Origin: an uncultured Ardenticatenia bacterium
Lineage (GTDB): Bacteria > Chloroflexota > Anaerolineae > 4572-78 > NAK82
NCBI GenBank assembly: GCA_937127125.1
Contig: CAKZLO010000010.1
Span: 50,097-114,096, forward strand
Length of the DNA: 64,000 bases
Direction of reading: 5' to 3'
The translations under genes and the position numbers were made by a program. Below the pieces are notes generated by a model, which saw nothing but the letters and a program-made list of their open reading frames with translations, was not told the DNA's origin and did not search any database. Positions 1-64,000 of the stretch are shown piece by piece (position 1 is the first letter of the stretch; the number at the start of each line of letters is the position of its first letter).

Positions 1-339
1 GGCGTTTTAGCTTTCTTGTGGTACAACGCCTATCCTGCCCAGCTCTTTATGGGTGACACGGGGTCGCTCGCCTTGGGTGCTACGCTCGGGGTGGTGGCGT
101 TGATGACTGGCCAATGGCTATTGCTTCCGGTAGTTGGAGCCGTGTTTCTGGCTGAAGCGCTATCTGACATCCTCCAGGTGGTCTATTTCAAGCTCACCAA
201 AGGTAGACGATTGTTCAGAATGGCGCCACTGCACCATCATTTTGAGCTGCTGGGCTGGTCCGAGACACAGGTGGCCCAGCGTTTCTGGCTGGTGGGTATT
301 CTGGCAGCGATGTTAGGTGTTGCATTAGCTCTGATCTGA
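1..339 (+). CDS. mraY: Phospho-N-acetylmuramoyl-pentapeptide transferase MraY, C-terminal fragment (5' end outside window)
   Basis: Frame is open from base 1. Translation ...[15 protein letters not shown]...[15 protein letters not shown]... matches the conserved C-terminal part of MraY. Lies at the head of the dcw cluster. Confidence 0.9.
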
Positions 340-425
340 GCAAATTGGCGATCTAACTTCGATGCCAAGGGGTAAGTTCTGCAACATTTTTTCATAATGG
401 AATCCGAAGCAGGAGGCAAAAAGAA

Positions 426-743
426 ATGAAAATGTCCACTACAGTCCCCAACACCAAGCAGATGACATTCCGGAGTCACAACGGGCGAAGCCGCAGCATA
501 GAACCTCAGATGGATGACGCTGATGCGCGCTACGCCGCTGCCCTGCGTCTCGTACAGCTCATAGATCGTGATTTACAGAAGGGAACACGCCATTATTACG
601 ACGCAAGTGGCAAGCTCCTCGTGTCGCTAGACGAGGTTGTACAAGCCATTCTCAACGATACCCTAGTGGTGGACAAGCCTCCCCGATTCTTGTCCGAGCA
701 GGATGTGGTGAACTGGTCGGCAGTGGGGGAGGTCGTCGTTTAG
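426..743 (+). CDS. Hypothetical soluble 105-aa protein embedded between mraY and murD
   Basis: ATG at 426 is preceded by AGGAGG (411-416) with a 9-nt spacer. No TM segment and no family recognised. Same strand as the flanking dcw genes. Confidence 0.5.
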   Translation: MKMSTTVPNTKQMTFRSHNGRSRSIEPQMDDADARYAAALRLVQLIDRDLQKGTRHYYDASGKLLVSLDEVVQAILNDTLVVDKPPRFLSEQDVVNWSAVGEVVV

Positions 744-815
744 GGTGGTTGTCTTGATCTAACCGATTCGGACGGTTAAGGCTGTCCGAGCCACACAGTA
801 GGCGAGGCAGTCGGT

Positions 816-2372
816 ATGCGCTGCTTTTACAATGTGATGCAGGCGGCCGATTTGCGCGACCGTCGCGCTGTTGTTATTGGCTTGGCGCGTGAAGGAGAAG
901 CCTTGACACGGTTTCTGATCTCTCATGGATGCCAAGTCGTGGCGACGGATCTGCGACCTTCGGAGGCGTTTGGCGAGCGACTAAACACACTTGTTGACGC
1001 CGGTGTGCAGCTTGTGTTGGGGGGTCACCCTTTCTCTCTGTTGGACAAGGCTGAAATTGTCTTTGTCAGTCCTGGTGTCCCGTTCGATGCCCCCTTGCTA
1101 AATGAAGCGCGCAAACGCGGCCTGCCGCTGAGCACAGAAAGTCGCCTTTTCTGTGAGCTTTGTACAGCCCCGATCGTAGGGATCACCGGCTCAAGCGGCA
1201 AGACAACTACCACTGCCTTGATTGGAGAAATGCTTCGCGTTGATGGGCATCGGACTTGGGTAGGGGGTAACATCGGAAGACCTCTCATTGAGGAGGTGGA
1301 ACAAATCCGAGCAACAGATTACGTTGTGATGGAGCTCTCCAGCTTTCAGCTGGAGTACTATCACCCTTCGACAAATGCTCACGTGTATGATGTGGACCCA
1401 GCCTGGATGTCCCTCTTGTGTGGCTGGAGCCCGCACATTGGGGTCATTCTGAATGTCACGCCCAATCATTTGGATCGTCATCCATCTATGGAGGCGTATG
1501 TTCATGCGAAGCGAGCAGTAGTGGCCTATCGGAAGCCGGAGAGCGTCGCAGTATTAAACTATGACAACCCAATTACCAGAATGATCGGTGAGGAGCTATT
1601 TGGCGATGTCCGTTGGTTCAGCCAGCGTGCACAAGTCGCATCAGGCGCGTGCCTGACGGAAACTGAATATGGATTTGAAATCGTGGTTCAGAGGAACCCA
1701 TCGGTGCACTCATATAGGGTAGAAAGCTACCCAGTGTGCCGTGTGAGTGACATACGTCTGCGAGGTGAACACAACGTAGCCAATGTTCTGGCTGCTTGTG
1801 CTGTCGCTGACGCGTTGGGAATCTCGGTTGAAGCGATGCGTCAGGTCTGTACCACTTTCTCTGGTGTCAGCCATCGTCTAGAGTGGGTAGCAAATATAGG
1901 GGGTGTCCAGTACTACAATGACAGCATTGCTACAACTCCAGAAAGGCTAATGGCTGCGCTTCAATCATTTCGAGAGCCTATCGTGCTCCTTGCAGGTGGA
2001 AGAGATAAGCATCTTCCATGGTCAGAAGCAGCGCGTTTGATTCTAGAGCGAACCCGTCACGTCATCTTGTTCGGCGAGGCCGCTGCACTGATCCATGAGG
2101 AACTTTTGAAGGCCAAGGCGACAATATCCCCTAACTTTAGTGGTTGTTGGCCGGTTGTGCATCGCGCGAAATCATTTGATGAAGTGGTGGAGTTGGCTGC
2201 TTCCGTTGCCAGGTCAGGTGATGTCGTGCTCTTGTCACCGGGATGCGCCAGTTTTGATGCCTTCACCGATTTTGCTGAGCGTGGCCTCCGATTTCGGGAG
2301 TTAGTGGAACGGCTGCAAAGACGCACAGCGCAGGGAGATGCTCCTGTTGAGTCGAGGAGTGGAACAGGATGA
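816..2372 (+). CDS. murD: UDP-N-acetylmuramoylalanine--D-glutamate ligase MurD
   Basis: Mur-ligase P-loop GITGSSGKTTTT. Position between mraY and ftsW. At 518 aa it is longer than typical MurD. Alternative ATG at 837. Confidence 0.9.
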   Translation: MRCFYNVMQAADLRDRRAVVIGLAREGEALTRFLISHGCQVVATDLRPSEAFGERLNTLVDAGVQLVLGGHPFSLLDKAEIVFVSPGVPFDAPLLNEARKRGLPLSTESRLFCELCTAPIVGITGSSGKTTTTALIGEMLRVDGHRTWVGGNIGRPLIEEVEQIRATDYVVMELSSFQLEYYHPSTNAHVYDVDPAWMSLLCGWSPHIGVILNVTPNHLDRHPSMEAYVHAKRAVVAYRKPESVAVLNYDNPITRMIGEELFGDVRWFSQRAQVASGACLTETEYGFEIVVQRNPSVHSYRVESYPVCRVSDIRLRGEHNVANVLAACAVADALGISVEAMRQVCTTFSGVSHRLEWVANIGGVQYYNDSIATTPERLMAALQSFREPIVLLAGGRDKHLPWSEAARLILERTRHVILFGEAAALIHEELLKAKATISPNFSGCWPVVHRAKSFDEVVELAASVARSGDVVLLSPGCASFDAFTDFAERGLRFRELVERLQRRTAQGDAPVESRSGTG

Positions 2373-3622
2373 GCATTGGGCGTGGTGCAGGAAACCTTTC
2401 AGGGTATGACTGGCTGCTTGTAGTAGCCATAGTGGCGTTAGTTATTCTCGGATTGATGATGGTCTATAGCGCCACTGCATTCCACGGCCTCAAGTATCGA
2501 CTGGATGCAGATCCTTCGCTACTATTTTTGAAGCAAGTTCTCTGGACTGCAGTTGGTATCGTCGCGCTCATCGTGCTGGCACGCATTGATTATCATCGAT
2601 GGCGCAGATTCTCGGTATTGATATTGGCCGCCACCCTGGCGCTTTTGGGACTTGTCTTAGTGCTTGGCAGGGAAGAGTTTGGAGCTCAGCGCTGGCTGCT
2701 GGGTCGTTTGTTCGGAGAGAAAGGAGGATCTTTACAACCCAGTGAGCTGGCCAAGCTCACCATGGTGCTATATGCTGCCGATTGGCTTGCTTCTAAGGGG
2801 GAACGCATTCGCCTTGTCAAAGCAGGGCTGATACCCTTCGCAGTCTTGCTTGGTTTGGTAGTTGGGCTCATCGTTGCACAGCAACACCTGACTTCGGCAG
2901 CCATTATCGCCACAAACGGTATCGTGATGTTCTTTATCGCGGGTGGCAGTATCTGGCAGATGGTAGTGTGTGGAATTCTTGGGGGCGCCTCAATGGTGTT
3001 GCTTATTCTGGAATCCCCATATCGATTGGAACGTGTTCTCGCATTTCTCTCCCCATTCGGCGAACGGGCGAGGAGCGACTCTCCAGCTATTCAGAACCTC
3101 ATCGCTCTGGCCTCCGGTGGTCTGACAGGGGTCGGCCTTGGAGAGAGCCGGTCGAAGTTTGGATATGTTTCGGTGCCCCATAGTGATAACATCTTCGCTG
3201 TGTTGGGGGAGGAGATGGGGCTGATTGGCTGCCTTATCGTTTTGGGGTTATTTGCATTCATCGCTTACCGGGGATTTCGTATTGCAATGAATGCCCCCGA
3301 TATGTTTGGGACATTGCTGGCCGCTGGCTTAACTTTTGGACTGGTTTTTCAAGCGATTTACAACATTGCTGTTGTTACAGCGACTGCCCCCATAGCGGGT
3401 ATCACATTGCCGTTTGTTAGCTATGGCGGCTCCTCTATGGTGGTGTCGTTAGCGAGTATTGGTCTCCTTTTGTCCGTTTCGCGGGGGACAGCTGGATCTG
3501 AGGGGGTGGATCCTCTGACAGGAGGAACTCTAAGCAGTGAGACTCATGATTTCTGGAGGAGGGACAGGAGGGCACGTCTATCCCGCACTCGCCGTAGTAG
3601 CCTGTTTAACGGGCCAAAGTGA
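2369..3622 (+). CDS. ftsW: SEDS-family peptidoglycan glycosyltransferase FtsW
   Basis: Polytopic SEDS-type sequence (PSELAKL, SDNIFAVLGEEMGLIG, LPFVSYGGSSM). ATGA overlap with the murD stop. Canonical dcw position. The Arg-rich C-terminal tail overlaps murG. Confidence 0.85.
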   Translation: MSIGRGAGNLSGYDWLLVVAIVALVILGLMMVYSATAFHGLKYRLDADPSLLFLKQVLWTAVGIVALIVLARIDYHRWRRFSVLILAATLALLGLVLVLGREEFGAQRWLLGRLFGEKGGSLQPSELAKLTMVLYAADWLASKGERIRLVKAGLIPFAVLLGLVVGLIVAQQHLTSAAIIATNGIVMFFIAGGSIWQMVVCGILGGASMVLLILESPYRLERVLAFLSPFGERARSDSPAIQNLIALASGGLTGVGLGESRSKFGYVSVPHSDNIFAVLGEEMGLIGCLIVLGLFAFIAYRGFRIAMNAPDMFGTLLAAGLTFGLVFQAIYNIAVVTATAPIAGITLPFVSYGGSSMVVSLASIGLLLSVSRGTAGSEGVDPLTGGTLSSETHDFWRRDRRARLSRTRRSSLFNGPK

Positions 3623-4673
3623 TGCGGGCGCTTTTTCGTGCGCTCCGCCTTCTGCGTTGTGTTGGGTGGGCAGCAGCGATGGGATGGAGAGAGTACTCGT
3701 CGAGCGGAATGGGATCCCATTTGCTGGCATCGCAGCATCAGGGATACGCGGCCGTGGTCTATTACATGCAGCTCGTGGAGTGGTCACATTGGCGCGCGGT
3801 TTTGCTCAGGCGCGCCGTCTGATATCTGTATTTCGGCCAGATGTATTGTTTGTGACCGGAGGATACGTTTGTGCGCCAGTTATGCTCGCAGCTTGGCTGG
3901 CGCGCGTACCAATTTTGATTTACTTACCTGACGTTGAGCCTGGTTTGACAATCCGATTATTGGCACGTTTTGCGCGAAGGGTAGCTGTTACTACGGGAGC
4001 GTCGGTGCGTTTCTTCAGTCCGGGCCAGGCGGTGGTGACCGGTTATCCGGTGCGAAAATCTCTTTGGGCAAATTTCGACCGTGGAGCTGCCCGAGAGCGG
4101 TTGGGGTTGGCAATCCAATCTCAAGAGGGAGAAGATGAGCAGGTGTTGTTAGTGATGGGTGGTAGCCAGGGAGCACACAGCATTAACCGGGCGATCTGCA
4201 ACGGGATCACAGAGTTGTTGGTGGAAGCACAGGTGATCCATCTCACCGGCCGGCGGGATGGAGAATGGGTGCGAAGTCACCAGGCTTCACTGCCGAATGA
4301 ACTGCGTGCTCGCTATCATGTGCACGAGTATTTGAACGAAGAGATGACGGACGCTCTGCTGGCGGCTGATTTGGTGGTCGGGCGCGCAGGGGCTTCCACC
4401 TTGGGTGAGTTTCCTGCTGCAGGGCTCCCTAGCGTGTTGGTACCCTACCCTTATGCTGGTGCACATCAATGGGCGAATGCGCGTTTTCTTGCTGATGCAG
4501 GTGCAGCTGTAATTGTGCCAGATCATCTTGTAGATAGCCAGTTGGTGCCAGTTGTGATTTCGCTCCTGAGGGATACTGAGCGCAGAGCAGCGATGGGACG
4601 TGCAGCGCGCAGTCTGGCACAGCCGAATGCAGCCGAACGCATTGTTTGTGAATTAAGAGAGCTGGCATCGTGA
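3537..4673 (+). CDS. murG: Undecaprenyldiphospho-muramoylpentapeptide beta-N-acetylglucosaminyltransferase MurG
   Basis: N-terminal ISGGGTGGHVYPALAV motif. GTG 3537 has AGGAGG at 3520-3525 (11-nt spacer). Alternative ATG at 3546. Confidence 0.9.
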   Translation: MRLMISGGGTGGHVYPALAVVACLTGQSDAGAFSCAPPSALCWVGSSDGMERVLVERNGIPFAGIAASGIRGRGLLHAARGVVTLARGFAQARRLISVFRPDVLFVTGGYVCAPVMLAAWLARVPILIYLPDVEPGLTIRLLARFARRVAVTTGASVRFFSPGQAVVTGYPVRKSLWANFDRGAARERLGLAIQSQEGEDEQVLLVMGGSQGAHSINRAICNGITELLVEAQVIHLTGRRDGEWVRSHQASLPNELRARYHVHEYLNEEMTDALLAADLVVGRAGASTLGEFPAAGLPSVLVPYPYAGAHQWANARFLADAGAAVIVPDHLVDSQLVPVVISLLRDTERRAAMGRAARSLAQPNAAERIVCELRELAS

Positions 4674-5365
4674 ACCAATTGCTGCAGATTGACTACACGC
4701 TGGTCACCTATATTGTGATCGGCATTTTTGCACTAGTAGGATTTATGCGTGGCTGGTGGAAGGAAGCAATCACCACTGGCCTTCTGACACTTTTGGTCTT
4801 GGTGGTCAAACGCCCCGAAGCCGCTGCTACCGTATTCGACTTCATCGATAAACTGGTTATGACGTTGTGGCAAGCTCTGCAACGAGTGCGCGAGACTTCT
4901 GATCTGATCGCCTCAGCACTCCCTGCGGAGGAACCACCCGTGATAGATGCCAAGCGGCATACTGTCTATATCATTATTCTGATTGTAGCTGTGGTTGCTT
5001 CGTACTTCTTCAGTAAGATAGGTCTCGCCCAGAATATGAGCGCTGGTGCGCGTCTGATTGGCGGACTACTAGGTGCTTACAACGGGTACATCGTGCTTAA
5101 TCTCCTCGATTGGTTTATGCGAGGACGGCTGCCCGGAGCCGAGGAGGTGGCAGCGGCTGGTGCTCCGCCTAGTGAAGTTACTCTCAAAGTAACCAACCTC
5201 CCCGCAACGAGGACTTTAGAACAAGATAGCTTGGTCCTGTTGATCTTGGCAGGGGGATTCCTTGTATTTCTATTGGCGCTTGTGACCTCAATCAAGCTTG
5301 GTCGTCAACAGCCACCTTTATATCGCAAAGCCGAAAAGGAGAGGGCACGGGCAAGGAGGTCTTGA
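4670..5365 (+). CDS. CvpA-like integral membrane protein
   Basis: N-terminus IDYTLVTYIVIGIFALVGFMRGWWKEA and later RLIGGLLGAYNGYIVLNLL resemble the CvpA pattern as I recall it from E. coli CvpA. About 4 TM segments. GTGA overlap with the murG stop; its stop overlaps the murC TTG. Confidence 0.6.
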   Translation: MNQLLQIDYTLVTYIVIGIFALVGFMRGWWKEAITTGLLTLLVLVVKRPEAAATVFDFIDKLVMTLWQALQRVRETSDLIASALPAEEPPVIDAKRHTVYIIILIVAVVASYFFSKIGLAQNMSAGARLIGGLLGAYNGYIVLNLLDWFMRGRLPGAEEVAAAGAPPSEVTLKVTNLPATRTLEQDSLVLLILAGGFLVFLLALVTSIKLGRQQPPLYRKAEKERARARRS

Positions 5366-6807
5366 AGTTAGCAGTGGCCAAGCAAGGCTTGCCTGAAAGG
5401 TGTATACATCTGGTCGGCATCGGGGGGGCTGGTCTTTCCGCGATTGCCCGCGTATTGCTGGCGCAGGGATATCGCGTGTCCGGAAGCGATTTGCAGTCTT
5501 CCGAGATGACTCGACAGCTGGAAGCGATGGGTGCTGTGGTCTATATCGGTCACTCAGCAGATCACCTGGGTGCAGAAGAGAATACAGATCTAGAAGCTGT
5601 GATCATCTCCTCTGCCATTGCGGCGGACAATCCAGAAGTGTTAGAAGCACATCGCCGTGGCGTGCCGGTGTACAAACGGGCAGAGTGGCTGAGGCGTATG
5701 ATTGCTCAACAGCATCTGCGTTGCGTGGCTGTTGCAGGTACCCATGGCAAGACGACCACTACTGCTATGATCACGTTGATTGCACATCGAGCTGGTCTGC
5801 AGCCTACTTTCATCGTAGGAGGTACACTGAGTCAGCTGGGTACGAACGCTGGGGCAGGATCCGGCAATGTATTCGTCGTAGAGGCTGATGAGTATGATCG
5901 TATGTTCTTGGGTCTGTACCCAGAGATCGCTGTGTTAACTACAGCGGAGTGGGATCATCCTGATTGCTATCCCACGTGGGAGTCTATGCAGGAGGCCTTC
6001 GTCCAGTTTGTTGAACATATCCCTCAAAAGGGCTGGTTGGTTGCATGTGTAGACGACAGAGGTGTGTGTGAAGTGGTCGAGCGTGCCCGTCACAGCCATC
6101 GGCTATTTGCACAGCTGAACACCTATGGGTTGACACCCGAGGCTCATTGGCAAGCGAAGAATCTGAGCGCGAACGAACATGGTGGTTACGACTTTGAAGC
6201 GGTAAGTGGCGGACGTACTGTAGCAAGGGTCTCATTGCAAGTGCCAGGGATTCACAACGTGCGAAATGCACTTGGCGCTATGGCAGCGGCAGACCATTTG
6301 GGAGTAGATCTCCAATGTACAGTTGACACCATCTCTAACTTTACAGGCGTTGCACGCCGTTTCGAGCACAAGGGCGAGGTTGGTGGGGTGACCGTGCTAG
6401 ATGACTATGCTCACCATCCTACCGAAATTCGGGCCACTTTATCAGCCGCGCGAACGATGTATGGAGGGCGTCCGTTGTGGGCTGTGTTCCAACCACATAC
6501 TTACTCGCGCACGCGGGTGTTACTGGACGATTTCGCCCAGGCATTTGGAAACGCTGATCATGTCATAGTACTTGATGTTTATGCTGCCCGTGAGGCTGAG
6601 GACGAGGAAATTAATGGTGCGCTTGTTGTGAGGCATATGAGTCATCCTGATGCGCACTACGTGGGGCAGATAGAACAAGCAGCTGAGTACGTGCTGGAGC
6701 ATATTGAGCCTGATGCTGTCTTGATCACAATGGGTGCAGGTGATGGCTATCGGGTGGGAGATCTGGTGCTCGAAGGACTGAGATGCCGTGTGCAACAACG
6801 AGCATAA
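5362..6807 (+). CDS. murC: UDP-N-acetylmuramate--L-alanine ligase MurC
   Basis: HLVGIGGAGLSAIARVL...SGSD N-terminal domain and GTHGKTTTT P-loop. Start is ambiguous: TTG 5362 lies only 2 nt after AAGGAGG (5353-5359), and GTG 5374 is in frame. Confidence 0.9.
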   Translation: MKLAVAKQGLPERCIHLVGIGGAGLSAIARVLLAQGYRVSGSDLQSSEMTRQLEAMGAVVYIGHSADHLGAEENTDLEAVIISSAIAADNPEVLEAHRRGVPVYKRAEWLRRMIAQQHLRCVAVAGTHGKTTTTAMITLIAHRAGLQPTFIVGGTLSQLGTNAGAGSGNVFVVEADEYDRMFLGLYPEIAVLTTAEWDHPDCYPTWESMQEAFVQFVEHIPQKGWLVACVDDRGVCEVVERARHSHRLFAQLNTYGLTPEAHWQAKNLSANEHGGYDFEAVSGGRTVARVSLQVPGIHNVRNALGAMAAADHLGVDLQCTVDTISNFTGVARRFEHKGEVGGVTVLDDYAHHPTEIRATLSAARTMYGGRPLWAVFQPHTYSRTRVLLDDFAQAFGNADHVIVLDVYAAREAEDEEINGALVVRHMSHPDAHYVGQIEQAAEYVLEHIEPDAVLITMGAGDGYRVGDLVLEGLRCRVQQRA

Positions 6808-7771
6808 TGCTGACACGTTGCCCCTTGGTCTAGCTCCAAACGTTGCAGCGTTGGGAGCCGATCTGCAAGCCATATTTGGCGACCGTGTGCGCCGTCACGA
6901 ACCTATGGCGTTTCACACTTTGCTGAGAGTGGGCGGCCCGGCTGATCTGTGGCTCGTAGTCACCGCGTTAGATGAGCTGATCACCGCGGTACAGCTGGCG
7001 CGACAGCATCGTTGCCCGGTGCTGTTAGTGGGGAGCGGTGCTAATTTGTTGGTGAGTGATAAGGGAGTGCGTGGGCTCGTGCTGCACAATCGCTGTGAAG
7101 GGACCATTTTCGTAACCGATGATGAGCAACCTCGTGTGACGGCACTCTCCGGGACTCGGCTGAGCTCTCTGGCGCGCAAGGCTGCTCATCACGGGCTGAG
7201 TGGCCTGGAGTGGGCAATAGGTGTGCCGGGTACTCTAGGGGGTGCGCTGATCAATAATGCTGGCGCTTTTGGCAGCTGCATCGCAGATTGCCTTGTTCAA
7301 GCCGAGCTGCTTACCTCCACCGGGGAGCGCCTGTGGCGATCGGTGGAGTGGTTTGGGTATACGTATCGGTCGAGTCGCCTGAAACGTGAGACAGCGGAGA
7401 CGTCGATCTCCTTTGTTGTGCTACAGGCCGAACTTCGCCTTAACCGTGCATCACCAGTGGAGATTGAGGATCGAATGTCTTTGTTCGACGCACAGCGCAG
7501 ACGCAGCCAGCCGAATGGTGCCAGTTTGGGCAGTATGTTCAAGAATCCTCCGGGCGATTATGCCGGACGCCTTATTGAGGCTGCTGGATTGAAAGGAACG
7601 CAAATCGGGGGAGCGCGCATTTCTGAGCAGCATGCGAACTTCTTCTTGAACATAGGTGGGGCGCGTGCTGCTGATTTTGTTGCTCTCATTGAGCTCGCAC
7701 GGGACGAAGTGCGAGCAAGATTTGGCGTGGAGATGGAACTGGAAATTCAGCGGGCAGGAGAGTGGGGGTGA
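6788..7771 (+). CDS. murB: UDP-N-acetylenolpyruvoylglucosamine reductase MurB
   Basis: FAD-binding MurB pattern (HTLLRVGGPADLW, GSGANLLVSD, C-terminal GSMFKNPPG...ISEQHANF). GTG 6788 has GAAGGA 10 nt upstream. Confidence 0.9.
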   Translation: MCNNEHNADTLPLGLAPNVAALGADLQAIFGDRVRRHEPMAFHTLLRVGGPADLWLVVTALDELITAVQLARQHRCPVLLVGSGANLLVSDKGVRGLVLHNRCEGTIFVTDDEQPRVTALSGTRLSSLARKAAHHGLSGLEWAIGVPGTLGGALINNAGAFGSCIADCLVQAELLTSTGERLWRSVEWFGYTYRSSRLKRETAETSISFVVLQAELRLNRASPVEIEDRMSLFDAQRRRSQPNGASLGSMFKNPPGDYAGRLIEAAGLKGTQIGGARISEQHANFFLNIGGARAADFVALIELARDEVRARFGVEMELEIQRAGEWG

Positions 7772-8913
7772 CCAGTACAGATAGCAACACAGCACGTGTG
7801 CAGCCGCGGAAGCTGCGAGTGGGAATTCTCTTTGGGGGTCGCTCTGGCGAGCATGAGGTAAGTCTCGTTTCGGCTCGTGGGATCATCGATGCTATTGATC
7901 GTGAGCGCTATGAGATCGTGCTGATTGGGATCACTCGTGAAGGTCGGTGGGTTGTGGGAGGTGATCCGTTGGAAGCCCTTTCTACAGGTCAGGGCGCAGA
8001 AGACTTAAGCACGGTAAGGGTCTCGCTTGAACCAGGCACCAGCTTTAGAGGAGACTTCTCCATTAAGGAGCTGCAACTACAGGACCTGGATGTCATCTTC
8101 CCTGTCCTGCACGGTCCGTACGGTGAGGACGGTACGGTACAGGGCTTGCTCGAGGTTCTGGCTATACCATATGTGGGAGCCGGTGTGTTAGCAAGCGCGG
8201 TTGCAATGGATAAGGCGATCGCCAGACAACTATTTGTCGCCAATGGGCTGCCTGTGTTGCCGTATTGCGTTTTCCTGAGTCGTTCGTGGAAGTCACGTCC
8301 AGCGGATGTGATCACCGAGTGCGAGCGGACGCTGCAGTATCCGATGTTTACTAAACCTGCCAACTTGGGGTCGAGCGTAGGTGTGAATAAGGTGCGTAAT
8401 CGCACTGAACTTGAGGCAGGATTGGATGAAGCGGCTCGCTACGATCGCAAGATAATCGTGGAGCAGGGTATCGAAGCACGTGAGATCGAAGTGAGTGTCT
8501 TGGGGAATGACACACGTATAGTCTCAATGCCTGGGGAAATTATCCCTTCCCGTGAATTCTACAGCTATGCTGCCAAATACTTGGACAATGCTTCTCAGTT
8601 GCTGATCCCGGCACCGCTGTCGTCCCGAGAGGTGCAACATGTTCAAGAAATTGCGCTCAAGGCTTGTGCTGCTGTGGACTGCGCCGGCATGGCGCGAGTG
8701 GACTTCCTAATGGACAAGCGCACTGGGGAAGTATGGCTAAGTGAGATCAACACAATCCCTGGTTTCACTCCTATCAGTATGTATCCCAAGCTGTGGGAAG
8801 CAAGTGGTATCAGCTACTCTGAGCTCATTGATCGCTTGATTCAGTTGGCATTGGAGCGGTTCGAGGATCGTCAGCGTTGTGTGACACGTTTTGATCCATC
8901 ACGAGCAGCATAA
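7768..8913 (+). CDS. ddl: D-alanine--D-alanine ligase
   Basis: LRVGILFGGRSGEHEVSLVSA N-terminus and ATP-grasp C-terminus (MARVDFLMD...LSEINTIPGFT). GTG 7768 forms a GTGA overlap with the murB stop and lies 7 nt after AGGAG. The ORF is also open from GTG 7762. Confidence 0.9.
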   Translation: MTSTDSNTARVQPRKLRVGILFGGRSGEHEVSLVSARGIIDAIDRERYEIVLIGITREGRWVVGGDPLEALSTGQGAEDLSTVRVSLEPGTSFRGDFSIKELQLQDLDVIFPVLHGPYGEDGTVQGLLEVLAIPYVGAGVLASAVAMDKAIARQLFVANGLPVLPYCVFLSRSWKSRPADVITECERTLQYPMFTKPANLGSSVGVNKVRNRTELEAGLDEAARYDRKIIVEQGIEAREIEVSVLGNDTRIVSMPGEIIPSREFYSYAAKYLDNASQLLIPAPLSSREVQHVQEIALKACAAVDCAGMARVDFLMDKRTGEVWLSEINTIPGFTPISMYPKLWEASGISYSELIDRLIQLALERFEDRQRCVTRFDPSRAA

Positions 8914-8970
8914 AGCAAGGAAGAGTTGGATTTTTATTGGAGTGTGTTAAGTCTGGTCAGGGAAAGATCT

Positions 8971-9801
8971 ATGTTTCGAGCACGCAGTAAGCGCCGTTCG
9001 CAGAGGCGATTGGGAACAGCATATCGAAGCTACACCGATGGCTATCAAGATGCAATCGGGACGCTGCAAGTCCAGCGCCTGCCAGTCTTTGATATGGGGC
9101 GTTTTTCAAAGCTGTTGGCTGGGGGACTGCTCGTGTTCTTCGCTTGGTCGTTCTACTTATTGTTCTCTTCTTCGACCTTTTACGTTTCCCAAGTCGAGGT
9201 GCAAGGCAATGTATTGACAAACCTTAACGAGATATACGCGGCCACTGAGCTCGAAGGTATGAGTATATTCTGGGTAGATCCTGAAGTTGTTAGAGGACGC
9301 GTTGAAGCTTTGCCATACGTTAAGAGAGCTGAGGTACAGGTAACACTACCGGCGAATGTGGTTATTGCAATAGAGGAACGCGTTCCACAACTGGTGTGGA
9401 GGTCGAACAACGACAACAAGACCTGGTGGATAGATGCAGAAGGAGTGGTGCTGGAACCGCGGGGAGTTCTGGAGAAGGCACTTGTGGTATGTGATGAGAG
9501 CGTTCCCCCGTTGGTACGCGAAGCTGGGCAGAGACTTGCTCCTTCTATTCTGGCATCTGTTCGTGAGCTACACGCCTTGTTACCAGATCTTATGGAAATG
9601 ACATACACGGCAGATTGGGGCATTAGTTTCAAGACAGGCGAGGGGTGGCCCGTTTACTTGGGAGATGAGCGCAATATGGAACTTAAGCTCACCATTTTAA
9701 AGGCCCTGCGGAGGCAATTAGTCGAACAGAATACTACCCCTCGTTATATAGATCTGCGATTTCCACCGGATGCTCGCTTTCAGATTGCGATCGGATATTG
9801 A
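8971..9801 (+). CDS. ftsQ: Cell division protein FtsQ (POTRA domain)
   Basis: Basic N-terminus, a single TM (LLAGGLLVFFAWSFYLLF), then a POTRA-like segment FYVSQVEVQGNVLT. Position is ddl-ftsQ-ftsA. Alternative TTG start at 8926. Confidence 0.75.
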   Translation: MFRARSKRRSQRRLGTAYRSYTDGYQDAIGTLQVQRLPVFDMGRFSKLLAGGLLVFFAWSFYLLFSSSTFYVSQVEVQGNVLTNLNEIYAATELEGMSIFWVDPEVVRGRVEALPYVKRAEVQVTLPANVVIAIEERVPQLVWRSNNDNKTWWIDAEGVVLEPRGVLEKALVVCDESVPPLVREAGQRLAPSILASVRELHALLPDLMEMTYTADWGISFKTGEGWPVYLGDERNMELKLTILKALRRQLVEQNTTPRYIDLRFPPDARFQIAIGY

Positions 9802-9826
9802 AATGGCATATGTTGTAGTATATAAT
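9798..9826 (+). promoter_or_regulatory. Putative sigma70-type promoter P1 for ftsA-ftsZ (TTGAAA-17 nt-TATAAT)
   Basis: TTGAAA at 9798-9803 (overlaps the ftsQ stop), an exact 17-nt spacer, then TATAAT at 9821-9826. About 90 nt upstream of the ftsA start. Confidence 0.5.
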
Positions 9827-9827
9827 C

Positions 9828-9856
9828 TTGCCAAATACGATATGTTGTGGTATCTT
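9828..9856 (+). promoter_or_regulatory. Putative second promoter P2 for ftsA-ftsZ (TTGCCA-17 nt-TGgTATCTT)
   Basis: TTGCCA at 9828-9833, a 17-nt spacer, an extended -10 TG at 9848-9849, and TATCTT at 9851-9856. Confidence 0.35.
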
Positions 9857-9918
9857 AGATCATACAAAACCTCTCTTGCCCGGTTGTCTTCTAGGGGAAG
9901 CTCACAAGGAGGGAGCAG

Positions 9919-11145
9919 GTGGAGCGCATTGTTGCCTGCATAGACGTCGGCACCTCTAAGATATGCACCCTGATTGGTGAAGTAGATCAGGTTGGCAACT
10001 TGCGGGTCGTGGGTGTCGGCATCGTGCCTTCGCGTGGCATTCGCAAGGGCGTAGTGGTCAATGCTCAAGAGGCAACCAGTGCTATTCTCGCATCGGTGGA
10101 GAAAGCGGAGAGATTAGCAGGCTATGAGATTGAAACCGCTTACGTAGGGCTGGCTGGCGCACATATATCTTGCATTAACAGCCGTGGGGCAGTGGCTATC
10201 AACCGCGGTGAGCGCGGTGTGCAACCCGCTGACATTGACCGTGCCCTTGATGCTGCGAGGGCTATCCCAATACCACATAATCGCCAAGTGTTACACGCGA
10301 TTCCACGTAGCTATGTGTTGGATGGAGATGATGGGGTACGGGATCCCCTGGGCATGCAAGCTTATCGGCTCGAGGTAGAAGCCCACATCATCACAGGCGC
10401 CACAACTTCTATACAGAATCTGGTTAAGTGTGTGCAGGCAACTGGTCTCGGGATCAACGCACTCGTCTTGGAACCATTGGCTTCAGGGGAGGCAGTCCTG
10501 ACCGACATCGAACGCGAGATGGGCGTTGTGTTGGTGGATATGGGGGGTGGCACTACTGACATTGCCATTTTCATCGAAGGGAGCATTTGGCACACAGTGG
10601 TGCTGCCCGTGGGAGGCGAACAAATTACCCACGACATCGCTGTCGGTCTGCGCACTCCTTTCGAGGTTGCCGAGGAACTCAAGATCAAATACGGCCATGC
10701 TTGTTCCAGGAGTGTGCAAGTTGAGGACTTATTAGAGGTAGCTGCTTTTGGAGAAGGTGGTAGCCAAAGAATATCCCGTCAATTCCTGGCCCAAATCATC
10801 GAAGCACGCGTCGAAGAGATCTTCGAACTGGTGTACCAGGAGATCAAACGCTCTGGTTACGACGGCTTGTTGCCAGCGGGCATTGTGCTATGTGGTGGCA
10901 GTGCCGATCTAGCTGGTGTCCGAGATGCAGCGCGCGAGGTGCTGGGCTTGCCGGTGCGTATTGGAGTGCCTCACGATCTACGCGGCTTGGTAGATGCTCT
11001 TGGGCGTCCAGCATTTGCCACTAGTGTGGGTTTGTTGCAATGGGGTCTGCGTCGCGATATGGTGCAGAACGTCCGGCCGCGACGCAGTGAAGGTTCCCGG
11101 ATATTGGGTTGGTTGAGGGCTTTGTTGCCGGATCGCTCGGTGTAG
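9919..11145 (+). CDS. ftsA: Cell division protein FtsA (actin-like ATPase)
   Basis: IVACIDVGTSKICTLIGE phosphate-1 motif and VVLVDMGGGTTDIAIF phosphate-2 motif. GTG 9919 lies 5 nt after AAGGAGGG. Confidence 0.9.
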   Translation: MERIVACIDVGTSKICTLIGEVDQVGNLRVVGVGIVPSRGIRKGVVVNAQEATSAILASVEKAERLAGYEIETAYVGLAGAHISCINSRGAVAINRGERGVQPADIDRALDAARAIPIPHNRQVLHAIPRSYVLDGDDGVRDPLGMQAYRLEVEAHIITGATTSIQNLVKCVQATGLGINALVLEPLASGEAVLTDIEREMGVVLVDMGGGTTDIAIFIEGSIWHTVVLPVGGEQITHDIAVGLRTPFEVAEELKIKYGHACSRSVQVEDLLEVAAFGEGGSQRISRQFLAQIIEARVEEIFELVYQEIKRSGYDGLLPAGIVLCGGSADLAGVRDAAREVLGLPVRIGVPHDLRGLVDALGRPAFATSVGLLQWGLRRDMVQNVRPRRSEGSRILGWLRALLPDRSV

Positions 11146-11257
11146 AGAACAGGGGTGCCTTTCATAACCTGTCACGTGAGAGTCAGCGGCTGGACACCCT
11201 GCCGCGCAGACAGAATGTTGCCAGAGGGTAAGCACAACCAGAAGGGGGAAAATCAAA

Positions 11258-12358
11258 ATGGAATACAAGGCATATGAACCAGAGAACTTCGCCCAAATCA
11301 AAGTCATCGGCGTGGGAGGTGCGGGCACAAACGCAGTCAATCGCATGATCGCGGAAGGATTGCGTGGCGTTGAGTTCATCGCAGTTAACACCGACGCGCA
11401 AGCTTTACTGATGAGCGAGGCACCACAGCGAGTCCGTATTGGAGACAAACTTACCCGTGGGCTAGGCGCTGGGGGAAAGCCAGAGATCGGGCAGAAAGCT
11501 GCAGAAGAATCGGCGGAACAGCTGCGAGAGCTTGTGGTTGGAGCTGATATGGTGTTTGTTACGTGCGGCATGGGAGGCGGGACAGGTACCGGCGCCGCGC
11601 CGATCATCGCTGGACTAGCCAAGGGCAACGGCGCGCTTACTATTGGAGTGGTGACCCGGCCGTTTAACTTTGAAGGATCAAAGCGTCAGAAGGTGGCGGA
11701 AGAAGGTATCGAGAACCTCAAAAACAATGTGGACACACTGATTGTGATCCCGAATGATCGATTGCTTGAGTTGGTCGACAAAAAGGTGTCGATGACACAG
11801 GCTTTTCGTATGGCAGACGATGTGTTACGTCAAGGTATCCAGGGCATTTCCGAACTTATCACGGTGCCTGGTCTGATCAATCTCGATTTCGCCGATGTAC
11901 GCACCATTATGAGTGAAGGGGGATCTGCTCTCATGGCAGTGGGCACTGCCAGTGGGGAAAACGCTGCCGTTGAAGCTGCGAAGAGTGCGGTGTCGAGTGC
12001 CTTGCTCGATGTGAGCATTGATGGAGCAAGAGGTATCCTTTTCAATGTGACTGGCCCATCCAGTTTGAGCCTATTGGAGGTACAGGAAGCGGCCGAGATT
12101 ATTCGGTCCAAAGCGCACCCGGAGGCGAACATCATCTTCGGCTCTGTCATCGACGACTCAATGGGAGACACGGTTCGTATTACGTTGATTGCCACCGGGT
12201 TTGATGGAAGTAGGGCGCAGCGCAGGCCGGTCGTGACTGCTGCCGCTACATCAGCAGGGAGCGCACGCACTATCCCGTTCCCACAAACATCCCAGCATTC
12301 TTCGACAGGTGAACGTAGTGACATAGATATTCCAGCATTTCTGCGTAGGCATCGCTAA
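11258..12358 (+). CDS. ftsZ: Cell division GTPase FtsZ
   Basis: [24 protein letters not shown] and the tubulin signature [23 protein letters not shown] upstream. Confidence 0.95.
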
Positions 12359-12446
12359 CGACCTACCCGGTGCACATACTATTAGCGCATTGCTTACCCT
12401 CCTTTGCCTAGTGGTCGGGCGAAAGACCACAACGCATCCCCACCAG

Positions 12447-12473
12447 CCCCTGACCAAGTCAAGCGGTCAGGGG
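12447..12473 (+). terminator. Terminator-like stem-loop downstream of ftsZ
   Basis: Perfect 9-bp stem CCCCTGACC / GGTCAGGGG with a 9-nt loop, about 90 nt after the ftsZ stop. No U-tract follows. A second 6-bp hairpin lies at 12411-12430. Confidence 0.35.
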
Positions 12474-12622
12474 CAAAACTACGATTTGGGGCCATAGCGT
12501 GGTATACTGACAGCGACTGGAAATCCGAAGCCAAAGAGGTACCGAGATCTTGCTATCATACCATTGTGATAGTATATGCACACCCCACCAGAAACCAAGA
12601 GGTAAGAGACCCCGAACCCCTG

Positions 12623-14158
12623 ATGGCTGATCTTCTCGAGCAAGTAAAGGATACCGTCGAGTATCATAAGATGTGGCAACCTGGCCAGACCGTCGTGGTT
12701 GGGGTGTCGGGAGGACCGGATTCCTTGTGTCTGCTCCACGTATTGCACAGATTAGCTCCTGACCTCTCATTCAGGATACACGTTGGGCATCTCAACCACA
12801 GTATCCGAGGTCTTGAGGGAGATGCGGATGCCGCGTTTGTCGCACAGGTTGCAGAGAGCTGGGGGTTGCCAGTTACGATTGAGAGAGCAGATGTTCCAGC
12901 ATTGGCGCGTCGTTACCGACTGGCCCTTGAAGAAGCGGCGCGTTGTGCTCGCTATGCCTTCTTGGGCCGGCTTGCACGCCAGGTCAACGCTTCTGCGATT
13001 GCGGTGGCCCACCATGCTGATGATCAGGTTGAAACCGTTCTGATGCATTGGTTGCGAGGTTCAGGGCTGGCAGGTTTGCGTGGGATGTTGCCCGTCACCG
13101 CTTTAGCAGACTATCGGTTGATTGAGGATCAGACGATGTCGCTGGATGGTTCGGACATTGCTCAGGAGGACAATCTTCCCCCCGAGTGCCGAGTTGCCCC
13201 GCCTGTACTTGTCCGACCGCTACTTAACATCACTCGTGCTGAAATCGATGCGTATTGTGAGCGTCACAATCTGCATCCGCGCATAGATCGTTCAAATCTG
13301 GACACTACTTACTTCCGTAATCGGCTGCGCCATGAGTTGCTACCTTACCTGGAGACATACAATCCCAACATCCGAGAGGTGCTGCGCCGTACTGCGGAGG
13401 TCATCGCGGCTGACTATGCATTGTTGCAATCTCATCTTGAGAGGGCATGGACAGAAGTTGTGCGAAACGAAGCGAGTGAGGCTATAGTGTTCAATCTGGC
13501 TGCGTGGCGGCGTCTCCCGCTTAGCCTGCAGCGCTCGACTTTGCGTCAGGCTATTCATCGGCTGCGTCGCGCGTTACGCAATATCAACTTTGTCCATATA
13601 GAGGAGGCACTGAAGGTTGCGCGGTGTGGTGCCACTGGGTCTAAGGCGACTTTACCACAAGGCCTCCTGCTGACAGTCAGCTATGACGTGTTAGTGATCG
13701 CCTCAAGTGATTATCGGATGCTGCCTGATGTACCACGCGTATGCGATGAGGAGGCTATTGCGGTGCGTGTGCCGGGCATTACTCTGTTGCCCTGCAGCGG
13801 ATGGGTTCTGTTTGTGGAAGAGATGTCCGCGCCTGTTGGAGAAGCGCTTCGCATGCGCCCGGAAACTCGGTGGGAGGTGATGCTAGATGCTGAGTTTTTA
13901 GGTTCTTCACCACGCCTGCGCCGTCGGCGTCCGGGTGATCGTTTCTGTCCGCTGGGCATGGCAGGGCGGGCTAAGCGGTTGAATGAATTCATGATCAACG
14001 AAAAGATCCCTGCACTGTGGCGCGATAGCATTCCCTTGTTGGTGAATGAACTTGACCAGATCGCTTGGGTGTGCGGCTGGCGGCTTGATGAGCGCGCGCG
14101 CGTCACGGCGCAGACCCGACGAGTGCTGCGCTTGCGTTTCCTACGCAGGAACTCGTGA
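12623..14158 (+). CDS. tilS: tRNA(Ile)-lysidine synthetase TilS
   Basis: PP-loop VGVSGGPDSLCLLH begins about 30 aa after ATG 12623. The 73 codons upstream of it in the ORF track look non-coding (they contain hairpins and promoter-like boxes). Confidence 0.85.
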   Translation: MADLLEQVKDTVEYHKMWQPGQTVVVGVSGGPDSLCLLHVLHRLAPDLSFRIHVGHLNHSIRGLEGDADAAFVAQVAESWGLPVTIERADVPALARRYRLALEEAARCARYAFLGRLARQVNASAIAVAHHADDQVETVLMHWLRGSGLAGLRGMLPVTALADYRLIEDQTMSLDGSDIAQEDNLPPECRVAPPVLVRPLLNITRAEIDAYCERHNLHPRIDRSNLDTTYFRNRLRHELLPYLETYNPNIREVLRRTAEVIAADYALLQSHLERAWTEVVRNEASEAIVFNLAAWRRLPLSLQRSTLRQAIHRLRRALRNINFVHIEEALKVARCGATGSKATLPQGLLLTVSYDVLVIASSDYRMLPDVPRVCDEEAIAVRVPGITLLPCSGWVLFVEEMSAPVGEALRMRPETRWEVMLDAEFLGSSPRLRRRRPGDRFCPLGMAGRAKRLNEFMINEKIPALWRDSIPLLVNELDQIAWVCGWRLDERARVTAQTRRVLRLRFLRRNS

Positions 14159-14194
14159 TCCCCATATACATTTCATAGCTCTCGGAAGGTCGTT

Positions 14195-15343
14195 ATGATG
14201 AACAATGCCAAAGCTTTGACAGCATCATCCTACTTGAGCATGTTCTTTCTGGGGTTTACCTCGACATTGGTCGGTGCGGCAGCACGTAACATTGGAATCA
14301 CACCCTTTCAGATCGGTTTGATGCTGGCCTTTCAGAATGTGGGTTTTGTAGTATCTGTTTCGTTGTCCGGTGCGCTGGCGGATATGCGTGAAAAGCCCAG
14401 ATTATTGTTTCTGGGCAGTCTGGCAGTGGTTGCAGGGTTGCTCGTCTTCTACGTTACAAACATATTCACTTTCTACTTGTTGGCGATGTTGCTGCTCGGT
14501 GTTGGGATCGGCACTTATGAAGGGGTCTCGGACGCCATGTTGATGGATTTACACGAGGGGCGCGAGAGTCTGCACATTAGCATCAATCACTTCTTTGTCA
14601 CCTTCGGCTCAGTAGCGATTACCGTGTATATGATCTTTTTACAGATGAACTGGCGTAATGCCATTATTCAGTCGGCTGTGGTGGTATCGGCGCTTGCTGC
14701 CTTTTTTGCTTTGGCCAAGCTGGGGGTAAAGCGCATCCATAGTAATAGCTATCGCGAACGGATCTCCATCCTGGGACGTGAGCCGATCATTTTGGTACTC
14801 TTTGTTTGCATTATGTTGGCCGTGGGTGTCGAGACCAGTTCTATTGGCATACTCACGACTTTTTTAATGGAATTGCGAGGTTTTGATCAGGTTACCTCTA
14901 AGGTTGGGCTGTTAGTATTGCTTTCTGGGATGGTAACAGGTCGCTTGCTGGTGGGGTTTTGGGCTTCTCGACAGCATATTCCTCGGCTCATTTTGGGCTT
15001 GATGGGACTGGCATTGGTGGTCTATGGTATATTGTTCACAGCTAATTTGGGCAATCTAGTGTATGTGCTGGCCTACATCGCTGGCTTTGCACTGTCCGCT
15101 CTGCTGCCAATGATGCTTAGTGCAGCCGGCCTGCTCTATCGTGAGATGCCAGGTACAGTGTTAGGTCTGGTTAAGGTTGCCATTCCTTTGGGCAGCATCG
15201 TTCTCCCATTAATTATGGGTCTAGTGGCTCAATACAGCTCGTTTCAAAGCTCGCTTTTGGTTTTTCCGGCAGCTTTTGCGCTGGCTTTTCTGCTGATGTT
15301 GTTGATCCAACCACGCATGCAGTTGAGTAAAACGAGCGCCTAG
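14195..15343 (+). CDS. MFS transporter
   Basis: 382 aa, about 12 hydrophobic helices, MFS-like loop motif GALADMREKPR. GGAAGG RBS 5 nt upstream of the ATG. Confidence 0.75.
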   Translation: MMNNAKALTASSYLSMFFLGFTSTLVGAAARNIGITPFQIGLMLAFQNVGFVVSVSLSGALADMREKPRLLFLGSLAVVAGLLVFYVTNIFTFYLLAMLLLGVGIGTYEGVSDAMLMDLHEGRESLHISINHFFVTFGSVAITVYMIFLQMNWRNAIIQSAVVVSALAAFFALAKLGVKRIHSNSYRERISILGREPIILVLFVCIMLAVGVETSSIGILTTFLMELRGFDQVTSKVGLLVLLSGMVTGRLLVGFWASRQHIPRLILGLMGLALVVYGILFTANLGNLVYVLAYIAGFALSALLPMMLSAAGLLYREMPGTVLGLVKVAIPLGSIVLPLIMGLVAQYSSFQSSLLVFPAAFALAFLLMLLIQPRMQLSKTSA

Positions 15344-17322
15344 TCAGAGCTCGATGGATGGGGGACAATCAAATACTTGCGTACGTTGTTTACGAGATCG
15401 GTGTCAAAGGTGTCGGCGTATAGAGTATCCAACACCTGTCCGCTGTGAGGATCTACGATGGCGAGGTTATAACCTCGATGTTGCGGCGAGACTTGTCGGC
15501 GACCTATCCAAATGTCACCCCGGTCTCCTGCATCTAGGCCGGCAGAGTGTATTGTGATGTCCACCGGGGAGAATGTGCCAGTATGACCGATTTCCGTGCC
15601 TGCCGGCACGGATAGCACTTTCGGACCGGTGCCGTATGCTTCCAGTGCGCTTCCCGGTCTGGCTCCCTTTACTCCAATCAGCCCATGTGCGCAGCGGAAG
15701 CATCCACGCAAATCCACTCTGCCGCCCACCAGTTTCCATGCAGCCACAGCCGCGTCAGTCAGATGGCGCGAGGCTTCATCCTTCACGGCTGCGACGACAA
15801 TGGTTCCCTCAGGCAAGTTGGCAATGTAGTCCGCTAGTCTTACTTTGGAGGAATCGACCGTTTGTAGGTTATAGCGCTCAGCAACCTCTGGCATCCATAC
15901 CGCCAGATAGACGGGGCGTTTGCCGACCCATTGATCTATCTCACGCGAAGGGATAAAGCCAACATCGCTGCGTATACCTTCGGCGAGCATCATGTACAAC
16001 AGCACCTGCTTCTGACTGTAGAAGTAAGGTTGTGGCAGCACCACCAGTGCATTGGGTTGCAGATTGTCCAGGAATCTCTCTGCCCACTGCCGCGCACTGG
16101 TATCATGGCTGCGGTCGAGCATGGGCCAGTGGTAGATCAGAGGCCACAGGATCATGGCAAGACACATCAGTATCCAGACCGATGAGCTCAGAACAGAACC
16201 AATGCGACGCACAACAAGGGGAACAGGATGCTGCACTCCTGCTATGTACTGACGTAGTTGAAGGCTCCACACGGCAAGCCATTTTAGGCCACTGGATATG
16301 AAGATACACCAGATAAGCCAGGTAGGGATGAAGTATGGCTCGGGATCTATGATCTGATAGCCCATCGCGAAGAGTACCTGCATGAGCAATGCTATCCCAA
16401 GCCCGATTGCCCATGTTCGCTCACGCCACCCCAGTATGACAGCTCCCAATAGTCCCAGTGCAATGCCCCACCAGCTGAATTGTTGCCACGTCAGTGCACA
16501 AGCCAGCTGTGCTCTTTCCCAAATTGCCGGGGCGCCTTGCATGAACACCCCCAAGAAGCTGCCGCGAAATTGGGCGCCGGTCACGAACTCGATGAAGGCG
16601 CCTAGAAGGGCAGTCAGCGAATGTTCTGCGACGGGGGGAAACTCGCTATATGCGGATCCTTGGGACGCGCGCACCAGGATGTATGTGTATGGAAGTGCGG
16701 CCAATAAGAGCCCTGCCAGGAGCACCAGCCCAGTGCGGCGTTGCCACAGTATCTGATGCTTGTATTGTACAACCCAGTAAATGATAGCCGGCAGCAGCAA
16801 AACCATGCTGGCGTGATGACTGAGGCTCAACCCATATGTTAGAATGAGAGCGTTCAGCCAGACATGGCTGCCAGTACGGCACCAAATGAAGGAGAGTGTC
16901 AAGCATAGAACAAAGAACAGGGCATTGAGCGTATAGACTTCGGCCACGGTAGCTTGAGACCAAAAAACTGGGCTGAAGGCAAACATAAGAGCAGCGGTCA
17001 GTGCTGCCAAGCGATTCCAAGTTACCATCTGGCCCAGTGTTGTTATGACACCAATGGTCAGAGCGGCACTTATGGCTGAAAGCAGGTTGACGCGGTAGGC
17101 GATCTCTCCCCACGGAAACCACGTGAAGATGCGTGTCAGCAGAATATAGAGCGGATAGCCTGTAGGATGGGGGATGCCCCAGATCTGGGCGATGTACTGG
17201 AACTTGGCACTATCACCCCACATGCTGACGGTGGGCTGCAAAGTGCGCCAATATACGAGGAATGTGGCTATGGCCCCCAGAACAGACAAAGCAAAGCTGA
17301 TGCGCTGGGCCCTTTCCCTCAT
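15340..17322 (-). CDS. DUF2723 / TMEM260-like GT-C fold membrane glycosyltransferase with C-terminal soluble domain
   Basis: N-terminus YWRTLQPTVSMWGDSAKFQYIAQIWGIPHPTGYPLY matches the DUF2723 signature as I recall it. About 11 TM helices followed by a soluble domain of about 230 aa. Confidence 0.7.
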   Translation of the reverse strand: MRERAQRISFALSVLGAIATFLVYWRTLQPTVSMWGDSAKFQYIAQIWGIPHPTGYPLYILLTRIFTWFPWGEIAYRVNLLSAISAALTIGVITTLGQMVTWNRLAALTAALMFAFSPVFWSQATVAEVYTLNALFFVLCLTLSFIWCRTGSHVWLNALILTYGLSLSHHASMVLLLPAIIYWVVQYKHQILWQRRTGLVLLAGLLLAALPYTYILVRASQGSAYSEFPPVAEHSLTALLGAFIEFVTGAQFRGSFLGVFMQGAPAIWERAQLACALTWQQFSWWGIALGLLGAVILGWRERTWAIGLGIALLMQVLFAMGYQIIDPEPYFIPTWLIWCIFISSGLKWLAVWSLQLRQYIAGVQHPVPLVVRRIGSVLSSSVWILMCLAMILWPLIYHWPMLDRSHDTSARQWAERFLDNLQPNALVVLPQPYFYSQKQVLLYMMLAEGIRSDVGFIPSREIDQWVGKRPVYLAVWMPEVAERYNLQTVDSSKVRLADYIANLPEGTIVVAAVKDEASRHLTDAAVAAWKLVGGRVDLRGCFRCAHGLIGVKGARPGSALEAYGTGPKVLSVPAGTEIGHTGTFSPVDITIHSAGLDAGDRGDIWIGRRQVSPQHRGYNLAIVDPHSGQVLDTLYADTFDTDLVNNVRKYLIVPHPSSSD

Positions 17323-17350
17323 CCTCCATCATTGCCTTGTTGATACGATC

Positions 17351-18256
17351 CTACGGGGCGATAATGGTATATAGTGCGCCCCATGCCAGTGTTTGCGACA
17401 GGATGCCGCCTGTCCATATCAAGTAGGCAGCTACACGGTCATGCCGATAGAGGGCGAAACCTAATCCCAAGTCGGCAGTGAGCATTAATAATGCTACAAT
17501 TGGTAAATGTAGTACTTCACTGCGTTGGCCAATACGATCTGGCTGCCCGAATACATCGAAGTGTAAAGCCAATTTTTCGGGCAGTTGAGGATAGGCGATT
17601 GCCATTGTGCCGAAGAGAGCCAAAGAAGTCACTAATATTCCGCCCATCAGTCCCCAGGCAACGCGATCACTCCAGAGGGGAGAGGCAAGCCAGTGAGCAT
17701 GTCTTTCCTCTTCGCGCCAATCTTGCGTTGTGCCCAAGAACCGACGCTCTCGCCAGCTCCGGATAAAGACCTCCGGTTGTTCGGGGGAAACAACATAGAC
17801 ATGTGTAACAGTGAGAACGGCAAGGCTGTGCTCCAAAGGCTCATTGCTGCGCCACACTGCCGTACGATTGTCATTCAGTGTCCTGTATCCGGCCCACCCA
17901 CCAAGCCAGGCCCGATGTTGGTAAGCTTGTTTTAACCCCCAGTCGTCGCCGAGCTCCTTAATCGGGATGATCGCTTCAATGTTGCGAATAGGGATTACCC
18001 AGCGAGAGCTACCCCACTGGATTCTTATTCCGTTGCGATCGAGACGATAACGCAGTCCTAATGTCGCTATCGTCCAATAGATCGCTATTCCCAGGGCAAC
18101 CAGACATGCCAATACCCCTATGCTCAACCCGAATGTTACTAGAGAGAATGGCAGCCGAGCGATTTGCCAAATCAGTGTGCCTGTGATCAAGAACAGGCTG
18201 CACACGATTGCCAGGCCAATCAACCCGCTGCGATATGAGGAAGAATGGAATTCCAA
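17351..18256 (-). CDS. Membrane protein with bacterial PH-like and DUF1648-like segments
   Basis: Two N-terminal TMs, then RLDRNGIRIQWGSSRWVIPIRNIEAI (bPH-like). C-terminal TMs flank YPQLPEKLALHFDVFGQPDRIG (DUF1648-like). TTG start with GAGGTG 9 nt upstream. Confidence 0.5.
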   Translation of the reverse strand: MEFHSSSYRSGLIGLAIVCSLFLITGTLIWQIARLPFSLVTFGLSIGVLACLVALGIAIYWTIATLGLRYRLDRNGIRIQWGSSRWVIPIRNIEAIIPIKELGDDWGLKQAYQHRAWLGGWAGYRTLNDNRTAVWRSNEPLEHSLAVLTVTHVYVVSPEQPEVFIRSWRERRFLGTTQDWREEERHAHWLASPLWSDRVAWGLMGGILVTSLALFGTMAIAYPQLPEKLALHFDVFGQPDRIGQRSEVLHLPIVALLMLTADLGLGFALYRHDRVAAYLIWTGGILSQTLAWGALYTIIAP

Positions 18257-18283
18257 CGGCGTTCACACCTCGGAATGTACGTA

Positions 18284-18916
18284 CTACTTCGGACGCGCTA
18301 GGTCGATTGTCCAGTAGTAGTGATAACGTCCGCCGACTGCATAACCTGCCCCGATCTCTGTAAAATCAGCTGAGAGGATATTAGCCTGATGTGCGGCACT
18401 GTTCATCCAGGCTCCGAATACACTCTGTGCAGTCGGATAACCAGCGCCTATGTTCTCTCCACATGCTTGCCAGGCGTAACCAGCACTTGCCATACGTGTG
18501 CACGGATCTGATCCGGTGAGATCGGTATGAGAGAAAAAGTCTTGTTCCATCATGTTTTGGCTATGCACCTGAGCGACTTGCATCAGAATGAGGTTCACTT
18601 GCAAAGATGGTAAGCCTTGTCTCAGGCGCTCTGTGTTGATCAGTCCGACTAAGGTATCTACAGGCTCTGCCGACAAATAGTTGATGATGACGGGTAGGTA
18701 GTTGGTATATCCCAGAGTAGCTGTCAGAGTACCAACCGTTGAAGTCATTCCTCCCGTAGGCACATACGCCGCTGCTGGGGAGAAGACAACTTCCACCTCG
18801 TAAGTTGTAGGTGACGTTCTGGCACTTCCAGCCCATGCTGGCCAGGCCAGCACGCTCGCCAAAGCTATGAATAGCCCAAGTGAGACCCAAGAACCTTTTA
18901 GTTTTCTGCTCAGCAT
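18284..18916 (-). CDS. Secreted CAP/SCP/PR1-like (YkwD-type) domain protein
   Basis: Signal peptide MLSRKLKGSWVSLGLFIALASVLAWPAWA. CAP domain LINTERLRQGLPSL...FFSHTD...GENIGAGY...WMNSAAHQANIL. ATG 18916 overlaps the upstream MFS stop (ATGCTGA). The longer ORF-track N-terminus overlaps the MFS gene and is rejected. Confidence 0.8.
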   Translation of the reverse strand: MLSRKLKGSWVSLGLFIALASVLAWPAWAGSARTSPTTYEVEVVFSPAAAYVPTGGMTSTVGTLTATLGYTNYLPVIINYLSAEPVDTLVGLINTERLRQGLPSLQVNLILMQVAQVHSQNMMEQDFFSHTDLTGSDPCTRMASAGYAWQACGENIGAGYPTAQSVFGAWMNSAAHQANILSADFTEIGAGYAVGGRYHYYWTIDLARPK

Positions 18917-20343
18917 GCCTGCGTGGGCCCGGATGATCGTAGTGTCGGCGTCCTTGCTGCCCATGCGGCAACCGCTAGGATTAACACACCAGCGGCCAGA
19001 AATGGAAATTGGGTGCTGAGCTCGAGCATAGCACCTACTAACAGCTGAGATATGGGGATCACCCCCACAACCGCTAGAACCATCAAACTCATCATACGAC
19101 CCATCAAATGGGCAGGTGTGCGTTGTTGCAACCAAGTGGTCATAACCACGATGGTGTAGCCTAAGCCACCTCCCATGATCAGCGCTGACAAGGCAATGGG
19201 AAACGTGGAAGTCGCGATCCCAAATGTAAGCATTCCGAAGCCCATCAGGCCACACGCGGTTGGCAAGAGTATGTGGAGGCGTTGGTCAGCCGGCCTGGAG
19301 CTGGACCGTGCGCCTGCCAGAACGATCCCTGTTACTGAGCCGAAACCAAAGCACGACATAACAATGCCAAAGGCTGCTGGACCTTCCGGCAGGCGCGTGT
19401 CGGCAAGCACAGGGACTCCTACCAGAACTGGTCCTTCACCGAGCAAGCTCAACGCAGCAGCAATGCCAAATATCGTCCGCAGCGCGCCATCATGCCAGAC
19501 ATAGAGCATGCCGTCCTTGATGGATGACAAGATGTTGGCAACGGAGTGTAAGTCTGTTTCGAGGATCTTGACATAACGCGGGCGTATAGCTCGCAGGGTG
19601 AGCACCGAGATCATGAACGTGAGAGCGTTAATGGCGAAGGCTAATGCAATGCCTTCCGTGCGCAGCTCGTACGCCTTTTGAGGTAGGGCGGCGCCGCGTG
19701 CCAAGGATTGGGAGTCCAGGGTAGTTCCACCCACTGTCGCGATGAGCAGGCCGGCCAACACCGGCCCGGCTGCGATACTCAGCTGGGAGATGCCTTGCAC
19801 AATCGCATTACCGGATTGTAGCGATTTCTTATCCAGAATCTGGGGAATGATGGCGAACAGAGCTGGGTAGAAGAATGCGTCTGCCAAACCGAACAGAAAG
19901 GCAAGTGCATAAAGGATCCAGATTTCAACGCTTCTAGCAATTACCAGCACTGCCAGCAGGCTCACCAATGCCAGACGAGCAACATTCGAGGCTAACATCA
20001 ATGTGCGCGGAGAGAAGTAGTCAGTCAGGACTCCCCCTAAGAGTAGCAGTAATGCGCGCGGAACGCCAGCCAGTCCCAGTACACTTCCTAAAGTGAAGGT
20101 ACTCCCTGTCAGTTTCAATACCAACCAGGGCAATGCTATCAGGTAAAACTGAGTGCCAAGTGTGGAGATACCCTCACCAATCCAGAGCAGGCGAAAGTTG
20201 GGCTCCTGCAACACTTTTAGCAATGAGTTTCTGGATCTGAAATCGTCGCCCGATGCTAGATCTTCGCCCAACATAGCTTCATCTAAGACCTTGTCGAAAT
20301 GTCTCGGCCCCTGTTCAACGCTAGACAACGTAACCTGCTTCAT
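18910..20343 (-). CDS. MFS transporter (EntS/MFS_3-like)
   Basis: 477 aa, 12 predicted helices, N-terminal FRLLWIGEGISTLGTQFYLIALPWLVL typical of this MFS subfamily. Confidence 0.8.
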   Translation of the reverse strand: MKQVTLSSVEQGPRHFDKVLDEAMLGEDLASGDDFRSRNSLLKVLQEPNFRLLWIGEGISTLGTQFYLIALPWLVLKLTGSTFTLGSVLGLAGVPRALLLLLGGVLTDYFSPRTLMLASNVARLALVSLLAVLVIARSVEIWILYALAFLFGLADAFFYPALFAIIPQILDKKSLQSGNAIVQGISQLSIAAGPVLAGLLIATVGGTTLDSQSLARGAALPQKAYELRTEGIALAFAINALTFMISVLTLRAIRPRYVKILETDLHSVANILSSIKDGMLYVWHDGALRTIFGIAAALSLLGEGPVLVGVPVLADTRLPEGPAAFGIVMSCFGFGSVTGIVLAGARSSSRPADQRLHILLPTACGLMGFGMLTFGIATSTFPIALSALIMGGGLGYTIVVMTTWLQQRTPAHLMGRMMSLMVLAVVGVIPISQLLVGAMLELSTQFPFLAAGVLILAVAAWAARTPTLRSSGPTQAC

Positions 20344-20457
20344 TCAAAAGCTTGAATATCCATCAGATGGTTAAATTGTATGGTAACACAGGCTCCCATA
20401 CAGCGCAAAGCATGTTATCGGGGAAAACGTGGCAGGCTTCTATTGAACAGAAGGGGA

Positions 20458-21501
20458 TTAGGTGCCTGGCATTGTGTCTTTGTCAAATTTCTCGGTTTGA
20501 TCCAGCAGGGGAATGCGTTCGAGCCACCACATAGCATATAATGAGAGAATCAACGCTGCTCCACCAAGCATGTATGCCTCTAGCACGGTAGCATGGGTCA
20601 CAAATTGAGCAACCATCCCTGATAGACCACTTACTAGATAAAGCAGCATCACTGTCTCGCGCTGGGTGAAGCCTTTGCGCACCAACCGGTGCGAAACGTG
20701 GTCTTTTCCTGGTGTGGCAGGGTGCAAGCCACGGCGAATGCGTGACACCACCACTAAGGTTGTATCGAAGATAGGTAGACCCAGCACCAGCACAGGCACC
20801 ATCCAAGTCACGATGGCATAGTTGCCGGGAAACCGCAACTTGATCCCCAATGCTGCCAGCACAAAACCAAGAAAGAGGCTACCTGTGTCCCCCATAAAGA
20901 TGCTGGCCGGGTTAAGGTTGTAAAACAGAAAACCCACACTAGCGCCCAATAGTGCTGCTGCCAGCCCGCCGACCAGGTACTGGCCACTTTGCACAGCTAA
21001 AAGTAGAAAATAGCCGGAGGCGATTGCAACCACTCCGCTTGAGAGGCCATCCATATTGTCCAGAAAATTGATGGCGTTCGTGATACCCACAATCCATACG
21101 ATGGTAACCAGCCAGTTCAGGTATGGGGAAGGCAGAAAAGAAACCTGCACGCCGGAAAGAAGCAGGAAAATGGAGGCACCAATCTGGCCGAGCAACTTGT
21201 AGATTGGGCGCAATCCCCAACGGTCGTCTAACGCGCCCAAAATGGACACCCAGCTCGCGCCAATCAGGATGCTTGCGAGCTGGCTCATTCCGTATCGATC
21301 TTCGAATATTAGCAAAGCAATCAGAACAGCGCTTACCATGGCGACACCACCGAATCGTGGCACAGCGCTCGTATGGATCTTGCGCGCGGAGGGTCGATCG
21401 ATGAATCCCCAGCGCATGCCTGCGCGCCGGGCAAGGGGTGTGGACACAGTGGCAATCAGCAAGGCCGCTGTAAAAATGATCAGCAGCGTAGTCAGTGTCA
21501 C
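20458..21501 (-). CDS. WecA/MraY-family polyprenyl-phosphate sugar-1-phosphate transferase (GT4 family)
   Basis: FIDRPSARKIHTSAVPRFGGVAM, NAINFLDNMDGLSSG and [12 protein letters not shown] motifs. GTGA overlap with the stop of the upstream Wzy_C/TPR gene. Confidence 0.85.
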   Translation of the reverse strand: MTLTTLLIIFTAALLIATVSTPLARRAGMRWGFIDRPSARKIHTSAVPRFGGVAMVSAVLIALLIFEDRYGMSQLASILIGASWVSILGALDDRWGLRPIYKLLGQIGASIFLLLSGVQVSFLPSPYLNWLVTIVWIVGITNAINFLDNMDGLSSGVVAIASGYFLLLAVQSGQYLVGGLAAALLGASVGFLFYNLNPASIFMGDTGSLFLGFVLAALGIKLRFPGNYAIVTWMVPVLVLGLPIFDTTLVVVSRIRRGLHPATPGKDHVSHRLVRKGFTQRETVMLLYLVSGLSGMVAQFVTHATVLEAYMLGGAALILSLYAMWWLERIPLLDQTEKFDKDTMPGT

Positions 21502-24500
21502 GGTGGATTGCCTTCTCTAAGCGCCTGAATATCCGCCAACAGTTGCTCCAGCTCGCTGCGGTGGGAAGGTGGAGCCTTTTCCAATGCCATCTGGATCTCG
21601 TTAAGTGCTTGATCTATCTGACCCAGTTGGCGGTAAATGAGTGCCAGCTGACGGTGTACTGTGTAGTCGTCAGGTATCATCTGCGCAAGTTGCTGATAGA
21701 TGTGCAGTGCATCCTGCAAACGATTCTGGTCCAAATAGAGTTTGCCAAGTGCAACATACGCCTCAGCGAGGTCAGGAGCCACTTTAATCGCTTGCTCATA
21801 CGCATTCGTTGCTTCAGTCAACCTGCCAGCGCTCTGATAGAGCTCGCCAATCAACATCCAGGTCAGCCCTAATTCATTCTGTGGTGTCTGTTCGGGCAAG
21901 AGTTGAGCTTCTTGGATAGCCTGCTCGATCCTGCCCGTGTCTCGGTACAGAAGGACCAAATTGCGACGGCTGATGTAATCTTGGGGCGCAAGCTGCAGAG
22001 CAATCTGATTCTCCTGAATAGCATCTTCCAACCGTCCCATCCGAGCGTAGCAGTACGCTAAGTGGCTATGCACCTGTGCGTTTTTAGGATCTATGCGCAA
22101 TGCCTGCCGGTAAGCTTCTGCCGCACTCTCCCAGTCTTGCATTGCCACATATTCATTGCCAAGGCTTATTACTGTCTGGATGTCAGCGGATCCTGTCTGA
22201 ACGGCGCGCTGATAGAAGCGCACAGCATTGTGCTGGTCGCCAACCCGGCTATAGAGACGTCCTAGAATGTCCAGGATTTTGGGGTCATCGGGATGCGCTG
22301 CCAAGACTTCTTCGTACGCAGCGATAATTTCCTTGAGCTGGTCTGGGTATGCTTTGTAGAAATCAACACGTTGGTTAAAGAATTGGTCGGCGAAACTTTG
22401 TGGCGCGATCAGTATAGCGGCACGATGTGCGCGGGCTGCGTCTGCAGCACGACCCAACGCGCCATAGGTATCGCCCAACAGCATTTGGGTCTGCTCGAAC
22501 TTGGGATCAATAGCGAGTGATTTGGCTAAGATGGCTTCCGCGTCCTGATAGCGACCTAGGATATAATAGACTTGTGCCCACAGGTTGTAGTAAATCACAT
22601 TTTGGGGCGCCAGATGGGTCGCTTTCTGGAAATACTCTATAGCCCGATCAAAGCGAGCTTGTCTTTGAGGATCCTCAGCTGGTGTATTCTGCGCCCAGGT
22701 AAGATACCAGCGTCCTAGGTTACCTGTGTTGTCAGGGTTGTAAGGATTAAGCTCTCGTGCCCGTAAGGCAATTTGCTCGCCCAACTGCCAGCTACGCGCA
22801 CGCACTTCTGGGGAGAGCCGAATGTCCTGACCTTGTAGCTGATATGCTAGTGCCAACATCAGGTAGTAGAAATCCTCGTCCGAGTCCAATTCGACGGACC
22901 ATTGGTGCAATGCGATGGCAGGCTCGTACAGCCCTTGGTTACGATACTGATCTGCTTGCTTGAGCACTATGTCTGCCCGCACTACATCCACGTTCTTGAA
23001 CAGGATCACTGCACCAGCAGCGACAATCATCAGTGGATAGAGCCACCAGTTAGCGGATTGCCACATGCGCCGCTGAGGCAACCACGGCGCAGCGAGTGTT
23101 ATAGCGATTAATAAAATTACCAGGAATGCAAAAAGATAGAAAAATCCGTAAATCCAGGTGACTGCGCTAGCAGATTGAAAAGCTCCTTGCACTGTGCTGA
23201 CATTCGTTAGTGTGCGAGTTTGAAGGCGCCAAACGTGGATAAGCATATATAGCGCGCCATAGCCTAACGAAGTAGCGACAAATAACAGCAGAGCACGACC
23301 GATACGTACAGGTGTCTGCCACGCTCGAATACGTGTCACTACTTCGCCCAGTCCAATTGCCAATGCCACGAACCATGTAATGCCGAACATCCATATCAGG
23401 CTGTAGTTGTGACGTGTGATATCAAATTGTGCTGTTACGAAGTCAAAAATCATTGCGACCAAGATAAGAGCAACGACCAACCCAAACGCGCTTAGCCATA
23501 TGTCCCAGTTTTCTACAATGATCATCTGGTGAATTAGCGGGCGGGGCTGATTTGCTGAGATCTCTCCATATTGTCGCGTTCGCTTCTTAGAGCGCTTACC
23601 TGATCCCGAAGGTTTCGCTGATTCTGTTTTCGGCTCTGACAACGCTGAAGAACTATCCACTACCCCTGAACTCCGAAGATCCCTTGACAACCAAGCGACG
23701 ATGACACCAGCATAGGTCCAGAAGTATACATAAGTTGCTGCTATTGAAAAGACAAAGTGTACTTCAACAAAGTGAGCCAACAAGGCGGCCAAGATCCCAA
23801 TCAGGACCAAATGCTGACTGGCCATATCCATTTGGAGATGGGCGGATGGCGTCTGTGCGTGCGAATGTATTCCTGTCAAAGGTTTCGAGAGCTGTTGCTC
23901 CTGGGCTGATTGAAGGGTAGGCGAAGAGGATTGGACCGAGTCACTAGCAGGAGCTCTTCGCTCCGCGATTCCCTGCCACACCAGGAACACGAAAAGCATA
24001 CCAATCATGCCGGCTGGCAAACCAACTGCTGAGAAAACAAAGCTGCCAGCGACCAGACGTGGAACGATTGCGCCTATTAAGCCGCCCAGGCCGACTAGGA
24101 TGAGCAACCGGCGACGCGCAGCATTATCCGGTATCCAATCTACTGCTTTCAGGAGGTAGTAGAACAGGCTGAAAATAAGCCAGTAATACGCGACAAAACC
24201 CAAGAAGCCCAGCATTGCCAGGAAGTCAAAGGTTTCGTTGTGCGAACGGTCAGCAGAACTACCGCGCGCCTCCACGTGTGCTAGTTCAGGCGGGTATACG
24301 CGCGCAAAGGCGTTGAACATCGACTCTGGTCCGTAGCCGATTAGTGGACGCAATACATGTAGGTTATCGGTGAGCTCTCCCGGAATTCCGAGGGGTTCGT
24401 CCAGTGTGATGAGATTGAGCACACCTTCCCAAATGAGCGCACGCACTTTGCCAGTGCCTTCTCCAGGCTGGAAGAGCTGAGCAAGACGCCCTACCACTGG

Positions 24501-25679
24501 TGCCTCACGCACACTGTTTAGTGGTGATTCCTTCAGGTTAATGACCACCAGGATGGCGATCATAGCGAAGGCCAGCACAGTCCAATTGAGCCACAATCGC
24601 CAAGGACGCTGGCTTAGAACTACCCGTGCAACAATTGCTAGGACGTTAAGGGCTACGCCCCCCAGCATTCCCAGAGCCAACATGGCGCCATGATCCAGAC
24701 GTGCTTCTCCAATATTGACGGGGCCGACCAGAGCAAAAGCAACAATACCAGCCAAAGAGCCCAGCAGAATCAGCAGAAGCACCTCTGCCACGCTCAATGT
24801 GATTGCTCTTAGGTGGTGCTTTGTTTCAGGAGCGTGTTGTCGGTAAATGGACAATAATGCCAGCAGAACGAAGAAGAAAATGCCAGCCATCAACCCTAGC
24901 ATGGGGCCGCGGCTGCCGCTGAAAATGACAGCAATAATGTCTACGGCAAGTATAAAAATGTAAACGGCTGCCAGTAATGTATTACCCCAATTGGTGTTTT
25001 CCTCTTGCAAGAGGGCACGCATCGCGTTCAGTATGCGCGACAAAGTAGGGGGAATCGCCATAATCAGGTAGCTGGCTAAAAAGATAGCGTTTCCCAGAGT
25101 GGAAGCGACCCGTGTCTGGACATCGCCAGCCCAGGGTAAGGGATCAAGTCCGTAGCGCTGGACGATCCCGTATAGTCCTACTGGCAAGCTGGTCAGGATG
25201 ATGGCGGTCATAAGCCTGTCCAGCTGAGCTCGCGTGCGCAGGTGAGAGGCTACGAGAGCAAAGATCACAATATAGGAAAGCGTGGTGTATGTGCCCTGCA
25301 GACGTTGATACGAACCCCAAAGTGCTACCGTGGGGCTGATGGATAGTGCTGTGCTGATAAGATATGCAAGGATCACCAACAACAAGGGGGGCAAAAGGGG
25401 CACTCCGAACAACTTTTGCAGCCAATTGGATGTGTATGGTGTTGTGTTCGTTATCCCTGACGCAGGTTGTGTCAGGCGCTTTCGGCCAATCCCCTGCTCA
25501 GCTACCTTGATGAGCCAAGCAAGTGCCATCACGATAGCGATCGAGCGCATCAGGGTAATCTTATCTGGTTCAAAAGTGCGCGCTGAGTAAATGTTGAACC
25601 AGATCGGGACAAGCACGGCGACGGCTAGCCAACCTGCTTCGATTACCTTGTCGCAAATGAGACTCAAACGTGTAGGCAT
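21498..25679 (-). CDS. Giant O-antigen-ligase-like (Wzy_C) polytopic membrane protein fused to a long C-terminal TPR array
   Basis: 1393 aa. N-terminal block has FSGSRGPMLGLMAG and ADRSHNETFDFLAMLGFLGF (Wzy_C-like). A Ser-rich low-complexity linker follows, then a second TM block and about 500 aa of TPR-like repeats (e.g. AYVALGKLYLDQNRLQDALHIYQQ). Confidence 0.75.
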   Translation of the reverse strand: MPTRLSLICDKVIEAGWLAVAVLVPIWFNIYSARTFEPDKITLMRSIAIVMALAWLIKVAEQGIGRKRLTQPASGITNTTPYTSNWLQKLFGVPLLPPLLLVILAYLISTALSISPTVALWGSYQRLQGTYTTLSYIVIFALVASHLRTRAQLDRLMTAIILTSLPVGLYGIVQRYGLDPLPWAGDVQTRVASTLGNAIFLASYLIMAIPPTLSRILNAMRALLQEENTNWGNTLLAAVYIFILAVDIIAVIFSGSRGPMLGLMAGIFFFVLLALLSIYRQHAPETKHHLRAITLSVAEVLLLILLGSLAGIVAFALVGPVNIGEARLDHGAMLALGMLGGVALNVLAIVARVVLSQRPWRLWLNWTVLAFAMIAILVVINLKESPLNSVREAPVVGRLAQLFQPGEGTGKVRALIWEGVLNLITLDEPLGIPGELTDNLHVLRPLIGYGPESMFNAFARVYPPELAHVEARGSSADRSHNETFDFLAMLGFLGFVAYYWLIFSLFYYLLKAVDWIPDNAARRRLLILVGLGGLIGAIVPRLVAGSFVFSAVGLPAGMIGMLFVFLVWQGIAERRAPASDSVQSSSPTLQSAQEQQLSKPLTGIHSHAQTPSAHLQMDMASQHLVLIGILAALLAHFVEVHFVFSIAATYVYFWTYAGVIVAWLSRDLRSSGVVDSSSALSEPKTESAKPSGSGKRSKKRTRQYGEISANQPRPLIHQMIIVENWDIWLSAFGLVVALILVAMIFDFVTAQFDITRHNYSLIWMFGITWFVALAIGLGEVVTRIRAWQTPVRIGRALLLFVATSLGYGALYMLIHVWRLQTRTLTNVSTVQGAFQSASAVTWIYGFFYLFAFLVILLIAITLAAPWLPQRRMWQSANWWLYPLMIVAAGAVILFKNVDVVRADIVLKQADQYRNQGLYEPAIALHQWSVELDSDEDFYYLMLALAYQLQGQDIRLSPEVRARSWQLGEQIALRARELNPYNPDNTGNLGRWYLTWAQNTPAEDPQRQARFDRAIEYFQKATHLAPQNVIYYNLWAQVYYILGRYQDAEAILAKSLAIDPKFEQTQMLLGDTYGALGRAADAARAHRAAILIAPQSFADQFFNQRVDFYKAYPDQLKEIIAAYEEVLAAHPDDPKILDILGRLYSRVGDQHNAVRFYQRAVQTGSADIQTVISLGNEYVAMQDWESAAEAYRQALRIDPKNAQVHSHLAYCYARMGRLEDAIQENQIALQLAPQDYISRRNLVLLYRDTGRIEQAIQEAQLLPEQTPQNELGLTWMLIGELYQSAGRLTEATNAYEQAIKVAPDLAEAYVALGKLYLDQNRLQDALHIYQQLAQMIPDDYTVHRQLALIYRQLGQIDQALNEIQMALEKAPPSHRSELEQLLADIQALREGNPP

Positions 25680-25703
25680 ATAGGGATCATTCTGCTCGCA
25701 AAC

Positions 25704-26672
25704 TCAATCAAGTTGGCGCCTGAACCACTCGATAGTGTGACGTAAACCTTCCTCCAAAGGGACTTGTGCCTCGAAACCTAGCAGTTCACGCGCTCTCCGC
25801 ACGTCTGGCACGCGCCGACGTGTCTCTTCAAAATGTGGTCCATATGCTTCGCTGTATGGGATATACACGATATCCACTCGGGCTCCTGTGATCTCACGCA
25901 CCATGTGGGCAAGGTCACCGATGGCGGTCTCACGATCGGTGCCAATATTGAGCGCTTTGCCTTCTGCCCTTAGTGAGGAAACTGCCATCAGTGTGCCGCG
26001 CACGGTGTCGCTGACAAAAGTAAAACAGCGCGTCTGACGACCGTCATCATAGACGGTGATGGGTTGGCCGGAGAGTGCTTGACTGATGAAGCGTGCGACT
26101 ACGCTGCCATATCCGCGCGGATCCAAACGTGGCCCGTATGAATTAAAGAAGCGAACCACACTTACGGGCAGTCCCTGACGATGGTAGGCAAAGGCGAGAT
26201 GTTCATCTAGCGCTTTGCTCAGTGAGTAGGACCAGCGACCTACAGCAGTAGGACCTAACAAGCTATCGTCCTCTTCACTCAATGGCACCTTCTCTGACTT
26301 GCCGTACACCTCGGAGCTGGATGCAATTACAACACGTCGCCAGTATCGATAGCACGATTCCAGCACGACCTCCGTGCCACGCACGTTAGTAACGATGCAC
26401 AGCAGAGGGTTCTCCACCACGTACTTGACCCCCACCATCGCTGCCAAGTGGAAGACCACGTCACATTCGGCAATCAAACGATCCACAAGTGGGGCGTTGA
26501 GAAGCGAATCACACACGAGGCGGAAGTGAGAGTTATTGAGATGATGCTGGATGTTAGCTATTTTACCAGTGCTAAGGTTGTCGAGAACGGTGACTCTGTG
26601 GCCAGCTTTGACCAGCTCGTCCACCAGATGCGAACCGATGTAGCCGGCTCCTCCTGTTACCAAAGCGTGCAT
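25704..26672 (-). CDS. NAD-dependent sugar-nucleotide epimerase/dehydratase (extended SDR)
   Basis: VTGGAGYIGSHLV Rossmann motif and YSLSK catalytic YxxxK. ATG 26672 has GAGGGA 9 nt upstream. The 25 upstream ORF-track codons are rejected. Confidence 0.85.
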   Translation of the reverse strand: MHALVTGGAGYIGSHLVDELVKAGHRVTVLDNLSTGKIANIQHHLNNSHFRLVCDSLLNAPLVDRLIAECDVVFHLAAMVGVKYVVENPLLCIVTNVRGTEVVLESCYRYWRRVVIASSSEVYGKSEKVPLSEEDDSLLGPTAVGRWSYSLSKALDEHLAFAYHRQGLPVSVVRFFNSYGPRLDPRGYGSVVARFISQALSGQPITVYDDGRQTRCFTFVSDTVRGTLMAVSSLRAEGKALNIGTDRETAIGDLAHMVREITGARVDIVYIPYSEAYGPHFEETRRRVPDVRRARELLGFEAQVPLEEGLRHTIEWFRRQLD

Positions 26673-26897
26673 GAGCGATGTTCCCTCGCGGAGAGCAACT
26701 GGAAATTTAGGTAGAAAGCGCATATATGGTAGCATGTTGTAATGCATTGGTCAACCATTCGCTCGAGAGCATTGAGAAACTTCCAGGTTATCCGCTTTAT
26801 GAGCTTATCTTCATACAAAAATTTGTGTGACATAGGACCTTTTTCAACACTCTCTACCCTTCTTGGTAAGTTTCCCTGTCACAAGTGAGATCCCTAT

Positions 26898-28484
26898 ATG
26901 GTACAAGGAATATGCCCTCGGTTATCCAGTCGGTTGTCGATAGGGAGCTATCTCCTCATAGGAGTATGCGGAATGTGTTTAGTCGCGTTAGGGGGTTGTG
27001 CATTCGGCACAGGCACTGCGCGTGAGGCTTCGCTCACACCCATCTTGACCTCGACATTGTCGTCCCCGCTCTTACCTTCAACAACTCCGACCTCCTTGAT
27101 AGTCTCTGTTACCCCTGCGTCTCATCCAAAGCCTGAGACTCATCCGTCTCCCACTCCTTCTTCGAGCGCTCAAGAGATGTCTCTGAAAGTGTACGAAACG
27201 CAGTTGCACCTGGTGACCTATGACTATCGATCAGCATTGCTGCCTACCACACCCGATGATCCAATATACCCCTATCCACGCCTGGACCATAACCGGGTAG
27301 GGTCTCCTGTGTCACGCGCGTATCGGGCAGTAGTGTTGGAGAATCGTTACCTCCGTCTCACTATTTTGCCCGAGCTAGGGGGACGACTCTACCAGTGGAT
27401 AGACAAAGAGAGTGGCCGCAACCTTTTCTATGAGAATCCGGTGATCAAGCCGACACACTGGGGCATCCGAGGATGGTGGTTGGCGACTGGAGGTATGGAG
27501 TGGGCATTACCTCTAGACGAGCACGGTCTGAACGAGGCGACACCTTGGCAATATTCCGTTGATCGTAATCCTGGTAATATCAGCGTCACAGTGAGCGATG
27601 TAGAAGAGCGTTCCGGCCTGGTCTGCACTATCACTGTGCGTCTGGATGAGCAGCATTCCTACTTTACCCTTCTCCCTCAGATCACCAACCCGACCGGCAA
27701 TCCAGTGCGCTATAAGTTCTGGATCAATGGAATGTTTAGTTTGGGCAGTCGACGTCCTGATGAAGGCCTCCAGTTTATTCTGCCTGTTACTCGTGTGATG
27801 GTGCATTCCAGTGGCGACGAGAGACTGCCCCGTTCGGGTCAGCTCATAAGCTGGCCAGAATTCAGAGGGCTTGATATGAGCCTGGCTAGCAATTGGCGAA
27901 GGTATCTTGGTGTCTTTGCATATCCTGCCGCTACCGCCGACTTCATGGGCGCGTACAATCACGAAACGCAACTTGGTGTGGTGCGCGTCTTTCCCCACCA
28001 TATAGCGCGCGGTGCCAAGCTCTTCAGCTTGGGCGACATCGCTTCATCGACGTGGACAGACGATGATAGTCGCTATTTCGAGCTATGGGGTGGTTTGGGG
28101 CCCACATTTTGGGATGAGGTCACGTTGGCGCCTGGCCAGACTGTGAGCTGGCAAGAACGCTGGTATGCTGTGAACGGCACAGGAGGCTTTGGATATGCAA
28201 ACGAAAACGCAGCGCTCAACTTAGTGTTATCTTCATCAACGGTTGACGTGGCAGTGGCTGTGACGACCGCTATGGATGGTCGCGTACAATTACGACGCAA
28301 TAACTATGTAGTGGCCTCTTGGCCAGTATCGTTGTTGCCCGGGCAAGCGTTTCGCAGCACCTTTCGACCTGCTATGGCTCAGCTCAATGGGAAATGGGTG
28401 GTGGAGCTGCTCGATATGCAGAATAGAGAGATCGCTACGTTGCAACGGAGTGTTGGGCACACACATAGGAGATACTTGCGGTAG
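26898..28484 (+). CDS. Putative lipoprotein with Ser/Thr/Pro linker and DUF5107-like domain
   Basis: Signal/lipobox-like LVALGGC. S/T/P-rich stretch LTSTLSSPLLPSTTPTS...PSPTPSSS. Then VVLENRYLRLTILPELGGRLYQWIDKESGRNLFYENPVIKP...GGMEWALP, which resembles the DUF5107 signature from memory. Confidence 0.5.
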   Translation: MVQGICPRLSSRLSIGSYLLIGVCGMCLVALGGCAFGTGTAREASLTPILTSTLSSPLLPSTTPTSLIVSVTPASHPKPETHPSPTPSSSAQEMSLKVYETQLHLVTYDYRSALLPTTPDDPIYPYPRLDHNRVGSPVSRAYRAVVLENRYLRLTILPELGGRLYQWIDKESGRNLFYENPVIKPTHWGIRGWWLATGGMEWALPLDEHGLNEATPWQYSVDRNPGNISVTVSDVEERSGLVCTITVRLDEQHSYFTLLPQITNPTGNPVRYKFWINGMFSLGSRRPDEGLQFILPVTRVMVHSSGDERLPRSGQLISWPEFRGLDMSLASNWRRYLGVFAYPAATADFMGAYNHETQLGVVRVFPHHIARGAKLFSLGDIASSTWTDDDSRYFELWGGLGPTFWDEVTLAPGQTVSWQERWYAVNGTGGFGYANENAALNLVLSSSTVDVAVAVTTAMDGRVQLRRNNYVVASWPVSLLPGQAFRSTFRPAMAQLNGKWVVELLDMQNREIATLQRSVGHTHRRYLR

Positions 28485-28577
28485 CTCATCCCCTTGTTAC
28501 TGCTGGTGCTCCTTCCCCGATCCGGAGCCTTGTCAGATATCTCTCCATATGCATGACTGAGACGCGGTAGGATCAGC

Positions 28578-30101
28578 TTATGGCTTTGCACCGTAAACGG
28601 CCATTACTACAAGCGGAGTGATTTGTACCTCGAGCACAGCGGCGACGAGCAGCAATGGTATTATGAGCAACAGAAAGACCTTAAGGAAGTCGGCCAGCAC
28701 CAACAAAAAACCCTGACCCACATCGAGGCCGAAGGGTGGTGAAACCAGTGCAACGCCAGCACGCAATGCGAAGCCTGTGGCGATAATGGCAGCCGGTAGC
28801 TCCACTACTCCGTGGGGTAGTATGAAGGTTGCCACAAATACTAGCGGGCTGTAGCCCAGCACGGCCACTTGTGCAGCGAAGAAGCCCACCAGTGCCAGTG
28901 GCGCCATCAACAGCACCAAAGGCATAACCCCGAATGAGAAAATGGCCAACACGCCTGCCAGTGCCAGCGCCCGGAGGTTGTTGAAAAATACTCCTGTGAT
29001 GCTGAAGCGAGGCAAGAAACCCAGCTGAGGCACGTGATCAAAGGTATCCTGCGGAAGCGCATCCAGACGGATGGCATTGGCTGGCAATGGCCACTGCATT
29101 GCCAACAGTGCTCCTAGCACAATAGCTCCCACGAGGGTGAGCAGCACCACGCCGAGCGGCTGCCACTGCGTCCGTAAGAGACAGGGGATATCGTGGTGGA
29201 GCATGCGCCATATGTCCAGGGAAGGGTATATCTCACGCTGGAGTGCTTGTTCGGGCGGCCGCAGAAAATATCCGGCAAAATCGCGCAAAACCTTGCGCAA
29301 GTTGAGGCTGTCGAGCTCCCTGGCCAGAATCTCTTCCCGGTTGAAGATGCGTACACCCATACGTACCATAATAAAGTTCGCCACGCACAGCGCGGCGATA
29401 ATCCACCAGAGAACCTCGTACTGTCCCCAGAAGAGCAGAATGCTTTCACCCTGCACAAGGAGTGCCATCGGAATAATAATAAAGCTGGCTAACAAGTTAG
29501 CAGCGCGTACACTGCTTGTTTGGCTGGAGACAATCACAGCTCCCGACACCATCACTGATGCTTTTGCGCTGTTAAGCAGAAGCATCTGCAACAACATCAG
29601 AGCATCGGGTAGCCATCCGGAAGCCATAGCCATACCGATCAGATAGGCAGAAATGGCGAGATAGCTCGCGGCCAGTGGGAGAATCAGCGCTGCAAGCACT
29701 TTGCCTAGGTAGAGTTCGCCATCGGAGATAGGCATTGCCAGCAATGGCTCCAGACTGCCACGCTCTTTCTCTCCTACGAAAGTCTCCAGGGCCAAAACCA
29801 GCGAGAAAGTAATAGGGAAGAAGCCCACAATCATCAGCAGGAAGGGGTTGAGACGCTCTACAATAAGAGCATTCTGACCACCATAGCGCAGCACGAAATC
29901 ACGTGCCATACCCGCAGTAAAGTTCATCAACAGCGGGAACAGCAGCGTGAGGATAACAATAGGGGTCATAATACGCCAGTCACGCAAACTATCACGCAGT
30001 TCGCGCCGCGTTACAACAAGGGCGAGGCGCAATCTCTCATACAATGTGACTTTTCTGCTAAATAGAGACTTGGGTGTCCTTGCGATCTCTGATTCAATCA
30101 T
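28578..30101 (-). CDS. ABC-2 type transporter permease (large, two-block)
   Basis: About 12 hydrophobic helices in 507 aa. ATG 30101 overlaps the upstream ATPase stop by 8 nt (ATGATTGA). Confidence 0.7.
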   Translation of the reverse strand: MIESEIARTPKSLFSRKVTLYERLRLALVVTRRELRDSLRDWRIMTPIVILTLLFPLLMNFTAGMARDFVLRYGGQNALIVERLNPFLLMIVGFFPITFSLVLALETFVGEKERGSLEPLLAMPISDGELYLGKVLAALILPLAASYLAISAYLIGMAMASGWLPDALMLLQMLLLNSAKASVMVSGAVIVSSQTSSVRAANLLASFIIIPMALLVQGESILLFWGQYEVLWWIIAALCVANFIMVRMGVRIFNREEILARELDSLNLRKVLRDFAGYFLRPPEQALQREIYPSLDIWRMLHHDIPCLLRTQWQPLGVVLLTLVGAIVLGALLAMQWPLPANAIRLDALPQDTFDHVPQLGFLPRFSITGVFFNNLRALALAGVLAIFSFGVMPLVLLMAPLALVGFFAAQVAVLGYSPLVFVATFILPHGVVELPAAIIATGFALRAGVALVSPPFGLDVGQGFLLVLADFLKVFLLLIIPLLLVAAVLEVQITPLVVMAVYGAKP

Positions 30102-31035
30102 CCGACAATTCCTCACCCTCTTGTGCATCGCTCACAATGCGTAGGTACACTTCTTCCAGGCTACGGGGTACTTCGCTCAGAGTTATGACGGGCACCCCAC
30201 GCTTGCTTAGCCGTTGCACCAACTGCGGGTTTACTTTTTCTGGTGCGGGGGTGGTATAACGTACCCAATTGTCTCCATGTTCTTGCACCTGAACCAGGTC
30301 TTCCAAGAGCGTTAACAAGCCGTCCAGCGACGTTCCCAAGCGCAACTCAAGTAAGGTGTCGCCCAACAGACGACGTTTGAGCTCGGAGGCGCTGCCTATG
30401 GCAGCTATGCGACCGCGGCGAATAATGGCAATGCGATCCGCCAGCATCTCCGCTTCGCCCAAATTGTGCGTGCATAATACAATTGTGCGCCGCTCGCGGC
30501 GCAGATCAAGGATTGCCTGTCGTACCAGGCGTGCACTGAAGGGATCCATAGCGGATGTCGGTTCGTCGAGGAAGAGCACCAATGGATCGTGCAGCATGGC
30601 CCGTACCAATGCCAGCTTCTGACGCATTCCCTTTGAATACTCGCCTGTACGTCGATGGCGTGCTTCCCATAGGTCAAAGCGGCGTAACATCTCCTCGCTT
30701 CGGTTGGCACGCAGGCGTGGTGTCATACCATGTAGCTGTCCGAAGAAATCAAGGTACTCCAGAGCGTTCATACGCGCGTAGAGGCCAGGGAACTCTGTCA
30801 GCAGCCCCACGATACTTCGTACCTCGCGTGCGTTGTGCACCGTATCCAAGCCAGCGATGCGTGCCCAACCAGCAGTTGGCTTGAGAATGGCTGCCAGCAT
30901 ACGCACTGTGGTGGTCTTGCCGGCTCCGTTAGGTCCTAGCAGAGCCAACACCTCCCCTTCGCGCACGCTCAGGTCGATGCCATCAACGGCGCGTATGGGA
31001 CCGAAGTGTTTGCTAAGAGCTGCCGTTTCGATCAT
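30094..31035 (-). CDS. ABC transporter ATP-binding protein
   Basis: Walker A GPNGAGKTTT, signature YSKGMRQKL, Walker B LVLFLDEPTSAMD. Confidence 0.9.
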   Translation of the reverse strand: MIETAALSKHFGPIRAVDGIDLSVREGEVLALLGPNGAGKTTTVRMLAAILKPTAGWARIAGLDTVHNAREVRSIVGLLTEFPGLYARMNALEYLDFFGQLHGMTPRLRANRSEEMLRRFDLWEARHRRTGEYSKGMRQKLALVRAMLHDPLVLFLDEPTSAMDPFSARLVRQAILDLRRERRTIVLCTHNLGEAEMLADRIAIIRRGRIAAIGSASELKRRLLGDTLLELRLGTSLDGLLTLLEDLVQVQEHGDNWVRYTTPAPEKVNPQLVQRLSKRGVPVITLSEVPRSLEEVYLRIVSDAQEGEELSDD

Positions 31036-31191
31036 ATGCTACGCAATAGTTCCTATTTGACCATTATAGCAGATATACCAAGGTTAGGGTACAGGTATTT
31101 GGTCATGGTGATGTTTCCATAAGGTGCCTTGGGGCTTAGACGTGGGGTAGCAGAACACTCGCGGTGTCGCACGCTGGCATACGTCTAGGCA

Positions 31192-34161
31192 TCACTGCAC
31201 GCGGATGGGGCTCCGGCTGAGCAACAGGCGATTGCCTATAGGCTGGCCCTTTCCATCGCTCACCTCCAATCGTTGGCCACTTATCGGGTCGTATAATCCA
31301 ATCTCCAGCCAGTACTCACCTGCGGGTGTGTCTGGATTGACCGGCACTTTATAAATGTCCACCAGGTATTCACCGCTCACCCAACTGGTGGTGGGAAACT
31401 GCCCAGCTCCCGGCTCCTGATCATGCTGTCCAAAGATGTGGTCTTGGGTATCAATCAGATGCACAAAGACGCTGTAGCGTTGTGGGGCCGGTTGCAGCGC
31501 CTGCCAGTAGAGTACCAACTCCAAGTTCTCACCAGGCGATATGGGGTCAGTCGCTTTCAACTCGTAACCCAACAAATGCACGTATGCGCCAAAACGTGCT
31601 TCGGCGACTTCATAGCGTTCGGAGGGCGTTGGTGGAGTGAAGTGATGGACTCGCTGTATCGTTGGTACACGCGCTAGCACTACTTGATCGCCTTCTTCAG
31701 TCATCAAACGTGTACCGTCCGGGCGCAGCAATCCTACTACTAGGTGGTACTCGGCGGCAGGAAGTCCGGGCGGCAACAAGATTTGATGCGGATCGCGCAG
31801 CAGTATGCCAGCTGTCCAACGCTCGCTCGGATAAACTGGAGGGGTCTCGCTCAATGCGACTGGCTGACCCGCCTCATCTTGCAGCTGGGCAAATACGATG
31901 TAGGGTTCTTGCGGGGCGCGAAGCACTTGCCAAAACAAGCTAAACGATAATGCTTCCCCTGCCCTGATTGGCATATCCCCTATGCTATAGCCCAGTAGCC
32001 GTATTCCCTCCCCAAAATCTACCTGCAGAGGATGTTGCACAGGGAGAGCTTCAGGGGACAAGGGCTCGGTAGGGAGCACTACGCGTACGTTACCCAAAAT
32101 CACCTCGCTTCCCTGCGGTTGGTCCTGTTCATCCAGTACGTCCAGTGGTCGCTCGTCCTGTTCGCGTACTATGCCAAGCCGCAACTGGTACTCACCAGGT
32201 GGGGTACCTGCTGGAATCAGCACACCGTGGCGGTCGATAAGCGTCTCACCCTCTCTCATAAGATGGAAGGAACCTAGTCCGCCCATAGGGCGACTGTCAC
32301 GTCCGGCCCAGCGTTGCCCTGTGGAATCGATCAAACGCAACGCTACGCGCAATTCCTTGGAGACATCGGTGAGCTCCTTTTCCTTGCGCCAAATCAGAAC
32401 TACTGGTAACACGCCACGTCCAGACTCGAGTGGCTCGCTACCTACCTGAACCCGCTCGAGCACCAACGCATTAGCAAAGTTTGCCACGCCTGGTTGAGCA
32501 CTTTGCGCAAGTATTGGTATAACCTCCCGCAAGGTGCCTCCCCGACCGTATAATATCAACTTGATGCCAGGTAGATTCCAATCCATCTGCGTTGGGAAGG
32601 CGATGCGGTTAAGTATCTCCTCTACGCGGGTTTCCCAAAGGCGTCCCAGCACCTGATAAGCTGGAAACCACAAACGGGGGTGCTCATTCATCAGCTCTAT
32701 GAGATCTGCGCGCATGCGTTGCGGATCGTCTGCCCAGCTTTTGCCCCAGCCGGGCACAACGAAGAAACGCGGATGAGGTGACGGGAGGTAGGCCTGGTAC
32801 AACCCTAATTGCCACTGGTAGCTGGCCAAGATGACATCCTGCGTGCTGCTATGGGTCCGCACATAACGCAGTAGTGGACGATAGTCCTCATCGCGATAGC
32901 GTGGTACGGTGTAGAAATCGATCAGCGACGCCGAGAGGAGGCCCAAGAGCAGCACACCAGTGCTGATAAAGACGACGCGACTGCGTCTCCACAACCAATC
33001 TAGTCCCTCTGACACAAGTAACCACCATACGGGTGCAACCAGCAGGAGGGTGCGTTCGAAATAGCGCGGTGTAAATGGGTAGGCAAGATTGATGATAAAG
33101 CCGCCTCCTAGCGGTACCAACAGACAGCAGAGTAGCAACACTGTGGACAACAGATATCGGCGCTGTGCCATCCCGTATAGCAGCCCCAATAAAGCCAGCG
33201 CACCGAATCCCAGAGTTGCCCAACGAAACAGGTCAAGCGCCTCGGAGGTGTGCCCTATGCTAAACGCGGCCAGATGAGCGCTAAAATACTGGGCAGCATT
33301 GAGTGGCACGTATGCTTCTGCCACGCGCTTGCCTTGAACATAGTTCACGAGCTGCTGTGCAACGTACGCCACCCACGGCGCGTACAGCACGCCTGCCGTT
33401 GCCATTGCAGAAGCTACCCGTCGCCACGGTATCGGTGCATTGCCTACAACTCCCCCGCTGTATCTCCATTGGGAGGCACGATGGGCAAAGCGCTCCCTCA
33501 ACAGGGATATTCCCAACCAGAGCGTCTGTGCTAGGAGCAGGAACAAGGCGTAGTACATGGTGTAGAGCGCTGCGGCCGTGGTTAGTACATATCCCAGCCA
33601 TAGCCATTTGTTCCGTCTGGAAATTTGTCGCCCTGCGAAAGATGATTCTCTGTTGGCACTCCAAGAGGTGGAGAACACCAGACGCACAAGGAAGTACGAC
33701 GATGAAACGCTGAGAAGTGTTACCATGCCGTACATGCGCACCTCTTGGGAGTAGTAAACGGCGAGTGGTGCAAGAGCTGTCAGTGCACTCGCTAACAATG
33801 CGGCGCGTTGATTGTGCAAAAGATTTCCCACACGCCAGATGACCCCGACTGTAAGCGTTCCCATTATCACCGAGAGCAGGCGCGCTGTCTCAGGGGTGCT
33901 TCCTGTGACGCCGAGCCAGCTGTGCAGCAGAGCGTAATATAGCGGCGGATGGATGTCCTGCGCCGTGCGTTCAATCATCTCTGGCAACCTGAGTCCGGCG
34001 AAGTAGAAACTCCACCCTTCGTCGCCCCACAGAGGTTGGAAGCTAAGCCGATACAACCGCAGCCCAAATGCCAGCAAGGTTAAGAACAGCACCACCTCTG
34101 TATATCTTGGGGGCCACCAGCGTCGTATGTCCATCTCGCGCTTATGGATCTGCATAGCCAT
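31192..34161 (-). CDS. GT39 (PMT/ArnT-like) GT-C glycosyltransferase with three repeated C-terminal extracytoplasmic modules
   Basis: FQPLWGDEGWSFYFAG...DIHPPLYYALLHSW N-terminal signature. About 11 TMs. The C-terminal 430 aa contain three modules, each with a ...GE.L...L.W..L strand and a P.GEY.L..G(L/I) strand. Confidence 0.8.
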   Translation of the reverse strand: MAMQIHKREMDIRRWWPPRYTEVVLFLTLLAFGLRLYRLSFQPLWGDEGWSFYFAGLRLPEMIERTAQDIHPPLYYALLHSWLGVTGSTPETARLLSVIMGTLTVGVIWRVGNLLHNQRAALLASALTALAPLAVYYSQEVRMYGMVTLLSVSSSYFLVRLVFSTSWSANRESSFAGRQISRRNKWLWLGYVLTTAAALYTMYYALFLLLAQTLWLGISLLRERFAHRASQWRYSGGVVGNAPIPWRRVASAMATAGVLYAPWVAYVAQQLVNYVQGKRVAEAYVPLNAAQYFSAHLAAFSIGHTSEALDLFRWATLGFGALALLGLLYGMAQRRYLLSTVLLLCCLLVPLGGGFIINLAYPFTPRYFERTLLLVAPVWWLLVSEGLDWLWRRSRVVFISTGVLLLGLLSASLIDFYTVPRYRDEDYRPLLRYVRTHSSTQDVILASYQWQLGLYQAYLPSPHPRFFVVPGWGKSWADDPQRMRADLIELMNEHPRLWFPAYQVLGRLWETRVEEILNRIAFPTQMDWNLPGIKLILYGRGGTLREVIPILAQSAQPGVANFANALVLERVQVGSEPLESGRGVLPVVLIWRKEKELTDVSKELRVALRLIDSTGQRWAGRDSRPMGGLGSFHLMREGETLIDRHGVLIPAGTPPGEYQLRLGIVREQDERPLDVLDEQDQPQGSEVILGNVRVVLPTEPLSPEALPVQHPLQVDFGEGIRLLGYSIGDMPIRAGEALSFSLFWQVLRAPQEPYIVFAQLQDEAGQPVALSETPPVYPSERWTAGILLRDPHQILLPPGLPAAEYHLVVGLLRPDGTRLMTEEGDQVVLARVPTIQRVHHFTPPTPSERYEVAEARFGAYVHLLGYELKATDPISPGENLELVLYWQALQPAPQRYSVFVHLIDTQDHIFGQHDQEPGAGQFPTTSWVSGEYLVDIYKVPVNPDTPAGEYWLEIGLYDPISGQRLEVSDGKGQPIGNRLLLSRSPIRVQ

Positions 34162-34198
34162 GTCGGGACAGATTTGTTCTCTCGGAGAGACGATCAGC

Positions 34199-36499
34199 TC
34201 ATTTGTTCAGTCGCAGAGGAAGTCTCTGCTCGTAGCTGAATGCTATTTCTTCTCTTTGGCGCTCTATCAAGATGCCTACCAGTCGACCTATCTGCCGACG
34301 CAACACTGCTCGCAGCAAGCATGGATAGAGCGATCGCCACGCTCTCGCCGCCGCAAGCAGATCTGTGTCTTTGGGGGGATGTTCAGCATAGCGGATGTGC
34401 GTCACAATCTCTGCCAGTTGCCAAATGTAGGCTCCACCGTTTGGTACTGCTGTCGCAATGGCGGCAGCTTGCTCAAGAGGGGTCTGCCATGGCTGCAGCG
34501 GTATCCCAGCCCAGCTGGCCAGTCTTCCCAACCGAGCATAAAAAGCTTCTACCCGTTTGTCGCCGACCGAGGTGCTCAGGCGGCGTGACATGACAAGCGC
34601 CAATAGTAGCGCTAACACGATCCCAGCTCCGAGCAACAAGGATGCCAAAAGGGGGATTGGGAGAGTATTACTTATCCCCTCTCCTTCCATTGCTTGCGTT
34701 GTATCTGGAGAGCGATCAAACGGGGGCGGTTGCCTTTCATATGGCGACTTTGAATCCATAGGCGGGGCGACTACGTCGCTGGCAGGCGATCGTTCGATCT
34801 GGGGTCGTGCTGCAGTCGGCTCGAAGATAACCCAACCGTACTCAGGGAAGAAAACCTCAGGCCACGCGTGGGCATCCTTTTGGCGCACTAGGAAAGTGTT
34901 CGTTTCAACGCGGTGCTCACCCTGAGCGTAGCCTGCTGCCAGGCGCGCTGGGATACCAACGGCGCGCAGCATGACAACCATAGCGCTGGCATAGTAGTCG
35001 CAATATCCTTCACGCTTCTCGAACAGGACGTAATCGACGGCGTCATACTCGGCTGGGGGTGGATCAATCTGTTCATTGTAGGTGATAGTATGACGCAAGT
35101 AATCTTCCACTGCCGTGGCTTTGTCATAGGCATTGGAAGCTCGGTCAGTAATGGTTTCTGCCAGAAAGCGAACGCGCTCGGGCAGGGTGTCTGGTAGCTG
35201 GAGATAACGCTGGCGGATCCATTCAGGATAGATTGCTTCGCTCTGCTGGAGCTGCTCGATGCTAGCGTTGCCCAGTAATGTGGCAACTGTGTAATGATCA
35301 CCTATGCGCAATGGCAGACGTGAGCGTGCGTAGGAGATCCCCTCTGCGAGTTGGTCCTGGATAAAGCTGACGCGAGCGCGTGCAGGAATGCTGACCCACG
35401 TCGGTTGCCCAGCCATCGCTAACACGGTCATATCAGGTTGCAACACAGTGACTGTGTGGTTTCTTGGTATCTGGGCCTGATAGCGCGCTATAGCCAGTGG
35501 AGGATAATCGCTACCGAACTGTACTACGACTTCATCGCTGTTAATCCACCTGCGACCTGTGTAGTAGTCCAGTGCTACCTCTCTCCAGTAATGGATCCCT
35601 TCCAAGGAGGTTATTTCCATCACAGGTGCATCGCCCAGTTGGCGTGGCCCGCCCAAGGTCAATTCCTGTCCAGAGAAATCGGCGCTGGGTGTACTGCGGT
35701 AATGAAGTGTGGTGAAGAGACGTCCCCAACGCTCCTCGATGTCGTACCATCCGGTACGTAGGGTGTCCAGTGCACGGCTACGCGCGTCCATAGGAATTGC
35801 AGGCGTCAGCCAGGCCAGCGCGACTACCAACAGCGTTAGCAACATTCCAATTCGCCAGAAGTTAAAGATGACCTCACCTGCATGATAGGGTATACGAGCA
35901 CGCCGCCAGTTACGTTCCTGCTGGTGCAGATTGAATCGGATTACCAGAAGGAGTGCTACCACCAAGAATAGAATCATATAACCTGTCAGCTCGGCTGGTG
36001 CATAGTAGAGTGTGCCTAGGAGCAGCAGCCCAGCCAACACGATCGCGTCCCAGACGCGCCTCGCACGGAAGATAAACCACACGATAAGCCAAATGACAAC
36101 CCACACCAGCAGACACATCTGAAGTAGGAAAATGAGATTGTCAGCGCTGCTGCTCCCAGAAAGTGCCTTCTTGCCAAAAAGGTAGATGCGATACCACATC
36201 CACGCCCAGCGCTGCGGCCAGGTGTCTGTTCCGGGTATGAGATCGGCGGTGAGGCGAAAAGACAGCGCTGTCCCGACAGGCAAGCTGAAAAGGGGACCCA
36301 AAGGATCTGGCAGACGACTGCGTGCTGCCAAGAATGCAAAGGCAAACGCCCCCAGTCCAACTGGCGTCACAATGTGTAATCCCTCCGTCCAGCCAGCACT
36401 GGTGACGACAGCGCAAATGATCAGAACAAGCCCCAAGGTTAGAAGGAAAACGCCCCAGCCTTCGCGTAACCAACGACTTTCGTGCAATGAATTGCTCAT
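34199..36499 (-). CDS. TgpA-like transglutaminase-domain membrane protein
   Basis: N-terminal polytopic block. Transglutaminase core REGYCDYYASAMVVMLRAVGIPARLAAGY...DAHAWPEVFFPEYGWVIFEPT (Cys-His-Asp). A late TM plus a C-terminal tail. ATG 36499 is preferred over ATG 36580. Confidence 0.85.
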   Translation of the reverse strand: MSNSLHESRWLREGWGVFLLTLGLVLIICAVVTSAGWTEGLHIVTPVGLGAFAFAFLAARSRLPDPLGPLFSLPVGTALSFRLTADLIPGTDTWPQRWAWMWYRIYLFGKKALSGSSSADNLIFLLQMCLLVWVVIWLIVWFIFRARRVWDAIVLAGLLLLGTLYYAPAELTGYMILFLVVALLLVIRFNLHQQERNWRRARIPYHAGEVIFNFWRIGMLLTLLVVALAWLTPAIPMDARSRALDTLRTGWYDIEERWGRLFTTLHYRSTPSADFSGQELTLGGPRQLGDAPVMEITSLEGIHYWREVALDYYTGRRWINSDEVVVQFGSDYPPLAIARYQAQIPRNHTVTVLQPDMTVLAMAGQPTWVSIPARARVSFIQDQLAEGISYARSRLPLRIGDHYTVATLLGNASIEQLQQSEAIYPEWIRQRYLQLPDTLPERVRFLAETITDRASNAYDKATAVEDYLRHTITYNEQIDPPPAEYDAVDYVLFEKREGYCDYYASAMVVMLRAVGIPARLAAGYAQGEHRVETNTFLVRQKDAHAWPEVFFPEYGWVIFEPTAARPQIERSPASDVVAPPMDSKSPYERQPPPFDRSPDTTQAMEGEGISNTLPIPLLASLLLGAGIVLALLLALVMSRRLSTSVGDKRVEAFYARLGRLASWAGIPLQPWQTPLEQAAAIATAVPNGGAYIWQLAEIVTHIRYAEHPPKDTDLLAAARAWRSLYPCLLRAVLRRQIGRLVGILIERQREEIAFSYEQRLPLRLNK

Positions 36500-36841
36500 A
36501 GCTTCATTGTAGTGAGCCCGGGTACGGAGGGCAAAAGCTCGTGCACAGGGGTGGCCTGATTGTCTGTCGAGTCTGTGCATAAGCGTTCAAGTGGTTCAAT
36601 GCTCGGCTCTTCTCAGAAAGTGACGGGTGCTCACTCCAACCGCTTTGCTGCATGGTAAGTTGCAGTTGACGTTGTTCTGATACCTGCCATGAAAAAACTA
36701 GCGACCAGCGCGGATCCTTTTGGTTTTGGCAAAAAGTCTATGGTATTATGCACTTCAGTCTTTCAGCTGGATGTGAGAGACGCTCGGCTCTTTGTGTGGA
36801 GATGAACTCGCCATCAGTACTACCAAGAGGGAGCTGACGTT

Positions 36842-38248
36842 GTGGCTTCGTTACACGCTATCGAGTTCGCCGAAACCAACAGAATGCATCATTTGCAGCA
36901 CTTGATGGATTTCCTCTCCATTCCCAGTATTGGTACATCGCCAGCACATCGCACGGACATGGAACGGGCTGCTCAGTGGCTGATGACCTTTATGGAGCGC
37001 ATTGGGCTGCACAGCGTGAAACTACTTCCTACAGATCTGTATCCGGTTGTCTATGGTGAGTGGAAGTCGGCTGATGCTAAGGTCCCCACTTTGCTGGTAT
37101 ATGGTCACTATGACGTGCAACCTGCTGACCCCGAGGAACAATGGCTGACTCCTCCCTTTGAGCCGACCGTGCAGGATGAAAACCTCTACGCGCGTGGTGC
37201 CTCAGATAACAAAGGGCAGCTGTTCACCTATCTGGCTGCCGCTGAAGCATATCTGCGCACGTCGGGCAGGATACCTGTCAATCTCAAGTTCCTCATAGAG
37301 GGACAGGAGGAATGTGGCAGCACGGGTCTGGAGCAGGTCATTCAACAGCACAGACATATGCTGCAGTGTGACGCAGTTGTCATATCTGATGACAGTTTCT
37401 GGGACGCTGTTACCCCGAAGATCACTACGGGGACACGCGGGTTGATCTACTGCGAGGTGGACATCCAGGGCCCACGCCATGATCTGCACTCCGGTGTCTA
37501 CGGCGGCGCTGTGCACAATCCATTGCAGGTCGCTGCGGAGATGATTGCCCAGCTCCATGATGCTCAAGGGAGGGTAGCAATTCCTGGGTTCTATGATCGT
37601 GTGCGACCATTATCGGTGGACGAGCGACGCCAGCTGGAAAGCCTTCCGTTCGATGAAGAACGCTTCTTGCATGAGGAAATTGGTGCTCCTGCCTTGTGGT
37701 CCGGCGAGTCTGGCTACAGCGTGTTTGAGCGCATCACGGCTCGGCCGACGCTGGAGATCCATGGTATTGGCGGCGGTTTTGTCAACGAGGGACAGAAGAC
37801 AGTTATCCCAGCACGCGCTGTGGTCAAGTTGAGCATGCGCCTGGTGCCCGATCAAGATCCCTTGGAGATTGCTCGTTTGTTTGAGCAATATGTGCAACGC
37901 ATCACGCCATCCACTGTGCATGTGACAGTGCGAGTGCTTTCCCATGCCCATCCTGCATTGGTTGACCCCCACACACCAGCAATGCAGGCTGCTGTGGAAG
38001 CGCTTCGGCTGGGTTTTGGGACTGCCCCAGTTTTCCTGCGTAGCGGTGGCACCTTGCCAGTGGTGGCGGATCTCACGCGCATCTTGCAGGTGCCTGTGGT
38101 GATGATGGGCTTTGGTCTGCCTGATGACAATCTGCACGCACCCAATGAAAAGTTCCGCTTAGCACAGTTCTTCGGTGGCATTCGCACCGCCATCTACTTT
38201 ATGGAGTGCATGGCGCGCCAATATTCCTCTCATAAGGTGGAGGGCTGA
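36842..38248 (+). CDS. M20-family dipeptidase/metallopeptidase
   Basis: LVYGHYDVQPADPEEQW...LYARGASDNKGQ and EGQEECGS motifs. GTG 36842 has AGAGGGAG 8 nt upstream. Confidence 0.85.
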   Translation: MASLHAIEFAETNRMHHLQHLMDFLSIPSIGTSPAHRTDMERAAQWLMTFMERIGLHSVKLLPTDLYPVVYGEWKSADAKVPTLLVYGHYDVQPADPEEQWLTPPFEPTVQDENLYARGASDNKGQLFTYLAAAEAYLRTSGRIPVNLKFLIEGQEECGSTGLEQVIQQHRHMLQCDAVVISDDSFWDAVTPKITTGTRGLIYCEVDIQGPRHDLHSGVYGGAVHNPLQVAAEMIAQLHDAQGRVAIPGFYDRVRPLSVDERRQLESLPFDEERFLHEEIGAPALWSGESGYSVFERITARPTLEIHGIGGGFVNEGQKTVIPARAVVKLSMRLVPDQDPLEIARLFEQYVQRITPSTVHVTVRVLSHAHPALVDPHTPAMQAAVEALRLGFGTAPVFLRSGGTLPVVADLTRILQVPVVMMGFGLPDDNLHAPNEKFRLAQFFGGIRTAIYFMECMARQYSSHKVEG

Positions 38249-38287
38249 GAACGACATAACAGTGTACAATGCGCTGTCCGGGCGACC

Positions 38288-38959
38288 TTATGGCGCAGGG
38301 AATTTTTCCATTGCGTCATATATCACGGGGCCGTGACCTAAGCAGACGATGCGGGGTCGTAATGCAGATTGCTTGTACAGAGAGGCAAGCGCCAATTCTT
38401 CGTTCCAGGTGACCGATGCAAATGGCGGGCGCATTCTGCCGCCGTGATAGGCGATCGAGTCACCAGCAAACAGAATACCGCTCCCGAACGCAAAGAAGGA
38501 GAGGTGGCCAGGTGTATGACCGGGGGTTTCTATGACGCGCAGTCCCCCTAAGCCTGGCAAGATATCCCCTTCCTTGACGACTTCCACAGCTTCAAAAGGT
38601 TGCACACGGTAAAGGGGCTGTGCCAGCCAAAACAGAAAGCGCAGCAAGCCGCGTAAACGCAGTTGGCGCGAGAATTGACCGCGGGCCATCGCTTCTGCTT
38701 CGATCGCACTGGTGTACACCCGCGCCTGTGAAATAGCTACCAGGGGCACCACTCCTCCTACATGGTCACCGTCAGCATGCGTGATAAGAATGTGACGCAA
38801 CTGGGAGGGTGTATAGCCGAGATCAGCGATGGCACGCAGAATCCGCCGATGGCTGATAGCGGTGCCTGTATCAATCAACACCAGTCCTTCATCTGTAGTA
38901 ATCAGGTAACAAACACTCAGGATGCCCTCGATGCGGTACAGACTAGGTACTATTGCCAC
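38288..38959 (-). CDS. MBL-fold metallo-hydrolase
   Basis: HILITHADGDHVGG (HxHxDH) and TPGHTPGH motifs. GTG start with AGAGG 5 nt upstream. Confidence 0.8.
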   Translation of the reverse strand: MAIVPSLYRIEGILSVCYLITTDEGLVLIDTGTAISHRRILRAIADLGYTPSQLRHILITHADGDHVGGVVPLVAISQARVYTSAIEAEAMARGQFSRQLRLRGLLRFLFWLAQPLYRVQPFEAVEVVKEGDILPGLGGLRVIETPGHTPGHLSFFAFGSGILFAGDSIAYHGGRMRPPFASVTWNEELALASLYKQSALRPRIVCLGHGPVIYDAMEKFPAP

Positions 38960-38986
38960 CTTGACCTCTTTGATATTTTGATCTCT

Positions 38987-39991
38987 TCACTCTGCTCCTA
39001 ACATCGCTTGTGCTTCTCTAACCCAATGAGGATTCCTGAGCATTGCTCGCCCGATCGCGACCAAGTCAGCCTGGCCTGAACGTACCACCTGATCGGCGAA
39101 GTGTGGATCGGTGATCCCGCCGGCCACGATGACAGGCACAGGTACTACCGCCTTGATCGCAGCCGCTACCGGGACGAAGTAACCCTGACTCTTGCAGTCC
39201 CAGTTGGGGATCTCGGCGCCACACATTCCACCTGACACATCCAACACTTCTACGCCGGCGGCTACCAGTGCTTGAGCTGCCTGCTGTCCTTCTTCTTCAG
39301 TCAGCCCTCCGGGCAGAAAGTCACTCCCTGGCATACGGTATAGAAGCAGGTGGTCGTTGGGAAGTGCGCGTCGCACTGCTCTCACCACACGCAATGGGAA
39401 GCGCAAGCGATTCTCGAGACTGCCTCCATAGATATCTGCACGACGATTGGCAAGTGGTGAGAGGAACTCACACAGAAGGAAACAATGCGCACCGTGCACT
39501 TCTACGAAGTCGAAGCCTGCTTCGGAAGCGCGCCTTGCGGCGGCGACAAAAGCTGATTCAATCTCATCCATCTCTTCCAACGTAAGAGCACGCGCTGGTT
39601 CGTGGCCTCCCGGCATTAGCACCCCATCCGACGGCGCCACCGGCTGACTACCTGTGCTGTTATAGGTGGCACGAGCTCCAGCGTGAGCAATCTGCACGCC
39701 AACTACAGCACCACACGCTTTTACCGCCTGGGCGAGCCGGGCTAAGCCTGACACCAGAGCGTCATCGTGGATGCCCAGCTGGTGTGGGTGATAGCGTCCA
39801 TCCCGACGCACGTAACAATGCTCAACGATTATCATCCCGACACCGGCCGCTGCACGTCGCACATAATGCTCAATATGTGACTCGGTCACCTGACCGTCGT
39901 CGCCTGCCATATCGTTTGCCATAGGGGGTAAAACGATGCGGTTACGCAGTGTAAAATTCTTGACTTGAAACGGGGAAAATAGGCCTGCCAT
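38987..39991 (-). CDS. NADH:flavin oxidoreductase (Old Yellow Enzyme family)
   Basis: FTLRNRIVLPPM N-terminus, VQIAHAGA, GFDFVEVHGAHCFLLCEFLSP, DIYGGSLENRLRF - classic OYE TIM-barrel motifs. Confidence 0.85.
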   Translation of the reverse strand: MAGLFSPFQVKNFTLRNRIVLPPMANDMAGDDGQVTESHIEHYVRRAAAGVGMIIVEHCYVRRDGRYHPHQLGIHDDALVSGLARLAQAVKACGAVVGVQIAHAGARATYNSTGSQPVAPSDGVLMPGGHEPARALTLEEMDEIESAFVAAARRASEAGFDFVEVHGAHCFLLCEFLSPLANRRADIYGGSLENRLRFPLRVVRAVRRALPNDHLLLYRMPGSDFLPGGLTEEEGQQAAQALVAAGVEVLDVSGGMCGAEIPNWDCKSQGYFVPVAAAIKAVVPVPVIVAGGITDPHFADQVVRSGQADLVAIGRAMLRNPHWVREAQAMLGAE

Positions 39992-40079
39992 ATTTTGCCC
40001 TTCTTTGTTGTGGCCACTGTGACATGAAAAAATCCCAGCCTTTTGTGCTTGAGATGAGTGCCTTGACGTCGTGGCAGCT

Positions 40080-41348
40080 CTACGTCAGCACCAGCTTTGC
40101 CAGTGCACCCTCGGCCGGGTAACCGTAGGCGAGCGCCAGAAGCTCCACCGGATGCACTGCTGGTTTGCCAGTGCCGTGGGTGATTTGCCAGCGGCATGTC
40201 TCACTATCGCATACGACCAAAGGGCCACCCACTGTCTCGATAAAATCAAACAACTGTTGTCCTACTGCCATTGCAATAGCGTATTTCTCTACCTTGTAGC
40301 CATATGTACCGCCGATGCCACAGCAAGCGGCGTGGCTCTCAATGATCTCCAATTGCGGTATCAAACTCATGATCTCCGCTGCTGGCCGTCCCAGTCGGTG
40401 GGCACGGTACTGACAGGGTGGATGATAGGCCAGGCGCAGAGGCAATGGCCTGAAGTCGGTCCGCAGGGTGCCCTCTTCCCATAACAAGAGCAGAAACTCG
40501 TGCAGGTCAAACGAATGCTCAGCAACCAGCTGCGTGTTCTCGTCCCACATATCCAGCAGCTCGGGAGCTTCTTCCTTCAGGGTGAGAATGCAGCTGGTAG
40601 ACGTGCCAATAATAGGCAATCCCTGCCGAGCATACTCCACCAAGTGCTGCACATTGCGCTCGTGATACTTGCGTGCTGCCTCGAATTCTCCATTGGAAAG
40701 CAGTGGTAACCCGCAGCAATTCTGCGGCGGGACAATCACCTCGCATCCATTGTGTTCGAGAACGTAGACCGCAGCGCGGCCTACACGTGGCTCATAATAC
40801 TCTGTTGAGCATCCGTGGAAGTACACCACACGCCGCGAGGTACCTTGTGGTCGTTGATAGCGGCGAAACCAGGAGGTGAAGCGTTCATGCGCAAAACGGG
40901 GCAGCGGCGCCTCACGCGCAATGCCCAGCGTACGCTCGGCAAACCAGCGTGATAATGGGTTCTGCAACAGCGCGTTGGCCAATGGAGCTATTGGTTGTCC
41001 TATGCGCCCCAGCAGCTCAGAGCGTGCGATCAGATTATTGCGGATGCGCAGGTTAAGTGGCACTCGTCCCTGTTGTACCATTGCCGCGCGTGCCCGTGCG
41101 TTCATCTCGGCGATTTTGACCCCGCTGGGGCATACCATGTTACAGACACGACAACCACTGCAGTAATCCACTGAATGGTCGGGACTTGGCTGGCCTGGTG
41201 CACGGAAGCGAGCAGCTTGTGGACCGACATACTTCGGACCAGGGAAAAGGTCACTCACCGCCGCCACTGGACAAGCAGATGTGCAGATGTTGCACTTGAT
41301 GCAGCAGTCTAAAGTTAATTCGGCAAGGCGAAGATGTTCAGTGTTCAT
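40080..41348 (-). CDS. glpC: Anaerobic glycerol-3-phosphate dehydrogenase subunit C (Fe-S/CCG domains)
   Basis: CIKCNICTSACP and CSGCRVCNMVCP ferredoxin motifs plus two CCG motifs (NCCGLP, ACCGIGGTYG). Collinear with E. coli GlpC as I recall it. Confidence 0.8.
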   Translation of the reverse strand: MNTEHLRLAELTLDCCIKCNICTSACPVAAVSDLFPGPKYVGPQAARFRAPGQPSPDHSVDYCSGCRVCNMVCPSGVKIAEMNARARAAMVQQGRVPLNLRIRNNLIARSELLGRIGQPIAPLANALLQNPLSRWFAERTLGIAREAPLPRFAHERFTSWFRRYQRPQGTSRRVVYFHGCSTEYYEPRVGRAAVYVLEHNGCEVIVPPQNCCGLPLLSNGEFEAARKYHERNVQHLVEYARQGLPIIGTSTSCILTLKEEAPELLDMWDENTQLVAEHSFDLHEFLLLLWEEGTLRTDFRPLPLRLAYHPPCQYRAHRLGRPAAEIMSLIPQLEIIESHAACCGIGGTYGYKVEKYAIAMAVGQQLFDFIETVGGPLVVCDSETCRWQITHGTGKPAVHPVELLALAYGYPAEGALAKLVLT

Positions 41349-42622
41349 ATCTCGCTCGTTGGTTTACACTGTTGCGCTGCGACGAATCCGGTGCTGAGTG
41401 CCACGCCCTCAAATGAACGCTCGCGTACCGCGTCGCAATGTGCTAGTGTAGTTCCTGCCACGTACAGATTCGTGTATATCACATGGTGATTCGCATCGAG
41501 CGGCTGAAGACGCTCATTTGCCAAGACCCCCGCTTGGTAGATGGGATGGCCACCCGGAGAAAGGAATTCTGCACTAAACCAGTTGCTGCGCTCCGGCACT
41601 GCCGCCAAAGGCAGATTGAAGATTACCTCACGCAGTGTGCCAGGATCCGCGGCGACAATGCCCGAGCCCAAGATGCCACCAGTTGCCAGTACGAAGGAGT
41701 GTGCGCGATGCGGTTTGCGCCGTGCCGCCGCCTGTGTCCAAACAGCTTCTACCACTCCATCTCGCTTGTCTGCGGCGATAACCTCCATCCCTTCAAAGAC
41801 ATGCCCACCTGCCCTCGCGATCGCGTTCATCAGAATGCGATGCAACCGCATTCCCGGTACAGAAGGCGGGAGCACTGGGATCTCAAATACGGGACATCCT
41901 AGTCGTTCCTGCAGATCATGCTGTACGCTGAGTGCGTTGTGGATGCCCAAGACTGCAGGGAATCCCACCCGCGCTGCATCGTGCAAATGAGGCTTGATGG
42001 CGTCTGCCACTTGGGCACGAAAATCGGCAGTCTCAAACAGCTGCGCGAGAGTTGTGGCGTTCACCAGGCGACGCTGCTCGGGTCGAGGGAGATCTAGCGT
42101 CAGATCGCGTGCCGGAAATCCTTGGGCAGCCAGATTATCAGCCGCGAGTGCTGGATAGAAGTCCAGGAAAGGACGGAATCCCACCAGTAGCATAGGATCT
42201 TGACGCTTCAGATCGCCCGCAATCATTGTTTCGGGTGCCAGGCAGGTGGGACGTATGGTGCCCAGAGCTGAGGGCAGCAGCCAGTTGCGTTCCAGAGACC
42301 CATGCATCGGGTAACCTGCTGTCGCGCATAATGTCTGAAACGCGGTAAGCGCCTGTTCCAGTGCTTCTGTACCCACCAGCGCATAAGGATGCTGAGGCAT
42401 TGCCCTCACCAGTTGCGCTAAAGCTTCAGCTGGCACCTCTACAGGCTTCTGATTATCAATCGGGTAATAGCCCAGAACGTCGATACAGCCTGCATGCCAA
42501 TGTGTGGCACCCCAGCCTTTGGCGATTACCCGCACGCGGCATCCCTTGCCAGCTGCTTGCCAACCAGCTACCAACCCTGCTAGCCCGGCGCCGATAATCA
42601 CAACATCTAGAACTGCTTCCAT
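41345..42622 (-). CDS. glpB: Anaerobic glycerol-3-phosphate dehydrogenase subunit B
   Basis: DVVIIGAGLAGLVAG FAD motif followed by GWGATHWHAGCIDVLGY (compare GlpB ...ALHFSSGSLDLL). ATGA overlap with glpC. Confidence 0.75.
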   Translation of the reverse strand: MEAVLDVVIIGAGLAGLVAGWQAAGKGCRVRVIAKGWGATHWHAGCIDVLGYYPIDNQKPVEVPAEALAQLVRAMPQHPYALVGTEALEQALTAFQTLCATAGYPMHGSLERNWLLPSALGTIRPTCLAPETMIAGDLKRQDPMLLVGFRPFLDFYPALAADNLAAQGFPARDLTLDLPRPEQRRLVNATTLAQLFETADFRAQVADAIKPHLHDAARVGFPAVLGIHNALSVQHDLQERLGCPVFEIPVLPPSVPGMRLHRILMNAIARAGGHVFEGMEVIAADKRDGVVEAVWTQAAARRKPHRAHSFVLATGGILGSGIVAADPGTLREVIFNLPLAAVPERSNWFSAEFLSPGGHPIYQAGVLANERLQPLDANHHVIYTNLYVAGTTLAHCDAVRERSFEGVALSTGFVAAQQCKPTSEI

Positions 42623-42670
42623 AGCTTCAGGTCCTTAGCCCAGATATCTTTCCTACGACAGAAACCTCCA

Positions 42671-44236
42671 TCACGCCATCTGGGTGATTTTACGGTCAGC
42701 GTTGAGTATGGCGCGATATAGCAGCTCATTCAGACGTGCTTGGCGCAGCTGATCGCCATTTAGCACAGGGGCCAACCCTTTCCAGCGTTCCTGCAGGAAG
42801 TCCTGCAACAGGCGAAAAGTTTCTATGCTGTTCTGAGTGTGCATCTGGTGCATAATGCCAGCAGCACGATAGCTGCAAAAGCCTCCCTGACACGGTCCCA
42901 TACCCAACCGCACATCGCGCCGCAAGTCATCCAGACTGGTCACTTCTCCACTAGCGAGGGCATGTTCTACCATCTGGTATGTAGCTAGCTCGCATTCGCA
43001 CACCAGCTCGCCTGGAGCGTTTCTCTCTTCTACGTGAGCTAGTGGAGCGCCCAAGTAGTGGTAGGTTCTACTGCTGCCTTCCTCTACCACTGGCAGCTCC
43101 TCGAGGTGAGTACGACATTCGCGTTGCGTGCCCAATAAACGGCACACGAGGTCGACCGTGTCCTCCGCCATTAGGCGATAGGTGGTCCACTTTCCTCCGA
43201 CAATGGTGACCAAACCTGCCAAACCATCTCGTTCTGTGTGATTCAGCAACACATGTCCGCGGCTGATACCACGATCGTTCTGTGCAGGTTCTGATGCGTA
43301 CAGCGGTCGTACTCCCGCCCAAGTACGCAGTATGCGCATCTCAGACAAGCGGGGCAAAAGCTTACTTCCCTCATCAAGCATGCGCTGAATTTCCCACGGT
43401 TCGATACCGTAGTGGTCAGCATCTTCCACAGGCACGTCAGTAGTACCGATAACTGCTACTGTATGTGCTGGCACGATGATATCGCCGTCTGACGGCGGAC
43501 GGCAACGATTGACCACCGTGTTAAGGACGCGATGGTTGATGGCTACCATTGTCCCTTTGCCGCACAATACAGGTACATTCAGACCGGCTAACGCTGCAAT
43601 CTGCCCAGCCCATGCCCCGGCAGCGTTAACCACCACATCAGTGTAGATGACTACTTCTTCATCTCGTACCATATCGCGACAGATGGCACCATTAACTTTG
43701 TCTGCTGTAACAAGCAGCTTTTGCACCTGGTGGTAGGTAAAAGCTTGTGCGCCATGAGCACGCGCGGAAGCTACATTGGCTTCAGCAGCACGGAATGAGT
43801 CAGCAGCTCCATCAGGCACATGGAAACAGCGTGTGATGTGAGGGTTCAACAGTGGCTCAGCACGCAGCATCTGGGAGATTGAGATCTCTTCTACCGGGAT
43901 GTTTGCTTGGCGACAGCCAGCCAGGAACTGTGGCACAAAGGATTCTTCATCCCAGGGGGTCACAACAAAGAAACCCCCTGTGTCTTCAATGCAGTGTGGC
44001 ATGATGCGTCGAAGGATGCGATTCTCCTGGATACATTCACTGGCTGTTTGGGGGTCGCGCACGACGTAGCGTGCACCGCTGTGCAACAGTCCGTGATAGC
44101 GCCCGGTAGTGCCATGGGCAAGGTCATAGCGCTCTACCAACATAGCACGGAAACCTCGCATCGCGAGGTCACGCAGCACCCCTATGCCGGTGGCCCCACC
44201 ACCAATTACTAGTACTTCAGTCTCAAGTCGCCGCAT
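42671..44236 (-). CDS. glpA: Anaerobic glycerol-3-phosphate dehydrogenase subunit A
   Basis: VLVIGGGATGIGVLRD, GTTGRYHGLLHSGARY, the VCECE...GMGPCQGGFC BFD-like [2Fe-2S] tail, and ERWKG. ATG 44236 overlaps the aldolase stop by 14 nt. Confidence 0.85.
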   Translation of the reverse strand: MRRLETEVLVIGGGATGIGVLRDLAMRGFRAMLVERYDLAHGTTGRYHGLLHSGARYVVRDPQTASECIQENRILRRIMPHCIEDTGGFFVVTPWDEESFVPQFLAGCRQANIPVEEISISQMLRAEPLLNPHITRCFHVPDGAADSFRAAEANVASARAHGAQAFTYHQVQKLLVTADKVNGAICRDMVRDEEVVIYTDVVVNAAGAWAGQIAALAGLNVPVLCGKGTMVAINHRVLNTVVNRCRPPSDGDIIVPAHTVAVIGTTDVPVEDADHYGIEPWEIQRMLDEGSKLLPRLSEMRILRTWAGVRPLYASEPAQNDRGISRGHVLLNHTERDGLAGLVTIVGGKWTTYRLMAEDTVDLVCRLLGTQRECRTHLEELPVVEEGSSRTYHYLGAPLAHVEERNAPGELVCECELATYQMVEHALASGEVTSLDDLRRDVRLGMGPCQGGFCSYRAAGIMHQMHTQNSIETFRLLQDFLQERWKGLAPVLNGDQLRQARLNELLYRAILNADRKITQMA

Positions 44237-45188
44237 TGTGATGTAATCTCTCACGCACCTCGTTGAGCATCCCGGCACAGCCGAACTGTTCGCTGCGCGT
44301 CGTGATCAAGCGTACGAATTCCTCCATAAAAATGGCACCAGGATGACGAAAATCGAAGTTTTTCGGATAATCGCGAAAATGTTCGCGATGGACGCGATAC
44401 CACACGAGATGTGCATCCGTGTGAATATTGACCTTGGTCACACCCAATGGCCACAAATGTGCAAATTCAGTTGGATCTACTCCGCGTGCATCCGGATTAA
44501 GGTTTCCACCGGCGGCATTGATTCGAGCTATCTCATCCGACGGAACCGAAGAGGCCCCGTGCAGCACGAGAGGAAAACCCTGAGGAAGTCGTGCTCTAAT
44601 TTCTGCCAGTCGGTCGAGGTGTAGACGCTGTTCTCCTTGGAACTTGTAGGCACCGTGGCTGGTGCCGATAGCAACTGCGAGGCTATCACAGCCGGTACGC
44701 GCAACGAACTCAGCTGCCTGGTCAGGATCAGTCAATGCAGACTGTGCATTTGCGCTATGATCTGCTTCCTGACCAGCCACAACGCCTAACTCTGCTTCTA
44801 CGCTGATTCCGGCCGCGTGTGCACGTTCAACAATACGCCGTGTGATAGCGATGTTCTCGTCAAATGGAAGGTGCGAAGCGTCGATCATCACAGAACTGTA
44901 GAATCCAGAACGGATGGCATCCAAGCAGTGTGCTTCGTCCCCGTGATCGAGATGCATTGCAGCAACAGCTTGGGGGTACATTTCATCGGCAGCACGCACC
45001 ATTGCTTGCAACATGCGTGCACCGGCATAGTCGCGTGCAAATGGCACCGTGGCAATGATAACCGGAGCCTGTGCTTTCAGACTACCTCGGAAAACGGCTA
45101 ACACCTGCTCCATATTCTGCACGTTGTAGGCACCGACGATGAAACGACCGTAAGCGATTTTAAGCAGGTCTAGAGTGGGTACGAGCAT
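44223..45188 (-). CDS. fba: Class II fructose/ketose-bisphosphate aldolase
   Basis: GAYNV, MHLDHG, SVMIDASH, EAELG, LAVAIGTSHGAYKF and LVLHGASSVP motifs of class II aldolases. Confidence 0.85.
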   Translation of the reverse strand: MLVPTLDLLKIAYGRFIVGAYNVQNMEQVLAVFRGSLKAQAPVIIATVPFARDYAGARMLQAMVRAADEMYPQAVAAMHLDHGDEAHCLDAIRSGFYSSVMIDASHLPFDENIAITRRIVERAHAAGISVEAELGVVAGQEADHSANAQSALTDPDQAAEFVARTGCDSLAVAIGTSHGAYKFQGEQRLHLDRLAEIRARLPQGFPLVLHGASSVPSDEIARINAAGGNLNPDARGVDPTEFAHLWPLGVTKVNIHTDAHLVWYRVHREHFRDYPKNFDFRHPGAIFMEEFVRLITTRSEQFGCAGMLNEVRERLHHNAAT

Positions 45189-45323
45189 TGAAGGTGACTC
45201 CCGAGCACTTGATGTTGAGAACTATTGCGAACAAGTGACATAGATAACTCAATTCAGTACTTAGGTGGACAGGTGAACTGACCTCATAACTTTCTTGGGA
45301 TGTCCATCTTAGAGAGAACGGTG

Positions 45324-46259
45324 TCAACGTGGCGTTTCAATCAAGAAATAGATCTCCAGTTCGACGTTGCCGCGATTAGCACGATTGGGGTCAATAGTGT
45401 GATAGTCACGCAGAATGGCCCCTTCGAAGATCTCGGGAAATGCTTCAACTAACACACGGTTGACCTCACGAGCGATCCTATTCCCTTCAAATGGATCTGG
45501 TGAAACGCCAAAGGTTAGCACAATACCTGCGCGGCGCGATCTGAGGGCAGCCAATCTCTCTCGTATCTGAGCGCGCACCTGCTCAACAGCGCGTGCTTTT
45601 TCCTCCCCAGCCGGTGACAACAGTGCGTCTGCATTGGTCACCAAGGTAATCGTCGAGGAACGCGCATCAAGCCCAGTACGGGGTAGCGGTGTATGCGTAG
45701 GCAGCGGTCGCGGTGTCGGCCACGGAGTGTAGGTCGGATACGGTGTCGGTGTTGGGCCTGGCGTATAGGTCGGGTAGGGGGTGGGTGATGGCCCTGGCGT
45801 ATAGGTTGGGTAAGGGGTCGGCGTCGGCCCTGGCGTATAGGTTGGGTAAGGGGTCGGTGTCGGCCCCGGTGTGTAGGTTGGGTAAGGGGTCGGTGTTGGG
45901 CCTGGCGTATAGGTTGGGTAGGGGGTCGGCGTCGGCCCCGGTGTGTAGGTTGGGTAAGGGGTCGGTGTTGGGCCTGGCGTATAGGTCGGATAGGGTGTGT
46001 AGGTTGGTCCTGGTGTGTAAGTCGGATAGGGTGTGAAGGTTGGGCCAGGAGTAAACGTAGGATATGGTGTTGGTGTTGGGCCAGGTGTATATGTCGGATA
46101 TGGCGTCGGCGTGGGACCGGGTGTAGGTGTCGGCCGTACACCAACTGTGTTAAATACGAAAAACAACATAGCTAGCCCAAGCAGCAGATCGGCAAACAAC
46201 CACCCTGCTAGGGCGATGGTATCACGATAACGTGAACGACGCGGTACCCGGATGGTCAT
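45324..46259 (-). CDS. Membrane-anchored protein with long Pro/Thr/Tyr repeat rod and ~115-aa C-terminal domain (unknown family)
   Basis: Basic N-terminus plus one TM (IALAGWLFADLLLGLAMLFFVF). Residues 42-193 are PT-rich, with 11 copies of PGPTPTPYPTYT. A unique C-terminal domain follows. ATGA overlap with the upstream gene's stop. Confidence 0.7.
   Translation of the reverse strand: MTIRVPRRSRYRDTIALAGWLFADLLLGLAMLFFVFNTVGVRPTPTPGPTPTPYPTYTPGPTPTPYPTFTPGPTFTPYPTYTPGPTYTPYPTYTPGPTPTPYPTYTPGPTPTPYPTYTPGPTPTPYPTYTPGPTPTPYPTYTPGPTPTPYPTYTPGPSPTPYPTYTPGPTPTPYPTYTPWPTPRPLPTHTPLPRTGLDARSSTITLVTNADALLSPAGEEKARAVEQVRAQIRERLAALRSRRAGIVLTFGVSPDPFEGNRIAREVNRVLVEAFPEIFEGAILRDYHTIDPNRANRGNVELEIYFLIETPR
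45726..46121 (-). repeat. Coding tandem repeat, 11 x 36 bp (PGPTPTPYPTYT units)
   Basis: A 36-nt period is visible directly on the plus strand, e.g. ggccctggcgtataggttgggtaaggggtcggcgtc repeated with few substitutions. Degenerate copies flank the core. Confidence 0.9.
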
Positions 46260-48016
46260 CGCAGCACCGGGAGTAATCCGATTAAGAGCAGAATGTAGGC
46301 ACCTGCCCCGACGCCCAGGCCGAAGCCTAGACCGATGCCCAGGAACAGCATTCGCGAGCGCGGCGCCGGCGTTGAGTAAGCCGGCTTACCCCGATACAAG
46401 AGCAAACGTGCACCCATCTGATCCGGGCTGCTGACCACCTCGCTAAGGCGGCGGGCCTGTTCGGACAGCAGGTCTATCGCTCCGCGCAAATCGTTGGTGA
46501 CAGGCTGCAGTTCGCGGAATGTGATACCGGCTGTCTCGGCAGCGCTGCTCAGGTTGTCGGAGACGCGAACAATTTGCCCTGCAGATTGGGCGAGTTGCTG
46601 GGCTAAGCTGGCTTGCGACTGAATTGCTCGTGTCAGTTCGTCTGTTACATGAGCAAGAGCAGAGATCGTCTGTTGGTTTACAGTGGCAGTACTTTTGAGC
46701 TGGCTGATGGCTTGGTAGGTTGTGGCGCTCAAGTCTTCAGCAGATCGCGACATCTGCTCGGCAGACTGGGTAAGTTGGCGGGACATTTCAGCGTTTGATT
46801 GAATGAGTCTTGTCAACTCCGCGACCGCCTGACGCAGCGTCGAGGCAGCAATCTGATTGATGCTAGTGGTGTCGCGGAACTCACTTGTGGCAGTCTGCAG
46901 ATTGCGTGTGATTTCGCGGTTCGTTTCGCGTGTTTCCAGCAATGCGCGCCGCAACGCGGTATCTTCCTCCACCAGACGTGATGCCAAGTCACGCATCTCG
47001 TCTATGGCTGCAGCTAGACCGGTGATGTTATCGCTGCTACGCGATGCAGCTATCCCTAGTTCACTGACCGCTGTGGCTAGGCTCTGACGCAGTACGCGCA
47101 CTGCCTCTGCCATTTCATGTGAGCCGATGTCGGCCGAATCCAGTGACCTGAGTAGTAACTCTTGCTGCTGGCCTACACGTTGAATCTCATCCGAGAACCG
47201 ATCAATCGAGCTCTGCAACCGTTCATAGACTTGTTCCACTGACTGCCCGTATTGGGTAAGCTTGGTGGCTGCTTCGCTCACCAAGTGCAGATGGTCGAGC
47301 TCTTGTTCACGTGAGGCTGCAATGCTTTCAAGCCGTTGACGCTCAGCGAGCATCAGGTCGAGCAGCTCATTAGCGTGGATGCGAAAGCGATCGACAGCCT
47401 CGCCCATAGTGATCGCTACTTGGTTGATGTCCTGATTGCTACGTTGTGCAGCGATATACCGGTCCAGATCCCAAATAATCTCTTCTACCTGACTGCGCAG
47501 CGTAGCGGCCTCTCGCTCAGCGCTCGTCTCTTGAACATCACGCCATCGGTGCACTACCACTGTCAACGCAATGACAACAAATAAAACGATGAAGTCCACG
47601 AGTGCTAATTCGCTGAATGTCGGCCCATGGCGTGCACCTAGTTCCTGAAAACCACGTTCCCAAAGTAGCAGAAAAGGCTGGTCCACCAGCTCCGGGTAAA
47701 GGGTGATGACCCGGTCGTAGTTAGCACTTGCCTGGGACAGACCAATCCACGTAAATGCAATTGGAAAGAGCACGAGTACATTGCGTAGCCATTCCACCCA
47801 ACTTAAATAGCTGGGTCTGCGCTGTACGACGACACGTTCCTCAATCCCTTGTGGATCCAAGATAGCACGTGCGTCGAGATAGGCCAGGTCACGTCGTGGG
47901 GGGACTTCTTCCAGCGCAGCCTTAATGTCACGCAGACGACGGGCGGCGTCACTGTCGACCCTCTCCAATTGTATTGCAAGTGACTGGATCTTGGCTGATA
48001 GATCAGAATTACTCAT
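46256..48016 (-). CDS. Polytopic coiled-coil membrane protein (unknown family)
   Basis: ATG 48016 is preceded by AAGGTAAGGTGAG. N-terminal coiled coil, two TMs (VLVLFPIAFTWIGL, LVDFIVLFVVIALTVVV), about 370 aa of Gln/Ser/Ala/Leu-rich helical sequence with an internal ~50-aa duplication, and a C-terminal Gly-rich TM (LFLGIGLGFGLGVGAGAYILLLIGLL). Confidence 0.65.
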   Translation of the reverse strand: MSNSDLSAKIQSLAIQLERVDSDAARRLRDIKAALEEVPPRRDLAYLDARAILDPQGIEERVVVQRRPSYLSWVEWLRNVLVLFPIAFTWIGLSQASANYDRVITLYPELVDQPFLLLWERGFQELGARHGPTFSELALVDFIVLFVVIALTVVVHRWRDVQETSAEREAATLRSQVEEIIWDLDRYIAAQRSNQDINQVAITMGEAVDRFRIHANELLDLMLAERQRLESIAASREQELDHLHLVSEAATKLTQYGQSVEQVYERLQSSIDRFSDEIQRVGQQQELLLRSLDSADIGSHEMAEAVRVLRQSLATAVSELGIAASRSSDNITGLAAAIDEMRDLASRLVEEDTALRRALLETRETNREITRNLQTATSEFRDTTSINQIAASTLRQAVAELTRLIQSNAEMSRQLTQSAEQMSRSAEDLSATTYQAISQLKSTATVNQQTISALAHVTDELTRAIQSQASLAQQLAQSAGQIVRVSDNLSSAAETAGITFRELQPVTNDLRGAIDLLSEQARRLSEVVSSPDQMGARLLLYRGKPAYSTPAPRSRMLFLGIGLGFGLGVGAGAYILLLIGLLPVLR

Positions 48017-48104
48017 GCTCACCTTACCTTTCGATTTGGAACGCAGCACGCGTGTTTTGCCTCTGCCGCTGTGTTGGCTTGTGAGACCTCAGGATATAAG
48101 AAAA

Positions 48105-49391
48105 TCATTCTCGCTCAGTCCGCGGCGTTACCATCGAGGACAAATGCTGACGCACTAATGTGATGCGTTCATCGTCCCCAGATCTAGTCGCCCACAGCAA
48201 GCGCGAACGAGCGCCTAACCTTTTCTTAGCACTTGCAATGCGTTCGCGTTCCTCTGGTGTCACCAGCTCAGGAAATCGTTCCAACGCTAGTTCGCCCAGG
48301 CGCACAATGTCCTCATCGTTTGTGATTGGATAGTACAGCGTAGCGCGAAAGCGCTCAAGTAGTACCAGCTGCTGTTCCGCTTTTATGAGCGCTTCTCGAT
48401 CTATCCCAGCAGGTACACTAACGCGTGCCTGTCGAAGCGCTCGATAGGCATCTACAATGCGCACGATATCACCACTTTTCCAGGCTTTGATCAACAGGGC
48501 TTGATAGCGAGCATCCTCGATCCGCTGTCTCTGCTGTGCGGTCAATAGTGAGGATTGGTCCAGCAGCTCTGCATCGTAGGCATCCAGGATGTGCTGCGGG
48601 TCGTCTGTCTGTAGTGCCTGTTGCAAGCGCTCATATGCTTGTACACGTTGCAGGGCCAGCTCGCAACGGGCACGTTGCTCAGGGCTCATTAGCGTGAACT
48701 GCTCGAATAAAGCGGGATCATACAGTGAGGCAATGCGACGATCATCCTCTCTGTCTAACGCTAGTTGGAGCAACTGCCAGCGATGCAGTCGGTCCTGTGC
48801 CTGACGCACACGTTTCTTCTCCTGAACAGATACCTGACGACAATTGTCCAACAGCTCGGCATTGTACGCTTGCACGATTGCAATGTCATCATCATCTTGG
48901 ATAGCCTGTCGCAGCTGATGTAGTGCTGCAATAGTCTGGCGTGCGCGCTCCACAGCAAGATATTGTTCATGGGAGAGCTGGCATCCGCCCTCAGCAGCGC
49001 TACGGCCGGCACGTTCGATCCATACGATATCGCCAACGCGCATTGCCATTTCTAAGTCACGCAACAAAAGAGCACGCCTGGCCTGCACTACGCGCTGCCG
49101 TTCTTCCCGGGTGAAGTTCCGACACCCCTCCAGTACATCGGCATGCTTTAGATAGGCGCGCATAATGCCATCGGGTGACTGGCGTGCGATTGCGTCCCTG
49201 AGCTCGGTCAATGCTTGCACACGTTCGAACGCCAAGGTAATCCGCTTTCTTTCTTCCTCTGAGAAAGCATGTAGAAGCCGTTCGTTGCCGCGGCAAAGGT
49301 TTACGATCTGCTCGTCATCCCCTGAGAAGATAGCTGCGCGAATACGTTGTTCAGGTGCAAGCTCTGAGGGTGTCTCTTGTTCTCTGTCCAT
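48105..49391 (-). CDS. Soluble protein built from ~8.5 tandem ~48-residue helical repeats (unknown family)
   Basis: Repeating pattern L..A(I/L)..(G/D)DD..I...Y....L......(S/T).E(E/Q)(R/K).R...A..R, with anchors at D25, D74, D121, D168, D217, D264, D308, D360 and D406. No TM segment. Confidence 0.65.
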   Translation of the reverse strand: MDREQETPSELAPEQRIRAAIFSGDDEQIVNLCRGNERLLHAFSEEERKRITLAFERVQALTELRDAIARQSPDGIMRAYLKHADVLEGCRNFTREERQRVVQARRALLLRDLEMAMRVGDIVWIERAGRSAAEGGCQLSHEQYLAVERARQTIAALHQLRQAIQDDDDIAIVQAYNAELLDNCRQVSVQEKKRVRQAQDRLHRWQLLQLALDREDDRRIASLYDPALFEQFTLMSPEQRARCELALQRVQAYERLQQALQTDDPQHILDAYDAELLDQSSLLTAQQRQRIEDARYQALLIKAWKSGDIVRIVDAYRALRQARVSVPAGIDREALIKAEQQLVLLERFRATLYYPITNDEDIVRLGELALERFPELVTPEERERIASAKKRLGARSRLLWATRSGDDERITLVRQHLSSMVTPRTERE

Positions 49392-49883
49392 TATGACGGT
49401 TGCCTACCCGATGTACGCGAGACCATTGAACTTGGCTTGCCTCTTCAGCAAAACAAACAGGTCATAGCTCGACAGCCCTACAAGACCAGTGACTGAATGG
49501 AAAAAGCAGAGGGGAGCTGACAAGGTCACAGACCATCCCGAATCCCACGTGACCTAGGCATTGTAGACAATATGCCCAAGGCGGAACGTCAGACACTTTA
49601 GCCCCAATTCTACATATCGCTATTATAGCACTCACACGCTAGGCGTCAAGCGAAGTTGTGAAGCAATGTAATAAGGTCTATCCGCTTGCAGAGCAAGTGG
49701 AATGGAAGCAAAATGCCATTGTGTTGAATCAGGTTCTTGTACTTGTCTGGTAGGTGGGAAGAGATTGCAGTCAACCCTGCTGTGGTACTAGGTCAAGTCC
49801 TGACATAGCTGCCAGTTGTCCATGTTCCCCATCTGGTTGTTCGGGGAAGCATGGCTGTCTAAACTGCAGAGGGTATCTGGACG

Positions 49884-49911
49884 TTGAAAACAGATCTTTT
49901 TATTATAAAAT
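49884..49911 (+). promoter_or_regulatory. Putative promoter (TTGAAA-16 nt-TAAAAT) for the 49938 gene
   Basis: TTGAAA at 49884-49889, a 16-nt AT-rich spacer, and TAAAAT at 49906-49911. AAGGA RBS at 49921-49925. Confidence 0.35.
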
Positions 49912-49937
49912 GAAACTTTTAAGGATGAGATTCTATT

Positions 49938-50795
49938 ATGCGGTGGGAATTGGTTCTTTGGGCAATCCTTGGTCTGGTTCTAATTGTAACACTAGGGATT
50001 GTATACGGTAGATTGCGGTGGGAAGCGTTCACGAATGAGCTGCACGCACAGCTCGAGGCGGGCCGCATACCGAACTCACCTGAGACATTTGACAGGCGCG
50101 AGCTTGAAGGCCTGCCTGTGCCGGTTCAGCGTTATTTTGACACAGTGCTCCGGGAAGGACAACCCATTGTGAGTGCCGTCCAAGTGGAACACGTGGGGAC
50201 TTTCAATATGAGCGAAAGTGGCGAGCAGTGGAAGTCTTTTGGGTCGCGGCAGCGGGTCGTCACGCAGCGGCCGGGCTTTGTTTGGGATGCTCGAGTTAGG
50301 ATGATGCCCGGAGTTGTGGTCCACGTCCACGACGCGTATGTGGGAGGCAAGGGTGTCTTGCATGCCGCTTTGCTGGGGCTGGCAACCGTGATGGAGCTGC
50401 CAAGCACGCATGAGCTGGCGCGGAGCGAGCTCATGCGTTTCTTTGCTGAGTCGGCTTGGTACCCCACGGCACTCCTGCCCAGTCAAGGGGTGCGATGGGA
50501 GGCGATCGACGATGTGTCAGCCAAAGCAACTATGACAGATGGCGACATAACACTAACCATGTCGTTTCGGTTTGATGAGGCTGGATTGATCGAGTCAGTG
50601 CGTGCTGAAGCACGAGAGCGTATTGTTGGGAGCGCGGTGATTCCTACACCATGGGAGGGACGTTGGCGAGACTATGAATGGAGGAGTGGGATGCTCGTCC
50701 CACTCGAAGGCGAGGTAGCTTGGCTGCTGCCTGAGGGAGCTCACCCGTATTGGCGTGGGCGCATTACAGCTCTCGCGTATGAATTCGTGCACTAG
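49938..50795 (+). CDS. Conserved-looking hypothetical protein with N-terminal TM anchor (possibly DUF6544-like)
   Basis: N-terminal TM WELVLWAILGLVLIVTLGIVY, then LEGLPVPVQRYFDTVL. I vaguely associate this motif with DUF6544, so the family call is weak. Clean ORF with RBS. Confidence 0.6.
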   Translation: MRWELVLWAILGLVLIVTLGIVYGRLRWEAFTNELHAQLEAGRIPNSPETFDRRELEGLPVPVQRYFDTVLREGQPIVSAVQVEHVGTFNMSESGEQWKSFGSRQRVVTQRPGFVWDARVRMMPGVVVHVHDAYVGGKGVLHAALLGLATVMELPSTHELARSELMRFFAESAWYPTALLPSQGVRWEAIDDVSAKATMTDGDITLTMSFRFDEAGLIESVRAEARERIVGSAVIPTPWEGRWRDYEWRSGMLVPLEGEVAWLLPEGAHPYWRGRITALAYEFVH

Positions 50796-50975
50796 CAACA
50801 ATAGCAAAGGGCCAGGAGCGTGGGAAATTGTCATAAGTATAGCGTTGTGGTCGTTTTTCGTGGCAGTGGGCGGCTGTATGTGGATCCGCTGAAGAAACGT
50901 TTGTCACTTTCTTGCAAAGGGGGGGTCATAACGAAGTAGTAACCGTGACATTTCGAGACTCTCGGCATGGGAAAC

Positions 50976-51004
50976 TTGACAAATATGTTTCTTCAGTGTA
51001 TAAG
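50976..51004 (+). promoter_or_regulatory. Putative sigma70-type promoter for rpoB (TTGACA-17 nt-TATAAG)
   Basis: Consensus TTGACA at 50976-50981, an exact 17-nt spacer, and TATAAG at 50999-51004. Implies a leader of about 310 nt. Confidence 0.5.
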
Positions 51005-51322
51005 AAGCTTTTGCAAATGCGGAAGAGCCCATAAAATAACTAAGTAGCGATTGAGTTGTTCTTTTCTGACCACAAGTTTAGAATCGCTTGGTGAAGCAAA
51101 GTCGTCAAGCGCAGCCCCAAGGAAGAGGAGACTAGGCCATTTCAGTCCCTTCTCGTCTTTCGTTTTGGACCTTTCTGTAATGGCAGTGGAGTTTACAGCT
51201 TGTAGTCGTTGGGCTAGTGAGTGAATGTCACTGCGCGTTTATTTATCTCTGTTTTTCAGTTCTTGTTCAGGTAATGTGTGAGTGGGGATCAGTACCACTT
51301 AGGTGAGGAGTGGAAAAAGCTT

Positions 51323-54300
51323 ATGGCGCATGTAAGAGCATCCAAGAGCTATGCCCGTATTCCGGATGTGGTGGAGCTGCCGCGTCTGATCGAGGTGCAA
51401 ATTGAGTCGTTCCGCTGGTTCCGCGAGGAAGGGCTTAAGGAGCTGTTCCAGGAGATCTCACCCATTGTTAGTTTCAATAAGAACCTGGAGCTGCACTTTC
51501 TAGATTATCGCTTCGACGAGCCGAAATACTCAGAAAAGGAATGCCGCGAGCGAGATATGACGTTTGCCAGCCCGCTGTGGGTGAAGGTCAGGCTGGTAAA
51601 CAAAGAAACTGGGCAAATCATAGATCAAGACGTATTCATGGGGGACTTCCCCTTGATGACAGATAATGGCACCTTTGTGATCAACGGGGCCGAGAGGGTA
51701 GTGGTCTCCCAGCTCATCCGCTCACCCGGAGCATACTTTACAGTCGAAGAGGATCGGGTAACTGGACGTGGTCTGTGTTTCGCCAAACTTATCCCTAATC
51801 GGGGTGCTTGGCTGGAGTTTGAAACGTCCAAACGAAATGTGATCTCGGTCAAAGTGGATCGCAAGCGCAAGCTACCGGTGACCGTTTTGTTGCGCGCGGT
51901 GGGTTATGGCACTGACGAAGAACTGTATCGATTGTTTGAGACGGAGGATGTTCACTCTGACTACCACTATATCGAGGCTACCATTGAGCGTGATCCAACT
52001 AAGTCGGTGGAAGAGGCACTGCTGGAGTTCTACAAGAAGTTGCGTCCAGGTGACCCTCCCACTCTTGAAAATGCAAAGATGTTCCTCAATTCGTTGTTCT
52101 TCTCGCCTAGACGTTACGACTTGGGAAAGGTGGGACGGTACAAGCTCAATCGACGGCTCGATCCCTATAAGATTGAAGAAGCAGGGGGAGTGTTGGGTGA
52201 TCTGTTAGATCTGTTCGAGGTGTCCGAAACGGATATGGACCGGGCCGAAGCAATAGCGCTTGTACAAAGTGTGCAAAACCTGCCGGTGGACGAAGCTTTG
52301 GTCAAGATCTACCGGCGACTGTGCCGTCAGGAATCGGCCACGCTGGAAGAGGTGGAATCTTATTTGGCTAAGCGTCCTCTCGGCAAGGTGACTTGGTACC
52401 ATCTCTCCCGACGTCTCGGTCTTCACGAATCGCTTAATCAGCGTACGCTCACTCCCAACGACTTGGTGAAGGTCGTGGCCCATATGATCTTGGTGAACAA
52501 TGGTAGTGAGCGACCGGATGACATTGATCACCTGGGAAATCGGCGCGTAAAGACAGTAGGGGAGCTGATCCAAAATCAGCTGCGCATTGGTTTGTTGCGA
52601 ATGGAGCGGGTCATTCGCGAGCGCATGTCAATTCGCGATCCTGAGCAGGTCACACCGACCGCGTTAATCAATATCCGTCCGGTAGTGGCTGCCACACGCG
52701 AGTTCTTCGGCGGTAGTCAGCTTTCGCAATTCATGGATCAAACGAATCCACTCGCCGAGCTCACGCATAAGCGGACGCTGAGTGCATTGGGGCCGGGCGG
52801 TCTGCGGCGTGAACGGGCTGGTTTTGATGTGCGCGACGTTCATCATAGCCATTATGGTCGTATCTGCCCCATCGAGACCCCTGAAGGTCCCAATATCGGT
52901 CTCATCGGACGCCTTGCTACATTTGGGCGCGTCAATGAGTATGGCTTCATTGAGACGCCCTACCGCAAGGTGATTAGTGAGCTCTCACCTCAGGATGTGG
53001 ACAATCTGGTTGGTAAGGTGCTCCGTGAGTCAGTGGTAGATCCACGCACGGAAGAAGTAATCGCTGAAAAGGGCACTCAGGTTGATGAGGAGCTGGTAAT
53101 CCGGATTAGCCAGATTCCGCTAGAGGGAACGGTCAAGATCAGGCCTGTGGTGACCAATGAAATTGTATACATGTCGGCCGATGAAGAGGACCGATACACG
53201 ATCGCGCAAGCCAATGCCAAGCTGGATGAGAAGGGACAGTTTGTGGAACCACGCGTCAGCGTGCGGCGGCATCAAAGCTTCTTCCTGGAAAACGCCGAGC
53301 GTGTGGGTTACATGGATGTGTCGCCCAAGCAGATTGTAGGTATCAGTGCTGCCCTAATACCCTTCCTGGAGCACGATGATGCAAACCGTGCGTTGATGGG
53401 CTCGAATATGCAGCGTCAGGCTGTGCCGCTGGTACAGCCCGAAGCGCCAATGGTGAGCACTGGTATGGAGTTTCAAGCGGCTGTGGACTCCGGACAGGTG
53501 GTACTGGCGCGGGAGAATGGAAAGGTTATCAGTGTGACCGGCGATCGCATCGTGGTGCGGCGAGATGATGGCACGCTGGATGTCTATACGTTGCGCAAAT
53601 TCAATCGCTCCAATCAATCCACCTGTATTGATCAGCGGCCGATTGTACATAAAGGGGATTATGTACGTAAGGGTGATGTATTGGCCGACTCTAGCTCCAC
53701 AGAGTATGGAGAGCTGGCGCTGGGCCAGAATGTCTTATGCGCTTTCCTCAGCTGGGAAGGGGGCAATTATGAAGATGCCATCCTGATCAGCCAGGACTTG
53801 GTGCGCCGTGACAAGTTCTCTTCGATCCATATTGAGAAGCATGAAGTCGAGGCACGTGATACCAAGCTGGGACCAGAGGAGATCACGCGTGACATACCCA
53901 ACGTGGGTGAAGAGGCCCTTAAGGACCTGGATGAGGGAGGTATCGTGCGCATTGGCGCTGAAGTGCGCCCAGGGGACATCCTGGTAGGTAAGATAACCCC
54001 GAAGGGTGAGACTGAGCTCACTCCAGAGGAGAAGCTGCTACGCGCTATCTTCGGCGAAAAGGCACGTGAGGTGAAGGATTCCAGCTTGCGCCTTCCGCAT
54101 GGCGAGAAGGGCATCGTAGTGGATGTACGTGAGTTTAGCCGCGAGGAACATCGTGACCTGCCTGCCGGTGTGGATAAGATGGTGCGCGTAATGGTCGCCC
54201 AGCGACGTAAGATCACTGAAGGTGACAAGATGGCTGGCCGTCACGGTAATAAAGGAGTGATCTCTAAAGTAGTGCCTGTCGAAGACATGCCTTTTATGGC

Positions 54301-55468
54301 AGATGGTACTCCAATCGAGATTATTCTTAATCCGCTGGGTGTGCCGGCACGTATGAACATTGGCCAGATTCTGGAGACCCATCTGGGTTGGGCTGCCTCG
54401 CGTCTGGGGTTTCAAGCGATTTCCTCCGTGTTCGACGGTGCGCGCGAGGATGAGATTGCTGCTGAGCTGGCCCGGGCATGGTTGATCGATCACGCGTGGC
54501 GTATCGTAGCCGAGCGCGCTTGGACCTGGTTCCTGGAGCAGAATGAGATCTTAGCTGAAGATGTAGAAGACGAAAACGAAGTGATAGCCCTGTATCTGGT
54601 GCGCTGGCTGGGTGAACAGGGATATGATCCAGAGCGACTCGCGACCGATCAGGTCTATGCTCGGCGCGCAGTGCTGCGCGAGTGGCTGCGCGAGCGTGGC
54701 TACGACCCCGACTTCTTGCTGGCTTTCGAGGGCGCGCGCCGTGCTGAGGCATTGGGAGTACAGGCACGTGAAGCAGTGCGCATTGCTTGCCTGCGAGAGT
54801 GGCTGCATTTCGTGCGCGGGGAGCGCGAGCGCAACCCCGATCCGCGTTACGCTCGGTTGCCGCAGGAACTATTGGATGCCGACCTCGAGAAGATGAGTGC
54901 AGAGGAAGTAGATCTGTTGGCTGTTGCCTGTATGCGAGCAGCAGACATACCGATGCCTACCACTGGCAAGATGATCCTCTATGACGGCAAGACAGGAGAG
55001 CCGTTCGATCAGCCGGTCACAGTAGGGGTCATCACTATGCTGAAGCTGGCGCACCTGGTCGAGGACAAGGTGCACGCGCGTTCCACTGGTCCGTACTCAC
55101 TGGTGACGCAGCAACCGCTGGGTGGCAAGGCCCAATTTGGTGGTCAACGTTTCGGTGAGATGGAAGTCTGGGCGCTCGAGGCTTATGGCGCAGCGTACAC
55201 CTTGCAAGAGATGCTTACCGTTAAAAGCGACGACGTGACGGGACGCGTGAACACCTACGAAGCGATCGTGAAGGGCGAACCAATTGAGGAACCAGGCATT
55301 CCCGAGGGGTTCCGCGTCTTGGTCAAGGAGCTGCAATCGCTTGGTCTGGCAGTGGAAGTCATCACGGACAATGAGGAGCGGATCCAGTTTGGCAAGGAAG
55401 ATCAGAAAGAGAAGCCTCCCAAGCTGGGCCTGGGATTGGGCCTCGATATGATGGCACCTCCGCGATAG
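51323..55468 (+). CDS. rpoB: DNA-directed RNA polymerase subunit beta
   Basis: Full set of beta conserved regions ([119 protein letters not shown]). ATG 51323 lies 12 nt after GGTGAGGAG. The ORF is also open from GTG 51278. Confidence 0.95.
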
Positions 55469-55493
55469 TATGGACCGGGTCGGTGGAGAGTGA

Positions 55494-55529
55494 AACAGCC
55501 GACGTTCTCTCGCCAAGGCGTCGGCTGTT
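55494..55529 (+). terminator. Terminator-like stem-loop after rpoB
   Basis: 11-bp perfect stem AACAGCCGACG / CGTCGGCTGTT with a 14-nt loop, starting 26 nt after the TAG stop. Followed by CTCCCC rather than a U-tract. Confidence 0.35.
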
Positions 55530-55736
55530 CTCCCCAGGTGCCCGGGCGCGAGCTCAGAAATACCAATAGCCCTGATTCGTGCTGTGAGTGCCTTACCGTG
55601 TTCATCCTGCCCATACTCTATGAGCCTTGCATCTAGTTGCGGAACGAGGTAGTCTGGAAAGTATCTGGATTGATACCGTTACAATTTGTTTCCTGTGCAA
55701 ATGGGGATTGAGGGCTTTCTTAACACTTCAGCATAG

Positions 55737-55765
55737 TTGACGATAGCCTGAAATAGTGTTATAAT
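55737..55765 (+). promoter_or_regulatory. Putative sigma70-type promoter for rho (TTGACG-17 nt-TGtTATAAT)
   Basis: TTGACG at 55737-55742, a 17-nt spacer, an extended -10 TG at 55757-55758, and consensus TATAAT at 55760-55765. Implies a rho leader of about 305 nt. Confidence 0.55.
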
Positions 55766-56078
55766 AAAAATGGTTCTTGCCCCAGAAATCGGATCTCTGC
55801 ATATCGTCACTGAGTTTTCTTTAGACCCATCGTCCCAAAAACCCTGGTTCAGACGTTGCTATAGCACAGATGAATGGTGAACAAGTCTTGTTTCTGATGT
55901 GACTTGTAATGATCATCAAGAAGTGATCATCTCGTCGTAATGTGGGTCTCACCATAGCTCCCTAGACGCTCTAGTTAGTCTCAGTATGGCACTGTGACAC
56001 ATTGGATTGGTTGCCTCGGTGTACAGAAGCCTGGTGCGCCATTCCATATGTATGATCAGTATCCATTAGGAGAGAAAA

Positions 56079-57332
56079 GTGAACATATCAGAACTTGAGA
56101 CAAAAACCCTTGAAGAACTACGTGAAATTGCGCGAGCAAAGGAGATTTCTGGCTACAGCCGGCTGAAGAAGGATGAGCTCATTTTGCGCTTGTTGAAAGC
56201 CCATGCTGAGGAACAAGGGCTCATTTTCGGCGGCGGGGTGTTGGAAATTGTACAAGACGGGATTGGCTTCTTGCGTTCTGATCACTTGCTGCCCGGCGCA
56301 GATGACGTTTACGTATCTCAGTCACAGATACGTCGCTTCGGCTTGCGCACTGGTGACATGGTCATCGGCCACGTACGTCCACCCAAGGATAACGAGAAGT
56401 ATTACGGTCTGTTACGTGTTGAGGCCGTCAATGGGATGGATCCCGAGGTGGCCAAGAAGCGACCTGAGTTCGAAAAGCTGACCCCCATTTTCCCTGATCG
56501 ACAGCTGAAGCTGGAGACAGATCGCTCTAACCTGACCACGCGCTTGATAGATCTGCTGGCCCCCATCGGTCGCGGCCAGCGTGGTTTAATTGTCTCTCCG
56601 CCAAAGGCAGGCAAAACCACAGTGCTCAAACAAATCGCGAATGGCATCACTGCTAACTACCGAGACATCCATCTCATGGTAGTGTTGATCGGGGAGCGTC
56701 CTGAAGAGGTGACCGACATGGATAGATCGGTGACGGCGGAGGTGATTAGTTCGACCTTCGACGAACCTGTGACCAACCACACCCGTGTCGCTGAGATGGC
56801 CCTGGAACGTGCGAAGCGATTGGTAGAGTGTGGTCGCGATGTGGTCATCCTCTTGGACTCCATCACTCGTCTTACGCGTGCATACAACTTGGTGGTGCCT
56901 CCCAGCGGTCGCACCTTGTCAGGTGGGATTGATCCAGCGGCGCTTTATCCGCCTAAGCGATTCTTCGGGGCCGCGCGCAACATAGAAGAAGGGGGCAGCC
57001 TAACCATTATTGCCACGTGTCTGGTGGACACTGGTAGTCGTATGGATGAGGTGATCTACGAGGAATTCAAGGGCACTGGCAATATGGAGCTTCACCTCAA
57101 TCGCAAGCTGGCCGAACGTCGTGTGTTCCCTGCTTTTGACATCGAGCGGTCGGGCACCCGCCGTGAAGAGTTGATGCTGGATGAGAAGACGCTCAACCGC
57201 ATCTGGACGCTGCGCCATATGATCCAGGCAGTTGGCGGCAGCAACGAAGCGCTCGAGCTCGTCCTGGAGCGGCTGCGCAGAACGGCCACCAACGAAGAGT
57301 TCCTCAATACGCTGCACCAACAAGTTGATTAG
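56079..57332 (+). CDS. rho: Transcription termination factor Rho
   Basis: N-terminal LEELREIAR...[13 protein letters not shown] region [14 protein letters not shown], Walker A PPKAGKTT, and [12 protein letters not shown] start 6 nt after AGGAGA. Standard length of 417 aa. Confidence 0.95.
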
Positions 57333-57403
57333 AAGTAACTCTAGTGGCTCCGCTGAGTACAAATTACGAGATATGGGTTGGACAAATTGCCCGCCAACGT
57401 TGT

Positions 57404-58438
57404 TCAAGGGTTAATGATGACTTTATTGTGTTCCAGTGTGTCCATAACTGCCAAAGCATCGTGGATACGTGTTAGTGGGAAGCGATGAGAAATGATCTTC
57501 TCAGGATCCACCAGTCCTCGTTGCATCAGACGTATTGCCTTGGACATAGCGAGTGGTGTGGTGCCAAAGCTAGCATCCATGCGCCCTTCAAGGAAGTGGG
57601 TATGTCCACCGTCTAGTTCGAACTTTTCATGTGTGGTGATACCGAATAAATTCCATCGCGTGCCACGCCGACGCAGATCAACCATCAAACGCACGGCCTC
57701 AATTGGGCCAGCTGCCTCGACAATCAAGTCTGGCCCTTTTGGCATAATCTCGTACACGCGTTTGCGGACATCTCCCTGTGTAGGGTTAATCGCGTGACTG
57801 GCTCCCAACTTGAGAGCGTTCTGGAGCGCGTAATCACTCACATCAATTGCCACTAAGCGTCCTGCACCGGCTGCCCGGGCCACCATAACGCACAACAAAC
57901 CGATACTGCCAACGCCTATTACTACCACGTCATCGCCGACTTCCATCTCGCTGTATTGGATGACCCCTTTCCACGCGCCCGATAACGGTTCAGTGAGAGC
58001 GGCAGCGTCGAAACTGATTTCGGGTGGCTTGTGAAATAGGGTGTGTTCCTCAACCTTCATATACTCGGCAAAAGCACCAGGCCGCACATCTTCGGGTCCA
58101 TCTCCACCAGTAGTATAGGCGTGTTCACAGTAATGTGTGCGGCCGATGCGGCAGTTTTCACAAAATCCACAATAGCCCCCGGGCATCACGATAACTTCAT
58201 CTCCTTCCTTGAAGTGTGTGACTCCATGGCCCACCTCAGCGACAATTCCACTTGGTTCGTGACCGAGAATAGCAGGGAACGAGACATTCCTGCGAATGCC
58301 TCGTATGGCCTTGTGGTCCGTAGCACAAATGCCACATGATTTGACGCGCACTACTACCTCGCTGGCACGCTCAGGGTGCGGCATAGGTACATCCTCAAGT
58401 TCAAGCCGGTTAAAATCGTACAATACAGCTGCGAGCAT
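57404..58438 (-). CDS. Zn-dependent alcohol/polyol dehydrogenase (MDR family, sorbitol/threonine DH-like)
   Basis: CGICATDHK, GHEPSGIVAEVG, CENCRIGRTHYC structural-Zn loop, and VIGVGSIGLL. ATG 58438 lies 6 nt after AAGGAG. Confidence 0.85.
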   Translation of the reverse strand: MLAAVLYDFNRLELEDVPMPHPERASEVVVRVKSCGICATDHKAIRGIRRNVSFPAILGHEPSGIVAEVGHGVTHFKEGDEVIVMPGGYCGFCENCRIGRTHYCEHAYTTGGDGPEDVRPGAFAEYMKVEEHTLFHKPPEISFDAAALTEPLSGAWKGVIQYSEMEVGDDVVVIGVGSIGLLCVMVARAAGAGRLVAIDVSDYALQNALKLGASHAINPTQGDVRKRVYEIMPKGPDLIVEAAGPIEAVRLMVDLRRRGTRWNLFGITTHEKFELDGGHTHFLEGRMDASFGTTPLAMSKAIRLMQRGLVDPEKIISHRFPLTRIHDALAVMDTLEHNKVIINP

Positions 58439-58590
58439 AAGGTTCTCCTTGACCAAGTGGGGATTCTCTTGCTATCTATGAATGACCCAAGCACCACAGT
58501 CACAAACTAATGACAGCAACATTACCATTTACCTTGTAACTATAACAAGATTTGTCCGTTGCCAAACCTGTCCTCACAATTTAGCAGGGA

Positions 58591-59565
58591 TCAGAGCCAC
58601 TCTAGCACCACCTTTACGACATTATCCTTGCGGCTGCGTACAAGTTCTATGCCCTCTGCGAAATGCTCTGCTGGTAGTCGTTGAGTAACTAAGCGCTGCA
58701 AAGGTAGCTCACCGCTCACTGCCAAGGACACGGCTTCGGACCAGGCACCAGCACTCGCATTGCTTCCGATCAGTTCGATCTCGCGATGTAACAGGTGATT
58801 CCATAGAAAATTTGCATGTGTTTCCTCATAATCCCCCAGGATTAGGATATGTCCTTCTGGGGCAATTATCTCAAGTGCGGCCTGTATGGCGCGTGATGAG
58901 CCACTCGCCTCGACAATGTTGGGGAAAGATCGCCCTTCAGTCTCCATAATAGCGGCGACCAGATCGTCGCCAGCTCGATGGTAGTTCACCGTGGCAGCGG
59001 CTCCGAACTCGCGCGCTAACGCTAGCCTGCCCGCGCGTCCTCCTATTACTACTACTTTCTCGACACCTGCGCGACGTAGTAACAGCAGCATGAGCAAGCC
59101 AATCACTCCGTCACCAAACACCAAAGCACCTCGCAGATCTGCTATGCGCAACCGCCTTATGCCTCGTACTGCGACCGCTAGAGGCTCAATAAGAGCTGCT
59201 AGGCTAAACGGAAAATCATCTGGCAATAGATAGAGATTAGGTGCTTCAGTGATTAGGTACTCGCCATAGCCACCTGGGTGCTCAAAGCCAATCTCGCCGC
59301 CATCCTTGAGAACGTTCTGGCCCACGCAGCGTCGGCCCAATAACTCGGATGGAACATTGTCACCGATTGCATCGATGATGCCAGACCACTCGTGTCCCGG
59401 GATAGCTGGAAAACCGGTTCTTTGCCAACCAGCGATCATATGTAAATCAGTAGCACAGATACCACAAGCACCTGTGCGAATTCGAACTTGCCCTGGTCCA
59501 GGTTGTGGCAATGGCCTTTCTGTCCAACGCAATTCCCCAGGACCTGTGTTCACGATTGCTCGCAT
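58591..59565 (-). CDS. Zn-dependent alcohol/polyol dehydrogenase (MDR family), second paralog
   Basis: From ATG 59565: MRAIVNTGPGELRW...GACGICATDLH...GHEWSGIIDAIG...VFGDGVIGLL. The 109 upstream ORF-track codons overlap the permease gene and are rejected. Confidence 0.8.
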   Translation of the reverse strand: MRAIVNTGPGELRWTERPLPQPGPGQVRIRTGACGICATDLHMIAGWQRTGFPAIPGHEWSGIIDAIGDNVPSELLGRRCVGQNVLKDGGEIGFEHPGGYGEYLITEAPNLYLLPDDFPFSLAALIEPLAVAVRGIRRLRIADLRGALVFGDGVIGLLMLLLLRRAGVEKVVVIGGRAGRLALAREFGAAATVNYHRAGDDLVAAIMETEGRSFPNIVEASGSSRAIQAALEIIAPEGHILILGDYEETHANFLWNHLLHREIELIGSNASAGAWSEAVSLAVSGELPLQRLVTQRLPAEHFAEGIELVRSRKDNVVKVVLEWL

Positions 59566-59588
59566 CGTGTTGACTATCGACTCTCGGT

Positions 59589-60446
59589 TCACCCTTTCAC
59601 CGCTCCCACGGTCACGCCTCGGATGAAGAAGCGCTGGAAGCCCAAGAAGATAGCTACAGTAGGTAAAGTGGCAATAATTGCGGCAGCAGACCGGATGTGC
59701 CATTTTCCAGCATACTGACCAGCCAACAGAGTCATACCCACAGTGATAGGAGCATTTGTCTTTTGGGGCACGATCACCAGCGCTTTGAAGTAGTCGTTCC
59801 AGATCCATGTGAATTGCAGGATAAAAGTGGCTGCCAAAGCAGCACCGCTTAGTGGTAGTACAATGCGCCAATAGATGCCCAAGATCGAGCAACCGTCAAC
59901 GCGTGCTGCGTCCAAAATGTCCTCATGGATGGTGGCGAAGAAGCGCGCTAACAAGAAGACGACAATTACCTGTCCATGTGCAGTGTGTACCAATATTATG
60001 CCTGGAATGGTATTGATCAGCCCTATGTTGTCCAGCAAGCGTACCAGACTAGGGATAATAGAAGCAAATGGGATAGTAATGCTAGCCACAATTAGCAGAT
60101 AGATCAGCTGACTTGCTGGAAGGCGTAAGCGCGCGATTGCATATGCACCCAAAGATCCAATAGCTACTGAAAACAAAGATGACGGCACAGTGATCAACAC
60201 AGTATTTATGAAATTTCCTATCACCGTCTGCCAGGCATCAACGAAGTTAGCTAAAGTTGGTGCGCGAGGCAACATCCAGGCAGTAGTGGCATAGATCTCT
60301 CCCTCGGGTTTGAGAGATGTAAAAATCACGCTTATCAGCGGTAATAGCCAGATCACCGATATCACTATAAGCGCAATATACAGCAGTGCACGTGCCAGAC
60401 GTTGTTTCAACCGACGCCATAGTGAAGAGTCTGAGGCTATGTTCAA
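59589..60446 (-). CDS. Carbohydrate ABC transporter permease (MalG-like)
   Basis: 6-TM BPD-transport pattern with EAA-like loop DILDAARVDGCSILGIYWRIVLP. ATGA-type overlap with the upstream permease. Confidence 0.85.
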   Translation of the reverse strand: MNIASDSSLWRRLKQRLARALLYIALIVISVIWLLPLISVIFTSLKPEGEIYATTAWMLPRAPTLANFVDAWQTVIGNFINTVLITVPSSLFSVAIGSLGAYAIARLRLPASQLIYLLIVASITIPFASIIPSLVRLLDNIGLINTIPGIILVHTAHGQVIVVFLLARFFATIHEDILDAARVDGCSILGIYWRIVLPLSGAALAATFILQFTWIWNDYFKALVIVPQKTNAPITVGMTLLAGQYAGKWHIRSAAAIIATLPTVAIFLGFQRFFIRGVTVGAVKG

Positions 60447-61423
60447 GCTGTTACCTCCTGAGAGATCATTTGGCGGACATACAGGATGCCACCCGCAGCT
60501 GCTAGAAGGAACATGATGATGCCGACAGCCGAGGCCATTCCTGCTTGATGTTCCAGAAACGTTTTTACATACAAATAAATCGAAAGCACCTCCGAAGCAC
60601 GTCCTGGGCCACCCTTCGTCAGAATATTGATCTGATCAAATACGTTGACCGAGAGCATCAAAGTCCATCCTAACACGACGGTGAATGCCGGACGCAATAA
60701 AGGGATGAGGATATGGCGGATAGTCTGCCATTGACTGGCACCATCGATTGTTGCTGCTTCGATGAGCTCGTCAGGGATGCTTCGTAGACCTGCCAGAAAA
60801 ACCACTAATGCAAAGCCGACGTGCACCCACGATGAGGCTATATTAATTGCAGGTAACACAAATGTGTTGCTCGCAAGCCATGGTTGTGCCAATACGCCTA
60901 GGTTCAGTGCGCGCAACATCTGATTGATCAAGCCACCTGCTGGGTGATACATCCACCCCCATATGAAAGCCACCACTGCAAAAGAGATCGCTGAAGGCAG
61001 GTAGAGAATCCCTTTAAAGATATTTTCACCTCCGATTCGTGCGTTAAGCATTAATGCGGCGACCAAGCCGATGACCACTGGAATAGTGACGTACATGGCG
61101 GACCAAATTAAGGTATTTTTAACAGCATTCCAAAAGTATGGGTCCTCAAAGAGGAGCGTGCGGTAATTGGCCAATCCAACAAAATGTTGTAGCGGTGACA
61201 AGCCATCCCAATTGAAGAAACTAGCATATAATACTTCAAGTAGTGGATACCACCAGAATAGAGCAACCAGAGCAACAGTAGGTAACATTAATAAGTAGCC
61301 CACCAAAATGCTCGTGGAGCTGCTCAGGTGCCAAATGTACGTGTCGCGTTTAATGCGGCAGACGGCAGAATGCAGCACAGTGTGCCAATCCTGCATTGCC
61401 TGAAAATATCCTTTCTTCTCCAT
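60443..61423 (-). CDS. Carbohydrate ABC transporter permease (MalF-like)
   Basis: EAA loop ELIEAATIDGASQWQTIRHILIPLLRP. ATG 61423 lies 7 nt after AGGAG. Confidence 0.85.
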   Translation of the reverse strand: MEKKGYFQAMQDWHTVLHSAVCRIKRDTYIWHLSSSTSILVGYLLMLPTVALVALFWWYPLLEVLYASFFNWDGLSPLQHFVGLANYRTLLFEDPYFWNAVKNTLIWSAMYVTIPVVIGLVAALMLNARIGGENIFKGILYLPSAISFAVVAFIWGWMYHPAGGLINQMLRALNLGVLAQPWLASNTFVLPAINIASSWVHVGFALVVFLAGLRSIPDELIEAATIDGASQWQTIRHILIPLLRPAFTVVLGWTLMLSVNVFDQINILTKGGPGRASEVLSIYLYVKTFLEHQAGMASAVGIIMFLLAAAGGILYVRQMISQEVTA

Positions 61424-61441
61424 TCCAAGGCTCCTGAGGGA

Positions 61442-61484
61442 CGAAGGAGCCGGCGCTCTCTGTTAACAAGCGCCGGCTCCTTCG
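61442..61484 (-). promoter_or_regulatory. Intercistronic 15-bp perfect stem-loop between binding-protein and permease genes
   Basis: CGAAGGAGCCGGCGC / GCGCCGGCTCCTTCG with a 13-nt loop. It sits 15 nt after the binding-protein stop and 18 nt before the permease ATG. No U-tract. Confidence 0.5.
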
Positions 61485-61498
61485 TTATGCACAGCCTG

Positions 61499-62830
61499 TC
61501 AACCTTGCTGGAGCCACTTCTGTACTGAGTCTTCGATTTCCTTGGTCACCTTGGCAATCGTGGCAGGTGTTGGATCGGCAACAAACTCCTGGATGGCCGG
61601 TTGCGCTACAGAGAAAGCAGCCTCGGGTAGATCCCAATCGAAGCCGAGAACACTTGGCAATGTATGGGCATCCTTAATCATCTTCTGGATCGGCTCTGGT
61701 TGATTGCTTACATCCACGTCCAGGTTGGCCATAGGAATGTTGGTGATATCCATGAAGATTTGTTGTGCCTCTTTGCTTCCCAGGAAATCAAGTAGCAACT
61801 TTGCCTCTTCAGGGTGCGGCGCGTTCTTGGAGATGCTAAAAGGCTCCGCGTTCACAATGCCAACCACTGGATCGCCCTCTTTCAGCACTGGGAAGGGGAA
61901 GTAATCGGCATCGCGGCCAGCCAGCTTAGCGTTTTCGAACGCCCACGGTCCACACGGACCGCACATGCCGATCTGATCGGAGGTCCAATAGGGATACAGG
62001 TCTGTAATATCGTAGGCGTTCATATCAGGGTAGAAGTATCCTTTATTGAGCCAATCGGCGAACTTCTCGAAAGCAGCTACCACTTCAGGATCGGTCCAGT
62101 GGGCTGAGCCATCAGCCAAGCCTTTCCAAGTCTTCACACCACCTAGGCGCAGAATCAGGTACTCCACCATATAAGGGGCGTGCCAGCGGTCGCGGTTGCC
62201 AATCCAGATTGCTGAGATGTTGTTTTTCTTAAACTCGGCCAGGATGACTTCAAGCTCATCCAAGGTCGTGGGCGGCTTAAGCCCCATCTTTTCAAATACA
62301 TCCTTGAAATACCATACACCGGGAAATTGATCAAGGTTGAAGGGTATTGACCACTTCCTGCCCTTCCAATCTGCAGTATCGCCCAACGGTCCAAACCGCT
62401 TGTCGTATCCCTTCTCCTCATACATCTCAGTGATGTCCATTACGAGACCCGCATCAATAGAGATACGTGCGAGGCTAGTTGTGCGCAGCTGAATAACATC
62501 AGGTGGACGCGAGGTCTTGATCACGTTGGGGAAGACTACTTTGGCATCTTGATGGAAGACAGCATTTGCTTCCACTTTGATCTCAGGGTAAGCCTTCTCG
62601 AACGCAGAAATCACAGCCTCAACCCCTTTGTTGCGTGGCTCTTCAGTGTAGATGTGCCAGAAGCTAACTAGTTTCTTCTCTTGAGCTGATACTGCTGGGT
62701 AGCTACTCGTGAATTGGTTTTTAGCAGCTGCACTGACCTGGGCAGGTACAAGGTTGGTAACGGCAAGGCTACCACCGACAAGAGCGGCTGTGCGCAAGAA
62801 CCTACGGCGGCTCAAAACTTTTGTTTTCAT
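61499..62830 (-). CDS. Extracellular solute-binding protein (family 1, sugar), TAT signal
   Basis: MKTKVLSRRRFLRTAALVGGSLAV twin-arginine signal. ATG 62830 lies 8 nt after AGGAGGG. SBP_bac_1-like body. Confidence 0.85.
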   Translation of the reverse strand: MKTKVLSRRRFLRTAALVGGSLAVTNLVPAQVSAAAKNQFTSSYPAVSAQEKKLVSFWHIYTEEPRNKGVEAVISAFEKAYPEIKVEANAVFHQDAKVVFPNVIKTSRPPDVIQLRTTSLARISIDAGLVMDITEMYEEKGYDKRFGPLGDTADWKGRKWSIPFNLDQFPGVWYFKDVFEKMGLKPPTTLDELEVILAEFKKNNISAIWIGNRDRWHAPYMVEYLILRLGGVKTWKGLADGSAHWTDPEVVAAFEKFADWLNKGYFYPDMNAYDITDLYPYWTSDQIGMCGPCGPWAFENAKLAGRDADYFPFPVLKEGDPVVGIVNAEPFSISKNAPHPEEAKLLLDFLGSKEAQQIFMDITNIPMANLDVDVSNQPEPIQKMIKDAHTLPSVLGFDWDLPEAAFSVAQPAIQEFVADPTPATIAKVTKEIEDSVQKWLQQG

Positions 62831-62956
62831 AGGATTTTCCCTCCTAACCTGAACCATTAGAGTTAGAGGTGGCCTTTTCCGGTTTGTTCATTACAACGTC
62901 GAGAAGCTCAGTCTTAATCTAGGTTATAATCACCCCCCTTCTACACCTGTTCGTGG

Positions 62957-63718
62957 CTAAAGCCTCTGCTCGAGTCGCCCCTCCTTGATGGCGAGCTTGA
63001 TGTCTTGGAGCGTTTCATCCAAGTGTTGGCGCATAGCAACAGCAGCAGTTTCAGGATCCTTAGCCTTGACTGCCTCGTAAATGCGGTAGTGAGCACGTAA
63101 TGCTCTGATCGCGCCAACAGGGGGTCCTCGAAAGGTGATCTCGCGACTCTTAACTAGGAGATCTTGTAGTGAACTAGTCACACTGATCAGAACAGGATTA
63201 TGGGTAGCTCGCACCAATGCATTATGGAATCCTACGTCGGCATCAACATAGCCGCGTGGCACCTCTGCTGCTTGTTCCATCTCTTGCAAGTAATCTTGCA
63301 TCTCACGAAGATTGTGATCAGTTCGACGTTCAGCTGCCAGCCGAGCTACCTCTATTTCTAGTATGGTGCGGAATTCCATTAAGTGGAACAATGTGCCTTC
63401 GTGGAGGCGAAAAACTGCGTTAAGGGAAGTGCTCAATGCGTCGGATGAATTGAGGGACACAATGACACCCTTGCCGTGCTGGACCTGTACCAGCCCACGT
63501 GTTTCCAACATCCTTAGTGCTTCACGCACCACTGTGTGGCTGACACCTAAGCGTTTCTCCAGCTCGGCCATAGGCGGCAACTTGTCGCCCGGACGCAAAC
63601 TGGACGACAAAATCATATGACTGATTTCGTCAGCAACCCGATGGGTCAAGTTATAACGTAGAATGCGCAATGCTGATAGCCCACTATCCTTTCGGAACTT
63701 TAGGTGTCGTGATATCAT
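62957..63718 (-). CDS. GntR-family transcriptional regulator, FadR/FCD subfamily
   Basis: wHTH PGDKLPPMAELEKRLGVSHTVVREALRMLETRGLV and a C-terminal all-helical FCD-like domain. The start is uncertain: in-frame ATGs at 63718, 63733 and 63748 and TTG at 63760 all lie inside an AT-rich palindrome cluster. Confidence 0.8.
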   Translation of the reverse strand: MISRHLKFRKDSGLSALRILRYNLTHRVADEISHMILSSSLRPGDKLPPMAELEKRLGVSHTVVREALRMLETRGLVQVQHGKGVIVSLNSSDALSTSLNAVFRLHEGTLFHLMEFRTILEIEVARLAAERRTDHNLREMQDYLQEMEQAAEVPRGYVDADVGFHNALVRATHNPVLISVTSSLQDLLVKSREITFRGPPVGAIRALRAHYRIYEAVKAKDPETAAVAMRQHLDETLQDIKLAIKEGRLEQRL

Positions 63719-63749
63719 ATGATATATTATCATATGATATGATATCATA
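63710..63749. promoter_or_regulatory. Cluster of overlapping AT-rich palindromes (candidate operator/promoter of the GntR gene)
   Basis: Perfect palindromes ATATCATATGATAT (63712-63725), TATCATATGATA (63728-63739) and TATGATATCATA (63738-63749), built from a reiterated ATGATAT heptamer. Confidence 0.35.
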
Positions 63750-63885
63750 GAACTTTTCAAAAGTCAATATTTTTCTGGCCCGCTTTTCTACAAATCAGAA
63801 GGTGAGCCAATTATCCATGCCTTTTGACTTTAGTGGGTAGCTGTGTTACACGTGCGCCTAGCCCAATACCTCTGCAAAGCCTGTC

Positions 63886-64000
63886 ATGTCATCTTTTCTG
63901 AGCATTGCCGCTAACATTGTTGCTCCTGTCTTCATTATTGCGGGACTCTCGGCGCTGGTTGATCGTCATTTCCGACCTGACGCATGTGCACTCTCCGGTA
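63886..64000 (+). CDS. Probable AEC (auxin efflux carrier)-family transporter, N-terminal fragment
   Basis: ATG 63886 opens MSSFLSIAANIVAPVFIIAGLSALVDRHF..., which resembles AEC-family N-termini. Runs off the window end. No clear RBS. Confidence 0.35.
   Translation, partial: MSSFLSIAANIVAPVFIIAGLSALVDRHFRPDACALSG

Follow-up and report, generated by a model that had tools for sequence, protein, structure and literature searches.

The locus analysed here is best compared with the ion-driven stator complexes ExbBD, TolQR, MotAB, ZorAB and GldLM. ZorA and ZorB of the Zorya system form an anti-phage 5:2 motor in which Asp26 of ZorB is universally conserved and essential and is faced by a Thr/Ser filter in ZorA (PMC11946911). 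Asp22 of CjMotB is likewise universally conserved and essential (PMC9389320), and a gene order in which the polytopic subunit precedes the single-pass subunit has been described for stator homologs (PMC12505986). GldLM is a 5:2 motor unrelated in sequence to MotAB; a long cytoplasmic tail extends from its outer subunit, and a long extracytoplasmic shaft from the single-pass inner one (PMC9389320). A second point of comparison is provided by published bacterial conflict systems; in the available part of their description the commonest effector reported for GAP1-N2 systems is a pore former with two transmembrane (TM) segments, SLATT (PMC7159879).

Organisation of the locus

The window, that is, the whole 64-kb stretch of DNA that was analysed, contains three co-directional genes in an operon-like organisation, A (48105-49391, 428 aa), B (46256-48016, 586 aa) and C (45324-46259, 311 aa); these and all features below are on the minus strand. 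The three genes, the 88-nt spacer between A and B (48017-48104) and the ATGA stop/start overlap between B and C (46256-46259) had all been noted in a sequence-only reading of this DNA and are borne out by the ORF coordinates. The mechanical ORF of B reaches a GTG at 48049, which would give 597 aa. Because the ribosome-binding site AAGGTGAGC in the spacer precedes the ATG at 48016, and because retrieved orthologs of B are exactly 586 aa long, we take B to be 586 aa and not 597 aa. About 230 nt upstream of A is a promoter-like site (TTGACG-16 nt-TATAAT with a TG extension, 49622-49649), which has 11/12 hexamer matches and is the best in the region as a consensus match only. The leader of A has no significant structure (z = 0.57) and no Rfam match, and no credible terminator was found between the three genes. 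The 4-nt overlap of B and C recurs in most orthologous loci and has the same length as that of E. coli motA-motB. The suggestion that none of the proteins belongs to a named family also held in Pfam, NCBIfam and PADLOC, where A and C had no match and B had coiled-coil-type matches only.

A is a soluble helical-repeat protein in which hydropathy analysis finds no TM segment, as had been proposed. Its self-similarity at offsets of 48, 96 and 144 residues (z = 4.8, 5.6 and 2.8 versus 200 shuffles) confirms the periodicity of about 48 aa; the claim that A is made almost entirely of repeats is slightly overstated, since five copies are clear and about three are degenerate. A search of PDB sequences likewise gave no match for A. 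Homologs of A form 9 clusters only, all from Anaerolineae-type MAGs. The broader set of A-type repeat proteins (144-833 aa, 1-10 repeats) is found solely in the gene directly upstream of B, and the A-B linkage is a dedicated one, with A the predicted cytoplasmic partner of B.

The membrane proteins B and C

B is polytopic, with N-terminal cytoplasmic helices, a TM hairpin, a long helical tail and a C-terminal TM, in agreement with the hairpin, coiled-coil-like stretch and terminal TM first described for it. Hydropathy places the TM segments at residues 80-98, 137-157 and 556-584, and the topology of the loop was assigned from positive-inside charge counts. TM1 (47723-47779, codons verified) has invariant P85 and T89 and near-invariant W90, with R78 and N79 at its cytoplasmic edge; R78, P85 and T89 are kept in 116/116 family members. 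The extracytoplasmic loop (residues 99-136, 47609-47722) carries a PFLLLWxxGF motif, and in it F115 and W119 are invariant and Y100 and F123 near-invariant. In TM2 (47546-47608), D141 is present in 106/116 members (91%) and position 152 is Thr or Ser in 112/116 (97%). The sequence and the AF2 model, which consists of helices throughout but reaches pLDDT 70-83 only within residues 1-190, suggest that TM2 is part of one helix (residues 134-236) running straight into the cytoplasmic helical/coiled-coil tail (residues about 158-545, 46382-47545). The Gly-rich TM3 (46265-46351) is a clade-specific accessory: a terminal hydrophobic segment occurs in only 32/116 family members and is absent from the inspected actinobacterial members and from locus L009.

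The B family, defined by its N-terminal membrane module, comprises 970 representative clusters (E <= 1e-3), all unannotated. No Pfam model covers this module in the 75 members examined, none of which (0/75) reaches Pfam MotA_ExbB, and B has no NCBIfam or PDB-sequence match. Scores of the module against MotA, ExbB and TolQ were at control level, and homology was undetected. A fold search that used the low-confidence model of B as the query gave nothing significant. The best matches for B are the PADLOC models of the ZorA tail (32.5 bits, E 9e-9), against which reversed B scores 15.5 bits and shuffled B nothing; the excess over the reversed-sequence control is about 15 bits in the B of this window and also in Nonomuraea. 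The similarity of B to ZorA is limited to the coiled-coil tail, and it reflects in part a bias of composition or periodicity, because reversed B still scores E about 1e-3.

C is a single-pass protein, with the N-terminal TM, the Pro/Thr/Tyr rod and the globular end that had been read from it. Its N-in TM helix (residues 16-38 by hydropathy, ALAGWLFADLLLGLAMLFFVFNT, 46146-46214) has a buried Asp, D24 (codon 46188-46190). G19, W20, A23 and D24 occur in every family member (61/61), the Asp at a median position of 22. The short basic N-terminus, Asp-bearing N-in TM, linker and distal extracytoplasmic domain give C the architecture of a stator B-subunit. In hhalign alignments D24 is set on D25 of ExbD, D23 of TolR and D32 of MotB, and in a comparison of the C TM with 607 targets ExbD ranks 1, TolR 5 and MotB 8, while TolA ranks 314. 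A TM-only profile of C gives P values of 4.2e-4 for ExbD, 2.1e-3 for TolR and 1.3e-2 for MotB, each aligned Asp on Asp, and of 0.08-0.57 for the controls, which were reversed sequences and the TolA TM. This similarity spans about 20-35 residues only.

The rod (residues 42-195, 45675-46136) consists of hexapeptide/dodecapeptide Pro-Thr-Tyr-Gly repeats (P62/T49/Y22/G11 among 154 residues), which at the DNA level form a 36/72-nt tandem repeat with 80-86% matches. C is length-polymorphic among close relatives (215, 287, 293, 299, 305, 311, 330 and 336 aa), and only this clade has the long rod, relatives having linkers of about 50 aa. The distal alpha/beta domain (residues 196-311, 116 aa, 45327-45674) has a beta-alpha-beta-alpha-beta-beta order, and its fold is modelled confidently by AF2 (pLDDT 95.4, pTM 0.86). 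In a Foldseek search of the PDB it is matched best by 4rha_A, the C-terminal domain of OmpA (E 6.2e-4, TM 0.46), and many other OmpA-like domains and the peptidoglycan (PG)-binding domain of the MotB-like SiiA are also in the list. The OmpA-like matches have TM-scores of only 0.45-0.5, no better than those of the FtsZ C-domain or RusA, and the modelled domain would be weakly OmpA-like in structure. No sequence-level match was found for the domain and no canonical PG-binding residues could be identified in it. An apparent match to the periplasmic domain of ExbD (84% probability) fell to control level with a domain-only profile. PDB sequences gave nothing for C, the Pfam OmpA, MotB and ExbD models are reached by 0/62 C members, and ZorB is touched by only 2/62, at E >= 0.016. 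One actinobacterial member of the family is labelled 'Biopolymer transporter...' in a public source. According to the topology prediction, C has its rod and distal domain on the outer side of the membrane, and the coil of B lies inside the cell.

Distribution and genomic neighbourhoods

B and C are adjacent in 43/47 of the sequences examined from Chloroflexota and filamentous Actinomycetota, usually with the 4-nt overlap, the polytopic gene first and the single-pass gene second, an arrangement shared by motA-motB. The B-C pair is the conserved core unit and its linkage is obligate. The C family has 89 clusters and 32 species-level genomic loci, and the distribution is limited to filamentous/hyphal members of the two phyla. 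In relatives of the present genome the A-B-C triplet is syntenic and its flanks are unrelated. Throughout the Anaerolineae clade A-B-C stands alone among housekeeping genes, and there the module is only chromosomal.

In other genomes the neighbourhood is recurrent. Genes for vWA, PP2C and in some cases kinase-like proteins directly adjoin B/C at 10 loci from 9 actinomycete genomes, and an Acidimicrobiia MAG has such genes about 5-6 kb upstream; a kinase-PP2C-vWA-GAP1 set is opposite B/C in 6 loci, and one Chloroflexota genome has a co-directional HNH-vWA-PP2C-kinase-A-B-C array. Altogether the kinase-PP2C-vWA theme accompanies B-C at 16 actinobacterial loci and at L023 from Chloroflexota. Tubulin_2 and vWA genes are found at L009 and L050 and HSP70 genes at L013 and L046, and BrxC/D and CHAT genes are likewise associated with B-C. 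The vWA-PP2C-kinase (TerY-P-like), GAP1, tubulin-like and HSP70 neighbours are predicted conflict/signalling systems. B-C is thus found in or beside all three of the tubulin, HSP70 and kinase-PP2C-vWA themes in the available part of the published conflict-system descriptions, with which it also shares a multicellular/filamentous host bias; the same part of those descriptions differs in containing no B-C-like membrane pair, and the window differs in having none of these partner genes within its 64 kb.

A stator-like reading and its alternatives

We tentatively favour, at a probability somewhat short of even, the reading of B-C as a stator-like, wall-tethered, ion-conducting sensor/transducer analogous to ZorAB. 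Like ZorA, B is polytopic, its cytoplasmic helical tail is very long, and its gene immediately precedes that of the partner. Like ZorB, C is single-pass and combines an invariant Asp, buried near residue 24-26, with a wall-directed extracytoplasmic domain. Thr/Ser residues occur in the TM helices of both outer subunits, and Pro85/Thr89 of TM1 and Asp141 and Thr/Ser152 of TM2 in B are reminiscent of the ZorA filter. B-C also adjoins defence/signalling genes, though in other genomes. The two pairs differ in that B and C match neither the MotA-like TM core of ZorA nor ZorB, B has a 2-TM core with an optional C-terminal TM whereas ZorA has a TM1-MPCD-TM2-TM3 order, and the distal domain of C sits on a long linker or rod, unlike the PG-binding domain of ZorB, which is fused without one. 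Moreover, the distal domain of C is no detectable OmpA-family member, the module lacks ZorC/D/E-type partners and its hosts are Chloroflexota and Actinomycetota.

ExbBD and TolQR resemble B-C in the Asp-on-Asp alignment, in gene order and in tight coupling, and C unites in one protein an ExbD-like helix and a Pro-rich rod like that of TonB or TolA. However, the distal domain of C is not demonstrably ExbD-like, B is not detectably ExbB/TolQ-like and has two core TMs versus three or four in ExbB/MotA, and the module lacks a separate TonB or TolA; an outer membrane that could be energised is probably absent as well. The TM charged residues of GldLM differ from those here, and GldLM is known only from Bacteroidota that possess a T9SS, a system missing here. 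Nevertheless GldL-GldM/PorL-PorM, likened to B-C by description only, set a precedent for a stator-type complex without MotAB sequence homology, and they share with it the long tail of the outer subunit and the long shaft of the inner one (PMC9389320).

For B and C we infer complex formation, stoichiometry, ion conduction, wall binding, any rotation and the biological role as follows. The two proteins would assemble in the cytoplasmic membrane on the stator plan, several copies of B encircling, by means of the TM hairpin, single TM helices of C. An ion path may run through the buried Asp24 of C, flanked by Thr89, Thr152 and Asp141 of B. C would extend outward by its stiff Pro/Thr rod so that the distal domain grips the cell wall or outer layer, and the N-terminal helices and long tail of B would pass the membrane event on to partners in the cytoplasm. 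At this locus the partner would be A, the dedicated repeat protein; other lineages would use the vWA/PP2C/kinase, GAP1, tubulin-like or HSP70 modules. The role would be that of a sensor/transducer of envelope perturbation, by analogy with ZorAB.

An unlikely alternative is a non-rotary transmembrane receptor without ion flux, in which B senses by its conserved extracytoplasmic loop and relays by a chemoreceptor-like helical bundle to A or to kinase/PP2C/vWA proteins, with C a wall-contacting co-receptor. The invariant F115 and W119 of the loop and the recurrent Ser/Thr kinase, PP2C and vWA neighbours are consistent with this, as are the chemoreceptor coiled coils that are the top fold matches of B, at noise level. 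In the Chloroflexota clade the tail of B re-enters the membrane by the C-terminal TM, implying a hairpin-like cytoplasmic bundle, but this TM, and hence the hairpin geometry, is missing in 72% of the family. Neither a HAMP nor an MCPsignal domain is present in B, and the 'MCP' names in JGI records are unsupported automatic labels. A receptor would also leave unexplained the invariant buried Asp of C, the buried Asp and Thr of B and the alignment of C with ExbD, TolR and MotB.

Quite improbable, in our view, is a passive tether, by which C would join the wall or sheath to the membrane, and B and A the membrane to a cytoplasmic scaffold, for filament integrity or envelope spacing and with no signalling or ion transport. 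The exclusively filamentous/hyphal hosts, the long, stiff, length-variable rod and the housekeeping flanks of the chromosomal module in this clade would suit such a role. Absolutely conserved charged and polar residues within TM helices are unusual for a mere anchor, and the vWA/PP2C/kinase, GAP1, BrxC/D and CHAT genes tightly associated elsewhere point to regulation or conflict functions. There is little likelihood that the B hairpin is a regulated pore, gated by C and cytoplasmic partners, through which the associated conflict systems depolarise the cell and so bring about suicide or dormancy, in the manner of 2-TM SLATT effectors. The 2-TM core of B with its buried polar residues and the GAP1-N2/TerY-P-type neighbourhoods, for which in the available part of their description a 2-TM pore former is the effector most often reported (PMC7159879), argue for it. 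Against it, no Pfam model of SLATT or another pore former matches B, an obligate wall-directed partner and a 240-400-aa tail are foreign to known small pore effectors, and across the Anaerolineae clade A-B-C also stands by itself among housekeeping genes.

The general proposal of the sequence-only reading, that the set may span the envelope, transduce force or signals and include a repeat protein on the cytoplasmic side, is supported by the syntenic triplet, by the restriction of A-type repeats to the gene upstream of B and by the predicted topology. Its likening of C to TonB/TolA, as an energy transducer that reaches across the envelope to an outer layer, is not supported and is extremely unlikely, in spite of the shared N-terminal anchor, Pro-rich rod and small C-terminal domain. 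The C TM has the invariant Asp and alignment of ExbD, TolR and MotB and lacks a His/Ser-His motif. Searches of C and its family detected neither a TonB_C nor a TolA domain, and both the TM and the C-terminal domain of TolA score no better than controls. The structural neighbours of the distal domain are OmpA-like domains and not the C-terminal domains of TonB or TolA. There is no ExbB/ExbD pair to serve, C itself taking the ExbD-like position, and the host phyla are usually considered monoderm, without a classical outer membrane.

A-B-C is a conserved, unnamed membrane module of filamentous Chloroflexota and Actinomycetota, and its core pair looks stator-like in architecture and in one key buried Asp. 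If the stator reading is true, the module would be a candidate new wall-tethered sensor or motor.

The A-B-C locus and the B-C pair

The three genes lie on the minus strand: gene A (48105-49391; a 428-aa ORF call), gene B (46256-48016; 586 aa from ATG) and gene C (45324-46259; 311 aa). The sequence-only reading had proposed three minus-strand ORFs, with an 88-nt spacer between A and B and a shared ATGA at the B/C junction, and all of this is borne out by the ORF calls, as are the TM segments it described (by hydropathy none in A, three in B and one in C). The mechanical ORF of B reaches a GTG at 48049. The start chosen is the ATG at 48016, which is preceded by a good Shine-Dalgarno sequence (AAGGTGAGC), and the B orthologs retrieved are exactly 586 aa long. 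A promoter-like site close to consensus precedes A by about 230 nt, and a credible terminator was not found between A, B and C. A search of the leader upstream of A for a riboswitch or structured element found none, and the window (1-64000) has no tRNA genes and no Rfam families at the gathering threshold. The genes around A-B-C in the window and in close relatives are housekeeping genes.

The repeats of about 48 aa claimed for A are statistically real in self-similarity analysis, with z-scores of 4.8, 5.6 and 2.8 at offsets of 48, 96 and 144, and there are five clear copies and about three degenerate ones. Among 5.8 billion sequences A has homologs in only nine clusters, each of them from Anaerolineae-type MAGs. 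Synteny holds without exception: in every A contig of sufficient length the next gene is a 586-aa B, followed by C with a 4-nt overlap. The flanks of the A locus differ completely by sub-clade, consisting of a branched-chain ABC transporter, ETF genes, or a PMT_2 glycosyltransferase and FBP aldolase. Elsewhere, A-type repeat proteins have 1-10 copies and 144-833 aa and occur only in the gene directly upstream of B; among about 2,600 ORFs the repeats were absent from all other positions. A is a dedicated Chloroflexota partner of B-C. In the metagenomic protein P0203 (784 aa), TPR repeats (residues ~150-300) are fused N-terminal to a B module, which starts at ~335. This fusion parallels the separate repeat protein A and fits an action of A at the cytoplasmic N-terminus of B. 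Upstream of B in locus L019 (5955-8324) lies an A-like protein of 789 aa whose N-terminus weakly matches a protein kinase (E 1.6e-4, short of the Pfam threshold), a hint that a kinase-like domain can be joined to A-type repeats.

B and C extend well beyond A. More distant relatives of B are 467-631 aa long, and each is followed by a 190-210-aa C homolog with a nearly identical TM segment (RDTxSLxGWLFADLLLGLxMxFxVFNT) and a linker of only ~50 aa. A C profile from which the rod had been trimmed found 89 clusters, reaching Glycomyces, Actinomadura, Streptomyces and a Propionibacteriaceae MAG, and 32 loci in species-representative genomes, all from Chloroflexota or filamentous Actinomycetota. With custom HMMs on custom ORF calls, a B-type gene directly adjoins a C-type gene in 43 of the 47 sequences examined; the order is mostly B then C, and it is reversed in Glycomyces. 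An exhaustive HMMER search with the N-terminal module of B found 970 representative clusters at E <= 1e-3, 504 of them at E <= 1e-10. The module was not found in the plasmid and phage collections searched, and no Pfam model covers it in any of 75 sampled members. As the sequence-only reading had it, none of the three proteins falls in a named family: scans with Pfam, NCBIfam and PADLOC left A and C without a match and gave B only matches of the coiled-coil type, and profiles of A, B and C searched against PDB sequences found nothing beyond coiled-coil or low-complexity noise. The adjacency of B and C, the restriction of A to the position next to B, and the missing Pfam models together indicate that B-C is the conserved core and that both core families are unannotated. 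B and C are two unannotated, obligately linked membrane protein families with clear signature motifs, and B-C with its repeat partner occurs only in filamentous Terrabacteria. What the first reading noticed is thus real, and it is more general than could be seen from the sequence alone. For two C-family proteins (P0073 and P0076) precomputed annotation gives Pfam PF27998, a match not obtained in our local Pfam scan; the model may be very new and cover a portion of the C family.

Transmembrane helices of C and B

The TM segment of C spans residues 16-38 by hydropathy, and charge counts place the rod and distal domain outside the cell. G19, W20, A23 and D24 are invariant (61/61 members), and counted from the N-terminus the median position of the Asp is 22. 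Stator B-subunits characteristically carry their essential Asp here: Asp26 in ZorB and Asp22 in C. jejuni MotB (PMC11946911), and D32 in E. coli MotB (PMC9389320). C shares with ExbD and TolR an N-in single-pass TM helix with a conserved Asp, and with MotB and ZorB a buried Asp in an N-terminal TM helix. In hhalign comparisons with E. coli ExbBD, TolQRA and MotAB, the full C profile aligned co-linearly and over its full length with ExbD (P 5e-4), while all 11 other comparisons gave 0.2-0.99. With realignment, the C TM falls on those of ExbD and TolR, with D24 on D25 and D23, respectively (53% probability, E 1.4e-4). In a rank calibration against 607 targets (600 decoy ORFs and 7 references), the C profile placed ExbD 1st, TolR 5th, MotB 8th and TolA 314th. 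A profile of the TM helix alone gave P values of 4.2e-4 for ExbD, 2.1e-3 for TolR and 1.3e-2 for MotB, always Asp-on-Asp, against 0.08-0.57 for reversed sequences and the TolA TM; on the MotB N-terminus (P 0.013, reversed control 0.5) D24 falls on D32 (AYADFMTAMMAFFLVM). One public source names the Glycomyces C member 'Biopolymer transporter...'. C has the architecture and signature TM helix of the ExbD/TolR/MotB class, and by the usual criteria it belongs to none of these three families.

In B, hydropathy identifies TM segments at 80-98, 137-157 and 556-584, and charge counts place the N-terminus and the long helical region in the cytoplasm. All positions that are invariant or near-invariant in 116 diverse members lie in the TM hairpin and its loop: R78, N79, P85, T89 and W90 in TM1, Y100, F115, W119 and F123 in the loop, and A138, D141 (91%) and T152 (Thr/Ser in 97%) in TM2. 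Each hairpin helix carries a conserved hydroxyl residue, and TM2 also an Asp, which recalls, as an analogy only, the ZorA Thr147/Ser184 filter facing the Asp. The C-terminal Gly-rich TM is present in only 32 of the 116 members. Next to an ExbD or TolR a MotA_ExbB-family partner would be expected, but the adjoining B has no match to the MotA_ExbB-type core (3-4 TMs with conserved Pro/Thr helices) in Pfam (B and 75 members) or PADLOC, and in hhalign the B module is at control level against MotA, ExbB and TolQ. The conserved Pro and Thr of its 2-TM hairpin can be compared with the Pro/Thr helices of that core by analogy only.

In PADLOC, B scores best against ZorA models (32.5 bits, E 9e-9), with the match confined to the ZorA tail, and other B homologs show this behaviour too, for example that of Nonomuraea with 29 bits. 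Reversed B still matches ZorA (15.5 bits), together with the SMC-like JetC, and shuffled B matches nothing; the resemblance to ZorA is therefore of the tail type and partly due to coiled-coil bias. The AF2 model of B is all-helical and moderately confident only over residues 1-190, with the TM2 helix continuing to residue 236, and at full length its pLDDT of 53.5 is too poor for fold inference. None of the Foldseek matches of this low-confidence model is significant: chemoreceptors lead the list (best E 0.34), and ExbB/TolQ have E of 1-9. Four B orthologs (P0011, P0013, P0015 and P0016) carry the labels 'methyl-accepting chemotaxis protein' or 'chromosome segregation ATPase'. We reject the former, a JGI label, as B and 75 members have no HAMP or MCPsignal domain and MCP folds match at E of at least 0.34, and the latter, a public label, as no SMC domain is detectable. 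With all three domains undetected, these names appear to be misannotations driven by the coiled coil.

The best-supported model, which we hold tentatively, is that B-C is a stator-like complex; how it assembles and in what stoichiometry, the flow of ions, the binding to the wall and the biological role are all inferred. B subunits would surround the C helices, and ions would pass via C-D24 along a path lined by B-T89, T152 and D141. C would be tethered outward through its rod and distal domain. Through its tail and N-domain, B would pass signals to A, a role that TerY-P, GAP1 or tubulin modules would take in other lineages. In function B-C would then be analogous to ZorAB, a sensor of envelope perturbation that signals by way of its cytoplasmic tail (PMC11946911). 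A non-rotary receptor is a reading that we regard as unlikely, though it stands ahead of the other alternatives.

The rod and distal domain of C

The Pro/Thr rod recognized in the sequence-only reading comprises 154 residues (40% Pro, 32% Thr) and is encoded by 36/72-nt tandem repeats. A long rod is specific to the window's clade. The length of the rod (45675-46136 in the window) is polymorphic in 6-aa steps, as seen in proteins P0021, P0257, P0259 and P0260 and in loci L001, L003, L005, L006, L016 and L017: C has 311 aa in the window and 287 aa in another public assembly whose A and B are 100% identical, and 215, 293, 299, 305, 330 or 336 aa in close relatives. This variation could be genuine slippage or recombination of the 36/72-nt repeats, or repeat collapse in short-read assemblies. 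Variation in hexapeptide steps might tune reach across the envelope. In four close relatives (L003, 3177-5816; L006, 1497-4133; L016; L017) a divergent gene for a PMT_2 (protein O-mannosyltransferase-like) protein of ~880 aa lies beside A, upstream of it, and the Thr/Pro rod would be plausible as an O-glycosylation substrate. The window counterpart of this position is a 285-aa ORF (49938-50795), followed by rpoB (51278-55468, plus strand; 1396 aa), which has an apparent long lineage-specific insertion in its C-terminal third, at roughly residues 1040-1200.

The distal domain is predicted with very high confidence (pLDDT 95.4, pTM 0.86) as beta-alpha-beta-alpha-beta-beta. In Foldseek its nearest PDB neighbour is 4rha, the PG-binding C-terminal domain of OmpA (E 6.2e-4), and the list includes OprF, AbOmpA, FopA1, RmpM, YfiB, PA0833 and the PG-binding domain of the MotB-like SiiA. 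The OmpA-like matches reach TM-scores of only 0.45-0.5, much like those of the FtsZ C-domain and RusA; ExbD and TolR are not in the top 50 fold matches. Among 62 C-family members none matches Pfam OmpA, MotB or ExbD (ExbD models tested at E <= 1), and only two touch ZorB (at E of at least 0.016); a single match to ZorF (E 0.86) is noise. The C-family alignment shows no evident conserved Asp/Arg pair for PG binding. Our best guess from the predicted structure is an OmpA-like topology. An 84% local hhalign match to the ExbD periplasmic domain over 29 columns is not robust, since the domain-only profile (P 0.067 for ExbD) is at control level against the periplasmic domains of ExbD, TolR and MotB.

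The rod and distal domain could also belong to a passive tether, a reading that we consider improbable, and a gated pore effector in the membrane seems to us more improbable still. The TonB/TolA-type transducer to which the sequence-only reading had likened C is very unlikely, since only the Pro-rich rod is common to both, the TM of C lacks the His-containing motif, TonB_C and TolA domains are unmatched in Pfam, the TM and C-terminal domain of TolA are at control level, and TolA ranks only 314th of 607.

Genomic neighbourhoods and possible significance

Relatives of B-C are found in quite different company. In 10 loci from 9 actinomycete genomes, co-directional genes for a standalone vWA protein (~220 aa), a PP2C (~545 aa) and a weakly kinase-like protein of ~318 aa come after B/C, and in an Acidimicrobiia MAG (L029) this trio lies about 5-6 kb upstream. 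In six loci B-C and a ~740-aa protein face an opposite-strand kinase-PP2C-vWA-like-GAP1 set, and in Chloroflexi bacterium 54-19 the order HNH-vWA-PP2C-kinase-A-B-C runs in one direction throughout. Two loci (L009, L050) have Tubulin_2 and large vWA proteins. CHAT with two HSP70 genes occurs in L013 and L046, and CHAT alone in L012 and L024; the association with CHAT and double HSP70 is real but rare, and hence not a core feature. BrxC/D and Cas3-like helicases are also among the neighbours. In the part of the literature that deals with GAP1-N2-type systems, these have tubulin, HSP70 and kinase-PP2C-vWA themes and are predicted conflict systems of multicellular bacteria (PMC7159879); the neighbourhoods of B-C relatives show all three themes. 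The vWA-PP2C-kinase trio corresponds to the TerY-P-type triad, which is a hypothesised phosphorylation switch, with TerY-P-related modules reported as stand-alone anti-phage systems (PMC11090510). Our literature searches found no description of a B-C-like membrane pair, including the GAP1-N2 and TerY-P sections of these sources. The GAP1, GTPase, vWA, PP2C and kinase neighbours of many relatives are, however, missing from the 64-kb window, where 26 probe proteins from related loci, including GAP1-N2/TerY-P-type partners, have no homolog.

In a further locus (L007, 490-15820) at least twelve co-directional genes surround a triplet of A-like (833 aa), B and C. They encode a Prok-RING_1 protein, two paralogs (364 and 376 aa) with its N-terminus and a TM segment, a 1139-aa P-loop protein weakly like HerA/DUF87, a weakly YukD-like protein and several proteins without a match. 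This looks like an uncharacterised larger system. A link to type VII secretion through the YukD-like gene was rejected, as no FtsK/EssC-type ATPase is annotated there, only the weak HerA-like P-loop protein.

Of the known systems, A-B-C comes nearest in design to ZorAB, ExbBD/TolQR and GldLM, and by association to GAP1-N2/TerY-P. GldLM is a motor without sequence homology to MotAB whose outer subunit has a long cytoplasmic tail (PMC9389320); scans of B, C and family members (62 C, 75 B) gave no Pfam match to GldL or GldM. Zorya differs in its partners, as ZorC/ZorD-type (or ZorE/F/G) genes were not found beside B/C, A matches no PADLOC model, and housekeeping genes stand in their place. Apart from the signature Asp helix, A-B-C on sequence criteria falls outside ZorAB, ExbBD/TolQR and GAP1-N2/TerY-P.

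It is a more doubtful proposal than the stator-like complex as such that B-C is a genuinely new class of ion-driven envelope sensor/motor. It would be a stator-type, 5:2-like complex of filamentous, probably monoderm bacteria, with an outer subunit, B, unrelated in sequence to MotA/ExbB (as GldL is) and having a 2-TM core and a long cytoplasmic tail, and with C as an ExbD-like axle tethered to the cell wall by a rod of evolvable length. B-C would form the envelope-sensing front end of TerY-P/GAP1/tubulin-type systems that signal in immunity or stress. Terrabacteria would thereby have a counterpart of Zorya, and A would be a dedicated cytoplasmic adaptor.

Whatever the mechanism, the analysis defines two sizeable families without database annotation, with about 970 clusters for B and 89 for C. 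If the stator-like reading is true, B-C would be a new branch in the small set of ion-driven membrane motors, of which, to our knowledge, non-flagellar members are essentially unstudied in the phyla that host B-C, and an ExbD-type axle could pair with an outer subunit other than MotA/ExbB. It would also supply the missing membrane or envelope-sensing component of the predicted GAP1-N2 and TerY-P systems of multicellular bacteria, and would open the mechanism of their activation to experiment in tractable hosts, for example Streptomyces or Actinomadura.
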